57,300 nucleotides of DNA from a virus: positions 1-57,300 of the IMG/VR virus record IMGVR_UViG_3300049199_000008; one strand, written 5' to 3'. Made by a program: the position numbers and the translations under genes. Below the pieces are notes generated by a model. That model made no database searches, was not told the DNA's origin, and worked only from the letters and a program-made list of their open reading frames with translations. How positions within the stretch are numbered: position 1 is the first letter of the stretch; every line of letters begins with the position of its first letter. Positions 1 through 57,300 of the stretch are shown here, one piece after another.

Positions 1-142
1 CCCTGTGGTAACTGACCCTGTGGTAACTGACCCTGTGGTAACTGACCCTGTGGTAACTGACCCTGTGGTAACTGACCCTGTGGTAACTGACCCTGTGGTA
101 ACTGACCCTGTGGTAACTGACCCTGTGGTAACTGACCCTGTG
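1..142 (+). repeat. 15-bp tandem repeat ccctgtggtaactga, 9 full units plus a partial unit
   Basis: Perfect head-to-tail copies read directly; in frame, coding PVVTD. Identical to the array at 57191..57300. Confidence 0.95.
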
Positions 143-328
143 CCGGTGGCCGCCAGCACTCCAGCACGTTTAATCAATACCGGTGCGGGTTGGTACAATG
201 TGGAAGTGGAAGGGCTAGGCGTGGTAAACCCAGCGAAGCTGAAAGGGCGTGAAGCTGCTACAGAATGGGCCGCTGAAAATAATTACTCAATTGCATCTAC
301 TGCGGCTCAAAACTCCGTCAGTGCGTAG
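1..328 (+). CDS. C-terminal part of a PVVTD-repeat protein; the ORF wraps the window junction (N-terminal part at 56978..57300)
   Basis: Frame open from position 2 (cct gtg gta act gac = PVVTD) to TAG 326-328. Same frame and same repeat as the ORF that runs off the right end. Function not recognised. Confidence 0.7.
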   Translation, partial: PVVTDPVVTDPVVTDPVVTDPVVTDPVVTDPVVTDPVVTDPVVTDPVPVAASTPARLINTGAGWYNVEVEGLGVVNPAKLKGREAATEWAAENNYSIASTAAQNSVSA

Positions 329-503
329 AATGCGGTGACTGGTTTCTAGCGCGTAAAATAACGCATATTTACTGCAGGGACCGTTGTAGAACTCGGCGAT
401 GTAGGCTACTATCTAAACTCAACCAACAAGAGGATAAAACCATGTCAGACTCAGATAACCCGAAAGATAAAGACAAGCAAACAAACCCGCCGCCAACCAA
501 TCC

Positions 504-926
504 ATGATCGACGAGTTTAAGGCCGCTGTTTTTATAGCGGCTTTTTTAATTAACCGCCAAGCTGTTTGGATATTAATAATCCACGCTGCGACTGAATACG
601 CCCAACTATCACCGCTTAATGGGTTTGACACCGCATTAGCTAAAGCAGTTATTTTTAGTCTATCGGCTGCTTATATCACGCTTAAATCAGAAATTCGTCA
701 GGTTTTAGTATGGTTATCTTGGGTAAGCTGGTGGTGCGCTGTGGATATTCTGATAGCGCCGGGCACAGTGACACTGTTTTCCAGTAATTATAGTACACTT
801 ATCAATATTTTAGACTTCATCATCATTTATCATTTATTCACCACTGGAGGGCTGAATGTCGTTGGATCATATAGTCGCTCTGGTCATCATCCTGCTTTTA
901 ATTTATACTTGCCGAAAGCGCGTTAA
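504..926 (+). CDS. Putative multi-pass membrane protein; start uncertain
   Basis: ORF track. Several hydrophobic stretches (VIFSLSAAYITL, VLVWLSWVSWWCAVDILIA, ILDFIIIYHLF). No SD before the ATG, and the terminator hairpin lies in its first 45 nt. Confidence 0.35.
   Translation: MIDEFKAAVFIAAFLINRQAVWILIIHAATEYAQLSPLNGFDTALAKAVIFSLSAAYITLKSEIRQVLVWLSWVSWWCAVDILIAPGTVTLFSSNYSTLINILDFIIIYHLFTTGGLNVVGSYSRSGHHPAFNLYLPKAR
522..547 (+). terminator. Rho-independent terminator
   Basis: Stem GCCGCT (522-527) / AGCGGC (536-541), 8-nt loop, then TTTTTT (542-547). Confidence 0.6.
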
Positions 927-1008
927 ACGTATTACCGAGCGGGACCGTATAGATGAACTTGAACATAAGCGAAAAATTGCTAAGCATTCAGGACACACTG
1001 ATAAATAA
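856..1008 (+). CDS. Small single-pass membrane protein, 50 aa (below the ORF-track cutoff)
   Basis: GGAGG lies 5 nt before ATG 856. Translation MSLDHIVALVIILLLIYTCRKRVKR...; TAA at 1006-1008. Confidence 0.45.
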   Translation: MSLDHIVALVIILLLIYTCRKRVKRITERDRIDELEHKRKIAKHSGHTDK

Positions 1009-1300
1009 AGCCTATTTAATCGGCGCGTGGATGGTTAGCGGCTCGCTGGCTGTACCTAGCTGGGTGGGGGCTGATGGTCGAGACTTCTCTGAACGCGCTC
1101 ATTATTACTTTTCAAATCTTACCGTCATGGAGCTGCTCGGCTTTGTGGCCATGATACTACTAATCATTGAGCGCTGCTTTGTCGTATGGGCCCGCTTTAG
1201 AGAATGGCGGCGTAACCGATCAGATGATACGCCCTGGGGCTTGATAGCCACAATGCTAGTCGTCGTAGCAGCGATATGGGTGGTGGCGTATAATGGCTAG
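953..1300 (+). CDS. Membrane protein (alternative start ATG 1031)
   Basis: ORF track. Hydrophobic helices LLGFVAMILLIIERCFVVW and LIATMLVVVAAIWVVA. Confidence 0.5.
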   Translation: MNLNISEKLLSIQDTLINKAYLIGAWMVSGSLAVPSWVGADGRDFSERAHYYFSNLTVMELLGFVAMILLIIERCFVVWARFREWRRNRSDDTPWGLIATMLVVVAAIWVVAYNG

Positions 1301-1874
1301 TTATTCAAAGTGGCTTTTATTTCTTAAAAAAATTACAGTCGGGCTCCGAGCGCTGACCGTACAGTTCTACACTGAAGCAAACGTAAAAAACGGCGTTCAG
1401 TATGAGGCGAGTTTTGACTCTGTGGCCGTACCGGCGTTAACGGGTCAAGTCAATGCGGTTATGACCACCGGCGCTAAACCTGTTATTATTAAAGCCCGTA
1501 TTATTGATTTTACTGGTAAGAAAATTCGCGCCAGTGTATTTCGCGGACCGACCCATACGGGCGGTACACCACTGACAATCTACAATCTGAATGATATAGG
1601 TCCGGTAGCGACCACAGTGTCAGTAATTGGCGGGGCTACAATATCTGCTACTGGTACTCAGTTCGGTGCGCCTAACACAGTGTACGGCTCTGATTTAACG
1701 GGCAATAGCGTGCAAGGTACATTCGCCGTTACAGGACAGGAACGCATATTACGGCCTAATACCACATATTTGCTAAGAATTGAAAACCTTGGTGATACTA
1801 CCAGTAATATATCAGGCTATTTAACATGGTATGAAGGTAGCACCGATTTACCTAAAGCCGAGGGCGTTATATGA
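1293..1874 (+). CDS. Hypothetical virion-module protein
   Basis: ORF track, 193 aa. Overlaps the downstream gene by 4 nt. Lies between the capsid genes and the connector genes. Confidence 0.6.
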   Translation: MASYSKWLLFLKKITVGLRALTVQFYTEANVKNGVQYEASFDSVAVPALTGQVNAVMTTGAKPVIIKARIIDFTGKKIRASVFRGPTHTGGTPLTIYNLNDIGPVATTVSVIGGATISATGTQFGAPNTVYGSDLTGNSVQGTFAVTGQERILRPNTTYLLRIENLGDTTSNISGYLTWYEGSTDLPKAEGVI

Positions 1875-2266
1875 GCTTCACAGTAGATGCAGTACGCCGA
1901 CTGGTAAACGTGCCAGACATTACGGACGAGTTTATACTCGGGTATGCTGATGACGGCTATACCGAAGCCATTGACGTGGCTATCGCTCTATGCGACTACA
2001 TGGCATCACTCACTGGCGCCAACTCAAAGCTGATTAAAGTCGGCCCTATCACTATCGATAAAGAAGCCGTTAGCCAAAACTGGCAGTCGATTAAAGATAA
2101 CCTCATTAAACGTAAATTCACTGGCGCTGGTGTACCATGTGGTATCGGCTTAGCTGGGTTAACCACATTTGCAGGTGCTGTAGTGACTGGCAGCGGCTGT
2201 CCTGAGAACGTATGGATCGGCCAGTTTGATAACCCGCCACAAACTGCAGGGTGCGACTGTGAGTAA
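1871..2266 (+). CDS. Putative head-tail connector/adaptor
   Basis: Called from its position in a chain of four small overlapping genes upstream of the tail genes. Only weak resemblance to gp6-like N-termini. Confidence 0.45.
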   Translation: MSFTVDAVRRLVNVPDITDEFILGYADDGYTEAIDVAIALCDYMASLTGANSKLIKVGPITIDKEAVSQNWQSIKDNLIKRKFTGAGVPCGIGLAGLTTFAGAVVTGSGCPENVWIGQFDNPPQTAGCDCE

Positions 2267-2645
2267 CATACCCGATGTCGTTGCTGGTGTGACTGAAGCG
2301 CTTGCCGAGACTGGCGAGCCGTTAACGTTGCGAAAGTTTACCACGGCGGACAACCCCGCAGACCCAACAGGGCCGCCAGTGACTACACCTGTCGACTACG
2401 CTTGTATCGGTTATGTCGGACCTGTACGTCAGTTTAACACTGCATCGCGCGTTGTGGAGATTACCACAGACGCCTATATCGACCCGCTCAGTATTACGGG
2501 TAACACGCTATCAGCTCTGACCGTTATATCAGATCTTGGTGACGTGTTAATTGACGGTAGCGGTAAGGAATGGGTATTAACCCGCGAGCAGCACCCACGG
2601 CTTGAGGGTCGTATCGCTTTATTCTGGCACTCGGGGCTTGCATGA
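2259..2645 (+). CDS. Putative head-tail joining protein
   Basis: GTG 2259 overlaps the upstream stop (GTGAGTAA). The longest ORF starts at 2226. Confidence 0.5.
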   Translation: MSNIPDVVAGVTEALAETGEPLTLRKFTTADNPADPTGPPVTTPVDYACIGYVGPVRQFNTASRVVEITTDAYIDPLSITGNTLSALTVISDLGDVLIDGSGKEWVLTREQHPRLEGRIALFWHSGLA

Positions 2646-3040
2646 CTTCGGTACGTATGCTGGCGCTTCAAGCTCAGCTGGCAGAAGCTTGCGAGGATGA
2701 GATCCGCCGCGTTACTTTAAATATCCGCAATATACTGGTCGACGAGCCGCCAGACGGTACGCCGATAGACACAGGCTTTGCAAGTAATAACTGGTGGTTT
2801 AATGTCGGTGGCCCTGCTGATAGCCCCATAACTCCAACACCAGGCGGCGCGGCGCGTATAGCTTCGGATACTGTGACTATTACCACAGCGCGCATAAACG
2901 GCCAGCCGCTTCACATCACTAATAACGCATCCTATATAGGGCTGCTGAACGACGGAACCAGCACGCAGAGCCCCGCAGGATTCGTTGAGCGTGCTGTTAT
3001 TAGGGAGCAGTTCGCCTCACGGCTTAGGGTGTTGGGTTAG
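2642..3040 (+). CDS. HK97 gp10-like tail-completion/neck protein
   Basis: About 130 aa. C-terminal ASYIGLLNDGTSTQSPAGFVERAV resembles the HK97 gp10 family. ATGA overlap with the upstream gene. Confidence 0.5.
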   Translation: MTSVRMLALQAQLAEACEDEIRRVTLNIRNILVDEPPDGTPIDTGFASNNWWFNVGGPADSPITPTPGGAARIASDTVTITTARINGQPLHITNNASYIGLLNDGTSTQSPAGFVERAVIREQFASRLRVLG

Positions 3041-3486
3041 TAATCGAAGCTATAATACTCAGCGACGTTCTCAGCAGTTTCAGGTACAGTATAAGTTGGT
3101 CGACTGTAGTTATGGCCCTGCTTTAAACCAGTCAAATCCACATCGGCAACTTTTTCGTTAAACACTTTAAGTAATGCAAGTTCTCGTTCTAAATGACGAA
3201 CTTGACGCCGCTTTAAGAACTTTAATCGGTCAAACGCCTGCTGTTGCGTCGGCTGGGCGATACGACTACCGGATTTGTGGATACGGTATATTTTATAGCC
3301 TAACCGCTTGCAGGTTTGTAGTAAAGTTTCATTTGGTAAACACCGCCACGCTGGCACTGGAAACTCCCAGTGTCGTATACAATAGGCGTAAGCTGGCGTA
3401 TCGCGGACTACTTTAAACTCTCGCATTTGTACGACTATACCTTGCTTGTCGTACTCTACATGCGCCTTATAATATGTATCACTCAT
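3037..3486 (-). CDS. Hypothetical protein, antisense cassette 1
   Basis: Start ATG 3486 (MSDTYYKAH...) with GGGGTGG SD and an ATGA overlap with the upstream gene. Its stop overlaps the gp10-like stop (TTAG). Confidence 0.6.
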   Translation of the reverse strand: MSDTYYKAHVEYDKQGIVVQMREFKVVRDTPAYAYCIRHWEFPVPAWRCLPNETLLQTCKRLGYKIYRIHKSGSRIAQPTQQQAFDRLKFLKRRQVRHLERELALLKVFNEKVADVDLTGLKQGHNYSRPTYTVPETAENVAEYYSFDY

Positions 3487-3677
3487 ATAGCCACCCCACT
3501 CAGTGAACAGCGACAATTTATAGTCTGAGACCCTACACGCCGGATGCGAATACGTGTAGGTGCTTTGAGCTGCCACCAGCGGCGTGGTAGCGTCTCGGTG
3601 AACTGTTCGATCATACCATCGTGTCGCATGGTTTTGCGTAGGGCGATAGAGCGGTTATATTTGGCAGGTGTGGTCAT
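3483..3677 (-). CDS. Hypothetical small protein, antisense cassette 1
   Basis: ORF track, 64 aa. Translationally coupled to 3037..3486. Confidence 0.5.
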   Translation of the reverse strand: MTTPAKYNRSIALRKTMRHDGMIEQFTETLPRRWWQLKAPTRIRIRRVGSQTINCRCSLSGVAI

Positions 3678-3701
3678 AGCGGTTGCTCCATTGTGTCCGA
3701 G

Positions 3702-3917
3702 TTAATCAACTAATATGCGGTCAATAACAACGGCACCAACAATGTCAAAACCTGACGTTTTAAGCGGTGCTGAATCAAAATTTAAAGCCACAGATTCTCG
3801 CAAAGATTTATCAGCTTCCACTTGTCCGCATATTTCCAGTGGGAATTTAAAGAAATCCTCGTCTTTTTGTGCAACTATAGTTTGATCTAATTGACGCCAA
3901 AATATTACTTCTTTCAT
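3702..3917 (-). CDS. Hypothetical small protein, antisense cassette 1
   Basis: Internal ATG 3917 (MKEVIFW...) is preceded by GGAG. The longer ORF to 3974 would run into the promoter. Confidence 0.55.
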   Translation of the reverse strand: MKEVIFWRQLDQTIVAQKDEDFFKFPLEICGQVEADKSLRESVALNFDSAPLKTSGFDIVGAVVIDRILVD

Positions 3918-3961
3918 GATTATTGCTCCGTTATGCCAGCACCGCGCCAGCTGATGCCGTA

Positions 3962-4035
3962 ACTCTAGCCGCACCTCTCACCGCTGTCAACTACTATTTT
4001 AAAATATTTATAACCCCTACCGCCAGTGTTATACT
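3962..4035. promoter_or_regulatory. Divergent promoter cassette
   Basis: Minus strand: TTGACA (3990-3985), 17 nt, TAGAGT (3967-3962). Shared palindrome TATTTTAAAATA. Plus strand: TTTATA (4007-4012), 17 nt, TG-n-TATACT (4027-4035). Confidence 0.55.
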
Positions 4036-4052
4036 AACCGCAGAGGTGCGTC

Positions 4053-4472
4053 ATGCTGCAATCAGATATTTTAAATATTGTCTATAACCGGATACTGGCG
4101 GCTAACATCGTGCCGACTGGTCGGTTATTTACCGCTAGTAAAGCGCCTAACGAGACTCAGGTATCACAGCCTAAAATTATACTAACGCTCGCACCGGCTA
4201 CAGGCCAGATCACCACGCTAGGCAGCGACGAAGTGTGTCGCCGCCGCGAGTATGGTGGTGTGGTATTTGCGGCTGTCCATACGCCACTGCAAGCTGGTCA
4301 GGATATTCAATCTATCCGGTACGCTGAACAAATCCAGGCGCTGTTTGAAGGTCGTAGCGCAGACGCGCCACTGTATTATGATAATGTGGCAGTGCGTGGC
4401 GATGGCCGCCAGAGTACCGCATCATTTATCACAAACTGTGTTTTAACTTACCGACTGGAAACAGTCAGATAA
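4053..4472 (+). CDS. Putative tail terminator/tail completion protein
   Basis: 139 aa, immediately upstream of the presumed major tail protein. GAGGTG SD. Confidence 0.45.
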   Translation: MLQSDILNIVYNRILAANIVPTGRLFTASKAPNETQVSQPKIILTLAPATGQITTLGSDEVCRRREYGGVVFAAVHTPLQAGQDIQSIRYAEQIQALFEGRSADAPLYYDNVAVRGDGRQSTASFITNCVLTYRLETVR

Positions 4473-4484
4473 CGGAGGCCAATC

Positions 4485-5924
4485 ATGGCAGTCAATTGTA
4501 ATGCACCAAATGCCGCTCAGACTAACGCCACGTCGTTATCGACCGCGAAAGTCTGTGAGCCCGTTGGCGGTACAGTATGGAAATACTGGGAACCTAACGA
4601 TATTTCAAACTTCGACGCATCGTTAACGAAAGAAGCGCGCGACCCGATCAGTCAGAATCGTGGCGGTGGTAAATCTGTCGTAACAGCGCTTGAAGCTGCG
4701 CCAGGTTTCACCCACGACTTAACGGTTGATTTTATCGACTACTTCATGGACGACTTTTTATTTACTACATGGACGGGTATTGCGTCACGTAAATTTACGT
4801 TGTCAGCAGTGACCGGTACAGGCTATACGGTAACGTCAGGTGCTGTTGTACCTGTCGGCAGCATCGTGTATGCGGCGGGGCTGGGTATCGCAGGTAATAA
4901 CGGGCGTAAAGTCGTGTCAGGCACGCCAACTGCTACCAGCGTAACGACTAGTGGCTTAACAGCCGAAGTGTCGCCACCAGCAAGCGCTCAGCTGCATGTC
5001 GTTGGTATTGAGTATGCGTTGGGCGATATCGCTATTGACGCTGATGGCAACTTAACGACTGCTGCAGCAGACTTTACGACTCAGGGTTATGTGTTAAACC
5101 AGTGGATCGATGTTCGCGGTTTTACCACACAGACTGGTTCTACACTGGCTCGCGTTGTGGGTATCGCTGCGGGTAAACTGACACTGGCGAACAGCACACT
5201 GGTAGCTGAAGTGGGTACTGGTAAAACTATCAGCATCTACCATGCACAGTTAGCGCGTACCGTGTCTGCCACAGATGCGTTATTCCGTCAGCCACAGATG
5301 ACAATGGAGCTGCGCCACAACAGCGTAACGCCAGAGTACGAATACGCTCGCCGCGCTCAGGCCAACCAGATTGTGTTGAACTTGCCAGTAGCTGCTAAAG
5401 CGACCGCTGACGTAACGTTTAGTGCTGCTGACGTTGAAGCGCCTACGACTACCCGCAAGCTCGGTACGTGGGGCAATACGCTAAATAACGACTCAATGGC
5501 AGCAGCTACAGGCGCCCGCCGTGTGAGTGTGGAGAAAGCCGACGAGACAGGTCTGTCATCGTACATTAAAGACGTGACGATCACGATCAACAATAACGGC
5601 GGTAGTGAGGCAGTGTGGGGCGACTTAACGGCCACATTTGCTAACTATGGTAACCAGGCGGTCACATCAGCGACTGAAGCTGTGTTTATTGACGGTAGTG
5701 TGTTACGCGCTGCACGCAATAACGACACCATACAGTTAACGTTGGGGCTTAGTAACGCTCAAGGCACTGTGGTATTCCACCAGCCTGATAGCACATGGGA
5801 CGACCCGGCTAAAAACTTTACGGTGAACGAAGCGACTAAAATCGCTGGTACAATTACAGCATTTACCGATCCGCTGTCGTACCGCTTTGCTTGCTCGCTG
5901 TTCTGGTATCTGCCAGCAGTGTAA
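4485..5924 (+). CDS. Putative major tail (tube) protein
   Basis: 479 aa, Thr/Ala/Gly-rich. Sits upstream of the chaperone and tape-measure genes and is followed by a strong terminator. The call is positional. Confidence 0.5.
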   Translation: MAVNCNAPNAAQTNATSLSTAKVCEPVGGTVWKYWEPNDISNFDASLTKEARDPISQNRGGGKSVVTALEAAPGFTHDLTVDFIDYFMDDFLFTTWTGIASRKFTLSAVTGTGYTVTSGAVVPVGSIVYAAGLGIAGNNGRKVVSGTPTATSVTTSGLTAEVSPPASAQLHVVGIEYALGDIAIDADGNLTTAAADFTTQGYVLNQWIDVRGFTTQTGSTLARVVGIAAGKLTLANSTLVAEVGTGKTISIYHAQLARTVSATDALFRQPQMTMELRHNSVTPEYEYARRAQANQIVLNLPVAAKATADVTFSAADVEAPTTTRKLGTWGNTLNNDSMAAATGARRVSVEKADETGLSSYIKDVTITINNNGGSEAVWGDLTATFANYGNQAVTSATEAVFIDGSVLRAARNNDTIQLTLGLSNAQGTVVFHQPDSTWDDPAKNFTVNEATKIAGTITAFTDPLSYRFACSLFWYLPAV

Positions 5925-5931
5925 GGGATTG

Positions 5932-5953
5932 AGCGCCACGGATGGCGCTTTTT
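5932..5953 (+). terminator. Rho-independent terminator
   Basis: AGCGCCA / TGGCGCT stem, CGGA loop, followed by TTTTT. Confidence 0.65.
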
Positions 5954-5965
5954 ACTGTGGTGAGG

Positions 5966-6673
5966 TTAATTATCAAAGAAGAATACGATCCTCACATCTT
6001 CAAGACCCGTTAACCCACCCGCAAGAGAAAGTAGACGTGGAATTGTGTCAGACCAAACATACGACGAAGCTTCAGCATAATTTACACCCCATTCAGCTAA
6101 GACGTAAGATTGTAAATGGTTAGATTTAAGATATGTTTCTTTTTCTTCCCATGACATCTTTTTATATTGAGCTACTATATCATCAGCTTCGTCTTGGGTT
6201 AGGTGTTTTATACTACCGCCACTCACTGCACCACAATAACGGTCTGGTCCTGACGATCTTTTACCACGTAAAACCCAAGGTAGATAATCTTTTATTAAAG
6301 TCCACCCTTGGAGTTTGGTTTCCTGCATCCAGTCATAATTTAAGAGTTGGCCTAATGTGTGGTAGCTGTGAGAGTGACCGTCACTTTCCCAGCGATCAGT
6401 AATTTCTTTATATACATCGCTTGCGTCTTCAGGAATTCCACGAGGGGCGCTTATGGGGTTAAACCCTTCACCAGTTCGGATACCCGCAAAGCCACGACCA
6501 TTTCTAACGTCTGCTAGAATTGCAAAAGCATTGTAACAACGATCATCACAAAACCCACTTTTAACACTAACGTATACGTCGCCATCGCCGTAATCTTCTC
6601 GTTCAACATCACCATGTATTTGCCAAACGCCGTCAACTTTCTTTTCAACATAAAAGTGAATATCCGCACCCAT
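5966..6673 (-). CDS. Hypothetical protein with metal-ligand-like motifs, antisense cassette 2
   Basis: Start MGADIHFYVEKK at ATG 6673 with GGAG SD. Contains DxH, DGHSHSYH and a C-terminal VFFFDN. Visibly AT-richer than its flanks. Confidence 0.6.
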   Translation of the reverse strand: MGADIHFYVEKKVDGVWQIHGDVEREDYGDGDVYVSVKSGFCDDRCYNAFAILADVRNGRGFAGIRTGEGFNPISAPRGIPEDASDVYKEITDRWESDGHSHSYHTLGQLLNYDWMQETKLQGWTLIKDYLPWVLRGKRSSGPDRYCGAVSGGSIKHLTQDEADDIVAQYKKMSWEEKETYLKSNHLQSYVLAEWGVNYAEASSYVWSDTIPRLLSLAGGLTGLEDVRIVFFFDN

Positions 6674-6717
6674 AACTATATCGCTCCGTTTAAATCGGCC
6701 CAACGCCGAATACCCAA

Positions 6718-6791
6718 ACGATACGCGCCAACCGTAACGCTGTCAACTACTATTTTAAAATATTTATAACCCCCACAGCCAGTGTTATACT
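6718..6791. promoter_or_regulatory. Divergent promoter cassette, near-identical to 3962..4035
   Basis: Minus strand: TTGACA (6746-6741), 17 nt, TATCGT (6723-6718). TATTTTAAAATA palindrome. Plus strand: TTTATA, 17 nt, TG-n-TATACT (6783-6791). Confidence 0.55.
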
Positions 6792-6819
6792 ACCGACAAC
6801 ACTAACAGGAGCATAACAC

Positions 6820-7260
6820 ATGAAATTATCCAATTTTAAATCAGCCCTCAGCAGCTTAGCGCGTACTGACACAACCCCACTGGTTTTAACCCCGTCACTG
6901 ACTTTACATGTCGGCCGTATCGACACCAGTAATACAGATTACGTGGCAAGGATGTCAGAATTCGTCCGTAATAACCCTAATCATCGTGTATCAACTGACC
7001 GCCTGAATTTCTTTAACGAGCTGGTATCAGGTGCAGTCACTGAAGGTCTTGATACGTTCCTTGCAAATCTGGTCGTTACCGGCTGGGATTTAAAAGACGA
7101 CGAAGGTAAACCGCAGGCGTTCAGCATCGATGAGTGTGTGGAATTGTTTAATTTACCTGAAGGTATCGGCCATCAGGTCATGAGCCGCACGCTTAACCAC
7201 GCACTGACCGAAACGCATTATGTCGTTGATTGGGAGTCAGTCGTCACAAAAAACTCGTAG
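6820..7260 (+). CDS. Tail assembly chaperone (G-like)
   Basis: Lies immediately upstream of the tape measure. Ends 6 nt after the slippery heptamer. Confidence 0.75.
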   Translation: MKLSNFKSALSSLARTDTTPLVLTPSLTLHVGRIDTSNTDYVARMSEFVRNNPNHRVSTDRLNFFNELVSGAVTEGLDTFLANLVVTGWDLKDDEGKPQAFSIDECVELFNLPEGIGHQVMSRTLNHALTETHYVVDWESVVTKNS

Positions 7261-7556
7261 ACTGGCTGCTGTGGGAAGACTCCGGCATAGGGGACACCGA
7301 CTGGATTGTAGAGCAAGCTATCGCATCCGGTCGGCCAATACCACAGATAGTCAGTCAGCGGCCAACACTACGGCCAGACGCTGAGTTTTATTTACGGGCG
7401 TATCTCGACTTAATGAGCTGCGCGAATGATAGGGGTGTCATACCGTGGACCGCATACGACCAGTACGCGCAGCGGTATGGGGAGCGAACCGACAGATTAA
7501 AGCGGATTATAGAGGCGCTGAATAGTGGCACAGTTTCCCATAGACATAAAGATTGA
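6820..7556 (+). CDS. Tail assembly chaperone GT-like fusion made by -1 programmed frameshift
   Basis: A AAA AAC at 7248-7254 in the zero frame. The -1 frame continues KKLVDWLLWEDSG... to 7556. Confidence 0.7.
7248..7254 (+). promoter_or_regulatory. -1 ribosomal frameshift slippery heptamer A AAA AAC
   Basis: X XXY YYZ pattern in the correct phase (aca aaa aac tcg tag). Confidence 0.75.
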
Positions 7557-10104
7557 CACCACCGATCAGAATAAGCTCGGCCCACTCAATCGACAATTAA
7601 ACGAAACCGACCGCGCAGCGACGGCGGCATCGACAGCAACCCGCTCGCTCAGTGTGGCTATCGGCGCTGTGGCGTCTGCTGCAAGCGTCGGTCAGCTTAT
7701 CCGGCTGGCTGATAGCTACACTAAGATACAAAATAGCATAATTAACGTCGTTAGCGGCACTGAGGAATTAACGCAGCGTACTGGCGACTTGCTGCGCATT
7801 GCTAACCAGACCCGTAGTAGCTTTGAATCCACGGCTGGTCTATACGGTAAGTTAAAGCGTGCGACGGATGACTTAGGGCTGAGTCAAGACCGCGTATTGC
7901 GGATCACCGATTTAATTAACAAAGGCTTTATTGCCAGCGGCGCTACGACCACCGAAGCCAGTAACGCTATTATCCAGCTTGCCCAGGGCCTAGCATCAGG
8001 CGCTTTACGCGGCGACGAGTTTAACTCAGTTGCTGAACAAGCCCCTGTCATACTGCGGGCAGTCGCGCAGGAAACTGGCAAGACGATAGGCGAGCTGCGC
8101 GAATTCGCCGCCACGGGTGGTATTACCGCTGATATTCTGATCCGCTCGATTGAAGGGTACGCAGATACGGTAGACCGCGAGTTCGCGCGTACCGCTAAAA
8201 CATTTGACCAGCAAGCCACAGTCGCCCGCAACTTAGCCACAGATTACGTCGGTAATAGCGAGGCTATACAGGCCGCATCACAGGCAGCGGGCGCAACACT
8301 CGTAACACTGGCTGAGAATTTAGATACTGTGACAGACGCTGCCGTAGCGCTTGCGGTAGTGTATGGCGCTCGGTTAGTGGGGCAGTTGGCATCAGCCACG
8401 GCTGCTTTAGTCGCTCAGGGTGTCGCCGCTACTGCCACAAAAGTACAGTATGACGCACTTGGTGTCGCCGTAGCGCGTACTACCGGATTGCAGACAGCTG
8501 CGGCTGTTGCTACCAAGGCGCTAGGGGCTTCATTAGCATTACTCGGCGGACCAGTAGGTGTGGCCATCCTTGCGGGTGCTGCACTGCTTTACTTTGGTAA
8601 TAGTGCGGAAGCTTCCAGTAAAAAACTGGCAGATGCAAGACTTAAAGAAGAAGTCGACGCACTTATTGTTAAATACAATGAGTTAGGCCGCTTAGGTCAG
8701 CGTAATTTAGTTAATGGTTTAGTACAACAGCAAATAGATTTAGCCGGACAAGTTGCTGCTGCTAATGCCGCGTATGACGTTCAAAAGAAAAAAGCTGAAG
8801 AAGCTGGACGCGCTGGCGCTGCTTTTGGTTTGCCGGACCGCGAGCCAATACGTCAGTTAGAATTACAGCTTGATATAGTAAATAAAAAGCTTAAAGCTCT
8901 GCTAGATACCCGTGCTCCAGACCCGTCCACCTTTAAACCTGTGGCAGAAGCGGCCAGACAAACCGCCGACGAATACACACGGTTAGCCGAAGTCCGCAAA
9001 GGTATTGATAAGCTATTCAGTGAGGGCTTATTCGGTGAGACGCCAGAGGGATTTAAAGCCGCTCAGGATCAAATCACATCCTTAACCCGTCAGGCCGAAG
9101 CGTTAAAGCTTACAGGTGTTGAACAGGCTGTCTACAATAACACCGCGCAGCTTGCCGCTGGTTCAACGGACGCACAGCGCCAGCGCATTGAAGAACTGAC
9201 CCGAGCGATATACGCTAACGGTGAGGCCGAGCGGGACCGCGCAGCGCTGGCCGACCGCTACGCTGAGATAGCGCCTATAGGTGACGGTACAGCGCTTGAA
9301 ACTCCTGCGCAGAAATTACAGCGGGAGTACGACGAGCGCGAGGCTGTTTTAATCGGTGCGCTGAGTGACGAGCTGATCACGTTTGAAGAATACAAAGAGC
9401 GCCAGTTAAATCTGGAAACTGAGTACGATAAAAAACGCCTTGAGCAGCGTGCGGCTACGCAATCAGCGGTATTCACTGCCACAGCTCAGGGGTTTGACGC
9501 GCTGGCCGGTATTATCGAAGCGGCCAGCGGTAAGCAGAATAAAGCATATCGTGTGGCTTATGTGGCTAGTCGCGCCTTTGCGTTGGCTGACAGCATACTG
9601 AAAGTGACTCAGGCCAGCGCGCAAGCATTGGCCGATCCGACAGCTATCACGCTGCCACAGAAATTCGCTAACTATGCGGCGATTGCTACAGCGGGTGCTG
9701 GACTACTGAGCGCCTTTAAGCAGCCTGCAGGTTTCGCTAATGGTGGTCCTGTAAGTGGACCCGGTACTGGACGCAGCGATAGTATTTTAGCACGGTTATC
9801 TAACGGCGAATTCGTCATGCCGGCTAACCGTACCAGCCAGTATAGTAACGAGCTGGAAGCGATGCGCCGTGGTGCGTTTAATCCGTCTGCGTCGACCACT
9901 AGCGCTGCACGGATAACAATTAATAACTATGCGAGCGATTTAGTGACCACCACTGTGACTGAGGGGCCTAACGGCGACTTAATACAGACCATAGACCGCC
10001 GTATCGCCGAGCAGACGCCGAGCATCGTATCTCAGCAGCTTGGAGACCCGTACAGCGAATCGACGCGCACTTTAAACAGCGCCTATCGATTGGAGCGCAA
10101 CTGA
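7525..10104 (+). CDS. Tape measure protein
   Basis: 859 aa, Ala-rich and coiled-coil, with hydrophobic central segments. C-terminal GRSDSILARLSNGEFVMPA motif is typical of tape measure proteins. Confidence 0.9.
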   Translation: MAQFPIDIKIDTTDQNKLGPLNRQLNETDRAATAASTATRSLSVAIGAVASAASVGQLIRLADSYTKIQNSIINVVSGTEELTQRTGDLLRIANQTRSSFESTAGLYGKLKRATDDLGLSQDRVLRITDLINKGFIASGATTTEASNAIIQLAQGLASGALRGDEFNSVAEQAPVILRAVAQETGKTIGELREFAATGGITADILIRSIEGYADTVDREFARTAKTFDQQATVARNLATDYVGNSEAIQAASQAAGATLVTLAENLDTVTDAAVALAVVYGARLVGQLASATAALVAQGVAATATKVQYDALGVAVARTTGLQTAAAVATKALGASLALLGGPVGVAILAGAALLYFGNSAEASSKKLADARLKEEVDALIVKYNELGRLGQRNLVNGLVQQQIDLAGQVAAANAAYDVQKKKAEEAGRAGAAFGLPDREPIRQLELQLDIVNKKLKALLDTRAPDPSTFKPVAEAARQTADEYTRLAEVRKGIDKLFSEGLFGETPEGFKAAQDQITSLTRQAEALKLTGVEQAVYNNTAQLAAGSTDAQRQRIEELTRAIYANGEAERDRAALADRYAEIAPIGDGTALETPAQKLQREYDEREAVLIGALSDELITFEEYKERQLNLETEYDKKRLEQRAATQSAVFTATAQGFDALAGIIEAASGKQNKAYRVAYVASRAFALADSILKVTQASAQALADPTAITLPQKFANYAAIATAGAGLLSAFKQPAGFANGGPVSGPGTGRSDSILARLSNGEFVMPANRTSQYSNELEAMRRGAFNPSASTTSAARITINNYASDLVTTTVTEGPNGDLIQTIDRRIAEQTPSIVSQQLGDPYSESTRTLNSAYRLERN

Positions 10105-10553
10105 TGATTTACGGCGGCTCAGTACTTTTACCGCTGCGTAACGGCTACACTCCTGAAATCCCGTACAGTGTGGATATCACGGTATTACCTGGCGGCCCCA
10201 GCAGCCAGCGTCGGGTGACTGCCACACCTATCAGTTCAGTAACGGCTCAATACCGCTTAACGAGCTGTTTTATGATAGAGTGGTACAAGGCGTGGTATCG
10301 TCGTGAAACCCTTGAGGGTGCCCTACCACTAACAGCACGCCTCGCTGTGGATAACGGATTATTCGCGGACTACACGGTGCAATTCGCAGCACCACCGACC
10401 ATACAGCACTTCGGGTATCAAGGGCTGCTAACCTGCCGCTATGAAATACTTAACCGCAATACCAGCGCCGACAACTGTGATTATCTGGTATTATATGACG
10501 CATTAGGTAACTGTGTGAGCTGTTCACTGGAGACGCTGCGTGACGGATTATAG
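10104..10553 (+). CDS. Minor/distal tail protein (paralog 1)
   Basis: Follows the tape measure. Shares GYT...W..W...T.EG.LP with the next gene. Confidence 0.55.
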   Translation: MIYGGSVLLPLRNGYTPEIPYSVDITVLPGGPSSQRRVTATPISSVTAQYRLTSCFMIEWYKAWYRRETLEGALPLTARLAVDNGLFADYTVQFAAPPTIQHFGYQGLLTCRYEILNRNTSADNCDYLVLYDALGNCVSCSLETLRDGL

Positions 10554-10983
10554 CGATTTACCACAAATGACATTCTCAGGCGAGCTGTTATCGCCTGAGC
10601 GCGGCTATACGGAGCAGTTACCGTGGGGCGCAGTGCGTGTCGCTGGCCGTAACCGTCCAGATACGGTAAGTAACCCGTCTCAGTATAACGTGACGTTTAA
10701 GCTGGTTGGCGCTTCTATGGTTGACTGGTTCGGCCGCTGGTGGCTGACTGCCACAGAAGAGGGGTCATTACCATTTGTTTGTGGAATTGGTGCCGCGCAA
10801 CTGCTGGCACAGCCAACGTACTCAAACAATACGGGGCGCGTCGCCACTGTAAGTATGCAGTTAGAAATTCAAGACGATACCGACTATTGTACCGACCAAC
10901 AGTATTTATTTGTCGGTGAGTATTTCGGCGATACGTTTCAGCGCTCAAAGCGGTTATTGGAGCAGGCAATAAATGGAAGCTGA
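10540..10983 (+). CDS. Minor/distal tail protein (paralog 2)
   Basis: Same motif order as 10104..10553. Confidence 0.55.
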   Translation: MTDYSDLPQMTFSGELLSPERGYTEQLPWGAVRVAGRNRPDTVSNPSQYNVTFKLVGASMVDWFGRWWLTATEEGSLPFVCGIGAAQLLAQPTYSNNTGRVATVSMQLEIQDDTDYCTDQQYLFVGEYFGDTFQRSKRLLEQAINGS

Positions 10984-11479
10984 GTTAAAAACACTGTTAG
11001 TCACTGCCCGACGCGGTGAAGTTGAGTTAGAGGGTATCAGCATATCCCACAGCAGCTGGCCCGCCACACAGCACGTCACACCGTCTATTCACCCAGGGTT
11101 TACGGCAACGCTTGAGACCTCAGAGGTCGTTAATTTTATTTACATCCCTTGCCGCATCCGTCGGGCTGCTCAGCAAAATAACCTTGCTCAGCGCTTCGAC
11201 TTGACGATTCAGGACTTAAACGAAGTTATAGCGCCTCTGCTGGACCTGATACCACTGGATAGCACCGAGCAGCCTCAAATACTGATCCGCTCGTTTATTT
11301 ACAGCTCAACGGGGGTATCAACTGTTAAAGACGGGCCGTATCGGTTAAAAGCCGCTGACGCTGCCACAACTGAAGAAGGTTTTAAAACCACGGCAGTACC
11401 GCGCAATGTGAACAGCACGGGTACGGGTCGACGGATGACTAACGACCGCTTTCCAATGCTGCGGGGATTCAGTAAATGA
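10973..11479 (+). CDS. Minor tail protein (DUF1833-like, lambda gpL position)
   Basis: Position plus the ISHSSWP...FIYIPCRI...LTIQDLN pattern resembling DUF1833. Confidence 0.5.
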   Translation: MEAELKTLLVTARRGEVELEGISISHSSWPATQHVTPSIHPGFTATLETSEVVNFIYIPCRIRRAAQQNNLAQRFDLTIQDLNEVIAPLLDLIPLDSTEQPQILIRSFIYSSTGVSTVKDGPYRLKAADAATTEEGFKTTAVPRNVNSTGTGRRMTNDRFPMLRGFSK

Positions 11480-11811
11480 CGCCCGGTACATTGTACGACC
11501 GTGATGCGTATAACTGTTCGCACGTTGTGGCAGACTATTACCAACAGCGGTTAAATGTTACAATCCCACGAGGGTCGCCGACAGATTGGGGCTTGGCGTT
11601 TATCCGCTGGATGCGTCACAATTTTAACGCCGCCACAGCTCCGGTGCAGGATTGCCTGATATTAGTCCGTCAAGTTAACGGCTCGCTTCACGTCGGCGTG
11701 TGGGATGACGGTTTGATGCTGCATGGCCACAGCGATGGTCAGGTTATTCGCTCGCCGCTGTCTTTAATCCGTGGCGACATTACATTCTGGACGTATCATG
11801 GCAATAATTAA
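11476..11811 (+). CDS. NlpC/P60-like tail tip assembly protein (gpK-like)
   Basis: Candidate Cys (YNCSHVV) and His (LHVGVW) dyad. Position before the J-like gene. Confidence 0.55.
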   Translation: MTPGTLYDRDAYNCSHVVADYYQQRLNVTIPRGSPTDWGLAFIRWMRHNFNAATAPVQDCLILVRQVNGSLHVGVWDDGLMLHGHSDGQVIRSPLSLIRGDITFWTYHGNN

Positions 11812-14374
11812 TTACTATCTTGACCCAGCAGGCGCCGCGCAAACTGATATCGCTGATAGTGTCGGTCAGTCTCTGCTAGCGCGCTGGCCAAACGGAGAGG
11901 GTGTACCGCAGGGATTACGCATTTATCGCGGCGATGTGGCTGACTGTAACGACATCACTGAAACGGCGCTAACAGACATATCCACACTGACAACACCGTC
12001 GGGTGACACTTATAACTGCGTTGTGGTGCCCGGCGAACTGACAACGATATTAGCAATCATAGCCATAGTAATATCCGTGGCAGCAGTTTTACTAACCCCA
12101 AGTTTAACCGCACCGTCAAATGCAAACCGTAACCAGCAGTCGCCTAACAATGCGTTTGGCGCGCGAAGCAATCAACCTCGCGTCAATCAGCGTTCAGCAG
12201 ATATACGGGGTAAACAACCTCGCTGCTACCCTGACTTACTGCAAGTACCTTATCGTCGCTTTATAGACGGTGTTGAGTATGAATACTTATACACTCAAAT
12301 CGGTGAGGGCTACTACGCGTATGACGACATTAAAGACGGCGATACGTTGTACTCAAGACTTGGTGGAAAACTTGCCATTTACGGGCCGGACACATCACCA
12401 CTATCGGGCGTACCAGAGTTTACAATTAATGGCGCCCCTGATGAACTGCTTTACGTAGTCACTCAGTCAAATGAAGTTGACGGCATCACACTAACACCCC
12501 CGGGTACTCCGGGGAATGGGTCGTTTTTATTTACTGTAGAGTCTGACGGGACTATAAGTACCAGCACCCCTGGTGTTGACTTTACGACACTGATAGAGGT
12601 TGGGTCAACCATCACCCTATCAGATTTTTGGGCGTTCCTTTCAGTGGATGACTTTGGAGGGCATGAGCGTTACGGGCTGAACGGCGATTACGAAGTGTTA
12701 ACGGTATCCACGACTGAGATAACTGTGGATATAACGAGCAGTCCTAACTGGGGTATAGCGCTAGCTGCAGGGCCTCAAGATATGCAGTTTGTCATGTACC
12801 GAGCTATAACCCCACCGCCATTGTGGTATTTTGAGTCAGAGCCAGAGACATATGAGGTTTTATTCACTCCGACACTATCTGGTATATCGTCAGTCGCGTC
12901 AGTAAACGCAATAAATGTATCAGGTTACGACCGAGTGCTGATTAATGTCGTAGCTGCTAATGGTATGTATAAAGACGATGGTACTGTGCAGACACCGACT
13001 AGTGTTGTTTACGCAATAACCCAGTACGAGCTTAATATCAGCGGTTTTAGAACAGGTAACAGCACTGTAATTAATGACACAATATCGTCAAACCCTAATA
13101 GAGTTAATGATTACGTTGGGCGGTCATCAGAGATTGAACTGGTCTATCCGCGATGTGAAATAACATTAGAGCGGCTATCGGCTGAAGATACTGAGTTTCC
13201 AGGTACTGTAGTGGACGAAATAAAATGGCGCGACTTATACCTGCTTAATGACGTGACTAGTGTGGATGTCAGCTATGCAACAACTATACATGCTGAAATC
13301 CGCGCGACGGAAACCGCGCTACGGGTAAAAGATCGTAAGTTAAACTTAACGGCTACTCGCAAAGTTGCATCGTATAACGGTGACGGTACGTTTGCTGCCA
13401 CAGAGTCAACTGTTACCGATTTATTTGCGCCCGTCATAGCGAGTATATGGCGCGACCCGCTGTTTGGCCGTGGCGAAAACGACGAAGTAAACTGGCAAAA
13501 TCTATTCGATACTCAAGCGGCTATGATTACTTACTTTGGTGAGTCAAACCCTTGTCGCGTCGGGTACACTTTTGACTCTGATAAAATTACAGCTGAAGAT
13601 GCCATTAAACTGATCTGTAATGCTGTCAACGTTATTCCGTATCGTATAGGTTCGGTGCTAAATTTCTGGTTTGAAAGACCACAGTCGCAATCAGCTATGT
13701 TTTTCGGTCACAGGTTTAAGCACCCAGGATCTGAAAACCGCTCGCGCCTATTCGCCCCCACCGATGATAAAACCGGTGTAGAGCTGACATATTTTGATGA
13801 AATCACAGAATCTTTCGAAATTGTACGCCGTGGCGATAGTATAAATCCTTTAAAAATAGAGCTAAGCGGCTGTATCACTGCTCGGGGCGCTCAGATACGG
13901 GCAGACCGCGAATGGAATAAGCTGAAATATTCACGCGTTCAAACTCAGTTTGACGCGACTGCTATCGGACGGATGGCCGTGCCGGGGATGCGCGTGGATG
14001 TTGTGGACAATACTCGTCGCGCACCATATAACGGGGAGATCCGTGCTGTTGATGGATTGACAGTGACCATAAGTCAGCCGATAGAGCTGTCGGCGCCGAC
14101 TGATTATAGTATCGTTTTAACGCGGTCTGATGGGTCGTTAGAGGCCATCAGTGTCGCGTCGCAGCCATCAGCTGATAAACTGGTACTGTCGTCGGCTCCA
14201 AGCGAGCCAGTACGCGTATCCCGACTATCAGACCGTACAGTCTATAGTCTTGGTACTGATGACATGATGACTAATATGGCAATGCTCATACGCGAGATCA
14301 CGCCAAAAGACTATAATAAAGTCGGAATTGCTGCAATAAACTACGATGTGCGGTATTATAGCGAGGATAATTAA
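11798..14374 (+). CDS. Tail tip / host-specificity protein (J-like); N-terminus resembles a gpI-like segment
   Basis: About 858 aa at the J position. Hydrophobic LTTILAIIAIVISVAAVLL near the N-terminus. The longest ORF starts at 11771. Confidence 0.65.
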   Translation: MAIINYYLDPAGAAQTDIADSVGQSLLARWPNGEGVPQGLRIYRGDVADCNDITETALTDISTLTTPSGDTYNCVVVPGELTTILAIIAIVISVAAVLLTPSLTAPSNANRNQQSPNNAFGARSNQPRVNQRSADIRGKQPRCYPDLLQVPYRRFIDGVEYEYLYTQIGEGYYAYDDIKDGDTLYSRLGGKLAIYGPDTSPLSGVPEFTINGAPDELLYVVTQSNEVDGITLTPPGTPGNGSFLFTVESDGTISTSTPGVDFTTLIEVGSTITLSDFWAFLSVDDFGGHERYGLNGDYEVLTVSTTEITVDITSSPNWGIALAAGPQDMQFVMYRAITPPPLWYFESEPETYEVLFTPTLSGISSVASVNAINVSGYDRVLINVVAANGMYKDDGTVQTPTSVVYAITQYELNISGFRTGNSTVINDTISSNPNRVNDYVGRSSEIELVYPRCEITLERLSAEDTEFPGTVVDEIKWRDLYLLNDVTSVDVSYATTIHAEIRATETALRVKDRKLNLTATRKVASYNGDGTFAATESTVTDLFAPVIASIWRDPLFGRGENDEVNWQNLFDTQAAMITYFGESNPCRVGYTFDSDKITAEDAIKLICNAVNVIPYRIGSVLNFWFERPQSQSAMFFGHRFKHPGSENRSRLFAPTDDKTGVELTYFDEITESFEIVRRGDSINPLKIELSGCITARGAQIRADREWNKLKYSRVQTQFDATAIGRMAVPGMRVDVVDNTRRAPYNGEIRAVDGLTVTISQPIELSAPTDYSIVLTRSDGSLEAISVASQPSADKLVLSSAPSEPVRVSRLSDRTVYSLGTDDMMTNMAMLIREITPKDYNKVGIAAINYDVRYYSEDN

Positions 14375-14389
14375 TTTTGAGGTGTGGAT

Positions 14390-17110
14390 ATGGCTACTTG
14401 CGATAATGTGCCTTTAGCGTCGCAGATTGAAGAATTTGTAGAGGATATGGCATATGTCCAGACGTTTGTAGAAACAGACGCACTGACTGCCACAACACCA
14501 CAGGGTAAAGTCCGTACCACACTTGCAGGCGTTGAGGCTGCTTCCGATGCAGCTATAGCCGCTGTAGGTTTTGTATTCCTCGACCCGCTAACATTTGAAA
14601 CAGGCGCAACACTGACAGGTGCAGAGCAGGCGCTTTACTGGTCGCCTGCTGATGGTGGTAACGGATTTTATTATCGTTGGTCTGGAGTGTTTCCTCCTGG
14701 TGGCAAGATTGTACCACCAGCATCAACGCCAGTTGGCGATCCGCTGTGGGTAGCCGTTCAAAACAACCTAAGCTATGTGCAGGACGATAGACCACCAACA
14801 AATACATTAATTGGCAGCCGCTGGTGGCAGACCAAGGTTGACGGAGCCGTTATTGCTCAAACGATGCTTAAGGTTAAGCTAAACGGCAATGCACACTGGC
14901 TGCAAGAGTTTGTAGTTGGTCAAAGCGGTAGCGCATCAAGCTACTTCCTCGACGAATATTGGCCCGATGCTGGTACTGGCGGTGATGACAGTGAGGCATT
15001 CTTGGCTGCTTTTGCTCAAAGTAAAGTTATTGAACTAACGCACGGTAAAACTTATTTGCTGGACCCCGCTCTATTTGTTGGTGAGATATTCGATACAATA
15101 GGCATGTTTTGCAAAGGTCGGGCAACCATTAAGTGCATCAATCAGTTGCCAGTAACAGACTTATACTTGCTGAATTTGCGCTTGTTATGGGGTGGTGATA
15201 TTTACGGTATTCACATAGATGGAAATCTGTCTGACGACCCAGTGACGTGGAATTCAAGCAATTACAATACGTGGTCAGGCTCTGGCGGTTTGCGCATTAT
15301 TGAGTCTGCAAACGTAAACTTAAAGCGCGTTTCTGCAAGCAACGTGTTCGGTCCCGGGCTTGCAGTTTCTTTATGTGAAAACGTGTCACTTGACCTAATA
15401 TACATTAATCGGTCCAGAGGAAACTTCGGTGATGGTATTTTCATTTCAGAATCAAAACGGATTACTCGTAAAAACTGTTATGTAGAGGATTTTACACGTA
15501 TTGCATTTACCACAGATAAAACCACTGGTGATGCCTGTGAGAATATAACCTCTGAAAACTGCTGGGCTGATTATGGTCATGATGCTTCTATAAACTATGG
15601 CGGTGGCGAGTACAATTCTTTGTTTTGGGACGAATTCTCCACTAAGCTGCATTACCACAACTGTGGCGGCACTCGCCCCGGCAATGGTCTAGCTCGTGGT
15701 TTTACTTTGCAAATGGCTGCAGATGCAACCGGGTTAACTCCAGAGATATTCAACTCCATCTATTCCAATACTTACGTAGATGGAGACGGAGAGGCTGGTT
15801 ACGGCTATATAATTTCAAGCCTTGGCGACACTCGCTTTACGTGCATACTCGATACAGCTATTGCTGTTAACTGCCAGATAAAGTTTGGCCTTCTTGGTAA
15901 TAAAAACTTATTCAAGCTAAGAGGCTGCGTCGGAGTCGATAGCACTGAGCTGGTGACTGGCGGGGTAGTAAGGCAAACCATCCTGTGGACTGGCGGCGAA
16001 ATATCAGTTGAAGGATGCAGAGAGTACATTAATTTACCGACTGGTAGATGGTCAGGGCTGGACGATGATGTTGCTATCTGCTCAATAGGAAGCTTCGACT
16101 TAGAGCGCCCTACAAGCGTCAGGGTTGTGGATTTTAAATCATACCAATTTGATACTGACGTTCAGATACCGAGCAGATTCCAGCATGATTTCGGCGAGCG
16201 TGCTGACTGGTATGTTGAGGACGCATGGCTTGATCAGGACTTGTTTGTTTGCCGAGACGGTAAGCATAGTAACACTCGCATAAGTGCATTTGGTTCAGTC
16301 GATGGCACTGGTGATATTGACTACGATAGTTGTAATTTAACGCTATCAAACCTGCCTGCTGGTGGCGTCGAGAAAGCCATACTGATAAATGAAACCGGAA
16401 CCGTAAAAATCAGAAACTGCACTGGCGAGATTACCGGAACTGACTCTATTTATTTGTTTAATAACGGTTTCAATAACTTAGGCCGCGTACAGATTTACGA
16501 CAATGTGATCACAAAAGAAATGGATCAAGCAACCGCAGTTGAGGGGGCTATCATTCGACTTAATGAGGCACCATCAGCTTTCAATACGTCTGATTTGCAG
16601 CACATTGATTTGAGCCGAAACACGTTTATAAACTCTGGCGCTGCCACATCTAACCCTATAGTTCACAGCTACCAAAGGGCAACTGTAGGCAACTCGGCAA
16701 CGGTACGGGTTTACGGTGAGAGCAACTATAAGTCAGCAAACATAGCTCAAGATGTAACACCAGGAGTTACCCGCATTCAGCTGATAGTCACATCATTTGA
16801 CGATTCTGCACCAACCGGAGCTTTAGCAGTAGTACCCATTGGTAGTGGCGGAAACCTGAAATGGGGAGCGTACAATCAAATATCTGGCAGTTACACGGTC
16901 ACGGCGCCTTTAGCTGCGTCTACCTATACTAATGGATTTTTAGTGATTTACGTGGCGGCCAGTGACGCCCCGCTAACACTGACTGTAAACCGAAGCGGAT
17001 CGGACTTATTTGAGCTTGGTGCCGGTACAGACACCTCAATAACACTTAACTTCACAGCTGCTGGATCTTACGTGATCAAGTCCAACGGCTCTAACAGATT
17101 GGAGATGTAA
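14390..17110 (+). CDS. Tailspike, probable polysaccharide depolymerase (right-handed beta-helix type)
   Basis: GAGGTG SD before ATG 14390. N-terminal YYRWSGVFPPGGKIVPPASTP motif is common in tailspikes. Long repetitive Asn/Gly-rich middle region. Confidence 0.7.
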   Translation: MATCDNVPLASQIEEFVEDMAYVQTFVETDALTATTPQGKVRTTLAGVEAASDAAIAAVGFVFLDPLTFETGATLTGAEQALYWSPADGGNGFYYRWSGVFPPGGKIVPPASTPVGDPLWVAVQNNLSYVQDDRPPTNTLIGSRWWQTKVDGAVIAQTMLKVKLNGNAHWLQEFVVGQSGSASSYFLDEYWPDAGTGGDDSEAFLAAFAQSKVIELTHGKTYLLDPALFVGEIFDTIGMFCKGRATIKCINQLPVTDLYLLNLRLLWGGDIYGIHIDGNLSDDPVTWNSSNYNTWSGSGGLRIIESANVNLKRVSASNVFGPGLAVSLCENVSLDLIYINRSRGNFGDGIFISESKRITRKNCYVEDFTRIAFTTDKTTGDACENITSENCWADYGHDASINYGGGEYNSLFWDEFSTKLHYHNCGGTRPGNGLARGFTLQMAADATGLTPEIFNSIYSNTYVDGDGEAGYGYIISSLGDTRFTCILDTAIAVNCQIKFGLLGNKNLFKLRGCVGVDSTELVTGGVVRQTILWTGGEISVEGCREYINLPTGRWSGLDDDVAICSIGSFDLERPTSVRVVDFKSYQFDTDVQIPSRFQHDFGERADWYVEDAWLDQDLFVCRDGKHSNTRISAFGSVDGTGDIDYDSCNLTLSNLPAGGVEKAILINETGTVKIRNCTGEITGTDSIYLFNNGFNNLGRVQIYDNVITKEMDQATAVEGAIIRLNEAPSAFNTSDLQHIDLSRNTFINSGAATSNPIVHSYQRATVGNSATVRVYGESNYKSANIAQDVTPGVTRIQLIVTSFDDSAPTGALAVVPIGSGGNLKWGAYNQISGSYTVTAPLAASTYTNGFLVIYVAASDAPLTLTVNRSGSDLFELGAGTDTSITLNFTAAGSYVIKSNGSNRLEM

Positions 17111-17111
17111 A

Positions 17112-17366
17112 ATGCCTATTCCAGCTCAGACATTGGGTGGTGGGGTTAAATTGGTGCAAAGAGGCAAGGTAACAGTCACGGCGTCAAGCACGGTTAATGT
17201 GACCGTTGCAGCTGTCAATATGAACAAAAGCTTTGTTATTGATAATGTCAGAAACGTGACAAGCTCTCTTGGTGCAACTGTTGAGTTAACTTCATCGACA
17301 AACATTGCAATACAAGCGGGGTCAAATGATGTCGTTGTCTCGTGGCAGCTGGTCGAGTTTAATTAA
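17112..17366 (+). CDS. Small tail-fibre-associated protein
   Basis: ORF track, 84 aa. Tightly packed between the tailspike and the fibre gene. Confidence 0.55.
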   Translation: MPIPAQTLGGGVKLVQRGKVTVTASSTVNVTVAAVNMNKSFVIDNVRNVTSSLGATVELTSSTNIAIQAGSNDVVVSWQLVEFN

Positions 17367-17375
17367 GGGGTTTAT

Positions 17376-19169
17376 ATGGCCACATGGTATTTTGAAGACG
17401 CAGATCCGGCTAAAGTTGTCCCTGCTGAAGATTCCCCACTGCTGCATATTGGCGACTTCTTGCAGCCTTCTGAAGCGGTCACAAAGCCGCGTTGGGTTTT
17501 TATTGGCCCTGGTATCGGATGGAAAGCGTATAGCAACAATAACGCTGAATCTATAGCTCTTACCGCTGCTGAAGCTGCTGCCGAATACGCATCGCAAGCA
17601 GGGGTATCCGCTGATGATTCCGCTGAATCTGCTGCAAGCTCTTTAGAGTCCGCTAACAACGCTGCATCCAGCGCAAACTACAAGGGTTTGTGGCAGGGTA
17701 AGACTGGCGCAGCTACAGTTCCAGCATCGTATGGCCACAAAAACCTTGTGTGGCTGCTGAACAACAACTTAGCAAACATAGCGCTGTCTGAGCCATCGTT
17801 TAGCAATCCTGATTGGCAGGTGCAGTACAATTCACAGCTTGACGTACTGTCTGGCCTGTTAAAGCGCAAATTAACCCTATCAATGGAGCTTGCATTAAAC
17901 AGGCATCGTTTGTATGAAAAATACGGCTTAGAAACTAAATCACTGCTTACATTAGCTGGCTACACTCGCAACAGTACAGCGACTTATTTTGATGCTCAGG
18001 GTATTTTACGTACGGCACTGGCGAATGAACCACGCATCACTTACGACCCTATAACTGGCGCTTGTTTGGGGTATTTTGCGGAGCCTAGTGGGGTTAATTC
18101 AATAACACAACGTCGCACGTTTGATAATGCTGTATGGACAAATACCGGCTGCACAGTGACTGCTAATGCCGCCAACGGAATAGATGCCACATTAAATGCC
18201 GATAAAATAGTTGAGTCAGCGCTGAACGAGCAACACAGAATAACGCATTCGACGGCTACTTTAGTTGATAACACAACATATACTTGTAGTTATGTTGTTA
18301 AGGCGTCTGGTCGCTCTAAAGTTGTTGTTGCAATCAATAGTAAATCAGCAGTGTTATACGGTCGGTTATTCGATTTAGCCACAGGGGTATCATCTGCTAC
18401 AGTCGACGGAGGATTCTCAGCGCCTACTTCATGGTCTATTGCAAATTTAGGTAATGGCTGGTACAGGGTGTCAATCACCGCGCCTTCAGCTACTGGCGCA
18501 GGCACAAACAATGTTCGCCTATACGTGGCAGACAGTGCAGGAAACACTACATACCTTGGTGACGGCACATCCGGCATATTTGTAGACTTTGCCCAGTTAG
18601 AAACAGGATCAGTTGCTACAAGCATCATGGACGACCCAGCCGCGCCAGCATCCCAAGTCACCCGCGCAGCAGATGTACTAAGCGTATCAAGCACCAATTT
18701 CACAAGCTTCTACAATCCGACTGAGGGGAGTATTTATTGTGAGTTTGTGATGCCACAGGCTGCTAATGTACAGAGGCATATAGTTGCACTTAGTGATGGC
18801 ACTTTGAATAATAGAATTCAGGTTATTATGGATTCAAACATACAAAAACTATACACAAGGTTTACGCTGGCTGGCGTTGCTTATCCCATTGCTGGGGCTG
18901 GTTTTACATCTGATATTTCTGCCGGAACGGTGGTTAGAATGTTAATCACGCTTAAATCTGGGATTCAGTCGTGGTACGTCAACGGTGTTAAATTTCTCGA
19001 TAGCATCGCACCAAGTCTTCCTGTGGTTAATCGTTTAGGTGTAGGTACTGACGCGACAATTGCAGGGTCACAACCAATCACAACAATCTCCGACCTACGC
19101 TACTTCAGCCGCGCATTATCAAACGAAGAAGCTGTGTACGTAACAACTTATGGAGTGCCATCATTATGA
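17376..19169 (+). CDS. Tail fibre protein with a LamG/concanavalin-like C-terminal domain
   Basis: Ala/Ser-rich fibre-type N-terminus (AAEAAAEYASQAGVSADDSAESAASS). C-terminal LRYFSRALSNEE is typical of LamG-like domains. Confidence 0.65.
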   Translation: MATWYFEDADPAKVVPAEDSPLLHIGDFLQPSEAVTKPRWVFIGPGIGWKAYSNNNAESIALTAAEAAAEYASQAGVSADDSAESAASSLESANNAASSANYKGLWQGKTGAATVPASYGHKNLVWLLNNNLANIALSEPSFSNPDWQVQYNSQLDVLSGLLKRKLTLSMELALNRHRLYEKYGLETKSLLTLAGYTRNSTATYFDAQGILRTALANEPRITYDPITGACLGYFAEPSGVNSITQRRTFDNAVWTNTGCTVTANAANGIDATLNADKIVESALNEQHRITHSTATLVDNTTYTCSYVVKASGRSKVVVAINSKSAVLYGRLFDLATGVSSATVDGGFSAPTSWSIANLGNGWYRVSITAPSATGAGTNNVRLYVADSAGNTTYLGDGTSGIFVDFAQLETGSVATSIMDDPAAPASQVTRAADVLSVSSTNFTSFYNPTEGSIYCEFVMPQAANVQRHIVALSDGTLNNRIQVIMDSNIQKLYTRFTLAGVAYPIAGAGFTSDISAGTVVRMLITLKSGIQSWYVNGVKFLDSIAPSLPVVNRLGVGTDATIAGSQPITTISDLRYFSRALSNEEAVYVTTYGVPSL

Positions 19170-19405
19170 TTTACGTAATTGGAGAAATCCACAACGAAGA
19201 CGGAACGCCTATTGCTGGTTATCATGTTAACTCGGACACTGATATTCCAGAGCTGGCGGCATACAAAGTAACACCAACAATGCCCTATCGCGTCATCGGT
19301 GGCGTTGAAACTCACTTTTACAGATTCGACAGCGAACAAGCGTGGCTTGATGCTGCACAGGAGGCGGGAATTGAACATACTGATAGCGCTGAGCCGATTG
19401 CTTAA
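19166..19405 (+). CDS. Hypothetical protein (possible fibre chaperone)
   Basis: ORF track; ATGA overlap with the fibre gene. Confidence 0.5.
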   Translation: MIYVIGEIHNEDGTPIAGYHVNSDTDIPELAAYKVTPTMPYRVIGGVETHFYRFDSEQAWLDAAQEAGIEHTDSAEPIA

Positions 19406-19574
19406 CTGCTTGCTCGGTGGAGCACCTCGTTACACTCTATCCGCAAGAGTAGGGTTAGCGGCTAGACAAGGCAAATTGCTTTGGGCTAAGAAGCTGATTA
19501 ATGGTTTGTTCTTTTGGCAGAATGACCATTGTGAATACGCTATCCGACTCGACAATGAGGTGAACAGTAAATGA
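19350..19574 (+). CDS. Small conserved-looking lysis-region protein
   Basis: ALSRLLNCLLGGAPRYTLSARVG...HCEYAI pattern. Start uncertain (track start 19299, ATG 19350). Confidence 0.45.
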   Translation: MLHRRRELNILIALSRLLNCLLGGAPRYTLSARVGLAARQGKLLWAKKLINGLFFWQNDHCEYAIRLDNEVNSK

Positions 19575-19798
19575 CATATGACGACTTAACACTGATGACT
19601 ATTTCTTTCATGCTTAAGATGCTGGCGGCCATTACAGCCATCGGTATCTTAGCGGGGTGTGCCGCTATTGGCGCTTGGTTGTGTGGAATTGATATTAAAA
19701 AGGCGGTGGATCGTGTTGAAGCTAATCCGATGGCGTTCAGTATTCTGGTTACTGGCCACTTTATCGGCGCCGCACTCGTTATCAGCAGCGCCTGGTAA
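19571..19798 (+). CDS. Putative holin
   Basis: 75 aa with two hydrophobic helices, immediately upstream of and overlapping the endolysin. Confidence 0.5.
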   Translation: MTYDDLTLMTISFMLKMLAAITAIGILAGCAAIGAWLCGIDIKKAVDRVEANPMAFSILVTGHFIGAALVISSAW

Positions 19799-20282
19799 AT
19801 ACGACGATTTAATCCGCCAGTCAGCTGCCACATGGATGCCCACCGTTGACTGGAGACTGTGGCGGGCGCAGATAGAAACGGAATCCGCTATGCGCCCAAA
19901 TGCCCGTTCGCCAGTAGGCGCTATGGGCCTCGCGCAGGTGATGCCAGCGACGTTCCGTGATATATCACGGGCGTCAGGTATTAGCGGCGACCCGTTCGAT
20001 CCTGAAACGAATTTAAACGCTGGTGCTTACTATATGGCTAAACAGCGCGCTATATTTAAAGCGCCACGGCCAGAAGCTGAGCGCCATAATTTAGCGTGTG
20101 CGGCTTATAACGCAGGTGTTGGGCATATAATTAAAGCGCAGCGGATAGCAGGTAATCCTGAAGGCTGGGAGCCTGTCGCTGCGGTACTGCCGCAAGTAAC
20201 TGGGAGGCATTCGATTGAAACCATTAACTACGTACGCCGGATACGTGAAACTTATCGTCGTTATATTCTTACTGGCCTGTAG
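19713..20282 (+). CDS. Endolysin, SLT-type lytic transglycosylase with an N-terminal signal/SAR-like segment
   Basis: QIETESAMRPNARSPVGAMGLAQVMPATF is the SLT signature. N-terminal KLIRWRSVFWLLATLSAPHSLSAA. Start is ambiguous (GTG 19659, GTG 19713) and lies inside the holin gene. Confidence 0.8.
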   Translation: MLKLIRWRSVFWLLATLSAPHSLSAAPGKYDDLIRQSAATWMPTVDWRLWRAQIETESAMRPNARSPVGAMGLAQVMPATFRDISRASGISGDPFDPETNLNAGAYYMAKQRAIFKAPRPEAERHNLACAAYNAGVGHIIKAQRIAGNPEGWEPVAAVLPQVTGRHSIETINYVRRIRETYRRYILTGL

Positions 20283-20757
20283 TGCGTGGGCTGGCCATGA
20301 GTGGACGGACCGCAGCTGGGCGCAGCGTTGGGCCGAGCGTGGCGCTGCTGAGGCTACCGCACGCGCCGAAGCCGTGGATATCGCCATAGCCACACATACC
20401 GCACGCGTTAACCAACTGGAGACTGTGACTAATGACACTAAAATTGCACTTGCTGAAGCTGATCTTGCCCGTCGTAATGCTGCTGATGCTGCTGACAGCT
20501 TGCGCGACACCCTCGACGATTACGTGCGACGTGCCAGTCGTAATACCGGAACCACTACCGCTGAGCGCGCAGCAGCCGCAACCGACATTACCGTGCTTGC
20601 CGACGTGCTCAGACGCGCTGACCGCAGAGCGGGAGAGCTGGCAGCAATTGCTGACCAGCGATACATCGCAGGACTAGACTGTCAACGGCGTTACGAGGTG
20701 ATAAGCGCGTCTAGCGTGAATTCGATACCAGTGGCTCCAGGCATCGACGAGCGGTAA
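20215..20757 (+). CDS. i-spanin (Rz-like)
   Basis: GGGAGG SD plus TTG start. N-terminal TMD VKLIVVIFLLA followed by an Ala/Arg-rich coiled coil. Confidence 0.7.
   Translation: MKPLTTYAGYVKLIVVIFLLACSAWAGHEWTDRSWAQRWAERGAAEATARAEAVDIAIATHTARVNQLETVTNDTKIALAEADLARRNAADAADSLRDTLDDYVRRASRNTGTTTAERAAAATDITVLADVLRRADRRAGELAAIADQRYIAGLDCQRRYEVISASSVNSIPVAPGIDER
20432..20677 (+). CDS. o-spanin (Rz1-like), fully embedded in the i-spanin gene in the +1 frame
   Basis: Lipobox LLTAC after the hydrophobic LILPVVMLLM. Pro-rich mature part. Confidence 0.7.
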   Translation: MTLKLHLLKLILPVVMLLMLLTACATPSTITCDVPVVIPEPLPLSAQQPQPTLPCLPTCSDALTAERESWQQLLTSDTSQD

Positions 20758-22061
20758 ACGTGGCAGAAGATGCCAGCGGTGTTATAGTCACGTAACTGGT
20801 TTACATACGGGCTATACGTCCCTGTGTAACCGTACATCGGTAATAGCGCTGCTAAGTCCTCTGGTGTCATGTCAGGCAGCCGACAGATGCGGCCCGTCGG
20901 TTTATTTTCTGCGGTGTATTCTATAATAGTTAACATATCTATCGCTCCGGTATCTTTGCGCGCTTGCTGTACGCGACTGGTTGCAATTGTGTGGAAATTA
21001 GGGTCCATTTCAGCCCCAAGGAATTGGAAGTGTTCTAACGTGGCTGCCACACCTGTGGAGCCTGAGCCAGTGAATGGATCAAGTACGATACCGTTAGGCG
21101 GCGTAACTAAGCGGCACAGGTAGCGCATCAGCGCAATCGGCTTAACAGTCGGGTGGTTATTTTTAGCGCCACTAGTGCGGCCAGCACCTGCACGCGGGCT
21201 GTTCATACCGTCACTATCCGGCTCGCGGTCGACCATATCAGCAGCTGTTGTGTCTGGTAATTGATCGCAGCCGTAGTTGCGGTCTGACTTACTGGCTTTA
21301 GGGCAGTAAAAGAAACGTGCTGCGTCGTTAAGCAGTCCGGTCACTTCATCACTACCGTCGTGGATAAGGTTAGCTGGCCAGCGTCCGACTACGGGGCGAG
21401 CTTCACCACCTTCTCTTGATAAACCACCCTCGTATAGCGCACTTCCACCACCACCCCAGCCCGTAACCTCGTCACCCACCCTACACCCATCGATATTAAT
21501 AGCGCCTGTGCCGTACTGTAAGACGTTATTAGCGACAGTACCAGCTAACGGTTTACGTGCAACAGTGATCGGCTCCAGTGCGGGTTTTAGCGCAGTTCCC
21601 CATCCGTTCCATTGCTGGGCGGCTGGTGTGATAGCGTCCGACGACGTTAAGTTACCGCTGTGGCCAACACCGTAAACAGTGCCGTCATCCCTCCGGTCTG
21701 TGACGGCACTTATAACTTCACGTTCAGCGCCCGCCGCCTTATCTATAGCTTTACTGACGTCCAGTGACTTAGGGAATCCCGAGCCATATACCCAAGCGAT
21801 CATATCGCGGATTTCAAAACCAGCGTCCTCAATGCGTACAGCCATTCGGTGCTGCGTGCGGGTGCCTGCAAACGCCAGCATGTGGCCACCTGGTTTTAAC
21901 ACTCGCAGACATTCCGCCCAGATTTCCACACTTGGTACGTCGTAATCCCATTTCTTACCCATAAACGACAAGCCGTATGGTGGGTCTGTCACAATGCTGT
22001 CGACGCTATTATCTGGCAGCATCCGCAGCAGCTCTAAACAATTTCCGTTATAAATACTCAT
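20691..22061 (-). CDS. DNA methyltransferase (beta-class N6A/N4C)
   Basis: TDPPYG (motif IV) is N-terminal and VLDPFTGSGSTG (motif I) lies later. About 100 aa of unassigned C-terminal extension. Confidence 0.85.
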   Translation of the reverse strand: MSIYNGNCLELLRMLPDNSVDSIVTDPPYGLSFMGKKWDYDVPSVEIWAECLRVLKPGGHMLAFAGTRTQHRMAVRIEDAGFEIRDMIAWVYGSGFPKSLDVSKAIDKAAGAEREVISAVTDRRDDGTVYGVGHSGNLTSSDAITPAAQQWNGWGTALKPALEPITVARKPLAGTVANNVLQYGTGAINIDGCRVGDEVTGWGGGGSALYEGGLSREGGEARPVVGRWPANLIHDGSDEVTGLLNDAARFFYCPKASKSDRNYGCDQLPDTTAADMVDREPDSDGMNSPRAGAGRTSGAKNNHPTVKPIALMRYLCRLVTPPNGIVLDPFTGSGSTGVAATLEHFQFLGAEMDPNFHTIATSRVQQARKDTGAIDMLTIIEYTAENKPTGRICRLPDMTPEDLAALLPMYGYTGTYSPYVNQLRDYNTAGIFCHVYRSSMPGATGIEFTLDALITS

Positions 22062-22360
22062 ACCATCGGCTCCAACTCATACATAACGCGCTTACCGCAT
22101 TTAAACGCCAAGTCATGCTCGATATGGGCGCCGACCGACTCTTGCCAACCGGGTAACATCAGCACAGCGTCACAGTTACGGACAAACGCACAGCAGATAT
22201 CCATGTAAGCCGCTTCGGTCATACCTGCGGGCAGCGCTGCGGGGTTAATAGGCTGCCAGCCTTGGAGTGTGGCGGCTCGGGTAGCGTCGCCGAAGCGGAT
22301 GTGGTAATCCGCTATACCAGTGATAGGTCCTGCTATGTATAGGACGTTACCTGTGGTCAT
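22058..22360 (-). CDS. DUF4406 / nucleoside 2-deoxyribosyltransferase-like protein
   Basis: IAGPITG...NPA...CDAVLMLPGWQESVGAHIEHDLA matches the DUF4406 pattern as I recall it. Confidence 0.6.
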   Translation of the reverse strand: MTTGNVLYIAGPITGIADYHIRFGDATRAATLQGWQPINPAALPAGMTEAAYMDICCAFVRNCDAVLMLPGWQESVGAHIEHDLAFKCGKRVMYELEPMV

Positions 22361-22902
22361 ACCGTCGCTCCCGCCGTATTATCCATCATACCGCGCCATA
22401 AGTCCCAGAATAGCCCTGGTTGCCGCTGTGCGATGCGTTTAAGCCTGTCACCGTACTGCTGCATATCCCAGCGCACAGAGACTTCCTGAATGTAGTAACC
22501 ACGACCCTGAATGAATGCGATTAACTCCGCTCCGTTCATCGGCTCGCGGCATAGCTCGTGCTTAGAACCGGCCAGTGCGTCAAGAAAGCGGATCGGCTGG
22601 TAAAACCCTGAGTCGTGGGATTCCCAGTTACTGACGGTTATCGCCGATACGTTCCAGCGGGCGGCCAGTAACTTGCGGTGTTCGCTGTTTAATAATTTAC
22701 CAACTGCTGGCGGTTGCCACAGTGCATCGGTTGGGGTAAATAAAGACTGTGGCAGCATGCGTACAGCACCTGTATTATCCCAGTAGAAGCCACGGGCTTT
22801 CGTTGTGCCGTAGTCCGTCTGCTTTAAGCACGGGTAGGACTTACCTACTGTAAAGTCGCCGTGGGCGGTATCGGCGGTCAGCGTGTGTAACAGATAGCTC
22901 AT
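22357..22902 (-). CDS. Hypothetical protein with an XRE-like HTH segment
   Basis: ATG 22902 in an ATGA overlap. LAARWNVSAITVSNWE resembles an HTH. Confidence 0.55.
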   Translation of the reverse strand: MSYLLHTLTADTAHGDFTVGKSYPCLKQTDYGTTKARGFYWDNTGAVRMLPQSLFTPTDALWQPPAVGKLLNSEHRKLLAARWNVSAITVSNWESHDSGFYQPIRFLDALAGSKHELCREPMNGAELIAFIQGRGYYIQEVSVRWDMQQYGDRLKRIAQRQPGLFWDLWRGMMDNTAGATV

Positions 22903-23120
22903 ACGTCGCGCTCCCATACCAGCGTCAGGTCAGTAAAGCGGCTGGGGTCGTGTGGTTCCGAATAGTATTCGTTAAAGTTCTGACATCTGCCGTGTGATTC
23001 ATCGCGCCATGGGTCGCCGTCACCTATATCATAAGTCGTTATCATTTCATCACCGCGAACCCATACCATTTTCGGGCTATCATCATCTGTATCAATACCG
23101 CTAAACATCTGTTCTTTCAT
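22899..23120 (-). CDS. Hypothetical small protein
   Basis: ORF track, 73 aa. Coupled to the downstream gene. Confidence 0.55.
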   Translation of the reverse strand: MKEQMFSGIDTDDDSPKMVWVRGDEMITTYDIGDGDPWRDESHGRCQNFNEYYSEPHDPSRFTDLTLVWERDV

Positions 23121-23156
23121 TTAAAATACTCCGGTTTATTGTCAATTGTTATTATA

Positions 23157-25121
23157 CTAACCGCTTATCAACGGCTTTACAAGCTTTTCCGCTTCAGCGA
23201 TATACCATTCGTAGTTAATATCAGCAGGGTTGAATGTGGACATGTCGTTGCACTCACGGACTAACCAGCCAGCGCATATGGCAGTACGGCGCTCAGCGGG
23301 CGGCAACTCTAACTTACCCACCAGTTCCGTGAAGCCTTTTTCAGCGCTGCTGGCCACGCCACGCTCGCTTTTAACTTCTTTCTTTTTACCGGTCGTAGGG
23401 TTGCGTAAAGTCCAGATGTATTTAGGGCCAGTCGGCGGCATCATTTTAAACATCTGCCCGCCGCTTTGACTCACGTAATACCGCGTAATGTTCTGACACG
23501 GCTGACCGCCTATCTCAAGACTTGAAGCGCGTGGAACCTTGACCACATTCATAAAGTCAAACCAGTCAGTGTGCGAGGTGATATAAGCGCGAATATCAGC
23601 ACCAAGCAGTATTGCAGCTTCTGCAGCCATTGCCACGACTAGGCTGTTGTGTGGCTGGTGCCAGTCCATTTCCGACGTATCGCCAGTGTGGGCGCCGATA
23701 TAGCAATAAGCGCCTTTACGCTTTATTTTATTGTCAGCCGTCACCGCTATGTAACTGTTAACATCGCGGATAGCCATTAGCCGGTATTCCACAGACTCAA
23801 GGGTTAACAGTGTGTTCTGCTGCCACCAGTCCGCTATAGAGTCCACTGTAGCTTGATGCTCGCGCGGGTAACGCACCGTCACGCCGTCTGTGTTAATCTG
23901 CACGACTTCCAGACCGCTAACCTTGATCATCTGCTCGGCCAGCATACAAAGCAGCAGTTGGCCGTTAATGGTTATCTTCATCGTGTAAAGCGGATCGTAA
24001 AACGGGCTGTACTCGTTGTTACTGTCACCATACACACCGTTAAGCGCCAGTTTCAACATGGCGTTAATTGCCGGATATTTCTTTTTCGGGTGAGCCTGGC
24101 GCTGCTGGTAGACGTCTAAATACGTATCACAAAACACAGTACCCAAGTGCTCTGGATAAATACGGTTCGCTATCGCCAGATTCGGATAGTAGCTGGCAAC
24201 GTCGAAATCCATAATAACGTGCGTATCAGTGCTGCGGACTATTTGCGAGTCGACAGATCCATGAATACCACCGACGCCAAAGTCATAACGAAAACCGTTC
24301 ACTGTGGCAGTCAAGCCAGTAAATACTCCGCGCGTTTCGTAAATAGTCTGACCGATAAGCCACGCACGGATGCGCTCAAACTCTGGGTGTTCAAAGCGAA
24401 TGTAAGGGAATACCACATCGGCCAGCCTGATAAACGGCCGAGGGGTTTGACGCGGCTCACGGCGACCACTAGCCCGCGTGTAGCACATATCGTCACCAAG
24501 GCGCATGATAAAATAATCCTTGCCTATCTTGGTGTCGTTGTGGTTAAGGAAATTGCGCCCGTATTTATCTGTCAGTTCTTCACGGAATTTAATCGCGGGT
24601 AGTGTTTCAGCATAGAACTCGGCTGTAGCGTCAATATCGTGATCCATATATGACGCAAGTACATCCATTTGCTCATTGGTTAGCCACGTACCGACTGGGA
24701 ATGGTAAGTCGCGGATATTCTGCATACGCATGTTGTATTCCAGCATTTTAAGGCTGGTGCGTTTATTGTTGTTATCAAAGTGGTGGATTTTATACAGGTC
24801 AATCTGCGGTATAACCCAGTCGGATTCCCACACGTTGTACGTCCAGTCGTCCGATTGGATCACCGCCATAGCATAGGCGTAAATATCCTGCACAGTACAC
24901 TGAGGATTCATAACCACGTAATGTAAGACGGGATAGTCAAAGCCGATATTATTGTAACCGACAGCGCGCCAGCCTTTGGTGCTTAAATAATTATAGAGTG
25001 CGTGGCGGTCGTCTCGCCGTGTGGAAATCTCAAACCGCCAGCGCTGACCGGTTTCCACACAGTTAAACCCGATTAAGTAACAATTAGGAAACGTCTCGCA
25101 GTCATAAGCGCGATCAGACAT
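23157..25121 (-). CDS. DNA polymerase with an N-terminal 3'-5' exonuclease region (family-B-like motifs)
   Basis: YDCETF (Exo I-like), DFDVASYYPNL (DxxSxYP), KLALNGVYGDSN (KxxxNxxYG), QINTDGV (xTDx). Confidence 0.8.
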   Translation of the reverse strand: MSDRAYDCETFPNCYLIGFNCVETGQRWRFEISTRRDDRHALYNYLSTKGWRAVGYNNIGFDYPVLHYVVMNPQCTVQDIYAYAMAVIQSDDWTYNVWESDWVIPQIDLYKIHHFDNNNKRTSLKMLEYNMRMQNIRDLPFPVGTWLTNEQMDVLASYMDHDIDATAEFYAETLPAIKFREELTDKYGRNFLNHNDTKIGKDYFIMRLGDDMCYTRASGRREPRQTPRPFIRLADVVFPYIRFEHPEFERIRAWLIGQTIYETRGVFTGLTATVNGFRYDFGVGGIHGSVDSQIVRSTDTHVIMDFDVASYYPNLAIANRIYPEHLGTVFCDTYLDVYQQRQAHPKKKYPAINAMLKLALNGVYGDSNNEYSPFYDPLYTMKITINGQLLLCMLAEQMIKVSGLEVVQINTDGVTVRYPREHQATVDSIADWWQQNTLLTLESVEYRLMAIRDVNSYIAVTADNKIKRKGAYCYIGAHTGDTSEMDWHQPHNSLVVAMAAEAAILLGADIRAYITSHTDWFDFMNVVKVPRASSLEIGGQPCQNITRYYVSQSGGQMFKMMPPTGPKYIWTLRNPTTGKKKEVKSERGVASSAEKGFTELVGKLELPPAERRTAICAGWLVRECNDMSTFNPADINYEWYIAEAEKLVKPLISG

Positions 25122-25135
25122 TATAAGGTGCTCCG

Positions 25136-25165
25136 AGAAAAGGCCCGCGCGGTAAGCAACGGGCC
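25136..25165 (-). terminator. Intra-operon hairpin/attenuator between the SSB and polymerase genes
   Basis: On the minus strand: GGCCCG, 12 nt, CGGGCC, followed by TTTTCT. Confidence 0.4.
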
Positions 25166-25172
25166 GGTAGGA

Positions 25173-26054
25173 TTAGCCGATAGGGTATGTGGCTATCATA
25201 GCATCAGTGTGACCAGCTTGGCGTAAAGCTGCTTCACTGTACGCAACGCCGTTTAACAGTCGCTTCACTTCTGCCACAGGTGCTGGAGCGTAACCGCCGC
25301 CTTGAGCGAAGTTAGGAGCCGGCACAGCGCCAGGGGTCGGTGCTGCTGGTGCTGCTGGTGCTGCTGGTGCTGCTGGTGCTGCTGGTGCTGCACTCACCGG
25401 AGGCAACGGCGCGCCGCCAGTCGGTAGAGCAGGAGCGGCAGGCATACCGCCTACAGCAGGAGCGGCTTGCACACCGGCTGGCAGCACTGGAGCCGCGCCG
25501 AATACCTGAGCCGCTGATGGGCCTGAAACGATTTCTTGACCAACACCACATAACTGACCCATGTCCATATTCATGTAAACGCCAGCCTGGTTGCCCGTGT
25601 TTTCATTTGCCTTACAGCTACCGCTGATCCGGTAATAGTAACCGCGCTTCAACTGCATCGGGTCAATGATTTCCTGATTAGCGGTGTTATACACTTTACA
25701 GCCGCCGATAGACTCGTAACGGGTGAATTTAATAATCCAGTGACCCGCGTAGCCTTCTTTACCGGCGTGCTTAGGGTCGTCGCCGTTATCAATTTTCCAC
25801 GCAAATGCTGCGTTCTGAAACTCAGCGCCCTTGTAGAATTCATAAGCGGCTGTACGAATAGCTGTGAAAACGGTACCCAACTCGCCGGTTTCGTCCCACC
25901 AGTTCGCAGCGGTTTTAGGGAATGCCAGCGCCACAAAGCGGTTATACTTTGCAGGGTCTAAAGGTTTATTCTGATGGTCAGTTTTATTAACCTCAGTAAA
26001 TGAGCCAGATACTAAACGGCCTACAGGTGTTACAAATGGTTGAGCTTGCGCCAT
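25173..26054 (-). CDS. ssDNA-binding protein (T7 gp2.5 / DUF2815-like)
   Basis: FVTPVGRL N-terminus and the overall layout resemble gp2.5/DUF2815. Lies beside the DUF2800 gene. Ala/Pro-rich linker. Confidence 0.55.
   Translation of the reverse strand: MAQAQPFVTPVGRLVSGSFTEVNKTDHQNKPLDPAKYNRFVALAFPKTAANWWDETGELGTVFTAIRTAAYEFYKGAEFQNAAFAWKIDNGDDPKHAGKEGYAGHWIIKFTRYESIGGCKVYNTANQEIIDPMQLKRGYYYRISGSCKANENTGNQAGVYMNMDMGQLCGVGQEIVSGPSAAQVFGAAPVLPAGVQAAPAVGGMPAAPALPTGGAPLPPVSAAPAAPAAPAAPAAPAAPTPGAVPAPNFAQGGGYAPAPVAEVKRLLNGVAYSEAALRQAGHTDAMIATYPIG
25342..25386 (-). repeat. 9-bp in-frame tandem repeat (gctgctggt x5) coding (AAP)n
   Basis: Read directly from the sequence; lies inside the SSB-like gene. 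Confidence 0.9.
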
Positions 26055-26059
26055 ATTAC

Positions 26060-27286
26060 TTACTCCGGTTTAATTGCAGGGCCGAACACCGCTGCGGGAT
26101 TGTTTTCAATTGCTGCGGTACGCTTATCGCCTTCGGGGGCAACTTCCAGCGCGCCTATTGGTTTTTCAGTTACCATATCAATAATTTCAGAGGGTAACAG
26201 TTTTTCTAATTCGCCCAGTGGTCGTGGTTTTTCCACAAACAGCGAGCCGCGTTCAACGCCGAACATCATAGCGATGCTTTCAAGTTCTTCAAACCGTTTT
26301 AAGCTGCGACGCGATACGCCGCGCACTACTTTAAAGCCTGGAACTATCTGACCGTCTTTGATCATGCTGAGCGCTTGCATTTTTAACACGGTTTTCATCG
26401 TGTCGCTAGTCTCGTTAAGACCTAACACCAGCGATAGGCGTTCACCGACTTCAGCAGGTGTTAGCGTTTGCGGTGCGTCGAGCACTGTCATTTGTCGCAT
26501 TAATTCCTCCAGTTTTGCAGGACATAGGCCAGCAGCATCACAGGTTTTACACCACGGACCTACGTTTAAAGGCGCGTCGGGCTGGTTAGACTGCCACACC
26601 GCATAGATAAACACTGAACGCCAGTAATTTATCATGGCGGTATCCACATTCCACACCCGTACAGTTTCGCCGTATAAGTCGCGTGGCTGTACGACGACCA
26701 GTGTGGCAGAGTCGATATAGCGCAGCGTTTCATGGTCTAACAATGCGCCAATCAGCTGCGGGTTGTTTTCCGCCTCTACGCGTCTGTGGCCGTATTTAAA
26801 CTCAAACACATAAGCGTGTCGCGCCGTACCACGGATAACACGGTAATCCGACCGACCGGTAAGCCCCCAGCGTTTATGTACCGGTAAGCCCCTGTCACAA
26901 CGCCAGATGCGACCCGCCGCGTCAGTCACCCAGTCCTCTGGGTTAGCATCAGTTAAACGGTAATCGTCCAGTATCCAGCTGAGGTGGGCTTCACGCTCAG
27001 CCTGTAAATAGTCCGGCTCCATACCTGTGACAGTGCGGATCGTATCTATATACAGTGTGGCGGCTGACATCATTTCATCGTCAACGATCACACCATACGG
27101 GCCTGACTCGCCTACAAACACAGGGTCTTGCCTTAATAACTTACCGATAAGCCAGTCGGCTGTACGCCCTTCACGCTTTTTACGCTCGCGGTCAGCGTCG
27201 GGTTCGAGCTTTACGCGCGGTGTGAGTGAAAGGCTGCCGGGGCAGCCAATCGCCCTTTCCGCGTTGTGAAGGCGGAAAAGTTCCAT
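26060..27286 (-). CDS. PD-(D/E)XK exonuclease, DUF2800 / Cas4-like
   Basis: YVFEFKYG core and the C-terminal Cys cluster WCKTCDAAGLCP. Conserved synteny with a DUF2815-like gene. Confidence 0.65.
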   Translation of the reverse strand: MELFRLHNAERAIGCPGSLSLTPRVKLEPDADRERKKREGRTADWLIGKLLRQDPVFVGESGPYGVIVDDEMMSAATLYIDTIRTVTGMEPDYLQAEREAHLSWILDDYRLTDANPEDWVTDAAGRIWRCDRGLPVHKRWGLTGRSDYRVIRGTARHAYVFEFKYGHRRVEAENNPQLIGALLDHETLRYIDSATLVVVQPRDLYGETVRVWNVDTAMINYWRSVFIYAVWQSNQPDAPLNVGPWCKTCDAAGLCPAKLEELMRQMTVLDAPQTLTPAEVGERLSLVLGLNETSDTMKTVLKMQALSMIKDGQIVPGFKVVRGVSRRSLKRFEELESIAMMFGVERGSLFVEKPRPLGELEKLLPSEIIDMVTEKPIGALEVAPEGDKRTAAIENNPAAVFGPAIKPE

Positions 27287-27287
27287 A

Positions 27288-28046
27288 CTACACCAGACCC
27301 GCTGCGATTGCTTCAGCGTTGGTAGGGTCGGCGATCATCCGCTGCATACGGTTGTAGCACTCGTCGACTTTATCCGCTGGGACTTGGTGGACACCCGCCA
27401 CGCCGTAGCCTTGGATCAGTTGCATCAGGATAGGCGCAGCTTTACCAACACCCAGCGCGTTGTTCAGTGCTGACAGGACTTTGGTTAATACGCCCTGTAA
27501 CTCTGCGTGCGTTTTTCCGGTTTCCGCGCTGACTGGAGCTGCTTGAGGCGCTGGAGCTGCTTGAGGCGCTGGAGCTGCTTGAGGCGCTGGAGCTGCTTGA
27601 GGCGCTGGAGCTGCTTGAGGCGCGCTCGGGGCCGGCGGTGGTGCGACAGGCGTCTCAACAACAGGGGCAACATGACCCACGACCTGAGGTGCTGGAGCGC
27701 TTACGGCGCCTTTAAGCTGTGCGTAAATTTCGTTGTAGTAATCGTCAGTAATGTTTTTACGACGTTTCCAGGTGCCATCAGCTTTGAAAGGTACTTTTGC
27801 TTTGGCGTGGATACGCTCGTCAAACGCGATACCCTCTTTATCCACAGTACCGTCTGCCACAACCGCTGAGTCTGCGTCGTCGTCAGCGTCTGTTACTGAG
27901 GCGGCTACCAGTGGCGCTGGTGCTGGCGTTACAACTGGAGCGCTTACTGTGGCAGTCTGAGCGCCGTTAAAATATCCTGCAAGTCCTAAAAACTGCTGTA
28001 CGGTTTCAGCTGCATCAGTACCAGTTACTTTAATTTCTATCGTCAT
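27288..28046 (-). CDS. Hypothetical protein with AP-rich linkers
   Basis: Start MTIEIKV at ATG 28046 (GGAGAC SD). DKEGIAFDERIHAKAKVPFKADGTWKRR motif. APAPQA x5. Confidence 0.6.
   Translation of the reverse strand: MTIEIKVTGTDAAETVQQFLGLAGYFNGAQTATVSAPVVTPAPAPLVAASVTDADDDADSAVVADGTVDKEGIAFDERIHAKAKVPFKADGTWKRRKNITDDYYNEIYAQLKGAVSAPAPQVVGHVAPVVETPVAPPPAPSAPQAAPAPQAAPAPQAAPAPQAAPAPQAAPVSAETGKTHAELQGVLTKVLSALNNALGVGKAAPILMQLIQGYGVAGVHQVPADKVDECYNRMQRMIADPTNAEAIAAGLV
27533..27622 (-). repeat. 18-bp in-frame tandem repeat (ctggagctgcttgaggcg x5) coding APAPQA x5
   Basis: Perfect copies read directly from the sequence. Confidence 0.9.
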
Positions 28047-28093
28047 GGTTGTCTCCGTTGGGTTAAATGACCAGACAAATGCTAAAATAGTAA

Positions 28094-28122
28094 TTGACAA
28101 AACGCAAGATAAATTTTAAAGT
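28094..28122 (+). promoter_or_regulatory. Sigma70-type promoter with TAAAATAGTA upstream element
   Basis: TTGACA (28094-28099), 17 nt, TAAAGT (28117-28122). Preceded by gctaaaatagtaa. Confidence 0.55.
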
Positions 28123-28144
28123 TTTTCACAACGGAGGATATTTG

Positions 28145-28270
28145 ATGTTTATGATACTATTACCAATTGCTTATTTTATGTGGGCGACTCGCCGCGGACG
28201 CGGCGCCTTTACTAATGTTTTACGCGGGTTATCAGTGCTGGTAGCCCTTATTTATCTCTGGAGCTTATGA
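28145..28270 (+). CDS. Small membrane peptide, 41 aa
   Basis: GGAGGA SD. MFMILLPIAYFMWATRRGRG...VLVALIYLWSL. Confidence 0.45.
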   Translation: MFMILLPIAYFMWATRRGRGAFTNVLRGLSVLVALIYLWSL

Positions 28271-28434
28271 TGGATACCGTCACTATAATCAACCAACAGC
28301 GCGACCACATAGCAAACCTACAATCAGCGCTCGACGCTGTAACCGCGCATCAGCCGCCTATCGCTGCCTGGTTATTCGGTTACGCTGCTGCCATCATTAC
28401 GGGCTTCGTGGCAGGTGTGTGGTATGCCCAGTAA
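28267..28434 (+). CDS. Small C-tail-anchored peptide, 55 aa
   Basis: ATGA overlap with the upstream peptide. C-terminal IAAWLFGYAAAIITGFVAGVW. Confidence 0.45.
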   Translation: MMDTVTIINQQRDHIANLQSALDAVTAHQPPIAAWLFGYAAAIITGFVAGVWYAQ

Positions 28435-30085
28435 GTTTCCGCTGCGTTACTACCAGCAAGATATGGTCGACCGCATTAATCAGTCGTGGGATTACGGCGC
28501 GGATGATGTCATGCCTGTATTACCCACGGGCAGCGGTAAGACGCGCATCATGGCAGAATTCGGTCATAAGTCCGGCGTTAAAATATTTCAGGCCCACCGC
28601 CGCGAACTGGTGGCGCAGATAGCGCTGGCCATTGCTAAAGAGCAGTTACCGTTCAGATTCCTTACGAAAGATAAGGGGCTTGTTAACTTCGTCACTAAGC
28701 AGCAAATGGAGAAGCTGGGTTACACCACGTACAGCCCTACGGCGCCCAATATCGTTACGAGCGCTCAGACCCTTGACCGCTGGAACACCGAGCCGTGGTT
28801 TAACGACGTAAAGTATTTCTTCAGCGATGAGGGGCACCACGGGCTGCGCGAATCCATATGGGGCCGCAACCGTGCTAAGTTTGCTCACGCTAAAGCACTG
28901 TGGCCAACTGCCACACCTATCAGAGCTGACGGCGCTGGCCTTGGTCGTGACTATGACGGCTTTATCGACGATATACTGATCGGCCCCAGTATGCGGACGC
29001 TTATTGATGAGCGGCATTTAGCTGATTACGATATTGTCATGGACGAGACAGACATTGACCTATCTCGGGTAGCGATATCCGCCACAACAGGCGATTACGT
29101 AGAGGGGCAGCTGGCCAAGGCGTTAAAGGAATCCCGCATTTGTGGCGATACCGTCGAGTCATACCAGCGTTACGCATCTGGTAAGCTGACCGTAGTGTTT
29201 ACCGCCGATGTGGATTTAGCCGAAGATCAAGCCGCTAAGTTCCGCGATGCTGGTATTCCTGCAGAAGCGATAAGCTCCCGTAACAGTGATAAAGAGCGCT
29301 CAGATATTCTACGCCGCTTTGAGCGACGGGAAACGCTGGTGCTGGTTAATAACGACCTGTTCGGCGAGGGCTTTGACTGTCCTGAAATTGAATGCGTTAT
29401 CTTTGACCGCCACACTGAGTCCTACGGGTTGTTCGTTCAGCAATGGGGCCGTGCGCTGCGGTATGTTGCTGGTAAACGCGCGCTGATAATCGACAAGGTA
29501 GGTAACACCCGTAAATTCCTTGCGCGCGGCTACCCATTACCGGATAACCACCATACATGGTCATTAGAGCGGCGCGACCGTAAAGGTGGTGGTAGTGCTG
29601 CGGTTGCTGATGGTAACACGATGTGTACTAACGTACCGACTTGCGGCTTTCCGTACCCTGCGGGGCTTGCGGCTTGCCCGTACTGTGGTTGCGCGCCGAT
29701 AAAGCAGGAGCGCAGCGGGCCGGAACGGGTTGACGGCGACTTGCGGCTACTGTCACCTGCTGAACTGGAGGAATTGCGGCGCGCTCTGGTAGCCGTATCG
29801 CAAGACCCTGCTCAGGTTAGGGATAGGATGCTGGCGGCTGGTGCATCGGATATAGTGGCTCACAGCGCCGCTAAGCAGATTCGGGTGCGTGCGGAGGCCC
29901 GCCAGCGCCTGGAGAAGTCGATAAACGTCTGGGCGGGTATCCACAGAGACTTAGGTGTTGCTGAGTCGGATGCTTACACGTTATTTTATAAAGCGTATGG
30001 GGTTGATACTCTTAGCGCATTAACAGGTTCTGCCAGCGATATGCGGCAGTTAGCAGATAAACTATACGGGGTAACTGGGGTATGA
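28424..30085 (+). CDS. SF2 DEAD/DEAH-type helicase with a C-terminal zinc ribbon
   Basis: LPTGSGKT (motif I), SDEGHH (motif II), QQWGRALR (motif VI), CPYCGC. Confidence 0.85.
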   Translation: MPSKFPLRYYQQDMVDRINQSWDYGADDVMPVLPTGSGKTRIMAEFGHKSGVKIFQAHRRELVAQIALAIAKEQLPFRFLTKDKGLVNFVTKQQMEKLGYTTYSPTAPNIVTSAQTLDRWNTEPWFNDVKYFFSDEGHHGLRESIWGRNRAKFAHAKALWPTATPIRADGAGLGRDYDGFIDDILIGPSMRTLIDERHLADYDIVMDETDIDLSRVAISATTGDYVEGQLAKALKESRICGDTVESYQRYASGKLTVVFTADVDLAEDQAAKFRDAGIPAEAISSRNSDKERSDILRRFERRETLVLVNNDLFGEGFDCPEIECVIFDRHTESYGLFVQQWGRALRYVAGKRALIIDKVGNTRKFLARGYPLPDNHHTWSLERRDRKGGGSAAVADGNTMCTNVPTCGFPYPAGLAACPYCGCAPIKQERSGPERVDGDLRLLSPAELEELRRALVAVSQDPAQVRDRMLAAGASDIVAHSAAKQIRVRAEARQRLEKSINVWAGIHRDLGVAESDAYTLFYKAYGVDTLSALTGSASDMRQLADKLYGVTGV

Positions 30086-30339
30086 TAGATAGCAGGCAGC
30101 AGTTTGAGCAGTGGTATAAAGAAAAGTACACTAAAAACGTACAGCGTATTGGTGACGAATACGTCCACGGAGCGACTGAACGTTTATGGCAGGCGTGGCA
30201 GGCTTCACGCACCCATTGTACTGTGGATTTACCTATCGCTTTTGACGCCTCAAGGGACGACGCTCCATATTATCTTTTTGCATACAAGCAATCAGATATT
30301 GAACAAGCCTTAGACAATGCTGGGGTATCGTACCAATGA
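30082..30339 (+). CDS. Hypothetical protein
   Basis: ORF track, 85 aa. Overlap-coupled on both sides. Confidence 0.55.
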   Translation: MIDSRQQFEQWYKEKYTKNVQRIGDEYVHGATERLWQAWQASRTHCTVDLPIAFDASRDDAPYYLFAYKQSDIEQALDNAGVSYQ

Positions 30340-30851
30340 CCGACATACAACAATGGCTACACGCCTACGTACACCCGTCACTGCACGCCGAAGCGCTGGC
30401 CGACCTCGCAGCGCTGTACGCTAACGAGCCACCACCAGACTCTGATCACACCAGTGAGACAGGCGTACAGAATGCAACAGTGCGACTGTCCGGCCAGTAC
30501 CGACAGCGCTTGTGGCGGAATAACAGCGGCGCTACTGTGGACGACCAAGGGCGGCAGATCCGTTACGGGTTGGGTAACACCTCTAAGCGGATTAACGCTG
30601 TGTTTAAATCCAGTGACTATATCGGGATTACCACAATCACTGTCACACCGGATATGGTAGGTCAGCGGCTTGGCGTGTTTACAGCGCTGGAGTTTAAAAA
30701 GCCCGCGTGGAAACTAACACCAGGCGATAAACGCGGGCAGGCACAGGCAGCATTCGGGCAGGTAGTGATAGGAGCGGGCGGGATATTTAGTTTTATATCC
30801 GACCCTGCTCAGTACGTGGAATTATTGCGGCGGTATTCAGCGCTCGAATGA
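30336..30851 (+). CDS. VRR-NUC domain nuclease
   Basis: LWRNNSGA...SDYIGI...ALEFKKP is the pattern typical of VRR-NUC. Confidence 0.7.
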   Translation: MTDIQQWLHAYVHPSLHAEALADLAALYANEPPPDSDHTSETGVQNATVRLSGQYRQRLWRNNSGATVDDQGRQIRYGLGNTSKRINAVFKSSDYIGITTITVTPDMVGQRLGVFTALEFKKPAWKLTPGDKRGQAQAAFGQVVIGAGGIFSFISDPAQYVELLRRYSALE

Positions 30852-31106
30852 CGTATCATCAAGTAAGCGGCGGAAAGTCTTTTTGAATTCCGCCATTTTT
30901 GTTTCACGGTCTATAGCGGTTTCCAGCTCTTCGAGAAGGTTTTGAGCAAAGTAAATCTGTTCCCGCAGGTGTTCAGTTTCCTTTTCCACAGCGTCATCAA
31001 TGACCGATTGTTGGTCTTGCTGCCAGCGCTCTATTATGGGTAACAGCGCTTCAGGTACCGCTCCCATGCGGATCAATTCATCCAGTGTTAGGTTAGATGG
31101 CAACAT
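30837..31106 (-). CDS. Hypothetical coiled-coil protein, antisense cassette 3
   Basis: ORF track, 89 aa. Its 3' end overlaps the VRR-NUC gene by 15 nt. Confidence 0.55.
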   Translation of the reverse strand: MLPSNLTLDELIRMGAVPEALLPIIERWQQDQQSVIDDAVEKETEHLREQIYFAQNLLEELETAIDRETKMAEFKKTFRRLLDDTSFER

Positions 31107-31713
31107 GTGACGACTCCGAGTTATAAAACGATTTTACAAATTCCCTAACACTATCAGCAGAATTAAATACTGTATGTTTAGCCGCGAGAGGGCTACTATT
31201 AGTGTATAGTAAAGTGTGGTCTTGAAGTTGATACCCTTCTTTGACTAACCATGATGCCCGCTGTCCTTTGGGGACAAACATAGTGTGTAGCTCAGCTCTG
31301 TGCATGAATACACCAAAACCGCCATACAAGGGGTTAATTTCCTTTAAGCGAAGATTGGATTTACCTAACCACTCAGATCCTTGACCATCAGTAAACTTAT
31401 ACTTACTACACTCAAAACCTTCTAAGGATTCCCCAAATGTAGCGTTTATAGCCACGCCTGTAATACCTTTAATGAGTAAATCATACCTGTGGTCATGCAC
31501 TCCTACTTGTAACGCCATGTTGTGAAAGCTCAAATTACCATAAAGGTGGTGGTTGCGGTCAGCTAAAAAGCACCGAGTGAGACGACCCGAATCGTTCTTT
31601 AATACAATACTGTGGACTCCGATTACATGACAATTAAAGCGACTCATCAATAGGTCATCATCTGTCGCCTGATCAAGCATCTGTAATACTTTATTCATCA
31701 CCGTTTGCCCCAA
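31093..31713 (-). CDS. Hypothetical His-rich protein (possible cupin-like fold), antisense cassette 3
   Basis: ORF track. Motifs HHLYG, VHDHRYD, MHRAELH. Alternative ATG at 31698. Confidence 0.55.
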   Translation of the reverse strand: MGQTVMNKVLQMLDQATDDDLLMSRFNCHVIGVHSIVLKNDSGRLTRCFLADRNHHLYGNLSFHNMALQVGVHDHRYDLLIKGITGVAINATFGESLEGFECSKYKFTDGQGSEWLGKSNLRLKEINPLYGGFGVFMHRAELHTMFVPKGQRASWLVKEGYQLQDHTLLYTNSSPLAAKHTVFNSADSVREFVKSFYNSESSHVAI

Positions 31714-31746
31714 CTAACCGACCATCACCGCGCCAGCCATACCGAC

Positions 31747-31820
31747 AGACTACACGCCCCAATACTACCTGTCAACTATTATTTTAATTATAGCCACAAC
31801 CCGCCGCGCCCAGTTATACT
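31747..31820. promoter_or_regulatory. Divergent promoter cassette
   Basis: Minus strand: TTGACA (31775-31770), 17 nt, TAGTCT (31752-31747). Plus strand: -10 TATACT (31815-31820) with no clear -35. Confidence 0.5.
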
Positions 31821-31839
31821 AATTACCGGAGGTAACACT

Positions 31840-31995
31840 ATGGAATTAAAAACACTGGTAGACACTTACGGCGCTGACCGTGTGGCGGACGTGTTGGGCG
31901 TGACTACAGCGTACATTAAACGCTGTCTGGCCCCCAATGCGACAAGCCGCGTTCGCACCGTTAAGCTGGTCAACGCAGCTAAAAAACTAAAATAG
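31840..31995 (+). CDS. Small HTH (Cro-like) DNA-binding protein, 51 aa
   Basis: GGAGG SD. RVADVLGVTTAYIKRCL is HTH-like. Confidence 0.5.
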   Translation: MELKTLVDTYGADRVADVLGVTTAYIKRCLAPNATSRVRTVKLVNAAKKLK

Positions 31996-31998
31996 CGG

Positions 31999-32026
31999 TT
32001 GACAACAGCGCACAGTCGGTTATGCT
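31999..32026 (+). promoter_or_regulatory. Sigma70-type promoter with CTAAAATAG upstream element
   Basis: TTGACA (31999-32004), 16 nt, TATGCT (32021-32026). Confidence 0.55.
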
Positions 32027-32060
32027 GACTGTGCGTTTAATTTTCTCGGAGCATAAATAT

Positions 32061-32480
32061 ATGAGATTCGCCGATGTTAAAGTAGGTGATGTGGTATTCG
32101 TCCCGCACGAGTCCGGTTTAAATCACGGTTGGGGTAAAACTGCATACAGAGAAGTATTCTGGGTAGCTGCTACAGTTGATAAAGTTACTAATACGCAGTT
32201 TACCGCTGGTGGTTTACGTTTTAAAAAGTCTGGTGCCGGCGTCGGGCATTCTGCTTACGCTTATAAATCTGGCGAACAATATAGCGGCGGCGTAACAGTA
32301 CCGTCACAATGTCAAAGTGAAGATAAAAAGCGCCACCAAAGGAGCTTACGACTATTAGCCGAGGTTCGTGGTATCCAGCTTGATATCCACGCCGCGCCAA
32401 GCCTTGAAGTAGCTTTACGCGCCGCTGTATTAATCCGTGAAGCCCACACTCTGCTGCCTGACGCGGGTGACGACGTATGA
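32061..32480 (+). CDS. Hypothetical protein
   Basis: ATG 32061 (MRFADVKVGD) follows GGAG. The track start 32022 lies inside the promoter -10. Confidence 0.55.
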   Translation: MRFADVKVGDVVFVPHESGLNHGWGKTAYREVFWVAATVDKVTNTQFTAGGLRFKKSGAGVGHSAYAYKSGEQYSGGVTVPSQCQSEDKKRHQRSLRLLAEVRGIQLDIHAAPSLEVALRAAVLIREAHTLLPDAGDDV

Positions 32481-33025
32481 CCACATACCACCACATGATC
32501 GACCTTGAAACCATCGACACTGCTACCACTGCGGGTATCCTATCGGTCGGTATCGTTGCGTTTAATCCAGACACAGGTGACATCGGGCCGACACTGTACC
32601 GCCGCCTTGGGTACGATCAGGCGCGGTTATTCGGTACGGAGTCTGCTGATACCCTACAGTGGTGGCAGCGCCAGTCAGCGAGCGTACGCGCTGAAGCATT
32701 CGCCGCAGAGCATGACGCTATTATCTCCGCCCACGAGATAGCCGATTTCATCCGTCACACAGCAGGCGTATGGGGAAACGGTGCTACGTTTGATATCAGC
32801 ATCATTGAGTACTGGCTGGCCGCTACTGGCGCGGGTGTACCTTACAAGCCGTGGGTCGTGCGTGACTGTCGCACCGTTGAGGATATGGCTAAACGTATCG
32901 GTATTGCCCGTAAGCAGTTTATCCGCCGTGGTGATCACCATAACGCGCTGGACGATGCTATCTATCAAGCTGAGTACATTAGCGGGATGTGGCGGGGATT
33001 GACACAGGTGAGGGCGGCGGTATGA
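32477..33025 (+). CDS. DEDDh 3'-5' exonuclease (DnaQ-like)
   Basis: IDLETID (Exo I), GNGATFD (Exo II), HNALDDAIYQA (Exo III). Confidence 0.75.
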   Translation: MTTYHHMIDLETIDTATTAGILSVGIVAFNPDTGDIGPTLYRRLGYDQARLFGTESADTLQWWQRQSASVRAEAFAAEHDAIISAHEIADFIRHTAGVWGNGATFDISIIEYWLAATGAGVPYKPWVVRDCRTVEDMAKRIGIARKQFIRRGDHHNALDDAIYQAEYISGMWRGLTQVRAAV

Positions 33026-33312
33026 GAACGATGCCTAACTATCTTGAATTGTCTAAAGGCTGTTGCAAAGGTTGCCCGTTTAACGATGGTCTGACTGACG
33101 AAGCTTCTATCATTCAGAATTATGGTTGCCTACCTGATAAGTTTGATATAGTGGAAAACCACGAAAAACTAAATCAAGTGTGGGCTTGTCACGCTAAGCC
33201 ACATAAAGTTTGTCGTGGTTTAATAAACCATTGCAATGCCGAGAAATTACCAGTACCCGACCACCCAACAGCTGGGGAGACTTTCGGGGAATGGGGAGCG
33301 CCCACTGAATGA
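33022..33312 (+). CDS. Cys-rich small protein
   Basis: ATGA overlap with the upstream gene. CCKGCPF...GCLP...CH...C...HC. Confidence 0.55.
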   Translation: MRTMPNYLELSKGCCKGCPFNDGLTDEASIIQNYGCLPDKFDIVENHEKLNQVWACHAKPHKVCRGLINHCNAEKLPVPDHPTAGETFGEWGAPTE

Positions 33313-35690
33313 ACCTCGATAATTTACAACAAGCCGCCGCTGGCGGCCTTTCTATCCTTACGCTTTATCCGCAGTGGATGTGCTGGAAAGCTATACCGCC
33401 GGACGCCGATAACGCCCGCTGGAAAAAAGAGCTGGTAAACCCTCATACTGGGTATCGCGCCAGCCCCACTGATCCTGCTACATGGTCAGACTACGCTACC
33501 GCGCTTGCTTACGCCACGGCTAACGATATCGGTGTCGGCTTTGCGTTTACCGCAGACGATCCATTCTTTTTCGTTGACGTGGACGACTGTTACAACCATG
33601 ACACCGGCTGGTCGCCTATAGCTATAGAACTCTGTCAGCGGTTGCATGGCGCTTTTATGGAAGCGTCTGTATCTGGTACGGGTTTACACATTATCGGCGT
33701 CGGTAAGCGTCCTGACGGCTATATGGTGAAAGCGCCTATAGGCTTCGACGTGTACGAATGGGGGCGTTGGGTCGCTCTTACCGGTAACAGCGCCCAGGGT
33801 GATGCCAGCTTTGACCACAGTGTCGAGATTAACCGCATTGTGACGTCCTATATGCGACCTAAAGACACCAGTACCGCCAGTGAGTGGTCTGCGGGCCCCG
33901 TTGCGGAGTGGTCAGGGTATGCCGATGACGCCGAGCTGATCGCCGCTGCCCGCCGATCCAAGTCTGTGGCGGGCACGTTCGCTGGTAAAGCAACGTTCGA
34001 CGACCTGTGGTCTGCTAACACCGACGCACTGACGGCCAGTTATCCACATGACGCTAAGCCCGATACCTACGATGCCAGCGCCTGTGATGCTGCTTTATGC
34101 CAGCATTTAGCGTTCTGGACGGGTAAAGACTGTGAGCGCATCGACCGGTTATTCAGGCAGTCTGCGCTGATGCGTGACAAGTGGAACGACCGCCAGCAGT
34201 ACCGTGAAGATACAATTAACGGAGCGGTCAGCCGTTGCCGTTCAGTACACCAGCGGCCTCAGACGCCCGCCGAGCTGACTCATGCTGCTGTTAGCGCCCC
34301 AGTGCCGTCAGCCGCTGTCCGCCCACGTTACGCTTCCATAGTGAGCGGTCAGGGTGTGTATGGCGATGGTAAGGACACGCAGAACGCTGCTACGTTTATG
34401 CAGTGCTGGTATCCTGATAACACGCTGGTATTCGTCAAAGAGCAGGCGTACCGCTTTAACGGGCAGGTATGGGAGCTGGTTGATGAAGAAACGCTCAAGC
34501 ACGAGCTGACTGTGGCTATGTGGGCCAGCGAGCCGAAAGACGCGACTATTAACTCGGCGTTCCGCATGCTGCAAAAGCGTTGCACCGCACCGCACTTAAA
34601 GCCAGGTCATTGGGAAGGCCGCAACGTGAAGCATTTAACGGCGTGCCAAAACGGTATACTTGATGTCCACACAGGACAGCTTGAGCCGCATACGCCGCTA
34701 TTCTTCACTACCAGTATATTGCCGTACAGCTACACGCCGTCGGCCACTGCTCCAAACTGGCTGGAATTCCTGACAGCGGTATTCGAGGGTGACGCTCAGC
34801 GTGTGGCACTACTGCAGGAGTGGTTGGGCTATCAGCTTGTGACGGACTACAGCCATCATAAAGCGATGTTACTGGTTGGTGCGCCGCGTTCAGGTAAGGG
34901 CACTATTGGCCGCATACTGAACGCACTGGTCGGCGACTCGGCGTTTATGGGGATGACGTTAGACGGCTTCGCTCAGGATAAAACAATGGAAGCCGCTTTA
35001 AATAAATCCGTACTGTTTATCGGGGACGCCCACAGTGTATCGGGGCCGGACCGTAACCGGATCCTTGACAGACTTATGTCGATTACAGGTAACGACTCGC
35101 TAACGGTCGGGCGCTTATATAAGCAGTCATTCACCGGACAGTTACCAGGGCGTATTACTATAGCGGCCAACACCATACCGACATTCTTCGATGAGTCGGG
35201 TGCGTTCGGCAACCGGTTATTACTGTTACCGTTCAACCGCTCATGGCTTGGATCAGAGGACCCAACGTTGTTACAGCGGCTTATGGATGAGTTACCAGGT
35301 ATATGTAACTGGGCAATTGAAGGGTTACAGCGTCTACGGGCAACGGGCCGATTCACTGAGCCAGCGATATGCCGTGAAGAACGCGACGATATGATGGAGC
35401 AGCAAGCACCGTTATTGGCATTTATCCGTGCTGAGTGTGAACTGGGCGCTGGTTTAAAAGTGGGTAGCACTGACCTGTATAACCGTTATAGTCTGTGGTG
35501 TACGCAAAACCAGATGAAAGCTGGCAACCATAATAAATTTGCTCGCGAGCTTAAATCCACATTGCGTGGTCGCGGCGTGGTTAAAAAGCCGATTTACGTC
35601 GGCGGTAATACAGTGAACGGGTTCGAGGGCGTTGCACTGCGCGCCGTGGACGTAATGAGTAATGTAACGCCGATAGGGGCTGCGAGATGA
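33309..35690 (+). CDS. Primase-helicase (prim-pol/AEP N-terminus plus D5/P4-type SF3 helicase)
   Basis: FFFVDVDDC and SVSGTGLHIIG (AEP motifs). Walker A GAPRSGKGT. Confidence 0.85.
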   Translation: MNLDNLQQAAAGGLSILTLYPQWMCWKAIPPDADNARWKKELVNPHTGYRASPTDPATWSDYATALAYATANDIGVGFAFTADDPFFFVDVDDCYNHDTGWSPIAIELCQRLHGAFMEASVSGTGLHIIGVGKRPDGYMVKAPIGFDVYEWGRWVALTGNSAQGDASFDHSVEINRIVTSYMRPKDTSTASEWSAGPVAEWSGYADDAELIAAARRSKSVAGTFAGKATFDDLWSANTDALTASYPHDAKPDTYDASACDAALCQHLAFWTGKDCERIDRLFRQSALMRDKWNDRQQYREDTINGAVSRCRSVHQRPQTPAELTHAAVSAPVPSAAVRPRYASIVSGQGVYGDGKDTQNAATFMQCWYPDNTLVFVKEQAYRFNGQVWELVDEETLKHELTVAMWASEPKDATINSAFRMLQKRCTAPHLKPGHWEGRNVKHLTACQNGILDVHTGQLEPHTPLFFTTSILPYSYTPSATAPNWLEFLTAVFEGDAQRVALLQEWLGYQLVTDYSHHKAMLLVGAPRSGKGTIGRILNALVGDSAFMGMTLDGFAQDKTMEAALNKSVLFIGDAHSVSGPDRNRILDRLMSITGNDSLTVGRLYKQSFTGQLPGRITIAANTIPTFFDESGAFGNRLLLLPFNRSWLGSEDPTLLQRLMDELPGICNWAIEGLQRLRATGRFTEPAICREERDDMMEQQAPLLAFIRAECELGAGLKVGSTDLYNRYSLWCTQNQMKAGNHNKFARELKSTLRGRGVVKKPIYVGGNTVNGFEGVALRAVDVMSNVTPIGAAR

Positions 35691-35923
35691 GAGTAACGGT
35701 ATACACAGAAAAACCAAAATCCGGTAAAGGTAAATTGGCGTGGGAGAAATTTGAAAAACAAATGGGTCGCCCACCCTATAGCGTTGAATATTCACCTAAC
35801 TATGACCACGAGTATAAAGGCTGGATTTGTGAATACTTTCCGCCCGATGTATCAATCCCCATTCAGAGTGAGCAGGCTACACATGCTTTTTACTTAAGTA
35901 GTGAATTACAGGACACCGTATAA
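35687..35923 (+). CDS. Hypothetical protein
   Basis: ORF track, 78 aa; ATGA overlap. Confidence 0.55.
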   Translation: MRVTVYTEKPKSGKGKLAWEKFEKQMGRPPYSVEYSPNYDHEYKGWICEYFPPDVSIPIQSEQATHAFYLSSELQDTV

Positions 35924-35924
35924 C

Positions 35925-36119
35925 ATGACCGACTTTATAGACCAAACACTTGAACGCGAGGATCACATCCTAGAACAGCGTATAGCAGCCGCCAGACGCG
36001 TAACGCTACCGCCTGTAACTGGCCGATGCTTTAACTGTGATGAGCCGATAGCGGCGGGGCGGTTCTGCCCGGGCGGTGAGTGCCAAGAGGACTGGGAGAA
36101 GCGGGAGCGTGTCCGGTGA
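35925..36119 (+). CDS. TraR/DksA-type C4 zinc-finger protein
   Basis: CFNCDEPIAAGRFCPGGECQEDWEKRE. ATG 35925 lies just after the upstream stop. Confidence 0.6.
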   Translation: MTDFIDQTLEREDHILEQRIAAARRVTLPPVTGRCFNCDEPIAAGRFCPGGECQEDWEKRERVR

Positions 36120-36766
36120 ACCACAGGCAATTATGTGATGTGGCAGTTAGGTGGCTAAAGCGTGCAAACGCTCACGGCTGCCAGATAGCACTATCAGAAA
36201 TTAAGTCCGGTTGGAGCGGTGAAGTGCCTGACGCTATTGGGTTCCGCTCAATGGGCGATAGTCACGACGGATCGGTTGTTGTGGAAGTCAAAACGTCCCG
36301 TAGCGATTTTCTGGCCGACTTTAAAAAGCCCCACCGCTCTGGTGACACGGTAGGTATAGGAATGTACCGTTACTATATGTGCCCTGAAGGTGTTATACGG
36401 CCTGACGAGCTGCCAGAGCGGTGGGGTTTACTCTACGTTAATAACCGTGGGCACGTTAAGCATCTCGCTGGTGCTGTTACGTGTGAGCGCGTATACAATT
36501 GTTTTGTTGCCTTAGAGAACTGGCAGCATCCTGTAGATCACAGCCGCGAACAGTTTATTATAGTGCGACTTTTAAGCCGTCTTGGTGACGTGGAGAATAT
36601 CCACAACCAGCTTAAAGAGTTATGGCGTGAAAACCATGACTTACGGCAACGGCTGGATCAGGCTACTAAGCGTCGATTACAAACAGCCGACGCCCGCGTG
36701 TCGCGGCTTAACGTACATATCTCTGACCTTGAAAATACACTACGTCTATTCGGTGTTGAGCTGTGA
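36116..36766 (+). CDS. PD-(D/E)XK-like nuclease with a C-terminal coiled coil
   Basis: VPDAIGF...VVVEVKTSRSDF (D...E.K). GTG 36116 overlaps the upstream stop. Confidence 0.55.
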   Translation: MNHRQLCDVAVRWLKRANAHGCQIALSEIKSGWSGEVPDAIGFRSMGDSHDGSVVVEVKTSRSDFLADFKKPHRSGDTVGIGMYRYYMCPEGVIRPDELPERWGLLYVNNRGHVKHLAGAVTCERVYNCFVALENWQHPVDHSREQFIIVRLLSRLGDVENIHNQLKELWRENHDLRQRLDQATKRRLQTADARVSRLNVHISDLENTLRLFGVEL

Positions 36767-37096
36767 GAGTGTTAATCACTGGCGGGCGTGACTATAGTGA
36801 TCGTGGGGCGGTTTACGCTGCCCTTGACGCACTGCACGCCTGCTATCCTATCACCTGCATAATACATGGCGATGCCCGAGGTGCTGACAGGCTTTGTCGC
36901 GATTGGCGGAATTCCACATGAACCGCATCCGGCAGACTGGGAAAGCTATCCGCGCGCCGCTGGTGCCATACGTAATAGTCAGATGCTACTGACTAACCCT
37001 CAATACTGTGTTGCGTTCCCTGGCGGACGCGGTACGGCCGATATGATGCGTAAAGCTGCCTTACACGGATTAACGGTTTACGTACCTTATAAATAA
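36763..37096 (+). pseudogene. DUF2493/SLOG-family gene split by a +1 frame disruption near 36907
   Basis: Frame 1 reads VLITGGRDYSD...[16 protein letters not shown] and stops at 36919-36921. Frame 2 continues [11 protein letters not shown]...[10 protein letters not shown]...[10 protein letters not shown]. Confidence 0.6.
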
Positions 37097-37099
37097 TAG

Positions 37100-37128
37100 T
37101 TGACAGCGATACATTACCCGCATATATT
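37100..37128 (+). promoter_or_regulatory. Sigma70-type promoter with AAATAATAG upstream element
   Basis: TTGACA (37100-37105), 17 nt, TATATT (37123-37128). Confidence 0.55.
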
Positions 37129-37174
37129 ACTCCTACGGGCGGCATGGGGCCGCCTTATACGGAGCACGAATACA

Positions 37175-37707
37175 ATGACTGAAAAACATACTGGGCTTTA
37201 AGCGTTGAAGATTCAGCGCAATACGCCCATGCTAAAGACGCTCAGATTAACGCACAAAAAGCGGCTAAAGAACACGTTCAACAATTTATAAAATGTGACG
37301 GTGTTTTTATATCAACTACCGGTACTGTCTACCTTGGTTACAAAACTAAACCTGACTTACCCGATCTGAAAAAGAAGCCTGACGGCGACCATGAAGGCTT
37401 TGCGTTATACACAGCCCGAGCTAAAACGCTAACGGCTGACATATTAAGTCAGGCCAGAAAATTAGCTTCTGAGGCGGTCAATTTTAGCGACTTCTGTCGT
37501 ACATTGTGGCCGTTAGCAGTACGTGAGGTTATGGGTTCAGGTAACAGTCCGCACTCGTTTACATTAACGCGCACGTCGTTTGGTTGGCTTTCAGATCGCG
37601 TAGTGATGATGTTACCTTTTAGCGATGAAGAAGCTATAGATACGTCTATAGTCCCGCTAGGATTTGTGGAGTTAACTGTATCTCAATACGCTGAGTTAAG
37701 CCGTTAA
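37175..37707 (+). pseudogene. Hypothetical gene interrupted after 8 codons; a -1 shift at an A5 run restores a 177-aa ORF
   Basis: ATG 37175 reads MTEKHTGL then stop. The -1 frame is open from 37190 to 37707. A5 run at 37182-37186. Confidence 0.5.
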
Positions 37708-37728
37708 CCGACGCCACACAAACAAATT

Positions 37729-37753
37729 GCCCGCCGCGTGCGGGCTTTTTTTT
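37729..37753 (+). terminator. Rho-independent terminator ending the replication block
   Basis: GCCCGC / GCGGGC stem, 5-nt loop, T8. Confidence 0.8.
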
Positions 37754-37773
37754 ACGCCTACAGGTTACTAAAT

Positions 37774-37964
37774 TGTTAATCTCATCTTTTCTGTTAACAC
37801 CAAAGTAACACGCGGTATATCAGCCGCCTGCAAATGTTAATCTCAACTTGTAGCAGCAACATAAGTTAACAGATTGTTAATCTCAAATCCTAGCATTAAC
37901 AATTCATCTACAACACCGTTACCCACATCAGGTAAAATTGTTAATCCCAGACGTAGCATTAACA
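37774..37964. promoter_or_regulatory. Array of four 26-27 bp inverted-repeat boxes (putative operator/iteron sites)
   Basis: TGTTAATCYCA-N4-5-T(A/G/C)(G/T)(C/G)(A/T)(T/G)(T/C)AACA at 37774-37799, 37835-37861, 37875-37901 and 37939-37964. Arms TGTTAAT / ATTAACA are reverse complements. Confidence 0.6.
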
Positions 37965-37994
37965 TTGTTAACAATTATTTAACCATGAAATCTA

Positions 37995-38241
37995 AATGTT
38001 TGTTCTATTAGTGGGTACAGAAAATAGTTTGGATATTGCACTTTAAAGTAAACCTTGCACTTTAAAGTGAAAGACAGAAGTGCTTGATTCCACACGTAAA
38101 ATCCCTACTTCTTTTACTTCTTATATATTTTTCTTATAACTTTTATAAATAAAGAAATAGTATATAAAGTATACAATAAAGAGATATTAGAAAAGATATA
38201 TAGAAAATGTATATGAAGTGCAAGGACTTCTTTTAGGTACA
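37995..38241. repeat. AT-rich ORF-less element, copy A (copy B at 53554..53800)
   Basis: Colinear, gap-free alignment with copy B; about 15 substitutions by eye. Contains 4 GCACTT motifs and the palindrome CACTTTAAAGTG. Confidence 0.9.
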
Positions 38242-38341
38242 ACTTCCATTCTGTTAACAAACTCATAACAACCCGTTGTTGTGGCAATCCGCGCCGAGTT
38301 GCGTTACACTGACCCTACCAAAACTTACAGGAGCTTAACCG

Positions 38342-38998
38342 ATGACCGACCTGACCGTAGAGCAGCGTCAGGACCTACCAGAACTGACAGAACGCCAGAA
38401 GCGTGCAGCAGCTGAACTGAACCCGTATCAACTGGAATTCGCTAGGCGGTGGTTAGAGCGTCACGTTTCTGGCGATTCTGAGGCCGCGTGCTACCTTGCA
38501 GCGTATCCAAACGCTTCGGACTACAAGGGGGCCAGCGTAAACGCCGGACGCATCCTGAAGCTTCCCAAGGTGCAAGAATTCATCGAGGCAATGCAGGAAA
38601 CTGGAACACTCAAATCAACCGTTGCGACGCTGGAAGAAATCCAGGAGCAGCTGACCGAGACTATCCGGGCTGACATCACGGAGATCGTCGAGTGGGATAC
38701 CACCGATGCGGGTGAGCCGATACCAGTGATTAAAAATCTGTCCGAGCTTGAACCGCGATTACGCCGCTTGGTCAAGTCGATTACGTGGACCAAGAACGGC
38801 CCGAAAATCGAGCTACACGACGCCAGCAAAGCGCAGGACATGCTGATCCGGATGCAGGGGGGCTACAAGGACCGCCTAGAGCTTGGGGGTTCGGTCGTAA
38901 GCGCTACGGTTGAGCTGGACGCATCCGACCCGCTCAAGGCTGCTGCGGATTACACCGCGATGATCAGGGGGCTTGACGCCGCTGGCGGAAAGCGTTAA
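38342..38998 (+). CDS. terS: Terminase small subunit
   Basis: QLEFARRWLE...SEAACYLAAYPNASDYKGASVNAGRILKLPKVQEFI resembles the Terminase_2-type N-terminal HTH region. GGAG SD. Confidence 0.7.
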   Translation: MTDLTVEQRQDLPELTERQKRAAAELNPYQLEFARRWLERHVSGDSEAACYLAAYPNASDYKGASVNAGRILKLPKVQEFIEAMQETGTLKSTVATLEEIQEQLTETIRADITEIVEWDTTDAGEPIPVIKNLSELEPRLRRLVKSITWTKNGPKIELHDASKAQDMLIRMQGGYKDRLELGGSVVSATVELDASDPLKAAADYTAMIRGLDAAGGKR

Positions 38999-39292
38999 TC
39001 TGAATTGACCCCGACGAGTCTGGACGCTCCGCCAGCCGTCGGTGTGTCGCTTAACCGGAGCAGGAGTGTGGATATGCGTGAAGTTGACTGGGGTTTGAAC
39101 GTAGGCGGTGGCGGCGGTAACGTCGAACAGGACTGGGGTTTAGACCCGTAGCCGCACAAACAATCGGAACGGGAATCGGTACCTTGACTGACCGTTCGAC
39201 GCCTTAAGTGGCACCAAGGACTCGTAAACAACGCGGAGCAGCGATGTTATCGGACCTTAACCGCCACACCACGAACAATCGGAGCAAACGAT

Positions 39293-39721
39293 ATGGTTGA
39301 TTCTTACAGACCCTCCAGAATATACGAATTTGGCGGAGATATTACCGACCCAAGTTTAGGTGTGGCAGAAGCCCACAGCCCGTTAATCTGCGCTGAGGCG
39401 CATAACCCAGCTTTCCGCTGGGAAGCGGGCTCGATGTATAACTCAGTCGAAGTACCAGATGGTTATATCGCCGAATATGTTTTAGGCGACCCGAATCCGA
39501 TGTTAATCCAGATTTCAGGACACCGCCACGTGCAACCACACCAAGCCCGAGTAATCACTGAATCCCAGTACATCGCCACACGCCTTACAGCGCTTCAAGC
39601 GTTTATCAAGTCTGACAGCTACCAGTCTGTGGACACCGCCGAGCAAGGTCGATTGCTGCGCCAAGAGCTACTCATGGTTGACCTGCTGGCAGTGCTTAAC
39701 GAGCGGATAGCGGCGTGGTAA
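39293..39721 (+). CDS. Hypothetical protein
   Basis: ORF track, 142 aa; GGAG SD. C-terminal helical LLRQELLMVDLLAVLNERI. Confidence 0.55.
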   Translation: MVDSYRPSRIYEFGGDITDPSLGVAEAHSPLICAEAHNPAFRWEAGSMYNSVEVPDGYIAEYVLGDPNPMLIQISGHRHVQPHQARVITESQYIATRLTALQAFIKSDSYQSVDTAEQGRLLRQELLMVDLLAVLNERIAAW

Positions 39722-39928
39722 CCACCCAGCGCCTTGAGCATTCCCAGTATATCCTAAGCCGCATCGAATCATGGCCGCCGCTATCAGCCGCGCAACCAAC
39801 ACACCGAAGCGGCTCGCTGCTGTTACGCGGTAATAACGTGTGGGACGGTGAGCGGTATGTACCAGCACCAGCAGTTACGGTGAGCTGCGCAGTACCGTTA
39901 GAGTTTGACAGGGGTGATTGGTCGCGTT

Positions 39929-39948
39929 GCGCCCCGTAGGGCGCTTCT
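39929..39948. terminator. GC hairpin between convergent genes (weak terminator)
   Basis: GCGCCC-cgta-GGGCGC followed by TTCT only. Confidence 0.3.
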
Positions 39949-39953
39949 GGTGG

Positions 39954-40256
39954 TTAAAAGTCACCATCACCAATGCTAATAACTTCACTATAGCTAAGCG
40001 CTATTAAGTCTTGTTGAGGGTCACCGTCTTGGCTATGACTTGCTCCGAGCATCAAACATAAGCCCCCAGATGCGGTATAAAATGTAGCGTCCGGAAAGCT
40101 TAATTTAACCTCATCAAGCAAAGCAGCCAAATTCTTAACGGCTTTATTCATACGTCTTTCCATTGTTGGGATTTTTTCACAAAGAAAGTCATTAGCTGAT
40201 GTGTACTTGCCATTGTTTAGCAGCTCTAAAACATCATCTTCAAAATAAGATTTCAT
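39954..40256 (-). CDS. Hypothetical protein, antisense cassette 4 (between terS and terL)
   Basis: ATG 40256 (MKSYFEDD) with GAGGAA SD. AT-rich relative to its flanks. Confidence 0.6.
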   Translation of the reverse strand: MKSYFEDDVLELLNNGKYTSANDFLCEKIPTMERRMNKAVKNLAALLDEVKLSFPDATFYTASGGLCLMLGASHSQDGDPQQDLIALSYSEVISIGDGDF

Positions 40257-40294
40257 TTTAATTTCCTCAGTTGTTCGCATTATTGCGTTGCTTA

Positions 40295-40368
40295 ACGATA
40301 TCCGCACCACATTCAACTGTCAACCACTATTTTAAAATATTTCACCACTGCCCCACGCATGGTAAACT
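40295..40368. promoter_or_regulatory. Divergent promoter cassette
   Basis: Minus strand: TTGACA (40323-40318), 17 nt, TATCGT (40300-40295). TATTTTAAAATA palindrome. Plus strand: TG-g-TAAACT (40360-40368). Confidence 0.55.
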
Positions 40369-40392
40369 CTTACCACTACAGGAGCACACCTT

Positions 40393-42090
40393 ATGAGATG
40401 GCTAGACCGTTACGCCGATGACAGCCGCGTATGGACGCATGAAAACCGACCCGATTACGGCAAGGAATACGCACGCCGCGCTAAGCTGCTCGGTATCCTA
40501 CGCACCGACCCTAAAGCGCGTGTAACGACCCTAGCACATTACCGTAACTCACCGGTTGATTTTATCCTCGACTGGATAACCACGTATGACCCGCGTAACG
40601 CATCGCGTGGTATGCCTACTACCATGCCGTTCTGTATGTTCCCACGCCAGATAGATTACGTTCAGTTTCTGCACGAATGCGTACAGGACGAGCAGGGCGG
40701 ACTGGTCGAGAAGTGTCGGGACATGGGCGCCAGTTATGTGACGCTGGCTTATGCTGTGTGGGCGTGGCTATTCATGCCTGGAACTGCTATCGGCGTCGGT
40801 AGCCGTAAGGAAATTCTTGTAGACCGCATTGGCGATCCTGACTCACTGTTGCAGAAAGTCCGCGATATGATCGACATGCTGCCGCGCGACTTGTTCTGGC
40901 CGAAGGGTTTTAAGCCGAAAGACCACATGCCGAGCATGAAGATAGTTAACCCAGCTAACGGCGCTATCATATCTGGTGAGGCTGGCGATAATATCGGTCG
41001 TGGCGGTCGTAAGATGATTTTTATCACCGATGAGTCGGCTCACTACGAGCGGCCAGAGCTTATCGAAGCTGCACTTGCTGATAACACTAACGTGCGTATA
41101 GATATATCCTCTGTTAACGGCCCAGGTAACGTATTCCATCGCCGTAGGATGGCTGGCGAAGTGTGGGAGCCCGGCAAACGCATGACGCCTGGTAAAACCC
41201 GCGTATTTATCATGGACTGGCGCGACCACCCTGCGAAAGACCAAGCATGGTACGACGCCCGCCGCCAGCGTGCAGAGGATGAAGGTTTGCTGCATAAATT
41301 CGCGCAAGAAGTTGACCGCGATTATAACTCAGCGGTGGAAGGCGTGCTGATACCGTCTGCATGGGTACAGGCTGCAATCAACGCGCATGAACGGCTGGAT
41401 TACTGGGAGCCGTCGGGCATGTGGGTAGCAGGTCAGGACGTTGCAGACAGCGGCGGGGATGTTAACGCGCTGGTCATTGCTCAGGGCAGCATAGTAAGGT
41501 ACACCGAGAAAGACGGCCGCGAGGTTGACCAAGCTATACCGCACCTGATGCTGACTGCCACACTATGGGGCGTTAAGGTGTACCAGTACGAGGTGACAGG
41601 GGTAGGTACGGCGCCTAAAGTCGCTGCACGCCAGTACACGCAGTTTGAAGCCATCCCGTGGTCACCTTCAGGCGGCGTGGTGAATCCTAACGCGGATGAC
41701 ATCGCCGGTACGCAAGTGGGTGAGCCTGACCGCATGTGTAACAGAGATTACTTTGCGAACGCTAACGCCCAGGCTGCATGGAATTTGCGGTTACGGTTCC
41801 AGCGCACGTACAAGGCCGTTGTTATGGGGGAGCGTCAGTCGCCGGATGATATGATAAGCATACCGCCAGAGGACTACGAGCTGATACAAGAGTTATCACA
41901 GCCGACCTATACCAGTACACCTAAAATCACGATAAACAAAAAGCCCAACGGCGCTAAGTCGCCTAACAAATTCGATGCACTGAAAATATGCTTTGCGCCC
42001 CGGCAGCGGCGGGTGGTTGCTTTAGAGTACGGGGTGGAGACGTCAGGCGCTGTACCAGTAATGGCCGGAGCGCCTGAGTTGGTGTTTTAA
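40393..42090 (+). CDS. terL: Terminase large subunit
   Basis: 565 aa. ATPase-like IFITDESAH (Walker B) and a C-terminal nuclease-like region. Position after terS. Confidence 0.8.
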   Translation: MRWLDRYADDSRVWTHENRPDYGKEYARRAKLLGILRTDPKARVTTLAHYRNSPVDFILDWITTYDPRNASRGMPTTMPFCMFPRQIDYVQFLHECVQDEQGGLVEKCRDMGASYVTLAYAVWAWLFMPGTAIGVGSRKEILVDRIGDPDSLLQKVRDMIDMLPRDLFWPKGFKPKDHMPSMKIVNPANGAIISGEAGDNIGRGGRKMIFITDESAHYERPELIEAALADNTNVRIDISSVNGPGNVFHRRRMAGEVWEPGKRMTPGKTRVFIMDWRDHPAKDQAWYDARRQRAEDEGLLHKFAQEVDRDYNSAVEGVLIPSAWVQAAINAHERLDYWEPSGMWVAGQDVADSGGDVNALVIAQGSIVRYTEKDGREVDQAIPHLMLTATLWGVKVYQYEVTGVGTAPKVAARQYTQFEAIPWSPSGGVVNPNADDIAGTQVGEPDRMCNRDYFANANAQAAWNLRLRFQRTYKAVVMGERQSPDDMISIPPEDYELIQELSQPTYTSTPKITINKKPNGAKSPNKFDALKICFAPRQRRVVALEYGVETSGAVPVMAGAPELVF

Positions 42091-42272
42091 GCTGTGGCGG
42101 TGACGTGCCGCACCTTACGCTCTGGTGGGGTTTTCAGTACGTAGCGTAGTACCCAGGCGCTGGCCGCAAATAAGTACACGCTAAGCAGTAGGTCGCAACC
42201 AGTAGCTACCCTAAAGCCGTTAAGTGAACCAATACATACAGCGGCTATCAGTGCGTCACGGCTTTCAAACAT
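42087..42272 (-). CDS. Small membrane protein, antisense cassette 5
   Basis: Two hydrophobic helices. Its stop overlaps the terL stop (TTAA). Confidence 0.5.
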   Translation of the reverse strand: MFESRDALIAAVCIGSLNGFRVATGCDLLLSVYLFAASAWVLRYVLKTPPERKVRHVTATA

Positions 42273-42326
42273 CGATTGTGCTAAAGACGCGCAACACTCG
42301 TTAAACGATAGTTCAGATGCTATAGG

Positions 42327-42689
42327 TCACATGACAAAGACCATAAGCCCTACACCTGCGTACCAGTCGAAAAGGAATTTAAGCACGTCAAGGTAGTTAA
42401 ACGTGTCGGCTTCGTCGTTTAGTGTGATAGGCCCTATATAGACTTTATAAGCGACAACTATAGAAACTATCGCTACCATACCAGCAGTTATAAGCCACGC
42501 CAGCTTTACTGGTCGCGTTTTACGCAACTGTAAATCGCCGTTAGTGATTAAGGCACTTGAAATGTGAACGATACCAGGCGCGACTAAAATCCACATTATT
42601 GGCATCTGCCACAGTGCTAAACCATAAGCGACGCAAAGCGCTGACATAGTTAAGTTACGGATAATGAGTAGGTAAATATCAGTTAGCAT
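42327..42689 (-). CDS. Multi-pass membrane protein, antisense cassette 5
   Basis: About four hydrophobic helices in 120 aa. Confidence 0.6.
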   Translation of the reverse strand: MLTDIYLLIIRNLTMSALCVAYGLALWQMPIMWILVAPGIVHISSALITNGDLQLRKTRPVKLAWLITAGMVAIVSIVVAYKVYIGPITLNDEADTFNYLDVLKFLFDWYAGVGLMVFVM

Positions 42690-42960
42690 CGATAGTATCC
42701 TCTACGTTATTAACCGCTTCGGCCAGCAGCCATACAACCACTGGACCGGATAGCCACAGTGATAGTCCTACCAGCTCACATGCAGCAGCGACCAAGGCGA
42801 TCAGCGGCAGGTAGTATGACAGTAGCTGGATGCGGTACTCTGGGGCTGTAGCGGCTGGTGCCTCGTAAGGTTGCCATAAATTCTTAACGTACCCGCCAGT
42901 AGCAAAATGATGACACTCAGTATCGTTGTAATGTGCCAGTCGTTGTTTATAGTCATTCAT
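42679..42960 (-). CDS. Membrane protein, antisense cassette 5
   Basis: C-terminal helices LLSYYLPLIALVAAACELVGLSLWLSGPVVVWLL. Confidence 0.6.
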   Translation of the reverse strand: MNDYKQRLAHYNDTECHHFATGGYVKNLWQPYEAPAATAPEYRIQLLSYYLPLIALVAAACELVGLSLWLSGPVVVWLLAEAVNNVEDTIDAN

Positions 42961-42965
42961 CGCCG

Positions 42966-43187
42966 TTACTCCTGAAAGACGCCAAAACCAGCCGCCGCTA
43001 AATGTTTAAGCAGTATTAAACCGCCGTCAATATTATCACCGCGTTGCTCAGCACTTGCAGCAACCATAGCCGCGCCAAGTCTGCTGGCGATTGTGTTATC
43101 TGGCTGGTGCTGATAGCTATACGCGCGCTTAGTACCTGGCGCGTCGTAGTATTTGCCGTAGACGCCTATCTCTCTGCTGTTACTCAT
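42966..43187 (-). CDS. Hypothetical small protein, antisense cassette 5
   Basis: ORF track, 73 aa. First gene after the minus-strand promoter. Confidence 0.55.
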   Translation of the reverse strand: MSNSREIGVYGKYYDAPGTKRAYSYQHQPDNTIASRLGAAMVAASAEQRGDNIDGGLILLKHLAAAGFGVFQE

Positions 43188-43221
43188 CGCCCCGCTCCTA
43201 GTTATTAATCAGTTCGCAGAA

Positions 43222-43265
43222 ACTATAAAACAACGGTTGACAAATATCAAGCACTAATCTAGGCT
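43222..43265. promoter_or_regulatory. Overlapping divergent sigma70-type promoters
   Basis: Plus strand: TTGACA (43237-43242), 17 nt, TAGGCT (43260-43265). Minus strand: TTGATA (43250-43245), 17 nt, TATAGT (43227-43222). Confidence 0.5.
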
Positions 43266-43294
43266 GAACGAAATTAATAAAACGGAGTATAGAT

Positions 43295-43588
43295 ATGGTT
43301 TACACACTACCATCCGGCCTAGCGTCGTTTGAAACTACCGGTGGCACGTTACCTACTGAGGAGTGGCACATACCTGGTCGCGCCGCTGACCGCAATAAAG
43401 CACTGCGTGAAGCGCTGAAAGAATGCCACAGGTTGCAGTCGGAGCTGGAGCGGGTAAGGCACGCTGCGTTAGAGCTTCACGGGGTTATTCAGGAATTTAA
43501 ATCGCTACCGAGTAAATGTCTTGAGCGTGCAATGTTTGATACCGCTGACCGCTACGAAGCGCGTATTAAAGCGGGCCTACAGTCATGA
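43295..43588 (+). CDS. Hypothetical protein
   Basis: ORF track; GGAG SD. Confidence 0.55.
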   Translation: MVYTLPSGLASFETTGGTLPTEEWHIPGRAADRNKALREALKECHRLQSELERVRHAALELHGVIQEFKSLPSKCLERAMFDTADRYEARIKAGLQS

Positions 43589-43989
43589 CAGCCACACTCA
43601 TGCTCGCAACGCCGCTCGGTATGCGGCAACTTAACACCCGTGAAGTCACGACGCACTGCGCCAGGATAATCGGGCTACCGCTGTTTTGTAGCGGGGATGT
43701 CGTTGACGGCTACGTGTGGCAGTCTGAGACGCCGCTATCCGATGCTTACCTTGTCCGCCGTAATTTTGACCGTGATGGATTTGAATTAGCACAACTGCAA
43801 TTCGCCCCATTGACTGATGACGGCGACGCGCTGCTGGTAGCTGCTAAACTCAGTCTGACCATTCAGTTTAAAACCGACAGCGTAAAAGTCGGTAAAATTG
43901 AAGTACCCACACGCGGCTCTGCGCCGTATTACATTAAATTAGCAATGCGCGAGGCCATCTGCCTGAGCGCCATGAGGGCTGAAATATGA
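43585..43989 (+). CDS. Hypothetical protein
   Basis: ORF track; ATGA overlap. Confidence 0.55.
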   Translation: MTATLMLATPLGMRQLNTREVTTHCARIIGLPLFCSGDVVDGYVWQSETPLSDAYLVRRNFDRDGFELAQLQFAPLTDDGDALLVAAKLSLTIQFKTDSVKVGKIEVPTRGSAPYYIKLAMREAICLSAMRAEI

Positions 43990-44168
43990 TCCTAACCACA
44001 CTATTAGTCGTCTGCATCCTCGCTATGTGCTGGATGGCCTACAGCGGCAGTAAAGTCTGTCAACGCACTGAAAAGCTGCTTGACGCTGTTGAATATTACA
44101 CATTCAGACTGTTAGCGTTTATCGTGGCGGTCTGTCTCGTTATGATTGGGGTGACTTATGGATCGTAA
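43986..44168 (+). CDS. Small membrane protein
   Basis: Two hydrophobic helices; ATGA overlap. Confidence 0.5.
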   Translation: MILTTLLVVCILAMCWMAYSGSKVCQRTEKLLDAVEYYTFRLLAFIVAVCLVMIGVTYGS

Positions 44169-44496
44169 GGATGGGGTGTACGACTATGCGCATGACGCAG
44201 AAGTCGTGGAGAATCTTAAAGCGTTCTGTAACGTGTTCACAGCTTTCCCTACTGACAGTAAAGTAGCAAAAGAAGTTATAACTGTGGCTGAAATTGACGC
44301 TTACATAGGTGCTTTGAATGCAAAACATGAATCTTTAAACCTATTTCCACGGCTGCAAACTGAGCTAGAGGCGTTACGTATCGACGCCCGCCGCTGGCAA
44401 GCCGTCCGTGATGGCAGCTACGAGCTGTTACACAATTTATCAACCGCACCTGCTCAATACCGCGAGCAGATTATCGACGAGGTAATTAAGCTATGA
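44158..44496 (+). CDS. Hypothetical protein
   Basis: ORF track, 112 aa. Confidence 0.55.
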   Translation: MDRKDGVYDYAHDAEVVENLKAFCNVFTAFPTDSKVAKEVITVAEIDAYIGALNAKHESLNLFPRLQTELEALRIDARRWQAVRDGSYELLHNLSTAPAQYREQIIDEVIKL

Positions 44497-44693
44497 AACT
44501 ATCAGTAGAGTTAGAAAAGTGGCGCGCTGATCGCCCTGATGAGTGGAAGATGGACGAATTCATCCGTAAAGCCGCTGAACTTGAGTCTAACCGTGACGCA
44601 ATCATAGAGCGCTTATTGTGCCTTAGTGTAAGTGGTCACAGTATTATTGATTTAGACAGACGTTTAGCGGATCTCGTCAGGGGTGCAAAATGA
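44493..44693 (+). CDS. Hypothetical protein
   Basis: ORF track; overlap-coupled. Confidence 0.5.
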   Translation: MKLSVELEKWRADRPDEWKMDEFIRKAAELESNRDAIIERLLCLSVSGHSIIDLDRRLADLVRGAK

Positions 44694-44893
44694 CCACACT
44701 GACCAACGCGCTCAGCGATATTAAATCCCGTGATGAGTTTCACGCCGTTACCGAGACTTGGTGCTGGGATTACCATTTCCGCTACGATATGAGCCTGCCG
44801 CTGCGTAAAAACATATCAGCAGCTCGGCGCCAGAACCGGTTTATTGTGGCTATAGCACTCAGCGAAGCGGCACGTATCTATGATAAGCTTTGA
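44690..44893 (+). CDS. Hypothetical protein
   Basis: ORF track; overlap-coupled. Confidence 0.5.
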   Translation: MTTLTNALSDIKSRDEFHAVTETWCWDYHFRYDMSLPLRKNISAARRQNRFIVAIALSEAARIYDKL

Positions 44894-45158
44894 CGACCTG
44901 ACGCTCGAGCAGCAGCGCATCAGGCGGCTTGAGGATGAAGTACAGCGGCTGCGGGCTGAGGTTAAGTCGCGTAATGCTTTAATCTGGTATTACCGCAATA
45001 AGCTCGGTATTAAGGCGCATAACACCAGCAGTAAAACCGAAGTGATTAAACTGATCGAACAGGGCTTAACAAACGCTGAGATTTACCAGCTGGGTTACGT
45101 GAAGTCCACAGTTCGTCGCATCAGAGGGGAGTACGAGCGTGCAAATAACTCAAAGTGA
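44880..45158 (+). CDS. Coiled-coil protein with a C-terminal HTH
   Basis: KTEVIKLIEQGLTNAEIYQLGYVKSTVRRIRGEY resembles a resolvase/Hin-type HTH. Confidence 0.5.
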   Translation: MISFDDLTLEQQRIRRLEDEVQRLRAEVKSRNALIWYYRNKLGIKAHNTSSKTEVIKLIEQGLTNAEIYQLGYVKSTVRRIRGEYERANNSK

Positions 45159-45486
45159 GTTACGCTTCTACCAGTCAACGGCAATACCGCACCGCCGCTA
45201 TGGGATGCTGACGTATACACATCGCAGTATTGACCCTGACAAGCTCATAGCGCTGTGCGATTGTGGTCGTACTGCACTGGTCTGTAAGCGCGCTAAGTCC
45301 TGCGGGTGTTTGGTAGCCACAGTAAGCTCGGCGGCTGGTGTCGCTAAGCGGCGTAAATTAACTGACTCTGACGTTGCGCCTATTCGCAGCAGCTCAGAGC
45401 GTGGTACAGTGCTGGCGGCCCGTTACGGCGTCAGTGAATCAACGATAAGCAGCGTCCGAGTTGGACGGAGGTATAAAAGCATATGA
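45139..45486 (+). CDS. Zinc-cluster plus HTH DNA-binding protein
   Basis: GGGGAG SD plus GTG start. CDCG...C...SCGC, then GTVLAARYGVSESTISSVRVGRRY. Confidence 0.5.
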   Translation: MQITQSELRFYQSTAIPHRRYGMLTYTHRSIDPDKLIALCDCGRTALVCKRAKSCGCLVATVSSAAGVAKRRKLTDSDVAPIRSSSERGTVLAARYGVSESTISSVRVGRRYKSI

Positions 45487-45821
45487 ATATTAATTTTGGC
45501 CGTAAAGGCTCAGTAACAATAGATGGTCGCACCTTTAGTGGTAATAACATTTCCATCAGCGGCGACAAGGTGATCATCGACGGCGTTCAACAAGAAGGCT
45601 CGTTAGTTGGTGACGTCCACGTAAGTATTAACGGTGATGTGGAAGCCCTTCAAATTACGTCGGGTAGTATTACTGTAACAGGTGCCGCTGGAAGTATTAA
45701 AACTACGTCAGGCGACGTTAAGTGTGGCGACGTATCAGGGTCTGTGCAGACTGTTTCAGGTGATGTAGCGTGCGGTAATGTGGCTGGAAACATCAGAACA
45801 GTGTCAGGTGACGTAAAATGA
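45483..45821 (+). CDS. Beta-solenoid repeat protein (bactofilin-like)
   Basis: Iterated G-D/S-V units: SGDVKCGDVSGSVQTVSGDVACGNVAGNIRTVSGDVK. Confidence 0.5.
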   Translation: MNINFGRKGSVTIDGRTFSGNNISISGDKVIIDGVQQEGSLVGDVHVSINGDVEALQITSGSITVTGAAGSIKTTSGDVKCGDVSGSVQTVSGDVACGNVAGNIRTVSGDVK

Positions 45822-46339
45822 ATATCATATATAAAGCGCGACTATTCGCCACGGCTGCACATGATGCAGTAGGCCAACAGCGCAAGTATACGGGCGAGCC
45901 GTACATTAACCACCCTGCCGAGGTTGTGGACATCATCGAACGTAACGCTATACACTTCACAGACCGTCAGCTCGCCGCCGCTTGGCTGCATGACGTTGTG
46001 GAAGATACGGGCGTGAGCTTGGAGCTGATAGCGCAAGAGTTCGGCGGTTATGTCGCTAAGCTTGTAGAGCATTTGACCGATGTCAGCAAGCCAGAGGACG
46101 GCAACCGTGCAGCGCGTAAAGCCATTGATTTAGAACACACCGCTAAATGCTGCCCGGCCGCTGCCACAATCAAAGTGGCTGATTTGATCAGTAACTCGCG
46201 GTCAATTATGGAACGTGACCCAGAGTTCGCAAAGGTGTACATTCCTGAAAAGCTTAAGACGCTGGAAGTGCTTAAAAATAAAGCCGACCCAGCATTGTAT
46301 GAAATGGCGTTAGCCGTATGTAACGGAGCAATAAAATGA
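45818..46339 (+). CDS. HD-domain (p)ppGpp hydrolase-like protein (small alarmone hydrolase, SpoT/Mesh1-type)
   Basis: QRKYTGEPYINHPAEV and AAWLHDVVEDT (the HDxxED signature). Confidence 0.7.
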   Translation: MNIIYKARLFATAAHDAVGQQRKYTGEPYINHPAEVVDIIERNAIHFTDRQLAAAWLHDVVEDTGVSLELIAQEFGGYVAKLVEHLTDVSKPEDGNRAARKAIDLEHTAKCCPAAATIKVADLISNSRSIMERDPEFAKVYIPEKLKTLEVLKNKADPALYEMALAVCNGAIK

Positions 46340-46764
46340 ATATAAACATTAAACTACTCGACGACCGCGCCCAGTTGCCGGTATATGCTACAAGCGGCGC
46401 TGGCTGCTTTGATATTTCCTGTATTGAAGGTGCGGACATAGCGCCAGGTGATAGCCACAATTTCAGTACCGGTCTGGCGTTTGAAATACCTGACGGTCAC
46501 GTTATGCTGGTGTTTAGCCGCTCTGGTCACGGATTTAAGCACGATACGCGGCTGAGTAATGCGGTTGGTGTGATCGACTCGGACTATACGGGAATTTTAC
46601 GCGTCAAGCTGCGTAACGACGGTAACAGTACTGTGGCTATAGCAGCTGGCGACCGTATCGCTCAGGGCCTTATCATGCCAGTATTTGCTGTCGGTTTTAC
46701 CCGGGTAAACGAGTTGAAAGAAACTGAACGCGGTGATAAGGGGTTTGGCAGCACGGACCTATAG
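46336..46764 (+). CDS. dut: dUTP diphosphatase
   Basis: ATSGAGCFD, GVIDSDYTG and C-terminal RGDKGFGSTD motifs. Confidence 0.85.
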   Translation: MNINIKLLDDRAQLPVYATSGAGCFDISCIEGADIAPGDSHNFSTGLAFEIPDGHVMLVFSRSGHGFKHDTRLSNAVGVIDSDYTGILRVKLRNDGNSTVAIAAGDRIAQGLIMPVFAVGFTRVNELKETERGDKGFGSTDL

Positions 46765-46782
46765 CCACCACCCGCCGCTCTA

Positions 46783-46791
46783 TGCTACTAT
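46783..46791 (+). promoter_or_regulatory. Extended -10-like box TGCTACTAT upstream of portal
   Basis: TG-c-TACTAT lies 31 nt before ATG 46822. Weaker match than the TGnTAWACT set. Confidence 0.3.
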
Positions 46792-46821
46792 TACGGCATT
46801 ACCTTAGTCGGAGTGCCGATA

Positions 46822-48171
46822 ATGTCAGACCAATACGAACCGCTCGCCGTCGCTGGGTATTCATCCTCCGGCGGCGATGTGATCGACGATTACTTACCGG
46901 AGCTGCGCGGTAAACGTGGCCGCTTGCTTATCCGGCAGATGCTCAACGATTCCACTATTGCTGCCTACAGCTTAGCGGTTGGTTCGATTTACTCTGGTAT
47001 TCCTTGGTTTGTAGACCCTGCCGTTGACGATGAGAGTCCTGCAGCTGCTGACGCGGCTGAATGGCTGCGCGCTGCGTTATTTGACCACATGGGCGACCCA
47101 ATCAATAAGCAGCCTGACGATACATGGTCAGCATTCGTTCAGACGTTTCCAGAGGTGGACGGCTTCGGCTGGGGCTATTACGATGTACAGACTAAGCAGC
47201 TTGCGGACGGCACTGAGGGTGTCGCCAGGTTAATACCTATCACCCCTGAAACACTGTACGATTGGGCTATTGATGACAGGGGATATATTCGTGGACTTAC
47301 TCAAGAGTCGCCACGCACCTTTCAGCAGAAATTCATACCGACCGACCGCGCACTACATTTAATCAGCTCGCCGTACAAGGGTAGCCCTGAGGGTCGTAGT
47401 ATATTCCGGTCAGCTTACCGCGAGTGGTACTATAAAAAACTGAATATGGAAATCGAAGCGATACTCCACGACCGTGGCGCGGGCTTTCCGGTGATCAGTG
47501 TTCACGCAGACGTTAAGCGTCAGGCTATGGAGGTGGACGGTAACGGGCAGCCGACCGCTCGCGCACGCGCTGCAATCTCTGCGATGAACAGCTACGCGCA
47601 GATGGCCCGCAATATCAAGCGTAACGAGCAGTCGGGCGCTGTAGTTTACTTTGACACTGTGAAGGACGTTACAGCAGAGGGGGCAATTACTAACACTTCA
47701 ATTAAGACCGTAGAATTATCGCTGCTATCCGCTGAGTCCACACCTGCGGATATTGATAAAACGATACGCCGACTTGACGCCAGTCTGGCCCGCGCAGTGC
47801 TTGCCGATTTTATGTTCTTTAACACAGATGGCGGTGGTGGTAATAGCGGCGGGTTAGCGCAACGTGTCGAGCTATTCCACAAGTCGCTGACCGGTCTGTT
47901 AGAGCGTAAAGTCGAGACAATCAACCGCCAGTTAATACCGATGCTGTGGGCGCTGAATCCTGGCTTTGATCGCTGGCCGATGCCTAAAATCCGTGCAGGC
48001 GTTATCGAGCGTGCAGGCGTCGAAACTATCGTTAAGTCGTTAGAAGCGTTAAGCCGCGCAGGGTTCCCAGTCGCTCCGGATATAGGCGTACAAGAGCACC
48101 TATACCAAGAGCTGGGATTACCGACTGATGGGATAGCTGAGCGGCCGGTGGTAGACTTGCCGCTGGATTAA
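46822..48171 (+). CDS. Portal protein
   Basis: About 450 aa, between terL and the Mu-F-like gene. GGAG SD before ATG 46822 (track GTG 46813). The family call is positional. Confidence 0.7.
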   Translation: MSDQYEPLAVAGYSSSGGDVIDDYLPELRGKRGRLLIRQMLNDSTIAAYSLAVGSIYSGIPWFVDPAVDDESPAAADAAEWLRAALFDHMGDPINKQPDDTWSAFVQTFPEVDGFGWGYYDVQTKQLADGTEGVARLIPITPETLYDWAIDDRGYIRGLTQESPRTFQQKFIPTDRALHLISSPYKGSPEGRSIFRSAYREWYYKKLNMEIEAILHDRGAGFPVISVHADVKRQAMEVDGNGQPTARARAAISAMNSYAQMARNIKRNEQSGAVVYFDTVKDVTAEGAITNTSIKTVELSLLSAESTPADIDKTIRRLDASLARAVLADFMFFNTDGGGGNSGGLAQRVELFHKSLTGLLERKVETINRQLIPMLWALNPGFDRWPMPKIRAGVIERAGVETIVKSLEALSRAGFPVAPDIGVQEHLYQELGLPTDGIAERPVVDLPLD

Positions 48172-48377
48172 GGTTGTGTGGCTATAGCCTCGGATAGTAT
48201 TTTATAGCCCGACCCAAAGCAGCTTAAAATAACTACAGGTACTCCATCAATGCGATAGTCACCTGAATCAGTGCTAGGGTCCATAGCAGGCCCTATTTTC
48301 TGCCACGTTACACCACAAACTACGATAAGCTGAGGATTTATAACGCGCTTTAAGTCCTTACGGATGTGATTGATCAT
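48168..48377 (-). CDS. Hypothetical small protein, antisense cassette 6
   Basis: ATG 48377 (MINHIRK) in an ATGA overlap. Its stop overlaps the portal stop (TTAA). Confidence 0.5.
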   Translation of the reverse strand: MINHIRKDLKRVINPQLIVVCGVTWQKIGPAMDPSTDSGDYRIDGVPVVILSCFGSGYKILSEAIATQP

Positions 48378-48637
48378 ACCCCGCACTCCCAGTAAACGTG
48401 CCATACAGTACCGTCATTTAATTGAACGGTCCCGATGTATGTAAACCCGTCTGGAATATCCCATCCAGTACCAAATACTTGAATAACGTGACGGCTACCG
48501 GGGTCGGACGGTTCTAACTCACCCCATAGTGTAATCGCACCACGCTGTAACTGAACGGCAAGCGGCTTGAAGTTCACACCGGCAACGCCGATGCGGTTAT
48601 AACCAATCTCTAACGGGTATTTATGTATTACTCGCAT
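48374..48637 (-). CDS. Conserved-looking small phage protein, antisense cassette 6
   Basis: IHKYPL...LW...GTGWDIP...YIGT...VWHVY is a pattern recurrent in small phage proteins. Confidence 0.6.
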   Translation of the reverse strand: MRVIHKYPLEIGYNRIGVAGVNFKPLAVQLQRGAITLWGELEPSDPGSRHVIQVFGTGWDIPDGFTYIGTVQLNDGTVWHVYWECGV

Positions 48638-48691
48638 ATTATTGCTCCAAGGTTATTTAAGACGTTTTCAGTGTAATTGATAAAACTACAG

Positions 48692-48720
48692 TTGACAAGT
48701 GATTAATTGCGGATAATACT
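48692..48720 (+). promoter_or_regulatory. Sigma70-type promoter
   Basis: TTGACA (48692-48697), 16-17 nt, TAATACT. Confidence 0.5.
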
Positions 48721-48754
48721 GACAGCGTGATTAATTAACTCGGAGCGATACACC

Positions 48755-48970
48755 ATGAACGAAAGACTGGAAGCAACTATTATATGCTGTGCGCGACTGT
48801 CAGAAGGAACTACACCTTCACGTGTGGCAGACGACTTTATTAAGAAAGTAGAGTTAACCACAGGTTTGACTTACAGCGGTATGACGCGTATAGGTGTGTT
48901 TGTTAAACTTCACGACGCTTTGAGAAGTCATGGTGACGCGAGTAAAGCGTTAATCGAGGCTGGATTATGA
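48755..48970 (+). CDS. Hypothetical protein
   Basis: ORF track; GGAG SD. Confidence 0.55.
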   Translation: MNERLEATIICCARLSEGTTPSRVADDFIKKVELTTGLTYSGMTRIGVFVKLHDALRSHGDASKALIEAGL

Positions 48971-49122
48971 AATACACCATCCAAGGCGTCGGGATTTACC
49001 TCAACGGTAAGCTACTGGCCAACGCCGTAACACCAGAAGCCGCCCGCCAGCTCGTACAGCAGTTGAACGGACCTGACGATTACTTAATGCGCGTGTACAA
49101 CGCACTGGAGACTAATGTATGA
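48967..49122 (+). CDS. Hypothetical small protein, 51 aa (below the ORF-track cutoff)
   Basis: ATGA overlaps at both ends fill an otherwise empty gap. MKYTIQGVGIYLNGKLLANAV... Confidence 0.5.
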   Translation: MKYTIQGVGIYLNGKLLANAVTPEAARQLVQQLNGPDDYLMRVYNALETNV

Positions 49123-49346
49123 CTTATTTATATCAGCTCACTGAGCGATGTGACCAACAATTAGACACTGCCACAACAAAGCTTGACGGATGCTTTAAAG
49201 TTGATAATTACTTTACGCGCCGCGCTCGATTACGACACTTTAAAAAGAACTTAGGCCGAGTTTATGGTCGCGGCCACCGCACTATGCTGCGATTAGAATC
49301 ACTATACTGGAAGTCTAAAAAGTTCAGTGTGGCGATTGATGCGTAG
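49119..49346 (+). CDS. Hypothetical protein
   Basis: ORF track, 75 aa. Confidence 0.5.
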   Translation: MTYLYQLTERCDQQLDTATTKLDGCFKVDNYFTRRARLRHFKKNLGRVYGRGHRTMLRLESLYWKSKKFSVAIDA

Positions 49347-49629
49347 CGGCGACCTCGTAACGCACCCAACGGACGGCACGTTTATTATTGAAGCCATCAG
49401 CGACCCGACGCCGCTATACCCACTCGGTAAAGCCAAGCGCGCTGACGGCCCCTGGTATCCGTGCCACACGCTGACAGTCGTGGAATGCCGCTGGCCGGGC
49501 GGTACGCTCGTAGAGTTGGGGCAGACGACTGACCGTGGCGTGATCACTGAATTAAACAAACAGCGACGTATGGTCGCTTTAAACAGAGGAAAATTAATAT
49601 GGCCGATAAATTTGCTGACGCTCCGATAG
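49339..49629 (+). CDS. Hypothetical protein
   Basis: ATG 49339 (MRSGDLVTHP). The longest ORF starts at 49327. Confidence 0.5.
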   Translation: MRSGDLVTHPTDGTFIIEAISDPTPLYPLGKAKRADGPWYPCHTLTVVECRWPGGTLVELGQTTDRGVITELNKQRRMVALNRGKLIWPINLLTLR

Positions 49630-49949
49630 GCGCGACGCATTGGGGCGTGTATAAGGAGGGTGGCGTCGGGATAGTGTACTATCGCTTCGACGGGCATGTG
49701 TGGAAATTCTGGTTTGTGGATAAATGGAAGCGGTGCGAGGATAACCGTCCGTCATTCATAACGACGCCACTACCGTCACGTACCGCCACACCGCCGGAAC
49801 ACACTCTATGCTGCGGTACGACGTGTGACAAGCAAGCGGTTAACCGGTACATTAAACAGCTTGAAGCGGTTGCGGCTGCTGCTCGGGCGCTGCCCGTAGC
49901 GGTGCAAAGCGAAACATTACAAATAGCACTGAACGAGGTGGGTAAATGA
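49599..49949 (+). CDS. Hypothetical protein with an AP-GATH/W-rich N-terminal motif
   Basis: AGAGGA SD. DAPIGATHWGVY...WKFWFVDKW. Confidence 0.55.
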   Translation: MADKFADAPIGATHWGVYKEGGVGIVYYRFDGHVWKFWFVDKWKRCEDNRPSFITTPLPSRTATPPEHTLCCGTTCDKQAVNRYIKQLEAVAAAARALPVAVQSETLQIALNEVGK

Positions 49950-50551
49950 TTGACTGGAATAGCGCGCCAGAGGGTGCGGAGTATTGTGTTAACGGCTCGT
50001 TTTATAAATTCGCAGCAGACCGCGAGATTCTATTTTTTCAACCGACTTGCGGCTGGGTTAGCTCTGCCTGTCAAAGTCTTACAGTTCTGAAACAGCAGGA
50101 CGACTACTGCGAGCGACCCAAAGACTGGCCGACTGACGGGCAGCAACTACCAACATCAGTTACAGCCGCCGACCGAGCTGTTAGTATTGCTAAAACTATA
50201 GTCCAGCAGCTTTCAGAAATGTCAGTCGCGGAACTAACTTGCATTAGCCGTACGGATGAAGCTAAACGCCTCGTGGCTATACTTGGAGTGCCGCCAGCAG
50301 TTAAAGCCAATCATCCCCGCGCCAACAAATACGACCGCACCATTCACGGTAAATACGGTACGGGCTCGTGCACTGTGGACGTGTATCGCGTACTTAACGC
50401 ATTCGGCCCGCTGTCGCCAGAGATTGATCACAGTATTAAGAAACTGCTCGCGGCCGGGCAACGCGGTGCGAAATCAGAGCGCCAGGATCTGCTCGAAGCA
50501 ATTCAAAGTATCGAAGCGCGGTTACAGTATCTGGAGGCGACTGATGCGTAA
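49946..50551 (+). CDS. Hypothetical protein, C-terminal DUF3310-like region
   Basis: N-terminal SAPEGAEY...FYKF. C-terminal DVYRVLNAF...HSIKKLLAAGQRGAKSERQDLLEA resembles DUF3310. Confidence 0.55.
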   Translation: MIDWNSAPEGAEYCVNGSFYKFAADREILFFQPTCGWVSSACQSLTVLKQQDDYCERPKDWPTDGQQLPTSVTAADRAVSIAKTIVQQLSEMSVAELTCISRTDEAKRLVAILGVPPAVKANHPRANKYDRTIHGKYGTGSCTVDVYRVLNAFGPLSPEIDHSIKKLLAAGQRGAKSERQDLLEAIQSIEARLQYLEATDA

Positions 50552-50759
50552 AGCTATGTTAGTCAACCGCCACACCTATGGTTACTTTTACCCAGACAGT
50601 TCAGTGTTTGAATGTACGCATGGTGCGTGGGACGGTGTAGTAACTTTTATTGACGACACCACATGCTCAATTAGCACTGTAAGTGGTATCAGTAGCTATC
50701 AGTGGATTGACAAGGTGCCTGAAGAATACGGAGGTCACGACGATGTCAATAAACAGTGA
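50544..50759 (+). CDS. Hypothetical protein
   Basis: GGAGG SD before ATG 50544. The track ORF (from 50256) overlaps the previous gene. Confidence 0.5.
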   Translation: MRKAMLVNRHTYGYFYPDSSVFECTHGAWDGVVTFIDDTTCSISTVSGISSYQWIDKVPEEYGGHDDVNKQ

Positions 50760-50964
50760 AGCACTGACGCTGGTGTTGAGTCGGCGTTTAGCCATTGTCG
50801 ATGGTCGTAACCAGCAGGAAGCGATGATCCACACCGCAAGGCGGCTGCGGGCAGAGACGCGCAACCGTGATACATATGAGTCACTGGGTATATTTCTGAG
50901 CGCAGCACCTGCTGAGCGCCAGAAGGTTGTGGATATGTCGGAGCGTATGTTTTTAAATGCGTAG
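50743..50964 (+). CDS. Hypothetical protein
   Basis: GGAGG SD before ATG 50743. Confidence 0.5.
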   Translation: MSINSEALTLVLSRRLAIVDGRNQQEAMIHTARRLRAETRNRDTYESLGIFLSAAPAERQKVVDMSERMFLNA

Positions 50965-51055
50965 AGCCGACAAAGATTTCCTTGCCGTTGTAATAGGTAT
51001 ATTGATATTTTTAGCGATTCTGGCGCTATCATCAGTTTTAATCGGCAATACTTAA
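50957..51055 (+). CDS. Possible 32-aa membrane peptide
   Basis: MRRADKDFLAVVIGILIFLAILALSSVLIGNT. Overlaps the upstream stop. No clear SD. Confidence 0.3.
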   Translation: MRRADKDFLAVVIGILIFLAILALSSVLIGNT

Positions 51056-51077
51056 CACTATAATAATCATAACAATG

Positions 51078-51117
51078 GTCGCATCCAGCTTAACGGCGTA
51101 AGAGGTGCGACTTTTTT
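51078..51117 (+). terminator. Rho-independent terminator
   Basis: GTCGCA / TGCGAC stem with a long loop, followed by TTTTTT. Confidence 0.5.
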
Positions 51118-51119
51118 CA

Positions 51120-51161
51120 TGCTATACTACCGCCACACTGCAGCTAGCCGTGCTATACTAC
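51120..51161 (+). promoter_or_regulatory. Two tandem TGCTATACTAC extended -10 boxes
   Basis: Identical 11-mers at 51120-51130 and 51151-51161. Confidence 0.45.
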
Positions 51162-51352
51162 AGGTAGACGGCGGATAAAAGGACTATGCGCTGACTGACC
51201 ACACGGCTCGGTTAAATTGATCAACTATTTAAGCTAAGACTGTGACGGATGATACTGAGTCGACCCGTAAAATATCTGGTAACCCGAGACGAAAGTGGGT
51301 ATGGATACTCGTTAAGCGACGTAATTCGGCTGTCTGGATAGGGTAACGCTAT

Positions 51353-51370
51353 AGCCGCCTTCGGGCGGCT
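51353..51370 (+). other. GC-rich TTCG-tetraloop hairpin
   Basis: AGCCGCC-TTCG-GGCGGCT, with only one or two T after it. Confidence 0.6.
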
Positions 51371-51373
51371 TCA

Positions 51374-51384
51374 TGCTATACTAC
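51374..51384 (+). promoter_or_regulatory. Third TGCTATACTAC extended -10 box
   Basis: Identical 11-mer, 29 nt before ATG 51414. Confidence 0.45.
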
Positions 51385-51413
51385 GCCCACCACCACCACC
51401 GGAGCCTCGCGCC

Positions 51414-52352
51414 ATGCCAGACCCATACCCACAGCTCGCAGCACAATACGAACCGTTAGTCCGTGACGCCCTACTCAGAGCGTGGGAAACTCTACGCCGC
51501 CAGGGTACGCTTGCAGAGCTATCCGAGGCTATCCAGACGGGTGGCGCGTATGCCGTCCTGCAGTACCTGAACAGCATTGAACCGGTATTAGCTGCTGAAC
51601 TTGTACCGGTACTTGAGGACGCGATACTTGCTGGCGGTCGTGCCGTTGTGGAAATACTACCCGCAGGCTCTGTGCTCGGACCGTTTACGTTCAGCCTTGT
51701 CAACCCACAGGCGGCGGCTTACATCCGTGAGTACTCACTCGACCTGATCCGTGAGATATCTCAAGAGACAGTCGAAGCGGTGCGTATCGCTGTGCAAGCG
51801 TCTATCGTTGCCGGTCGCAACCCTATCGACACGGCGCGCACGTTCCGCTCGGCCATAGGTCTTACCCGGGTGCGTGAGGAAACTGTACAACGCTTTCAGC
51901 AGGCGTTACTGGATGGTGATGCGGCGTATATCGCTTCACTGGCTACAGCCGACCAGCGCATGGTTACAGCTGCCGCAAGCGGTGAGGTACGGCAAGCACA
52001 GATAGACCGTATGGTAAACCAGATGCGCCAGCGGTATGTTACGCAGCGTAGCGAGACGATAGCGCGTACAGAAGCGTTACGGGCGCTCAGTATCGGGCAA
52101 GACCAAGCGATACGTGACGGGTTGTTGCTAGGCGTTTTGAGCGAAAAATTAGGTAAAGCTTGGGTGCCGCGTCGAGGGGATGGTCGCACCCGTGAGCCAC
52201 ATTTAGAAACGCCCGGGCTTAACGGCACGATACCGTATAACCAGGCGTTTAACACCCCACTAGGGCCGATGATGTTCCCACGCGACCCAAATGGGACAGC
52301 GGCTAACGTAATTAACTGCCGCTGTAGGCTTCGTATAGTTATGTTGGATTAG
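51414..52352 (+). CDS. Head morphogenesis protein (Mu F / SPP1 gp7 family)
   Basis: C-terminal region with RTREPHL...GT...VINCRCRL is typical of this family. Position near portal. Confidence 0.75.
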   Translation: MPDPYPQLAAQYEPLVRDALLRAWETLRRQGTLAELSEAIQTGGAYAVLQYLNSIEPVLAAELVPVLEDAILAGGRAVVEILPAGSVLGPFTFSLVNPQAAAYIREYSLDLIREISQETVEAVRIAVQASIVAGRNPIDTARTFRSAIGLTRVREETVQRFQQALLDGDAAYIASLATADQRMVTAAASGEVRQAQIDRMVNQMRQRYVTQRSETIARTEALRALSIGQDQAIRDGLLLGVLSEKLGKAWVPRRGDGRTREPHLETPGLNGTIPYNQAFNTPLGPMMFPRDPNGTAANVINCRCRLRIVMLD

Positions 52353-52716
52353 TGAGTGGTGTCAGTGTGGCTACCGTCGCGTTAGGGTTTAACGAAAAGT
52401 AAAAGTGCCACTTATCGTCAGACCACATATATAACTGATGATCGTCAAGTTTCCAGAAACAGTTTTCACAGTCGGCAACTGTACCGAAGTGTGTAGCACC
52501 GTTGGGTATTTCAGATGGTGGCGTTGCATAAACCTGACCGGCTAACGGAGGTGTAGCGTCTTGCCACAACCCGCATGATTTAACACTACCAGCCGCTTTA
52601 AACGACACGCCCAGTACGCCGCACGTATCCACAAACTCAACCCGTGACAGTGTAACACCATGTTCAGTTTTAACGCGGTTGAACGCTTCCGCGAGTATTT
52701 CAGTGATTGTTGTCAT
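52339..52716 (-). CDS. Hypothetical protein with an NGATHFG/W-rich motif, antisense cassette 7
   Basis: ORF track. Its 3' end overlaps the Mu-F-like gene by 14 nt. Confidence 0.55.
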   Translation of the reverse strand: MTTITEILAEAFNRVKTEHGVTLSRVEFVDTCGVLGVSFKAAGSVKSCGLWQDATPPLAGQVYATPPSEIPNGATHFGTVADCENCFWKLDDHQLYMWSDDKWHFYFSLNPNATVATLTPLTNPT

Positions 52717-53075
52717 TATTTCAGCTCCTCTGGTATTTCTACGGTTTTACCTAGTTTAAGAGTTACTACAGCGCGGCAGATTGCTATTAATGCTGTTGGG
52801 CCTTCAGACTTCCCACGACACCATTCATCGTCGTAAGCCTTAGCTAACCATTGCGACTGTGGGAATTTCTCAAGAAACACATGGTATTTGTCAATTAACG
52901 GGCCACCCTGCGTCCAATTGGTCGACGGGGAGAACCCATCTTCATAGACCTGAATATCATCTTTAAAATATTCAATATCATTTGAATTATAAAGAGCAGC
53001 TACTAAACCAATGGACATAGCCACGCACCAATCAAGTGCCGCACCTGTTAACTCACTTACGCTTACTGTAGCCAC
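52716..53075 (-). CDS. DUF2591 (NinX-like) protein
   Basis: LTGAALDWCVA...FSPSTNWTQGGPLI...GPTALIAICRAVV. Confidence 0.6.
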   Translation of the reverse strand: MATVSVSELTGAALDWCVAMSIGLVAALYNSNDIEYFKDDIQVYEDGFSPSTNWTQGGPLIDKYHVFLEKFPQSQWLAKAYDDEWCRGKSEGPTALIAICRAVVTLKLGKTVEIPEELK

Positions 53076-53263
53076 AATTCCACCTCCACATTTAAAATAT
53101 CATCCAAATGAGCCGACACCTGTAGCAGCTCATGGCCCCATAACTTGCGTGCCGTGGGTTTATCACCACGTAACACAGCGCCCGTAAACTTAGCCACGCT
53201 GCCGATAGTACCTAATCGATACATGGCGCTGACTTTGATCATTTCCTCAATAGCGTCTGGCAT
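53063..53263 (-). CDS. Hypothetical small protein
   Basis: ORF track, 66 aa. Confidence 0.5.
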   Translation of the reverse strand: MPDAIEEMIKVSAMYRLGTIGSVAKFTGAVLRGDKPTARKLWGHELLQVSAHLDDILNVEVELWLQ

Positions 53264-53266
53264 GTC

Positions 53267-53371
53267 TCAGAACTCCAGCATAGTTGAGTGGCGTACAGCC
53301 GCCGGTAAGCACCGCCAGCGAATAGCGATACACTCGTATTTGTGGAAATAATCACGGTAAATTTTGCTCAT
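53267..53371 (-). CDS. Possible 34-aa protein, first gene of antisense cassette 7
   Basis: AGGAGG SD 9 nt before ATG 53371. MSKIYRDYFHKYECIAIRWRC... Confidence 0.45.
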   Translation of the reverse strand: MSKIYRDYFHKYECIAIRWRCLPAAVRHSTMLEF

Positions 53372-53400
53372 ATGTTAATACCTCCTGTTGATTTACGTTT

Positions 53401-53428
53401 ATTCTAGTCAGTTTTATGTTGTTGTCAA
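53401..53428 (-). promoter_or_regulatory. Strong sigma70-type promoter
   Basis: TTGACA (53428-53423), 16 nt, TAGAAT (53406-53401), with an AT-rich upstream tract. Confidence 0.6.
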
Positions 53429-53507
53429 CTGCTATTTTTAATTGTTAACAATCGTGAACTATTCATTAACATATCATCTATATGCGGTTCCCGATAATCC
53501 CGACAGA

Positions 53508-53534
53508 TGTTAATCCCATCTTTTGGCATTAACA
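53508..53534. promoter_or_regulatory. Inverted-repeat box of the same type as the 37774..37964 array
   Basis: TGTTAATCCCA-tcttt-TGGCATTAACA. Partial TGTTAACA / CATTAACA copies at 53443-53472. Confidence 0.55.
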
Positions 53535-53553
53535 AGTTTGACAACTATTTAAC

Positions 53554-53800
53554 AATGTTTGTTCTATTAGTAGGTACAGAAAATAGTTTGGATATTGCAC
53601 TTTAACACAAACCTTGCACTTTAAAGTGAAAGACGGAAGTGCCTGATTCCACACATAAAATCCACACTTCTTTTACTTCTTATATATTTTTTCTATAACT
53701 TTTATAAATAAAGAAATAGTATATAAAGTATACAAATAAAGGATATTAGAAAAGATATATAGAAAATGTATATGAAGTGCAAGGACTTCTTTTAGGTACA
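53554..53800. repeat. AT-rich ORF-less element, copy B
   Basis: See copy A (37995..38241). Same orientation and same length. Confidence 0.9.
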
Positions 53801-53819
53801 CGTAACACATCGTTAACAA

Positions 53820-53848
53820 TTGCACTAGCGTACAGCCAGTGGTAAACT
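53820..53848 (+). promoter_or_regulatory. Promoter of the protease-scaffold-capsid operon
   Basis: TTGCAC (53820-53825), 17 nt, TG-g-TAAACT (53840-53848). Confidence 0.5.
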
Positions 53849-53871
53849 AATCGCATCGAAACTTAGGAATT

Positions 53872-54261
53872 GTGGAAATGATCAAAGTCAGCACTCAGAT
53901 GCAACTCGTATTCGGTTGGGGTCAGGTCTGCACGAAAAACGGCGAGCTGTATTTCGACACCGATAACCAGGCATTCCCCGAGGACGTCACGCTCAAGGGC
54001 TGGACGGACTTCATGCGTGGCGATACCCGAACGCACAAAGCCATGCACGCTGGGGCCGAAGTTGGACAGGTCGTTTACGCCTTCCCGATGCTGTCAGACA
54101 TCGCAAAATCTTTAGGCTTTGAAAACCTGCCGCAAACTGGTATACTCGTTGGTGTTTACGTGGCAGACCCGACGACATTACAGAAATTTGCGTCAGGCGA
54201 GTACACAGGTTTCAGCATTGGCGGTAGCGCCGTATGGGAGGACGTACCAAATGCGGTTTGA
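53872..54261 (+). CDS. XkdF-like prohead protease domain protein
   Basis: VFGWGQV...D.D...H...GEYTGFSIGG pattern resembles the XkdF (S78_2) family. Alternative ATG at 53878. Confidence 0.6.
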   Translation: MEMIKVSTQMQLVFGWGQVCTKNGELYFDTDNQAFPEDVTLKGWTDFMRGDTRTHKAMHAGAEVGQVVYAFPMLSDIAKSLGFENLPQTGILVGVYVADPTTLQKFASGEYTGFSIGGSAVWEDVPNAV

Positions 54262-55225
54262 CGGAAAGACAAATCCACAGGTAGCCACAAGCCTTAAAAT
54301 CGGCGAGCTGTCTGGCGTTACCGTACCAGCCCACGAAGGTGCGGGAGTCACTATCATGAAATTCGGCGCTGACGTCGATACGCTGATTAAATCCATGTTC
54401 GCTGAAGAACTGGCCGACGAGCAGATGGAAGCCGCCGTACGTGCTTGGTTAGACCCACTGTGGACTTACAACTACGCCCTGCGTGAAGCTGCTGAAAAAA
54501 TCATGCAAGACACTACCGTTACGGATAAACGCGGAGCAATTCGCGAATCGGTGACGGATTACTTACGACACGTTATCGAACTTTTTAACAACCAACCGGA
54601 GGCCGCAACAATGGCTGATAACACAGAACTGGAGCTTTACAAAGCCCTGGCGCAGATGACGGATGCCCACAAGGCACACTATCAGTCGTTGCCGGAAGCC
54701 GATAAAGCTGATTTCTTAAAACTGGACGGCGCCAGCCGCGACTTGATTGTCAAGTCTGCTACGGTCGCTGATGAAACCCACACGATGCTTGACGGCACTG
54801 TGATTGCTAAATCCGCTGTAGGCGCTTCGTTCGCTATCCTGAAGTCGCAAGATGCTCAGTTGCGTAAGATGCGTGAAGAGCAGGAATTAGCGAAAGCAAT
54901 CACCGCCGTATCTGTGGACTTCGGTAACTTACCGGGCGAACCTATGGCAAAAGCGAAAGCTGTTATGGGCCTGAACGCTCTTGACGCTGCTACCCGTACT
55001 TGGGTAACGGATACGCTGAAAGCTGCTGACGGCTTGTACAAAGCCCGTCGCGAGCCTGCTGGTGACCCAGCCGCTGTGGACACTGGTGAAGCGCCTGACG
55101 CTAAGCTGGAAAAAATGGCTAAAGCTCATGCCGAAACCCACAAAGTTTCGTTCGCTGCTGCGTACTCAGAGGTCATGAAGACCGAAGAAGGCCGCGCACT
55201 GTATCAACAATCGCTGGAGGGCTAA
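54251..55225 (+). CDS. Scaffolding protein
   Basis: Helical, Ala/Glu/Lys-rich, 324 aa, between the protease and capsid genes. GGGAGG SD. Confidence 0.6.
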   Translation: MRFDGKTNPQVATSLKIGELSGVTVPAHEGAGVTIMKFGADVDTLIKSMFAEELADEQMEAAVRAWLDPLWTYNYALREAAEKIMQDTTVTDKRGAIRESVTDYLRHVIELFNNQPEAATMADNTELELYKALAQMTDAHKAHYQSLPEADKADFLKLDGASRDLIVKSATVADETHTMLDGTVIAKSAVGASFAILKSQDAQLRKMREEQELAKAITAVSVDFGNLPGEPMAKAKAVMGLNALDAATRTWVTDTLKAADGLYKARREPAGDPAAVDTGEAPDAKLEKMAKAHAETHKVSFAAAYSEVMKTEEGRALYQQSLEG

Positions 55226-55228
55226 TTC

Positions 55229-55600
55229 ATGGCTCATGAAACCGCGTTACAATCCTTTAGCGCTAAAGCTGGTGCAGACCTGTCAGCGCTACAGTATACG
55301 TTCGTAACCATTAACAGCTCAGGTGAGTGTGTGGCAGCTTCTGCTAACTCGCTGGCCGTAGGTGTGCTGCAAAATAACCCAGTATTGGGTGACGCTGCTG
55401 CCATTGCTGTAAACGGTGAGACAAAAATTAAACTGGGCGCTACTTTAAGCCCTGGCGCAGTTGTCGAAGTAGGCACAGGCGGTAAAGCCGCTGCTGCCAC
55501 AGGTGCTGGTTCTTATGTCATGGGCGTCCTGACATTAGGCGGTGCTGATACTGAGATCGGCAGCATGGTAATTCGCACAGCTGGCCCACTGGCAGCGTAA
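55229..55600 (+). CDS. DUF2190-like head decoration/cement protein
   Basis: 123 aa, Gly/Ala-rich. LQYTFV...GVLQN...AV.GETK pattern. Directly upstream of the major capsid gene. Confidence 0.6.
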   Translation: MAHETALQSFSAKAGADLSALQYTFVTINSSGECVAASANSLAVGVLQNNPVLGDAAAIAVNGETKIKLGATLSPGAVVEVGTGGKAAAATGAGSYVMGVLTLGGADTEIGSMVIRTAGPLAA

Positions 55601-55610
55601 GGAGTTCTGA

Positions 55611-56588
55611 ATGAAACCTACCTCATCACAGGTACATGTTAACCGCCCGCTAACGAATATCTCGATTGCGTTTATTCAGCAAGCGGAAATGTTCGCAGCT
55701 GGTCGTGTATTCCCAATGGTGCCAGTTGAGTCAAAGAGTGATTTATATTTCATCTTTGATAAAGCTGATATGCACCGTAACGATATGCGCCCACGCGCAC
55801 CGGGCACTGAGTCTGCTGGCTCTGGCTTCGGTATCAGCACTGACAACTATTTCACCAAGCGTTATGACTTGCACAAAGACATCGCTGATGAAATCCGTGC
55901 AAACGCTGATGACCCGTTAGACTTAGACCGCGCGGCCACTGAGTTCCTGGTCGGCCAGTCATTAATTCAGCGTGAAGCTACCTTCGCACTGGCTTACATG
56001 GCACAGGGCGTATGGTCGCTGGACTATGAAGGTGTGGCAGCAAGCCCGACGGGCTCACAAGTGCTGAAATGGTCTGACGATGCGTCTGATCCTGTGGCTG
56101 ATATTAAGAAAGCTACAACTGCTATCCACAAGTTAACGGGTTTCCGCCCTAATACTCTGACGATGGCTCAGGACGTACGCGATGCTTTAGACACTAACCC
56201 GTCTATCATTGACCGATTGAAGTACGGCCAGACAGCTCCAGGCGCTGTGATTGTGACTGACGCTGACTTAGCGCGCGTATTTGGTGTAGCCCGGATCATC
56301 GTATCAGGCGCCATCATCAACAACGCTAACGAAGGCGCAGCAGCTAACAACGACTTTGTTATCAAAGGCGGCGCACTGTTGACGTACTCAGCACCATCAC
56401 CATCACTGATGGCTCCGTCAGCTGGTTACACATTTACTTGGCGCGGTCTGTTAGGCAACAACGAAGGTGTCCGCGTGAAGCGTTTCCGTATGGAAGCTTT
56501 AGAGTCGGATCGCGTCGAGATTGCTTTAGCATACGACCAGAAAAAAGTATCTGCTGACTTAGGCGCATACTTCCGCACGCTGGTGTAG
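55611..56588 (+). CDS. Major capsid protein (HK97-fold, lambda E-like family)
   Basis: 325 aa after scaffold and decoration genes. N-terminal NISIAFIQ...VFPMVPV pattern. Strong terminator downstream. Confidence 0.8.
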   Translation: MKPTSSQVHVNRPLTNISIAFIQQAEMFAAGRVFPMVPVESKSDLYFIFDKADMHRNDMRPRAPGTESAGSGFGISTDNYFTKRYDLHKDIADEIRANADDPLDLDRAATEFLVGQSLIQREATFALAYMAQGVWSLDYEGVAASPTGSQVLKWSDDASDPVADIKKATTAIHKLTGFRPNTLTMAQDVRDALDTNPSIIDRLKYGQTAPGAVIVTDADLARVFGVARIIVSGAIINNANEGAAANNDFVIKGGALLTYSAPSPSLMAPSAGYTFTWRGLLGNNEGVRVKRFRMEALESDRVEIALAYDQKKVSADLGAYFRTLV

Positions 56589-56611
56589 TTAGCCGGTAGC
56601 GTAACAAGACG

Positions 56612-56645
56612 GCCCGCCCCGTAAGGTAGCGGGCTGTTTTTATTT
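56612..56645 (+). terminator. Rho-independent terminator after the capsid gene
   Basis: GCCCGC / GCGGGC stem, 11-nt loop, then TGTTTTTATTT. Confidence 0.7.
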
Positions 56646-56868
56646 ACGGTTGGTTAGCCACCCACGCGCGAGAAACCCTCAACGCTTCATCTGCAATTTC
56701 TTTATCTGTGGAATCATGACCAAAAGACGCAATTTCACGAATTACAGACTTAGCTTCTTTTAACTCGGCCTGCAGTTTTTCAAATTCGCTAACAGGTAAA
56801 TAATCACCCATACCAACTACGCGGATCAGTTTACTACCGTTACCATCTGTTAATACTTTATACGCCAT
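56644..56868 (-). CDS. Hypothetical protein, antisense cassette 8
   Basis: ORF track, 74 aa; GGAGTG SD. Confidence 0.55.
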   Translation of the reverse strand: MAYKVLTDGNGSKLIRVVGMGDYLPVSEFEKLQAELKEAKSVIREIASFGHDSTDKEIADEALRVSRAWVANQP

Positions 56869-56900
56869 TATTTTTCACTCCGATTGTTAAACACCCGTTC

Positions 56901-56949
56901 AGTATTTACCAGATTATTTTAGTTGTCAACTGTTATTTTGTGATATACT
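56901..56949. promoter_or_regulatory. Divergent promoter cassette
   Basis: Minus strand: TTGACA (56929-56924), 17 nt, AATACT (56906-56901). Plus strand: TG-a-TATACT (56941-56949). Confidence 0.5.
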
Positions 56950-56977
56950 ATTCAGGTCAATTAACCGGAGAAACACC

Positions 56978-57300
56978 ATGACGTATAAATTTGAAGATTT
57001 AGACTTTAACCGTCCGCTGCTGGTAAATACGCCGTTTACGTTTAACGGTCGTGCGTATCAGATCGGCGAATCGTTCCCGTGGCAGCGTATGGCTATCAGC
57101 AAGCATATCGTAGCGCGTCTGTGGAATGCCCGCAAAGTCCGCCACACACTCCAGGGCGCTAGCGCAGGCGCTGATCTGACCGTACCTCTGGACCCTGTGG
57201 TAACTGACCCTGTGGTAACTGACCCTGTGGTAACTGACCCTGTGGTAACTGACCCTGTGGTAACTGACCCTGTGGTAACTGACCCTGTGGTAACTGACCC
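56978..57300 (+). CDS. N-terminal part of the PVVTD-repeat protein (continues at 1..328)
   Basis: GGAG SD and ATG 56978. The ORF has no stop before the window end and runs into the 15-bp repeat. Confidence 0.7.
   Translation, partial: MTYKFEDLDFNRPLLVNTPFTFNGRAYQIGESFPWQRMAISKHIVARLWNARKVRHTLQGASAGADLTVPLDPVVTDPVVTDPVVTDPVVTDPVVTDPVVTDPVVTD
57191..57300 (+). repeat. 15-bp tandem repeat (7.3 units), same array as 1..142
   Basis: 57193-57300 is identical to 1-108. Confidence 0.95.

What the first reader, a model, noticed from the sequence alone, without database searches (positions are those of the whole stretch)
37995..38241. Duplicated ~247-bp AT-rich non-coding element upstream of both late operons (top candidate for something undescribed)
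37995-38241 and 53554-53800 align end to end without gaps. I counted about 15 substitutions by eye. The copies are in the same orientation, 15.5 kb apart, in a genome that has almost no other non-coding DNA. Neither copy has a credible ORF. The element has two parts. The left ~110 bp has moderate GC and carries four GCACTT motifs (two per strand), the palindrome CACTTTAAAGTG and nested pairing potential (GGA..GCACTT / AAGTGC..TCC); all of the substitutions in this half but one (it breaks the first of the two adjacent TTTAAAGT copies, 38044-38051) fall outside these motifs. The right ~135 bp is more than 75 percent A+T, purine-skewed, with phased A-tracts and TATATA runs. Copy A follows the strong terminator of the replication block and precedes terS. 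Copy B precedes the protease-scaffold-capsid operon. Retention of two near-identical copies argues for function. Possibilities are a cis-acting late-transcription control region (activator site plus bent DNA, or a put/qut-like RNA element), a structured ncRNA, or an origin/packaging element. I cannot distinguish these from sequence.
Basis: seen in the sequence. Interest (0 to 1): 0.85.

Follow-up and report, generated by a model that had tools for sequence, protein, structure and literature searches.

The report
Shared AT-rich control module, late operons
The two near-identical 247-bp stretches are real, and they are this phage's version of an uncharacterised AT-rich DNA module that sits in front of the small-terminase gene and the head-gene operon in the relatives examined from across the 9NA-like phage group, most likely as a shared late-gene control region.

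Summary
The repeat is confirmed: 37995-38241 and 53554-53800 align without gaps with 15 mismatches, and two other samples support it. It is not peculiar to this genome. The window is a 9NA-like/Sashavirus-like siphovirus. Isolates 9NA, Solent, phi_270, RS10pmA and Mulvp2 and one metagenomic clade carry the same kind of element before both terS and the XkdF prohead-protease operon; other relatives were seen at one site only.

The shared layout is lineage-specific operator-like repeats, a G-free T-rich arm, a near-palindromic T-run/ATA/A-run junction, a C-free purine-rich arm, more operators, a weak sigma70-type -10, then the gene. The pair is old. Its near-identity here, in RS10pmA (99%) and in one metagenomic clade points to repeated gene conversion.

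Not supported: a structured RNA (arm pairing no better than arm composition; no Rfam hit), helically phased A-tracts, and a conserved small ORF.

Best reading (about 0.45): a regulator-dependent late-promoter module. Main rival (about 0.2): an iteron plus unwinding-element origin, which the mirror-symmetric strand bias fits equally well. No function has been shown. I found no published description, but the main 9NA-like genomics paper could not be read.

The parts
37995..38241 (+).
   Evidence: Ungapped alignment with 53554-53800, 15 mismatches in 247. Spanned by the independent assembly L006.
53554..53800 (+). Copy B of the high-identity repeat
   Evidence: (family D4). The Logan contig L008 starts 30 nt before the right boundary.
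37894..38260 (.). Extended region of A/B similarity around copy A (partner 53464-53819)
   Evidence: Local alignment: 351 nt aligned, 89.2% identity, 10 gap blocks including an 11-bp indel between the operator unit and the core.
37774..37964 (+). Array of four operator-like units, TGTTAATC(T/C)CA followed about 7-8 nt later by a GCA..AACA half (only 37774 and 37939 fit the strict TGTTAAT-N12-ATTAACA dyad), starting at 37774, 37835, 37875 and 37939
   Evidence: Exact TGTTAATCNCA occurs only here and at 53508 in the whole window. Dyad form shown.
53508..53534 (+). Single operator-like unit TGTTAATCCCA..GGCATTAACA before copy B
   Evidence: inverted repeat I10.
38003..38020 (+). Motif TTCTATTAGTGGGTACAG, conserved in L013, L019 and L027 (partner 53562-53579)
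   Evidence: Only two matches in the window at up to 3 mismatches. Seen in relatives.
38036..38083 (.). Cluster of GCACTT half-sites: TTGCACTTTAAAGT twice, palindrome CACTTTAAAGTG and an inverted AAGTGC (partner 53595-53642)
   Evidence: The AAAGTGAAA core is shared with Proteus phage RS10pmA, where 13 sites occur only in its two elements, and with L027.
38097..38153 (+). G-free, T-rich arm (partner 53646-53712)
   Evidence: G-free runs of 57 and 67 nt. These are the only G-free runs of 40 nt or more in the window. Composition profile.
38140..38154 (.). Junction CTTTTATAAATAAAG, a near-palindromic T-run/ATA/A-run (partner 53699-53713)
   Evidence: The switch point from T-rich to A-rich. An equivalent junction is present in 15 or more elements from relatives.
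38146..38222 (+). Purine-rich, C-poor arm with loose ATA(A/G)A(A/G) repeats (C-free run 38175-38220; partner 53705-53781)
   Evidence: (family D1).
38215..38234 (+). GAAGT-GCAAGG-ACTTC hairpin followed by TTTT. It contains the right-hand GCACTT site, and AAGTGCAAGG is a 10-bp inverted partner of CCTTGCACTT at 38053-38062 (partner 53774-53793)
   Evidence: Sequence. Inverted repeats I1/I16 and I12. The simple scan did not call it a terminator.
38252..38259 (.). TGTTAACA half-operator downstream of copy A (partner GTTAACA 53812-53818)
38281..38310 (+). GTGGCAATC..TTGCGTTACACT block with a -10-like TACACT (38305-38310), about 30 nt before the terS ATG
   Evidence: Conserved in L013, L010 and L015, where the rest of the spacer cannot be aligned. 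It lacks a consensus -35 and is not called by the sigma70 scan.
53820..53848 (+). TTGCAC, 17-nt spacer, TAAACT with TG (TGGTAAACT): a proximal promoter-like site about 30 nt before the protease ATG
   Evidence: Sequence. It resembles the genome's own extended -10 class TGnTAtACTA (D5, 80).
38342..38998 (+). terS, a one-gene transcription unit because a minus-strand gene follows
   Evidence: PHROG 51 and Pfam Terminase_2. Gene map.
53878..56588 (+). Head unit of four genes: XkdF-like prohead protease, a 324-aa protein of unknown function (54251-55225), a 123-aa head-scaffolding protein and the major capsid protein. A terminator-like hairpin plus T-run follows at about 56600-56640
37729..37745 (+). 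Intrinsic terminator closing the replication block, upstream of the operator array

Best explanation
The repeat is the cis-regulatory DNA module that heads two late transcription units of a 9NA-like siphovirus: terS alone, and the four-gene head unit from the protease to the capsid gene.

Proposed working.
- Shown: both units lack a consensus sigma70 promoter and have only a -10-like hexamer close to the gene.
- Inferred: they therefore depend on a phage-encoded sequence-specific DNA-binding regulator.
- Shown that the sites exist, inferred that a protein binds them: the regulator recognises the lineage-specific repeats on both sides of the AT-rich core. Here these are GCACTT/CACTTTAAAGTG and TGTTAAT..ATTAACA.
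- Inferred: the core lies between these sites and the promoter. It is the most easily melted and most flexible DNA in the genome. It serves as upstream promoter DNA, either as an extended UP-like platform for RNA polymerase alpha subunits or nucleoid proteins, or as a bendable spacer that lets operator-bound regulator and polymerase communicate. It may itself hold back-to-back start sites at the palindromic T-run/ATA/A-run junction.
- Inferred from comparison: the 94% identity of the two copies in this genome reflects recent gene conversion between two anciently paralogous modules. It is not a recent insertion.
For: 1. Position. In every relative examined the element lies about 100-410 nt before the terS or XkdF-protease start codon. 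This holds for the window, L013, L010/L019, L015/L020, Solent, SP069, phi_270, 9NA, RS10pmA, Henu15 and Mulvp2. The distance to the primase-helicase gene varies from 2.3 to 5 kb, with different genes in between.
2. In L019 the element ends 17 nt before the protease ATG. The promoter must therefore lie in or upstream of the element there.
3. No consensus sigma70 promoter precedes terS or the protease gene. The rest of the genome uses ten AAAATANNNGTTGACA promoters and extended -10 promoters.
4. Operator-like repeats are confined to the two regions, and each genome has its own type at both regions.
5. In KarinMuster_Bas82 core B is absent. An ordinary UP/TTGAC promoter heads the operon instead, so the element is interchangeable with a promoter.
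6. The A/B pair is ancient, since Solent B matches phi_270 B better than Solent A. It has nevertheless been homogenised in three lineages: the window 94%, RS10pmA 99.3% over 268 nt, and the ERR733 clade 92.5%.
Against: - No transcript, start site or protein binding has been observed. Everything rests on sequence and comparison.
- No regulator gene was identified among about 50 ORFs scanned with Pfam or PHROGs.
- The mirror-symmetric strand bias (G-free left arm, C-free right arm) implies a constraint on single strands. Duplex binding by alpha subunits or nucleoid proteins does not explain it. It fits bidirectional melting, whether by divergent transcription or at a replication origin.
- Decent -10 elements lie downstream of the core in most genomes. 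The role of the core itself is therefore undefined.
- terS and head genes need very different expression levels, yet they share the module.
Confidence: 0.45

Rival explanations
1. The elements are replication origins, or an origin plus a second cis site as in P4 ori/crr. The operator-like repeats would be iterons for a phage initiator. The AT core would be the DNA-unwinding element. Two SF3-type primase-helicase hexamers (793-aa protein, 33309-35690) would load at the junction and move outwards 3'->5' on the T-rich, G-free strands.
For: - The anatomy matches an iteron-plus-unwinding-element origin: repeats flank both sides of the least stable DNA in the genome.
- The mirror-symmetric strand bias puts a pyrimidine-rich, G-free strand in the tracking position for outward-moving 3'->5' helicases on both sides (geometry is my inference).
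- The phage encodes a primase-polymerase/D5_N/SF3 helicase like P4 alpha and SaPI Rep.
- Copy A lies at the end of the replication module.
Against: - The elements track the starts of terS and the protease gene, not the primase gene, which lies 2.3-5 kb away behind variable genes.
- Origins of this class usually lie in or next to the initiator gene (general knowledge of SaPI, N15 and P4).
- No segment of the primase-helicase is more similar between the window and RS10pmA, which share the AAAGTGAAA site, than between the window and Solent, which has a different site.
- In L019 the element abuts a ribosome-binding site.
- KarinMuster has replaced core B with a promoter.
Confidence: 0.2
2. The element acts as RNA. 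It would be a long 5' leader or separate small RNA transcribed from a promoter at its left edge. The U-rich arm would pair with the purine-rich arm, closed by CCUUGCACUU/AAGUGCAAGG and followed by a short hairpin plus U4. This would give put/qut-like antitermination, an RNase III site, or a Rho-shielding leader.
For: - The whole element folds into one long hairpin with z = -2.4 (+ strand) and -2.9 (- strand) against dinucleotide shuffles.
- A different inverted repeat brackets core A in 9NA: 16 bp, TGTTATCTGTAACTAA/TTAGTTACAGATAACA.
- L013, L019 and Solent A have a TATACT-type -10 just left of the T-rich arm.
- In L019 the element must be transcribed or contain the promoter.
- The strand-specific composition suggests selection on a single strand.
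Against: - Arm-to-arm duplex energy is no better than shuffles that keep each arm's composition: z from -0.2 to -1.7, none below the 5% level, in 8 elements.
- Arm lengths do not match in several relatives: 36 against 94 nt in L020B and 32 against 60 nt in phi_270 A.
- No compensatory pattern appears among the A/B differences.
- Both strands fold equally well.
- The bracketing inverted repeats are copies of motifs that also occur as direct repeats nearby, which is how protein sites behave.
- There is no Rfam match in the element, even at E <= 1.
- No Q-like gene was seen.
Confidence: 0.12
3. Copy A is, or contains, the pac recognition region for headful packaging, with the repeats as TerS binding sites. 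Copy B would be a second TerS-binding site or a decoy.
For: - It lies immediately upstream of terS, with many repeats there: four in the window, five or more in Solent and several in 9NA.
- From my memory of the abstract of Zeng et al. 2019, 9NA packages by a pac-directed headful mechanism with cuts spread over about 170 bp. I could not read the paper.
Against: - A second near-identical copy before the protease gene, conserved across genera, is not expected for pac.
- Copy B has few of the A-type repeats.
- The location of pac in 9NA could not be checked.
Confidence: 0.05
4. The purine arm encodes a small hydrophobic protein on the minus strand, for example a type I toxin or a membrane peptide. 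The candidates are 38267->38118 (50 aa) in copy A and 46 aa in copy B.
For: A stop-free frame with an ATG is open in both copies. A 46-50-codon open frame in DNA that is about 80% A+T is unlikely by chance. The product would be one hydrophobic helix plus a basic tail. Long stop-free minus-strand frames also occur in L019, L020 and L015.
Against: - In the ERR733 clade the open frame differs between copy A and copy B across identical DNA, because the indel is not a multiple of 3.
- L019 has no ATG and L013 has no long frame.
- All A/B differences inside the frame change the amino acid.
- The N-termini lie outside the repeat and are unrelated.
- There is no convincing ribosome-binding site.
- The JGI gene caller called nothing here.
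- The pyrimidine-rich strand simply lacks stop codons in more than one frame.
Confidence: 0.03

Closest known systems
Activator-dependent late promoters that share one upstream module within a phage genome (Mu Plys/PI/PP/Pmom with C; P2/P4 late promoters with Ogr/Delta; phi29 A3 with p4)
   Same: Several late transcription units in one genome carry the same upstream sequence. They have a weak or absent -35. Dyad or repeated sites for a phage-encoded regulator sit just upstream. In phi29 the regulator works on AT-rich, deformable DNA.
   Different: The shared unit here is far longer, at 250-350 bp against 20-60 bp. It contains a strand-asymmetric AT core with no counterpart in those systems. 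No regulator gene has been identified. Only two of the late units carry it.
Iteron plus AT-rich unwinding-element origins used by primase-helicase initiators (SaPI ori, P4 ori and crr, lambda ori)
   Same: Repeats with replicon-specific sequence flank or adjoin an AT-rich, easily melted segment. P4 needs two separated cis sites that bind the same protein. As I recall it, the AT-rich part of lambda ori also has a purine/pyrimidine strand bias. The phage encodes a D5/SF3-type primase-helicase.
   Different: The elements follow the late genes rather than the initiator gene. One abuts a ribosome-binding site in a relative. One has been replaced by a plain promoter in KarinMuster. There is no sign of initiator/iteron co-variation.
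Phage T4 ori(uvsY)/ori(34) and the T7 primary origin (a promoter followed by an AT-rich unwinding element, where the transcript primes replication)
   Same: A promoter-like site is followed by AT-rich DNA whose transcript would be purine-rich. This would reconcile the promoter and origin readings.
   Different: Nothing here shows an R-loop or priming. Those origins are not duplicated at the heads of late operons.
Lambda pR'-qut-tR' late leader with Q, and the HK022 putL/putR RNAs
   Same: A long non-coding stretch lies between the regulatory site and the first late gene. HK022 has two similar copies serving two operons. A short hairpin plus T-run ends the element here.
   Different: There is no conserved two-stem put fold, no Rfam hit and no detected Q-like gene. 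Pairing is no better than composition predicts. The hairpin plus T4 is not conserved in relatives.
gal-type repression loop (operators on both sides of a promoter, with HU bound to the AT-rich apex)
   Same: Sites for one regulator bracket about 110-160 bp of flexible AT-rich DNA that contains or adjoins the promoter.
   Different: This is an analogy of layout only. The orientation of the flanking sites varies between relatives, being inverted in the window, 9NA and RS10pmA and direct in phi_270 and Henu15.

Membership tests
HK022 put-type or other structured cis-acting RNA | A specific conserved secondary structure supported by pairing beyond composition, or by covariation | tested here: not met
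   Arm-arm duplex energies lie within shuffles that keep arm composition, for 8 elements. The A/B differences are not compensatory. Arm lengths are unequal in relatives. There is no Rfam match.
Lambda Q/qut late antitermination | A Q-family antiterminator gene, and a promoter-embedded Q-binding element followed by a terminated leader | tested here: inconclusive
   No Q-like Pfam or PHROG hit among about 50 ORFs scanned, but not every ORF was scanned. A hairpin plus T4 exists at 38215-38234. The terminator scan does not call it and it is absent from relatives.
Activator-dependent phage late promoter module | Lies directly upstream of late structural or packaging operons, at the same place in relatives | tested here: met
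   About 100-410 nt before the terS and XkdF-protease start codons in relatives spanning several genera (and the calls cited there).
Activator-dependent phage late promoter module | Core promoter lacks a consensus -35 while other promoters in the genome have one | tested here: met
   No sigma70-type site is called before terS or the protease gene. Ten UP+TTGACA promoters occur elsewhere.
Activator-dependent phage late promoter module | Repeated or dyad sites specific to these promoters, with a cognate phage regulator | tested here: inconclusive
   The sites are exclusive to the two regions. No regulator gene was identified.
Iteron plus unwinding-element replication origin | Repeated binding sites adjacent to an AT-rich, easily melted segment | tested here: met
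Iteron plus unwinding-element replication origin | Linked to, and co-varying with, the initiator gene | tested here: not met
   The distance to the primase-helicase gene varies from 2.3 to 5 kb. The sliding-window identity profile shows no segment that follows the operator type. This is a weak test, because the initiator could be another protein.
Iteron plus unwinding-element replication origin | Replication starts there | not testable with these tools
   Needs marker-frequency analysis, 2D gels or nascent-strand mapping.
Classical UP element or intrinsically curved upstream DNA | An A/T block at -40 to -60 next to the -35, or A-tracts phased at 10-11 bp | tested here: not met
   There is no 10-11.5 bp periodicity in any of 7 elements. 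The AT core is 120-150 nt long and ends about 40 nt upstream of the candidate -35 of copy B.
Type I toxin or small membrane-protein gene | A reading frame conserved between copies and between relatives | tested here: not met
   The frame differs between L010 A and L019 B over identical DNA. L019 has no ATG and L013 has no long frame.
pac site | A single site where packaging series begin, bound by TerS | not testable with these tools
   Two conserved copies argue against it. The published 9NA pac mapping could not be read.

The most novel reading that the evidence does not exclude
The AT core is a dedicated bidirectional DNA-opening site. Its palindromic T-run/ATA/A-run junction is flanked by arms in which each strand, read 5'->3' away from the junction, is purine-rich and C-free, so the opposite strand (the template, or the strand tracked by an outward-moving 3'->5' helicase) is pyrimidine-rich and G-free. 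It would serve either as a pair of origins for the SF3 primase-helicase, or as a replication- or unwinding-coupled late promoter class. Such a class would tie terS and head-gene expression to DNA replication, possibly with the TraR/DksA-like RNA-polymerase-binding protein encoded at 35901-36119.
Probability: 0.15. Interest if true: 0.75.

Novelty: new variant of a known kind. Interest (0 to 1): 0.5.

Why it matters
Gene regulation and replication of the 9NA-like, Sashavirus and Gorganvirus siphoviruses are essentially unstudied. These phages infect Salmonella, E. coli, Klebsiella, Proteus and Morganella, and several are being considered for biocontrol or therapy.

This analysis turns a single odd repeat into a defined cis-module conserved across the relatives examined. 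It sits at the two places where packaging and head-assembly genes begin. Its architecture is clear: lineage-specific operators, then a mirror-symmetric G-free/C-free AT core.

The module is present in cultured phages with tractable hosts, 9NA on Salmonella LT2 and RS10pmA on Proteus mirabilis. The question of whether it is a late promoter, an origin or both can therefore be settled with standard experiments.

The repeated homogenisation of two copies about 15 kb apart is also a clean example of gene conversion inside a virulent phage genome. It is a known hazard for k-mer assemblers, whose contigs break exactly there.

Tried and rejected
- Nucleotide searches with the element against INPHARED phages, PLSDB plasmids and complete E. 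coli genomes found nothing. The element evolves too fast for BLASTN. Relatives were reached through the flanking proteins instead.
- An exact-pattern scan of IMG/VR and protein-anchored scans of IMG/VR, JGI metagenome contigs and GTDB genomes gave only distant relatives or none.
- Rfam gave no family at gathering thresholds over the whole window, and none at E <= 1 over copy A and its flanks. The only weak matches lie on the upstream terminator.
- There are no tRNA or tmRNA genes.
- The long-hairpin idea was rejected as a selected structure after arm-preserving shuffles and inspection of the A/B differences.
- The bent-DNA or phased A-tract idea was rejected by spectral analysis.
- The minus-strand small ORF was rejected on frame inconsistency between copies and relatives.
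- Third copies were sought by motif and by composition. None exists in the window. The third AT island in Solent is an ordinary TTGACA promoter.
- I tried to identify the operator-binding protein by comparing proteomes of phages that share or differ in operator type, and by a domain-wise identity profile of the primase-helicase. Neither gave a signal.
- Pfam and PHROG scans of about 50 ORFs found no recognisable transcription regulator, sigma factor or Q-like protein.
- Literature searches on Casjensviridae, Mulvp2, 9NA-like phages, Sashavirus, phage 9NA promoters, RS10pmA and PmiS-Isfahan found no description of the element. The key paper, Zeng et al. 2019 (PMC6819911), is not held.
- Sigma54 and T4-late (TATAAATA) readings of the motifs were considered by eye. 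I dropped them because the spacing does not fit sigma54, and because the junction varies (TATAGATA, TTAAATA) and no gp55-like gene was seen.
Full report

Yes. 37995-38241 and 53554-53800 align end to end without gaps, with 15 mismatches in 247 (93.9% identity). The copies are in the same orientation and 15,559 bp apart.

Weaker similarity extends on both sides: 37894-38260 against 53464-53819, 351 nt aligned at 89%. It takes in an operator-like dyad to the left and a GTTAACA to the right. It also includes an 11-bp indel.

GC is 0.34 in the left 110 bp and 0.20 in the right 137 bp, in a genome of 50% GC. These are the only two extreme AT islands in the window.

The repeat is not an assembly artefact.
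- The terS protein is found on contigs from other samples.
- A JGI contig (L006) spans copy A with identical sequence.
- Logan contigs from two runs begin exactly 30 nt (k-1) before the point where the A and B right flanks diverge. That is the signature of a true repeat with two distinct flanks.

**2. What genome is this?**

The window is a circular 57.2-kb metagenomic contig (JGI 3300071358), opened inside a coding 15-bp tandem array.

Its genes match a 9NA-like/Sashavirus-like virulent siphovirus:
- terS, terL, portal and a Mu-F-like head protein;
- XkdF-type prohead protease, scaffold and major capsid protein;
- tail genes;
- family A DNA polymerase, an Enc34-type single-strand-binding protein, a DEAD-box helicase and a 793-aa primase-polymerase/D5/SF3 primase-helicase.

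The nearest isolates share only 26-59% protein identity. They are Enterobacter phage Mulvp2, Salmonella phages Solent, SP069 and 9NA, Klebsiella phage phi_270, and Proteus phage RS10pmA.

Copy A follows the intrinsic terminator that closes the replication block (37729-37745). It precedes terS, which is a one-gene unit. Copy B lies in a divergent intergenic region. It precedes a four-gene head unit: protease, a 324-aa protein of unknown function, scaffold and major capsid protein. That unit ends at a terminator-like hairpin plus T-run.

**3. The element is a feature of this phage group, not a peculiarity of this genome.**

BLASTN finds nothing. Walking out from the flanking proteins shows the same kind of element at the same two positions in relatives.
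- Metagenomic relatives: L013 upstream of terS; L010 (terS) with L019 (protease) from one clade; L015 (terS) and L020 (protease).
- Isolates: Solent, SP069, phi_270, 9NA, RS10pmA and Henu15. Mulvp2 and a Vibrio phage carry a reduced form.

The common layout has seven parts.
1. Short repeats of lineage-specific sequence that look like protein-binding sites.
2. A T-rich arm with almost no G.
3. A near-palindromic junction of the form T-run/ATA/A-run. Here it is CTTTTATAAATAAAG at 38140-38154.
4. A purine-rich arm of 60-115 nt with almost no C.
5. More of the same repeats.
6. In most cases, a -10-like hexamer 25-40 nt before the start codon.
7. The gene, either terS or the protease gene.

In the scan behind, the left 40 nt held no G in 12 of 19 elements. 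The right 60 nt held at most one C in 11 of 19. In the whole window only the two copies reach the score threshold.

Because a T-rich then A-rich sequence is its own reverse complement in composition, the core is mirror-symmetric. On each side, the strand read 5'->3' away from the junction is purine-rich and C-free.

**4. History of the two copies.**

A matrix of local alignment scores and pairwise alignments show that the A/B pair is old. Solent B is closer to phi_270 B than to Solent A, and phi_270 A and B are barely alignable.

In three separate lineages the two copies are nearly identical over the whole module:
- the window, 94% over 247 nt;
- RS10pmA, 99.3% over 268 nt;
- the L010/L019 clade, 92.5% over the part available.

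Intermediate cases are 9NA (87% over 82 nt) and Solent (81% over 112 nt).

This is the pattern of recurrent gene conversion between two paralogous sites.

**5. The short repeats.**

In the window, exact TGTTAATCNCA occurs at four places before copy A and once before copy B, and nowhere else.

TTGCACTTTAAAGT, the palindrome CACTTTAAAGTG and the 18-mer TTCTATTAGTGGGTACAG occur only in the two copies.

Other phages have other motifs at both of their elements.
- RS10pmA has AAAGTGAAAC/GTTTCACTTT: 13 sites, all within its two elements. Its core, AAAGTGAAA, is shared with the window and with L027.
- phi_270 has GGTAAGCYGTAAC.
- 9NA has TGTTATCTGTAAC, including a perfect 16-bp inverted pair that brackets core A.
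- Henu15 has TGCAACA.

Motifs that are exclusive to the two regions, vary by lineage, and occur in both direct and inverted orientation behave like binding sites for a sequence-specific protein. I could not identify that protein.
- Scans of about 50 ORFs gave no regulator.
- Proteome comparison gave no regulator candidate either. One 72-aa Zn-finger ORF (35901-36119) is shared with RS10pmA and absent from Solent. It resembles an RS10pmA ORF annotated as DksA/TraR-like, and such proteins bind RNA polymerase rather than DNA.
- The primase-helicase shows no segment whose similarity follows operator type.

**6. What was tested and rejected.**

*Structured RNA.* The element folds as one long hairpin, with z = -2.4 and -2.9 on the two strands. 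This is a by-product of the composition switch.
- Duplex energies between the two arms fall within shuffles that preserve each arm's composition, in all 8 elements tested (z from -0.2 to -1.7).
- Arm lengths are unequal in relatives.
- The A/B differences are not compensatory.
- Rfam finds nothing.

*Bent DNA.* There is no 10-11 bp periodicity of A-tracts in any of 7 elements.

*Small ORF.* A 46-50-codon minus-strand frame is open in both copies. However, the open frame differs between the two copies of the L010/L019 clade over identical DNA. L019 has no ATG and L013 has no long frame. Every A/B difference inside the frame changes the amino acid.

**7. Most likely function.**

I favour a late-gene control module, with confidence about 0.45.

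Shown:
- the elements follow the starts of terS and the protease gene in every genome, while their distance from the primase gene varies from 2.3 to 5 kb;
- these two units lack the consensus sigma70 promoters used elsewhere in the genome;
- in L019 the element ends 17 nt before the ATG;
- in KarinMuster_Bas82 core B is missing and an ordinary UP/TTGAC promoter takes its place.

Inferred:
- a phage regulator binds the flanking repeats;
- the AT core acts as upstream promoter DNA, as a bendable spacer, or as the melting site, possibly with back-to-back start sites.

**8. The main rival and the unexplained feature.**

The mirror-symmetric exclusion of G on one side and of C on the other is not explained by proteins that bind duplex AT-rich DNA. 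It points to a process that separates the strands and proceeds outwards in both directions.

Divergent transcription is one such process. Most of these regions are divergent intergenic regions.

Origin unwinding is another. With an SF3 (3'->5') helicase, the tracked strand on both sides would be the T-rich, G-free one. Repeats flanking an AT-rich segment are also the anatomy of SaPI, P4 and lambda origins.

I give the origin reading about 0.2. The elements track the late genes rather than the initiator gene. One abuts a ribosome-binding site in a relative. One has been replaced by a promoter.

A combined reading remains open: a promoter-driven origin as in T4 or T7, or late promoters coupled to replication.

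**9. Novelty and limits.**

The element is present but unannotated in published genomes: 9NA, Solent, SP069, phi_270, RS10pmA and Henu15. I found no description of it.

The main genomics paper on 9NA-like phages (Zeng et al. 2019) could not be read. Prior description therefore cannot be excluded, and the position of the 9NA pac site relative to core A remains unchecked.

No transcript, binding or replication data were available. Every functional statement above is inference from sequence and comparison.

Noticed in passing
window 1-142 and 57193-57300 (ORF 56979-57300 continuing at 5-328): Both window ends carry the same 15-bp tandem array, CCCTGTGGTAACTGA. It encodes DPVVT pentapeptide repeats inside one ORF. 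The window is therefore a circular contig (57,245 bp) opened inside a coding tandem repeat, and the copy number of the array is probably uncertain.
   Followed up: partly
window 3985, 6741, 28084, 31770, 31989, 37090, 40318, 43227, 53423, 56924: Ten AAAATANNNGTTGACA sites (read on the promoter strand), against 0.1 expected by chance. These are UP-like A/T blocks fused to a consensus -35. They mark the phage's ordinary sigma70 promoters. Four of them lie in a 55-nt back-to-back promoter module repeated at 3982, 6738, 31767 and 40315.
   Followed up: partly
window 51120-51390: Three copies of TGCTATACTAC (an extended -10 of the TGnTATACT type) lie in the 381-bp gap before the Mu-F-like head-morphogenesis gene (51414). 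One follows a GC-rich hairpin. These may be tandem promoters for another late unit that lacks the AT-rich element.
   Followed up: no
window about 37551-37621: A 71-bp segment present in the window is absent from the otherwise identical independent assembly L006 (JGI 3300049198). It falls inside the weak ORF 37504-37707, which suggests that this ORF is not a conserved gene.
   Followed up: no
window 35901-36119 (+): A 72-aa ORF just after the primase-helicase gene has a CxxC...CxxxxC zinc-finger pattern. It is 33% identical to RS10pmA ORF73, which is annotated as a DksA/TraR-like RNA-polymerase-binding protein. It is absent from Solent and has no Pfam hit at E <= 0.01. It could be a modulator of host RNA polymerase.
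   Followed up: partly
window 37984-37994 (CATGAAATCTA): The only sizeable indel between the two regulatory regions is 11 bp. It lies between the last operator dyad and the high-identity core. That is about one helical turn, so the rotational phasing of operator and core is kept.
   Followed up: no
whole window compared with L029 (Mulvp2), L027, L032 (Solent), L041 (RS10pmA): The genome is mosaic. The major capsid protein is closest to Mulvp2 and L027 (about 55%) and only 26-29% identical to Solent and RS10pmA. The DNA polymerase is 48-52% identical to RS10pmA and Solent with no Mulvp2 match, and the helicase is 54-55% against 41% for Mulvp2.
   Followed up: partly
L044-L046 (Salmonella phage 9NA, KJ802832): record about 52855-52869 plus 1-83, and about 16005-16108: The prototype phage 9NA carries both AT cores. 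Position 1 of its GenBank record falls inside core A. Core A is bracketed by a perfect 16-bp inverted repeat, TGTTATCTGTAACTAA/TTAGTTACAGATAACA. Both cores contain tandem ATAGATAGT units.
   Followed up: partly
L031 (Escherichia phage KarinMuster_Bas82) 1060-1140: This relative has no AT core before the head operon. An extra gene (Bas82_0033) and a standard AAAATAATTCTTGAC promoter occupy the position.
   Followed up: partly
window 38267-38118 (-) and 53825-53673 (-): Stop-free minus-strand frames of 50 and 46 codons from an ATG cross the purine arm. They would encode a hydrophobic helix followed by KIYKK. I judge them non-coding (see the rival explanations), but this has not been disproved experimentally.
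   Followed up: yes
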